Shown here: one piece after another, positions 1-1,055 of the stretch
Layout of the letters: every line of letters begins with the position of its first letter
Numbering within the stretch: position 1 is the stretch's first letter
NCBI GenBank assembly: GCA_000004985.1
Contig: GG739590.1
Reading direction: 5' to 3' (one strand)
Origin: Naegleria gruberi
Taxonomy: Eukaryota
DNA length: 1,055 nt
Notes under the pieces: generated by a model
Database searches by the model: none
The model's input: the letters and a program-made list of their open reading frames with translations, nothing else
Told to the model about the DNA's origin: nothing
Translations under genes and position numbers: made by a program

Positions 1-186
1 ATTTTCCTTAATTTTGGAAATCAAAAAAAATGTTCAAACTTAAAATCCTTATTCCCAACAGACATTGCATTGTTATTAGAGGTGCTGGTGCAATACTTGC
101 TTTTATTAAATCAATCAACAACAAACACTATACCACCACCTTTCCTCCATTCAACAAACGTAACGAATCTCTCTAAACAAGGATAA
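1..186 (+). CDS. Possible 3' end of an upstream ORF in frame 1 (61 sense codons from the window edge to TAA 184-186); weak, possibly a compositional artefact
   Basis: Frame 1 has no stop from position 1 to 183. Frame 3 is also open over 30-173 (ATG 30, TAA 174). Frame 2 contains only TAA/TAG stops here. Having all three + frames open at once over a C/A-rich, G-poor stretch suggests a composition effect rather than a clear gene. Confidence 0.2.
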   Translation: MFLNFGNQKKCSNLKSLFPTDIALLLEVLVQYLLLLNQSTTNTIPPPFLHSTNVTNLSKQG

Positions 187-214
187 GGAAAGTTATCAAA
201 ATCTAATTGAGGAT

Positions 215-406
215 ATGCCAAATGCTTTCCAATTTTTGAATGTTGTCAAAACATGGGAATCTCCAACAAGAGCTGCAACTAGATCACCTCCTTTTGTTGG
301 CCGATACGAATCATTATTTCAAACGATTGAAACAATTTACAAACCTCTCCCTGAAGATAAACTTCAAATAGGACTCATTTCAAATACTATGGGAATGGGA
401 AAATAG
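215..406 (+). CDS. Segment A of the frame-2 coding locus: ATG-initiated 63-codon ORF ending at in-frame TAG (404-406); hypothetical protein, product not recognised
   Basis: Track ORF, checked by hand. ATG 215-217 is the first ATG in frame 2 in the window. The translation is MPNAFQFLNVVKTWESPTRAATRSPPFVGRYESLFQTIETIYKPLPEDKLQIGLISNTMGMGK, which reads as protein-like. It shares its frame with the two downstream segments. Frames 1 and 3 over the same span contain early stops (TAG 280, TGA 328, TGA 237). Confidence 0.45.
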   Translation: MPNAFQFLNVVKTWESPTRAATRSPPFVGRYESLFQTIETIYKPLPEDKLQIGLISNTMGMGK

Positions 407-443
407 ACCTTCCTCTACCAATGCATTAATAGATTTCTTGATA

Positions 444-488
444 GTAAGTTGTTATTGTTTCAGATTAGGAGTTTAACTCCTTATTAAG
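444..488 (+). other. Candidate 45-nt intron (GTAAGT donor 444-449, AG acceptor 487-488) that would remove the in-frame TAA 485-487 and keep frame 2
   Basis: This is the second of only two GTAAGT hexamers in the window. The length of 45 is 3n. The splice joins a443 to a489-t490 as an AAT codon and continues DNLLYEF in frame. The AAG acceptor is weak. This cannot account for the TAG at 404, because no GT dinucleotide occurs between 297 and 404. Confidence 0.15.
467..481. repeat. 15-nt perfect palindrome AGGAGTT-T-AACTCCT (7-bp arms, 1-nt centre)
   Basis: Read directly: the reverse complement of AGGAGTT is AACTCCT. The arms do not extend further (t466 and t482 are not complementary). Confidence 0.9.
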
Positions 489-496
489 ATGACAAC

Positions 497-703
497 TTGC
501 TGTATGAATTCATTTTCAATGAAGATCCATTTGGGGCCAGTAAAAAACATATACAAGATAGCTTCAACAAGATTACATGTCCAGAATCTTACTCCAGAGC
601 TGACTTTGTCAATAAGTTGAACAAATCCTTCAAAATTAGACATTTTATTCCTTTCGAATGTTCAGCAAGCAATCTTCCAATCCGCGATTGTAAGTCTCAA
701 TGA
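497..703 (+). CDS. Segment B of the same frame-2 locus: open from 488 (just after TAA 485-487) to TGA 701-703; hypothetical protein
   Basis: Track ORF (its listed start is TTG 497; there is no ATG in this frame within the segment). It is in the same frame as segment A. The 26 codons between them (407-484, TFLYQCINRFLDSKLLLFQIRSLTPY) also contain no stop. Translation: MLYEFIFNEDPFGASKKHIQDSFNKITCPESYSRADFVNKLNKSFKIRHFIPFECSASNLPIRDCKSQ. Confidence 0.45.
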   Translation: MLYEFIFNEDPFGASKKHIQDSFNKITCPESYSRADFVNKLNKSFKIRHFIPFECSASNLPIRDCKSQ

Positions 704-749
704 AAAGATTTCTTTCATCTTTTTAAGTATTTCATGAAATGATTAAAAG
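690..749 (+). other. Candidate 60-nt spliceosomal intron (GTAAGT donor 690-695, AG acceptor 748-749) that would remove both in-frame TGAs and keep frame 2
   Basis: GTAAGT begins at 690. An AG at 748-749 gives a length of exactly 60 nt (3n). The splice joins t689 to a750-c751 as a TAC codon, giving ...PIRD-Y-IFGHSL... in frame. Weaknesses: the acceptor context is AAAAG|A, with no pyrimidine tract and not the usual YAG, and there is no clear branch point. The removed segment also reads as sensible codons (KDFFHLFKYFMK). Confidence 0.25.
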
Positions 750-1055
750 ACATATTTGGGCACAGTTTGACACCTACCAAAGCACATAAAACTGTCGAAG
801 AGTTGGTGGGTGAGAAGGGATTGAATGGCCCTGAATTGGTCCAATTAAATGCTCCAAAAGTCAAAGATATCTTTACAGTCCCAAAAGAGTATCAACAGAA
901 TTTATTGCCTCTGATTTTATTGATTGATTCATTTCATGCCATCAACACAAACACTTGCCCCAATGGTTCTCTTTATGAAGTTGGAATTCTCCTATTCGAA
1001 AGCATGAAATATGTACTGAAATCCAGTGCCACTTTGTCTCTTGTTTTATCTGCCA
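743..1055 (+). CDS. Segment C of the same frame-2 locus: 104 sense codons with no stop, truncated by the 3' window edge; hypothetical protein
   Basis: Hand translation of frame 2 from 743 gives LKDIFGHSLTPTKAHKTVEELVGEKGLNGPELVQLNAPKVKDIFTVPKEYQQNLLPLILLIDSFHAINTNTCPNGSLYEVGILLFESMKYVLKSSATLSLVLSA with no stop before position 1055. It is probably absent from the track because it has no stop. There is no start codon at its 5' end (the first in-frame ATG at 734 is followed two codons later by TGA 740; the next is at 1004), which argues that it continues segment B. All three minus frames have multiple stops across this span. GC rises to about 47% around 781-840. Confidence 0.55.

Follow-up and report, generated by a model that had tools for sequence, protein, structure and literature searches.

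Ciliates have short spliceosomal introns that combine a GTAAG donor with a length that is a multiple of three (3n), contain one or more in-frame stop codons, and are richer in AT than the exons. The arrangement described for these introns is the same as the one proposed below for the window, which is the whole 1,055-nt stretch of DNA analyzed here. The two candidate introns of the window agree with published short introns in their sizes of 45-60 nt, their GTAAG donors, and the presence of in-frame stops in 3n introns (PMC5014332), and at 45 and 60 nt they are placed in the Tetrahymena and Ichthyophthirius classes (48-69 nt) and in the middle class of Oxytricha and Stylonychia (47-51 nt). They differ at their 3′ ends, which are ATTAAG and TTAAAAG instead of the spirotrich TATAG, and in that their splicing is predicted. 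Short-intron architecture of this kind is also present in standard-code fungi and in animals with small introns, and the exon GC content found here (35-38%) is above that of Tetrahymena or Paramecium.

A second set of described systems consists of genetic codes in which stop codons are read as sense. UAG alone is reassigned in phyllopharyngean ciliates (as Gln or Leu), in Iotanema, in a rhizarian, and in Scotinosphaera (as Ser) (McGowan et al. 2024, PMC11687900). Where no stop codon is dedicated, the use of the reassigned codons has been quantified: sense UGA makes up 0.042% of codons in C. magnum and 0.12% in Parduczia (Swart et al. 2016, PMC4967479), and Blastocrithidia uses UAA at 2.1-2.3%, UAG at 1.4-1.7%, UAR at 3.4-3.9%, and UGA at 0.7-0.85% (PMC12153298). 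A frame that is open across several stops need not indicate recoding, as 3n short introns look identical at the genomic level and in-frame stops are expected in them. The discriminating question is whether the stops cluster shortly 3′ of hexamers that resemble splice donors, and whether the segments around them are richer in AT and lose the signal of coding sequence.

One plus-strand frame across four stops

Frame 2 of the plus strand (codons at positions 2+3k) is open at 215-403, 407-484, 488-700, and 743-1055, and is interrupted in order by TAG404, TAA485, TGA701, and, after 12 codons, TGA740. The coordinates and stop codons given in a prior sequence-only reading are exact. Its central observation, that one frame remains protein-like across these stops, is also borne out: frame 2 has four stops over 215-1055, whereas the other plus frames have 25 and 13 and the minus frames 13-20. 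In 20,000 dinucleotide-preserving shuffles of 215-1055, the best of the six frames had 12.1 +/- 2.0 stops, and four or fewer were reached with P = 4e-4. The period-3 signal reaches 1.8, with 0.93 for shuffles. Heterogeneity in position-specific composition is only weak (chi-square p = 0.08, whole window).

These values bear on the possibility that the window is AT-rich DNA without coding function and that the shortage of stops in one frame is accidental. The lack of a homologue and of a confident fold, the weak periodicity in composition, and the selection of the window by a reader seeking exactly such a pattern are all consistent with chance. However, the six-frame P value argues against it, as do stop-free runs of 101 and 66 codons and codon-usage scores that agree between the exons defined below and collapse in shifted frames. 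Chance is accordingly regarded as a highly improbable explanation.

The frame was also claimed to be a single continuous coding unit and not a row of independent ORFs, and this holds. Independent ORFs are unlikely because frame 2 lacks an in-frame ATG from 743 to 1004 and because Shine-Dalgarno (SD) and promoter signals in the window are at chance level. In its specific form, this alternative supposes a phage, or a bacterium of low GC content, whose tightly packed small ORFs share one frame by chance, with TAG possibly recoded. Orphan small ORFs are frequent in phages, the window has a GC content of 34% with depleted CpG, and GAGGA stands before ATG215. Against this, GAGGA is just 1 nt from ATG215, 407-484 and the segment from 743 onward have no usable ATG start, an SD-ATG arrangement is absent, and terminator-like sites, like promoter-like ones, do not exceed chance in the window. 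Furthermore, viral, plasmid, phage, genome, and metagenome collections gave no DNA or protein match (searches that included an exact 36-mer in viral, metagenome, and genome contigs, blastn against phages and plasmids, scans with back-translated patterns, and look-ups of the exact code-11 ORF products), and packed ORFs would leave the placement of the GTAAGT hexamers unexplained. This reading is extremely improbable. Annotation under code 11 would indeed break the locus into fragments, as had been predicted.

Two candidate introns between three predicted exons

The features around which the frame can be organized are as follows.

215-443, plus strand: predicted exon A, frame 2, with its start at ATG215 (if translation begins there) or at 212 (if an upstream exon is spliced to it); contains TAG404
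404-406, plus strand: in-frame TAG, exonic, in the context ATG GGA ATG GGA AAA TAG ACC
444-488, plus strand: candidate intron 1, 45 nt (3n), phase 1, GTAAGT...TTATTAAG; contains TAA485
489-689, plus strand: predicted exon B, frame 2, no stop in 66 codons (frame 1 has 8, frame 3 has 1), GC 0.348
690-749, plus strand: candidate intron 2, 60 nt (3n), phase 1, GTAAGT...GATTAAAAG; contains TGA701 and TGA740
750-1055, plus strand: predicted exon C, in frame 2 and without a stop as far as the window extends; contains a Walker-B-like LILLIDSFH

The window is best explained, with a probability of roughly 70%, as a plus-strand fragment of a eukaryotic nuclear gene with very short spliceosomal introns. 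Frame 2 would hold all three exons, which would run from 215 (or 212) to 443, from 489 to 689, and from 750 past the end of the window at 1055. Removal of 444-488 and 690-749 by splicing would mean that TAA485, TGA701, and TGA740 are never translated, and retention of either intron would expose its in-frame stop or stops and truncate the product. The genomic frame seems unbroken because both intron lengths are multiples of three, a coincidence that is unusual for two of two introns, although not rare (about 1/9). The frame statistics, the location and composition of the two segments, and the lack of homologues are direct observations; from one 1-kb sequence we infer the coding character of the exons, the splicing of both segments, the meaning of TAG404, and the taxon.

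Composition supports this division of the frame. Exon A (GC 0.354) has 1 stop in 76 codons, where frame 1 has 7 and frame 3 has 2; exon C (GC 0.382) has none in 101 codons, where these frames have 5 and 7. The position-specific composition signal is strongest in exon C (p = 0.051), with G at 28% of first codon positions. The candidate introns lose this signal: in-frame composition is -0.236 bits/codon for 444-488, where the 5th percentile of exon chunks is -0.127, and -0.165 bits/codon for 690-749, where it is -0.100. With a GC content of 0.289 (20th percentile), candidate intron 1 is only mildly AT-rich, and candidate intron 2, at 0.233, is within the lowest 2.2% of 60-nt windows.

The boundaries are consistent with splice sites. 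GTAAGT occurs in the window at 444 and 690 only, and on the plus strand only. The P values that follow for the intron model are post hoc, because the model was made after the stops had been seen: shuffles contain on average 0.10 GTAAGT hexamers, with P = 0.004 for two or more; two random positions would remove at least three of the four stops through 3n ...AG intervals of up to 60 nt with P = 6.7e-4; and the removal of both candidate introns leaves 1 stop in 245 codons, a value reached by 0 of 20,000 shuffles. Branch-point-like sequences, TTTAAC at 472-477 in intron 1 and TTCAT at 731-735 in intron 2, fit by eye the yTnAy expected 10-20 nt upstream of an acceptor, a motif of low information, and a pyrimidine tract lies at 710-724 in intron 2. 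The interval 690-749 is the shortest 3n interval starting with GTAAGT that removes both TGAs. Splicing to an alternative acceptor within it, the AAG of 725-727, would remove 38 nt and shift the reading to frame 1, which ends at TGA811. Both proposed acceptors are AAG, while TAG and CAG are commoner. A Paramecium-type IES at 690-749 was discarded, as its ends do not match TAYAGYNR by eye.

The two-intron arrangement also has to be weighed against a decaying intronless pseudogene under the standard code, in which four independent nonsense substitutions, possibly through fungal RIP, produced the stops. More than one type of in-frame stop is what substitutional decay yields, and a fast-evolving or decayed sequence could also lack homologues. 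However, four nonsense changes with no frameshift, three of which fall in GTAAGT...AAG 3n segments, are improbable (the 6.7e-4 above, on positions alone), and the exons retain full stop depletion. This makes decay a very unlikely account. The absence of any frameshift in frame 2 likewise upholds the earlier statement that the locus is not an old frameshifted pseudogene. RIP in particular was rejected on its indices, with TpA/ApT at 0.59 (at least 0.89 is needed) and (CpA+TpG)/(ApC+GpT) at 1.66 (at most 1.03 is needed).

Genetic codes that read stops as sense

The idea implied by the sequence-only reading was that all three stop types are sense codons, as in tables 27/28 and similar codes. This is not supported: TAA485, TGA701, and TGA740 are inside the two GTAAGT...AAG intervals, and TAG404 alone would be exonic. 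What survives of the reading is the continuity of the frame, which is real, but the four stops are not equivalent: three are in intron-like segments and one is in an exon. The proposal in full is that of a code with no dedicated stop (Condylostoma and Parduczia tables 27/28, Blastocrithidia table 31), with all four stops sense, TGA as Trp, and no introns. As in those systems, a single open genomic frame of the window includes all three stop triplets; no splicing is needed for its continuity, and Trp at the TGAs gives a plausible-looking peptide, ...KSQWKDFFHLFKYFMKWLKDIFG.... The codon frequencies do not fit, however. At the published rates of sense UGA in the ciliates, 0.1-0.3 would be expected in 280 codons, against 2 seen within 13 codons, and under the Blastocrithidia code about 10 UAR would be expected, against 2 seen. 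In addition, no 60 nt of the gene are richer in AT than the segment with both TGAs, which directly follows GTAAGT and has no coding signal. Introns account better than all-stops-reassigned codes for the TAA and both TGAs, and a code of this type is here scarcely credible. Selenocysteine at TGA701 and TGA740 was judged implausible, as it would require two residues within 13 codons of an orphan.

Table 6, in which TAA and TAG are Gln and TGA is the sole stop, would require just one intron, the 60-nt segment 690-749; TAG404 and TAA485 would be Gln and 444-488 would be coding. The two TGAs, 39 nt from each other, are the only ones of frame 2 in the whole window, compared to 5-12 TGAs in the other frames, and the frame runs for as many as 233 codons without a TGA (shuffle P = 0.03). 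A 3n length of 60 nt and in-frame TGAs would also be typical of a Tetrahymena-class intron, and an exonic in-frame TAG and TGA-free exons are features shared with table 6 genes. TGA-free exons are also expected under the standard code, so this last feature does not discriminate. On the other side, UAR codons are too rare, at 1-2 in 245-260 exon codons, with TAA 0-1 against CAA 7-8, whereas reassigned TAA averages 1.4% of codons across ciliates. In the core exons (about 243-245 codons) there is 1 UAR, with TAA 0 against CAA 7. The UAR codons upstream of 215 do not add to these counts, as they occur in frame-2 sequence that is non-coding and not stop-depleted, and 444-488, a 3n segment bounded by the other GTAAGT and an AAG, loses the signal of coding sequence. 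Overall, table 6 with one intron is an unlikely alternative to the two-intron gene.

Ribosomal frameshifting of the Euplotes type, which occurs at AAA-TAR, was tried and set aside. AAA-TAG is present at 401-406, yet coding stays in frame 2 and the +1 frame stops at TAA474. A longer +1 path (frame 2 to 3 to 1 to 2) would use second and third sites that are not AAA-TAR and would leave the best frame-2 peptide unused.

The exonic TAG, the encoded protein, and the upstream region

Within the two-intron gene, TAG404 is the one stop that the introns do not account for. There is no GT anywhere from 297 to 443, and the sole canonical 3n GT..AG interval that covers TAG404 is 296-406. A third intron at this position under the standard code was rejected: GTTGGC is a poor donor, and the interval resembles coding sequence and lacks AT-richness. 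By in-frame composition, its sub-stretch 296-403 ranks at the 69th percentile of exon chunks. Two readings of TAG404 would then apply, each with a likelihood somewhat below even. It may be a sense codon, in a lineage with UAG alone reassigned or, like many ciliates, with UAA and UAG reassigned to Gln, or it may be a true premature stop under the standard code, as a nonsense allele, a young pseudogene, or a base-call error. If TAG is present at conserved sense positions in the parent genome, the locus marks a UAG-reassigned lineage, and such lineages are still being found. If no such TAG is present there, the locus is a nonsense allele without wider interest.

Reassignment of UAG alone in a so far unsampled eukaryote, with UAA and UGA still serving as stops and acting as in-frame checkpoints in 3n mini-introns, has a slim chance of applying here. 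On n = 1 TAG, the pattern would fit such codes: TAG is the sole stop type in the predicted exons, and TAA and TGA are confined to places where a stop is expected, inside the candidate 3n introns and, as TAA184, at the end of the upstream frame-1 ORF. In this case, UAG might encode Ser or Thr and not Gln, because TAG404 is at the [S/T] position of a Walker A (GMGK-TAG-T). In the account of PMC11687900 drawn on here, UAG as Ser is so far reported just for the green alga Scotinosphaera, through a work cited there. If the Walker A reading is right, Gln, as in table 6, would be the wrong residue at TAG404.

The encoded protein is an orphan in all resources searched. No homologues appeared in 5.8 billion clusters, even at E<=10, for the table-6 spliced protein, the unspliced protein with Q/W, or the frame-1-joined two-intron protein, and phmmer of 743-1054 against 1.84 billion representatives gave no significant match. 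Pfam, NCBIfam, PHROGs, PADLOC, and the PDB gave no significant match to the translated proteins, and matches to Rfam were at chance level. The AF2 model of exon C alone (pLDDT 42) is uninformative because no alignment stands behind the prediction.

Motifs and sub-threshold matches suggest that the protein is possibly a divergent P-loop NTPase. A weak Walker-A-like sequence, GLISNTMGMGK-TAG-TF, has TAG404 at the [S/T] position, Thr at the next codon, and Asn in place of the first Gly of GxxxxGK. With the AAA_22 and STAND P-loop NTPases (PF13401, PF25199) it shares a hydrophobic strand, GMGK, a helix-like TFLYQCINRFL, and a downstream hhhhD (LILLID), and its Pfam matches to these families are colinear, although weak and all under the gathering thresholds. 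With TAG404 as Q, AAA_22 gave E=0.26 (12 bits); with S or T, several P-loop families gave E=0.008-0.03 (AAA_22 15-16 bits); with L, E, or Y, Pfam gave no match. Deletion of TAG404 gave E=4e-4 and 21.1 bits for AAA_22, still below the gathering score of 27, and nSTAND_NTPase5 reached 16 bits against a gathering score of 34. Removal of candidate intron 1 improves the weak AAA_22 match. PADLOC returned nothing, and NCBIfam returned ComGA alone (E=0.16). The locus differs from these families in that the Walker A-to-B spacing is about 150 residues and MGMG derives from a duplicated ATGGGA hexamer. An SNF2/DExH helicase, suggested by eye from MGMGK..T and DSFH, was discarded, with no SNF2_N match and only ResIII, at E=0.21, with TAG as T.

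Upstream of 215, frame 2 is also broken, by TAA41, TAG77, TAA107, and TAA161. It is not stop-depleted here (it has 4 stops, the other plus frames 2 and 3) and it scores as non-coding, so the frame-2 coding signal begins at about 212-215, in agreement with the start first given for the open frame. Frame 1 is stop-free over 1-183. Scored against the core exons, codon usage gives log-odds of +0.17 (frame 1), -0.36 (frame 2), and -0.06 (frame 3). This permits one further feature.

1-159, plus strand: possible upstream exon, frame 1, followed by a possible 52-nt intron at 160-211 (GTAACG...AATTGAG)

This exon is tentative because the position-specific score of frame 1 is just -0.034. Alternatively, 1-211 may hold the tail of an upstream ORF that stops at TAA184.

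Frame 2 and its four stops

The window (1055 nt, GC 34%) carries four open segments in frame 2 of the + strand (codons at 2+3k), at 215-403, 407-484, 488-700 and 743-1055, exactly where the sequence-only reading had placed them. The interruptions are likewise as it listed: TAG404, TAA485, TGA701 and, twelve codons on, TGA740. Over 215-1055 this frame behaves unlike the others, as that reading had also stated, with 4 stops versus 13-25 in the remaining five frames. Taking the best of the six frames in each of 20,000 dinucleotide-preserving shuffles gives a mean of 12.1 ± 2.0 stops (P(≤4) = 4e-4). Period-3 power is 1.8, versus 0.93 in shuffles. The openness of frame 2 is thus genuine and above chance. 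Stop depletion aside, the intrinsic coding signal is modest, and position-specific composition gives weak heterogeneity only (p = 0.08).

The sequence-only reading had called a pattern without frameshifts unexpected for independent genes. In-frame ATG codons are absent from 743-1004 and from TAG404 to 734, no SD-ATG arrangement occurs in the window, and sites resembling promoters or terminators are no commoner than chance predicts, which together argue that the segments are not independent prokaryotic ORFs.

Two intron-like segments

The favoured reading makes the window a fragment of an ordinary eukaryotic gene interrupted by introns; two mini-introns, frame-preserving by happenstance, would hold three of the four stops. 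The features of this reading are as follows.

Features of the split-gene reading
215 (or 212)-443, + strand: exon A, frame 2, containing TAG404
444-488, + strand: candidate intron 1, 45 nt, GTAAGT...TTATTAAG, containing TAA485
489-689, + strand: exon B, frame 2
690-749, + strand: candidate intron 2, 60 nt, GTAAGT...GATTAAAAG, containing TGA701 and TGA740
750-1055, + strand: exon C, frame 2, open to the window end

The + strand of the window carries two GTAAGT hexamers (444 and 690) and the minus strand none, versus a mean of 0.10 in shuffles (P(≥2) = 0.004). Each copy begins one base into a frame-2 codon (phase 1) and has an AAG acceptor downstream at a 3n distance. For two positions drawn at random, the probability that 3n ...AG intervals no longer than 60 nt could jointly clear three or more of the stops is P = 6.7e-4. 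Under a position-specific, leave-out composition model fitted to the other frame-2 codons, both segments fall below the 5th percentile of equal-length exon chunks (444-488, -0.236 versus -0.127 bits/codon; 690-749, -0.165 versus -0.100). At 0.233, the GC content of 690-749 is among the lowest 2.2% for stretches of 60 nt; that of 444-488 (0.289) lies at the 20th percentile. Removal of both leaves one stop in 245 codons, a post hoc figure reached by 0 of 20,000 shuffles.

The structural observation of the sequence-only reading stands; its recoding of several stops mostly gives way to splicing. Decoding of all three stop types as sense fits known codes poorly. Sense UGA makes up 0.042% of codons in Condylostoma and 0.12% in Parduczia (PMC4967479), and a code of this type predicts 0.1-0.3 UGA, yet two lie within 13 codons. 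In Blastocrithidia, UAA accounts for 2.1-2.3%, UAG for 1.4-1.7% and UGA for 0.7-0.85% of codons (PMC12153298); such a code predicts about ten UAR (UAA or UAG) codons versus the two found. A multi-hit pseudogene is improbable, as it leaves three hits inside two GTAAGT...AAG 3n segments unexplained. RIP was rejected, with a TpA/ApT of 0.59 and a substrate index of 1.66, neither of which indicates it.

Ciliate short introns have a GTAAG donor, and those of 3n length are rarer than expected and carry an excess of in-frame stops (Bondarenko & Gelfand; PMC5014332). Their size classes include 55 and 64 nt in Tetrahymena, 48 and 69 nt in Ichthyophthirius and a middle class of 47-51 nt in Oxytricha and Stylonychia (PMC5014332). 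The candidate introns share with them the 45-60 nt size, the GTAAG donor and the stops in 3n introns. A similar general architecture is found in standard-code fungi and small-intron animals too. Novelty is low, the locus being an orphan example of feature kinds already known.

Within 690-749, a pyrimidine tract (710-724) is followed by AAG at 725-727, which could define a 38-nt intron (690-727); this splice would move reading to frame 1, ending at TGA811, as a possible alternative form with a truncated protein. A 20-nt mini-intron at 444-463 (GTAAGTTGTTATTGTTTCAG), with a TTTCAG acceptor, was rejected; its splicing would shift the frame onto TAG466 and conflict with the open frame downstream.

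TAG404 as sense codon or defect

TAG404 is the lone in-frame stop left after both candidate introns are removed. There is no GT dinucleotide within 297-443, and the sole canonical frame-preserving interval able to hold it, 296-406 (donor GTTGGC), is coding-like, with an exon-like GC of 0.342 and an in-frame composition score that ranks at percentile 69 among exon chunks; TAG404 is therefore taken as exonic. It may be a sense codon in a variant code or, in an organism with the standard code, a premature stop (from a nonsense allele, young pseudogene or base error); the two are about equally probable. The premature stop needs a single lesion and no unusual biology. Among variant codes, the classical ciliate code (table 6, UAA/UAG = Gln) fits badly: the 243 core exon codons include a single UAR, and CAA is used 7 times but TAA never; reassigned TAA averages ~1.4% of codons across ciliates (PMC10089648). 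Reassignment of UAG only, with UAA and UGA still stops, as in phyllopharyngean ciliates, Iotanema, a rhizarian and Scotinosphaera (PMC11687900), matches the stop pattern, on the evidence of one codon. A source organism with reassigned UAG is a tentative proposition, rated somewhat below even, and the remaining interest of the locus lies in that chance.

The hexamer ATGGGA is tandemly duplicated (389-394 and 395-400) directly before AAA TAG, which resembles a Euplotes slippery site. Euplotes-type frameshifting at this AAA-TAG (401-406) was rejected; coding stays in frame 2, not +1.

Encoded protein and upstream part

No relative was found in word-indexed searches of 5.8 billion clusters (one run at E ≤ 0.01, two at E ≤ 10), by phmmer against 1.84 billion representatives (query, the 104-residue exon C), in scans of metagenome, viral and genome contigs with back-translated patterns, by blastn against phages and plasmids, or in PDB, PHROGs, PADLOC and NCBIfam. 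An AF2 model of exon C made without an alignment (pLDDT 42) is uninformative either way. The sole lead is a Walker-A-like GLISNTMGMGK-TAG-TFLYQCINRFL, followed ~150 residues downstream by LILLIDSFH. The Pfam search of the two-intron protein (both candidate introns removed) was repeated with different readings of TAG.

Pfam matches of the two-intron protein, all under threshold
TAG as Gln: AAA_22, E = 0.26
TAG as Ser or Thr: nSTAND_NTPase5, E = 0.008-0.011; AAA_22, E = 0.016-0.03
TAG as Thr only: additionally AAA, AAA_14 and ResIII, E = 0.09-0.21
TAG codon deleted: AAA_22, E = 4e-4, 21 bits versus a gathering score of 27
TAG as Leu, Glu or Tyr: no Pfam match

The improvement with Ser or Thr is partly inherent to the test design. 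The candidate P-loop has Asn in place of the first Gly of GxxxxGK, and its MGMG arises from the ATGGGA duplication. Given these limits and the sub-threshold scores, a divergent P-loop NTPase is a putative assignment, rated a little short of an even chance. Were it correct, Gln would not suit the position of TAG404, which would favour a lesion from TCG (Ser) or, with much lower probability, a UAG = Ser/Thr code. A peptide at ~575-625, YSRADFVNKLNKSFKI, has a SRADF[V/I]NKLN match to the uncharacterized protein PDB 2rld_A at chance level (E = 0.61), with no Pfam family behind it.

Further frame-2 stops lie upstream (TAA41, TAG77, TAA107 and TAA161). Within 1-214, frames 1, 2 and 3 hold 2, 4 and 3 stops and score +0.17, -0.36 and -0.06 bits/codon on downstream codon usage. 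Frame 2 has the most stops of the three and scores clearly as non-coding here, so frame-2 coding probably begins at ~212-215 and the upstream UAR codons are uninformative on the code. A UAR = Gln code across the whole window, first suggested by these codons, was dropped, 1-214 not being frame-2 coding.

CpG is strongly depleted across 1-1055 (10 versus ~30 expected, observed/expected 0.33); TpG (1.36) and CpA (1.24) are over-represented, and TpA stands at 0.55. This pattern is compatible with methylation-driven decay or AT-rich codon usage, and the dinucleotide bias points to no particular lineage.

Frame 1 of the + strand has no stop from base 1 up to TAA184 (61 codons), and its codon usage resembles that of the downstream exons. 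A GTAACG at 160, in phase 0, could link frame 1 to frame 2 through in-phase acceptors at 181, 187 or 211; the 160-211 choice gives a 52-nt intron, in the size class of the other two candidates. Alternatively, the frame-1 stretch may be the tail of an upstream ORF, ending just 28 nt before ATG215.

Follow-up and report, generated by a model that had tools for sequence, protein, structure and literature searches.

A 60-nt GT-AG Element Enclosing Both In-Frame TGA Codons of a Putative Ciliate-Type Gene Is Very Probably a Short Intron

The 60-nt element at positions 690–749 of the window (the whole stretch of DNA analyzed, 1,055 nt, GC about 34%) is very probably an ordinary short phase-1 GT-AG intron in a ciliate-type gene read with NCBI translation table 6. 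An earlier note on this DNA had claimed that a 60-nt GTAAGT...AG element (690–749) removes both TGA codons, at 701 and 740, in frame, and this proved correct in every detail. The note had left two readings of these nucleotides open, a canonical-donor intron whose length is a multiple of three (3n) and read-through with TGA as tryptophan. We favor the intron and disfavor read-through because the TGAs are clustered, the GT-AG ends are exact, GC falls to a trough and codon periodicity is lost, all of which can be seen directly in the DNA, as can the in-frame excision, and because the length suits an intron of a code-6 ciliate. Coordinates of the features discussed are collected in table 1.

Table 1. 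Features of the window and their coordinates
Feature	Position	Strand	Description
Upstream coding sequence	215..689	+	Frame +2; opens at the first in-frame ATG and ends on t689, the first base of a split codon
Possible second intron	444..488	+	GTAAGT...ATTAAG; 45 nt (3n), phase 1; GC 0.289; TAA485 inside, no TGA
Candidate phase-1 spliceosomal intron	690..749	+	GTAAGTCTCAATGAAAAGATTTCTTTCATCTTTTTAAGTATTTCATGAAATGATTAAAAG; 60 nt (3n), GTAAGT...AAAAG
5′ splice donor GTAAGT of the candidate intron	690..695	+	Fits the extended donor consensus (GTAAGT / GTRAGT); the hexamer has just one other copy in the window, at 444, also +
First in-frame TGA	701..703	+	Retention of the intron would give a stop at ...IRDCKSQ*
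Pyrimidine-rich tract TTTCTTTCATCTTTTT followed by AAG	709..727	+	Best pyrimidine tract; possible competing 3′ splice site (38-nt intron)
Second in-frame TGA	740..742	+	Frame +2
3′ end of the candidate intron, TTAAAAG	743..749	+	Acceptor AG 748–749, the only AG that clears both TGAs and restores frame +2
Downstream coding sequence	750..1055	+	Frame +2, no stop; GC 0.382, positive periodicity; the gene runs past the window end

Reading Frame and Genetic Code

Frame +2 is the evident coding frame, with the fewest standard stop codons: 8, where frames +1 and +3 have 27 and 16 and the frames of the minus strand 18–24. The eight are TAA41, TAG77, TAA107, TAA161, TAG404, TAA485, TGA701, and TGA740, and when table 6 (TAA and TAG as glutamine, TGA the only stop) is applied only TGA701 and TGA740 remain. 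Both lie among the 20 codons of 690–749, and the remaining 331 codons of frame +2 are free of TGA. The triplet as such is not scarce in the window, since frames +1 and +3 contain 12 and 9 of them, respectively. With TAA, TAG, and TGA all counted as stops, frame +2 contains open stretches that are 80, 71, and at least 104 codons long, and downstream of 743 there is no stop of any kind up to the window end. A run of 104 stop-free codons has a chance of ∼4e-4 in random sequence (arithmetic from base composition), so the downstream exon must be read in frame +2. Codon periodicity, scored by a position-specific log-likelihood ratio, is above 0 across most of 182–391 and 482–691; it is weak as evidence, the score having been trained on the putative exons of the same window, a small training set.

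TAG404 must be sense, and TAA485 must be either sense or intronic. There is no GT within 301–420, so TAG404 is not removable by a nearby intron. Only these two in-frame TAA or TAG codons fall where the sequence is confidently coding, and one of the pair may be intronic; the code-6 case implied by the earlier note is thus thinner than it seemed, its support being these two codons. We considered and rejected a standard code combined with three introns: TAG404 could then be removed only through a poor GTTGGC donor at 296, well-periodic sequence would be cut out, and three consecutive 3n introns would be needed. A Euplotes-type reading (TGA as cysteine, with a +1 frameshift at AAA-TAG404) was likewise rejected, the open frame after 404 being +2 and not +3. 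Selenocysteine at the TGAs seems unlikely.

The first 214 nt are probably a noncoding leader. Of the six TAA/TAG codons in frame, four fall here; C strongly exceeds G (skew down to −0.56), and periodicity in frame +2 is negative. Within this stretch a frame +3 ORF opens at ATG30, whose surroundings are A-rich (AAAAAAAATG), and extends under table 6 to TGA237, overlapping ATG215; no canonical donor/acceptor pair links this ORF to frame +2 through one intron.

The 60-nt Element

Excision of 690–749 joins t689 to ac750–751 and yields the in-frame sequence ...SNLPIRDYIFGHSLTPTK... (...SNLPIRD-Y-IFGHSLTPTK...), after which frame +2 contains no TGA to the window end. The earlier note had given the product of removal as ...IRDYIFGH..., with which our spliced translation agrees, and its read-through peptide was also reproduced, the unspliced frame with TGA as tryptophan translating as ...CKSQWKDFFHLFKYFMKWLKDIFGH.... 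The two outcomes differ in their expected tryptic peptides, DYIFGHSLTPTK from splicing and DFFHLFK or WLK from read-through.

The element is distinct in composition from its flanking exons, being AT-rich and having lost codon periodicity. Its GC is 0.233, compared with 0.348 for 489–689 and 0.382 for 750–1055. When 60-nt windows were slid across 215–1055 (n = 782), GC was 0.233 or less in 17, all of which start between 686 and 703; a second GC trough is formed by windows starting at 425–428, which cover GTAAGT444. The periodicity log-likelihood ratio is −2.4 for 690–749 and −2.94 for 444–488, and mostly between +0.1 and +3.1 for the exon windows. These properties bear on the earlier description of the read-through patch as very protein-like, which we do not share: a peptide rich in phenylalanine, lysine, and tryptophan is expected from DNA that is 77% A+T (40% T, 37% A), and in the same stretch GC is at its lowest and the periodicity score falls below zero.

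The arrangement exceeds chance expectation. We randomized the order of all 351 frame +2 codons 20,000 times and counted the shuffles with a 3n element of 100 nt or less that starts with a given donor, ends in AG, and clears every in-frame TGA. Such an element arose 10 times with GTAAGT as the donor, 34 times with GTAAG, 421 times with GTA, and 1,560 times with a bare GT (each out of 20,000). The hexamer GTAAGT occurs twice on the plus strand (444 and 690) and not at all on the minus strand, against an expectation of 0.30, and at least two copies were present in 9 of 200 shuffles.

Around the element, GT occurs at 690, 694, 727, and 765, and AG ends fall at 694, 707, 727, 749, and 765. Acceptor AG707 would define an 18-nt intron and leave TGA740 in place, AG727 (38 nt) shifts the reading to frame +1 with a stop at TGA 811–813, and AG765 (76 nt) also shifts the frame. 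Given that the downstream exon is in frame +2 and that the other AGs fail, 690–749 is the only canonical solution. The TTAA of the 3′ end, 3–6 nt before the acceptor AG, may hold the branch-point A; the main pyrimidine tract (709–724) precedes the internal AAG727 instead of the proposed acceptor, which counts against the intron. Joining 689 to 728 gives, in frame +1, ...FHEMIKRHIWAQFDTYQSTQNCRRVGG* with its end at TGA 811–813, and this 38-nt splice is possible as an unproductive isoform.

The 3′ half of the candidate intron also contains an imperfect palindrome (721–748, + strand) with 16-nt arms around a central CATG (TTTTAAGTATTTCATG / CATGAAATGATTAAAA, 88% complementary). Folding of the RNA of 680–760 was no better than that of shuffles (z = 0.87) and Rfam returned chance-level matches only; a reading of the element as RNA structure was rejected. 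A 15-nt direct repeat (ATTAATAGATTTCTT / ATGAAAAGATTTCTT, 87% identity) has one plus-strand copy at 425–439, just upstream of GTAAGT444, and the other at 700–714, within the element; in DNA this AT-rich, such a match is probably due to chance.

A Second Candidate Intron

The status of 444–488 as a second intron is uncertain: no TGA interrupts it when it is read through, so that the frame is open spliced or unspliced. Its ATTAAG end resembles the TTAAAAG end of 690–749, and the two candidates share the same codon phase and a 3n length; this parallel, on the same strand and in the second GC trough, counts in favor of the intron at 690–749. Shorter options from the same donor, 20 nt to CAG463 or 25 nt to TAG468, shift the frame.

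The Encoded Protein

The protein of 215–1055 (+) is an orphan in the databases searched. There were no matches in Pfam and just two in PDB, both nonsignificant and at chance level (E about 0.7). A word-indexed search of 5.8 billion proteins with the read-through and the spliced protein as queries gave no match at E up to 10, and a HMMER search with the C-terminal 104 residues (743–1054) against 1.84 billion mostly prokaryotic representatives found nothing. Scans of metagenomes, prokaryotic genomes (185,579 bacterial and archaeal), and viral contigs gave no relatives confirmed by tblastn, exact look-ups of two ORF fragments returned no contig, and blastn against phages produced no match.

One resemblance, to P-loop NTPases, is a lead and not a finding. 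The plus-strand sequence at 299–442, FVGR...(about 25 aa)...LQIGLISNTMGMGK-(TAG404)-TFLYQCINRF, looks like the start of a STAND/AAA-type P-loop, with TAG404 at the Ser/Thr position of Walker A, and a Walker-B-like LILLIDSF is found at 908–935 (+), about 170 codons past the P-loop-like motif. Below the Pfam threshold, the sequence with glutamine at TAG404 scores E = 0.26 to AAA_22; with an artificial threonine at the TAG and 444–488 removed, nSTAND_NTPase5 scores E = 0.008 and AAA_22 E = 0.016.

Comparison with Known Introns

The element resembles the short 3n introns of ciliates in being a GT-AG element of 3n length, AT-richer than its exons, with in-frame TGA (two here) and apparently sense TAA/TAG in the surrounding frame. 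Short 3n ciliate introns carrying in-frame stop codons were reportedly described by Jaillon et al. in 2008. Exitrons, which are 3n introns within coding exons of plants and animals that can be retained as coding sequence and lack stop codons, are similar in being internal 3n elements readable as intron or as peptide, but the two stops of the element in the presumed host code mean that retention would truncate the protein.

The exon GC of 35–38% looks higher than would be expected for Tetrahymena. Intron lengths have modes of 25 (Paramecium), 56 (Tetrahymena), and 48 nt (Ichthyophthirius), and fall into classes of 33–36, 47–51, and 78–80 nt in Oxytricha and Stylonychia (Bondarenko and Gelfand 2016, PMC5014332). 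Introns that are short and of 3n length are depleted, and those present, in Paramecium, Tetrahymena, Oxytricha, and Stylonychia, are enriched in in-frame stops, which these authors read as a guard against intron retention via nonsense-mediated decay; in Tetrahymena this enrichment of stops in 3n introns is highest at 50–70 nt (PMC5014332), a range that includes the 60 nt found here. Spirotrich introns are similar in their GTAAG(T) donor, the consensus being GTAAG...TATAG in Oxytricha and Stylonychia (PMC5014332), with a bias for AAG after GT and for T(A/T)T before AG in Halteria (PMC7858049). A length near the 47–51-nt class is plausible, and the GC of about 34% would fit the macronuclear DNA of a spirotrich. 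The 3′ ends here, AAAAG and ATTAAG, differ from the TATAG and T(A/T)TAG of these three genera, and the mismatch of AAAAG counts against the intron. No telomere or other nanochromosome feature is present in the window.

Alternative Explanations

Decoding of TGA as tryptophan, whether under ciliate code 27/28 or in a bacterial or organellar gene under code 4, is on the whole improbable. Its nuclear form, in which 690–749 would be coding in a genome where all three stops are potentially sense and the GTAAGT...AG ends are coincidental, is very unlikely, and this small chance covers a code 27/28-like gene with both TGAs as tryptophan from a lineage absent from the protein databases. The candidate codes are those of Condylostoma (table 28), the karyorelicts (table 27), Blastocrithidia (table 31), and Amoebophrya, and a variant would make the element dual-use, sometimes spliced and sometimes read through. 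The frame does remain open under such a code, and sense TAA/TAG together with in-frame TGA in one ORF recalls Condylostoma and the karyorelicts, whose coding sequences contain UAA, UAG, and UGA at frequencies of 0.08–2.9%, UGA being the rarest. The 2 TGA and 6 TAA/TAG among 351 codons here (0.57% and 1.7%) fit this range, a point against the intron, and since the range covers these counts the codon frequencies do not separate the hypotheses. The coding GC of Loxodes, 33.5% (PMC11441545), is also close to that of the window. What argues for the intron is the placement of the TGAs. In organisms using tables 27 and 28 they are spread through genes at conserved aromatic residues; here they are confined to an excisable 60 nt, and the dispersed in-frame TGAs characteristic of the tryptophan codes (tables 4, 27, 28, and 31) are missing from all 331 outer codons. 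Their chance fall into one 20-codon block framed by GTAAGT and an in-frame AG was matched in only the 10 of 20,000 shuffles reported above, and this block is also the one with the lowest GC and lost periodicity. It would be 10% tryptophan, versus two tryptophans in the other 331 codons. Moreover, introns in nuclear TGA-as-tryptophan ciliates, at 15–25 nt, are far shorter than the candidate, with a mean of 19.3 nt in Loxodes (93% at 25 nt or less) and about 95% at 15 nt in heterotrichs (PMC11441545).

The two-way choice of the earlier note had omitted a code 4 genome, that is, Mollicutes, another bacterium or phage with TGA as tryptophan, or a mitochondrion. TAG404 and TAA485 would then be true stops separating two ORFs that share a frame by chance, at 215–406 and from about 497 onward through the last base; the second would have two tryptophan TGAs. 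We regard this as very improbable. Frame +2 does have only six stops under table 4, the 407–496 interval is spacer-like in its low GC and negative periodicity, and a GC of about 34% suits such genomes. The second ORF, however, has no in-frame ATG before 734, only TTG497, and the GAGGA at 209–213 ends one base before ATG215, too near for a ribosome-binding site. Promoter-like sites (7 vs 4.1 ± 2.1 in shuffles) and terminator-like sites (1 vs 0.5 ± 0.7) are not significant, and no relative was found among the 1.84 billion mostly prokaryotic representatives, the 185,579 bacterial and archaeal genomes, or the phage records. The GT-AG ends and the GC trough would again be left to coincidence, and the weak P-loop-like motif appears to span TAG404. 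There is a similarly slight chance that the TGAs are defects in a pseudogene in decay, where TGG changed twice to TGA, or that they belong to a germline-only internal eliminated sequence (IES) of a ciliate, removed from the DNA and not from the RNA. Each TGG-to-TGA change is a single G-to-A substitution of the kind favored in an AT-rich genome, but the rest of the frame is intact over the three long runs described above. TA-bounded in-frame deletions that clear both TGAs exist, the tightest being 691–775 (84 nt); AT-rich DNA commonly offers such pairs by chance, and no TA- or pointer-bounded deletion matches the GC trough. The ends of Paramecium IESs follow a TAYAG consensus, which none of the TA-bounded deletions matches, the 691 end reading TAAGT, and excision between the AAAAGA copies at 703 and 745 would not remove TGA701.

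Function and Significance of the Candidate Intron

Under the favored reading, a U2-type (GT-AG) spliceosomal intron in phase 1 would interrupt a frame +2 gene on the plus strand of a host, most likely a ciliate, that decodes TAA and TAG as sense and TGA as stop. Splicing of T689 to A750 is predicted to give ...NLPIRD-Y-IFGHSLTPTK.... With its 3n length a retained intron would leave the frame unshifted, and the two TGAs would stop translation of the unspliced mRNA early, at ...IRDCKSQ*, possibly making it removable by nonsense-mediated decay. The pattern would correspond to the "splicing spell-check" described for short 3n ciliate introns.

In-frame TGAs are a known feature of short 3n ciliate introns and no evidence that TGA encodes tryptophan. 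If the intron is real, it would be a further example of a known rule, by which short 3n ciliate introns with TGA catch unspliced messages. The finding matters mainly for annotation: TGAs clustered in a GT-AG element are not to be taken for a code in which TGA is sense.
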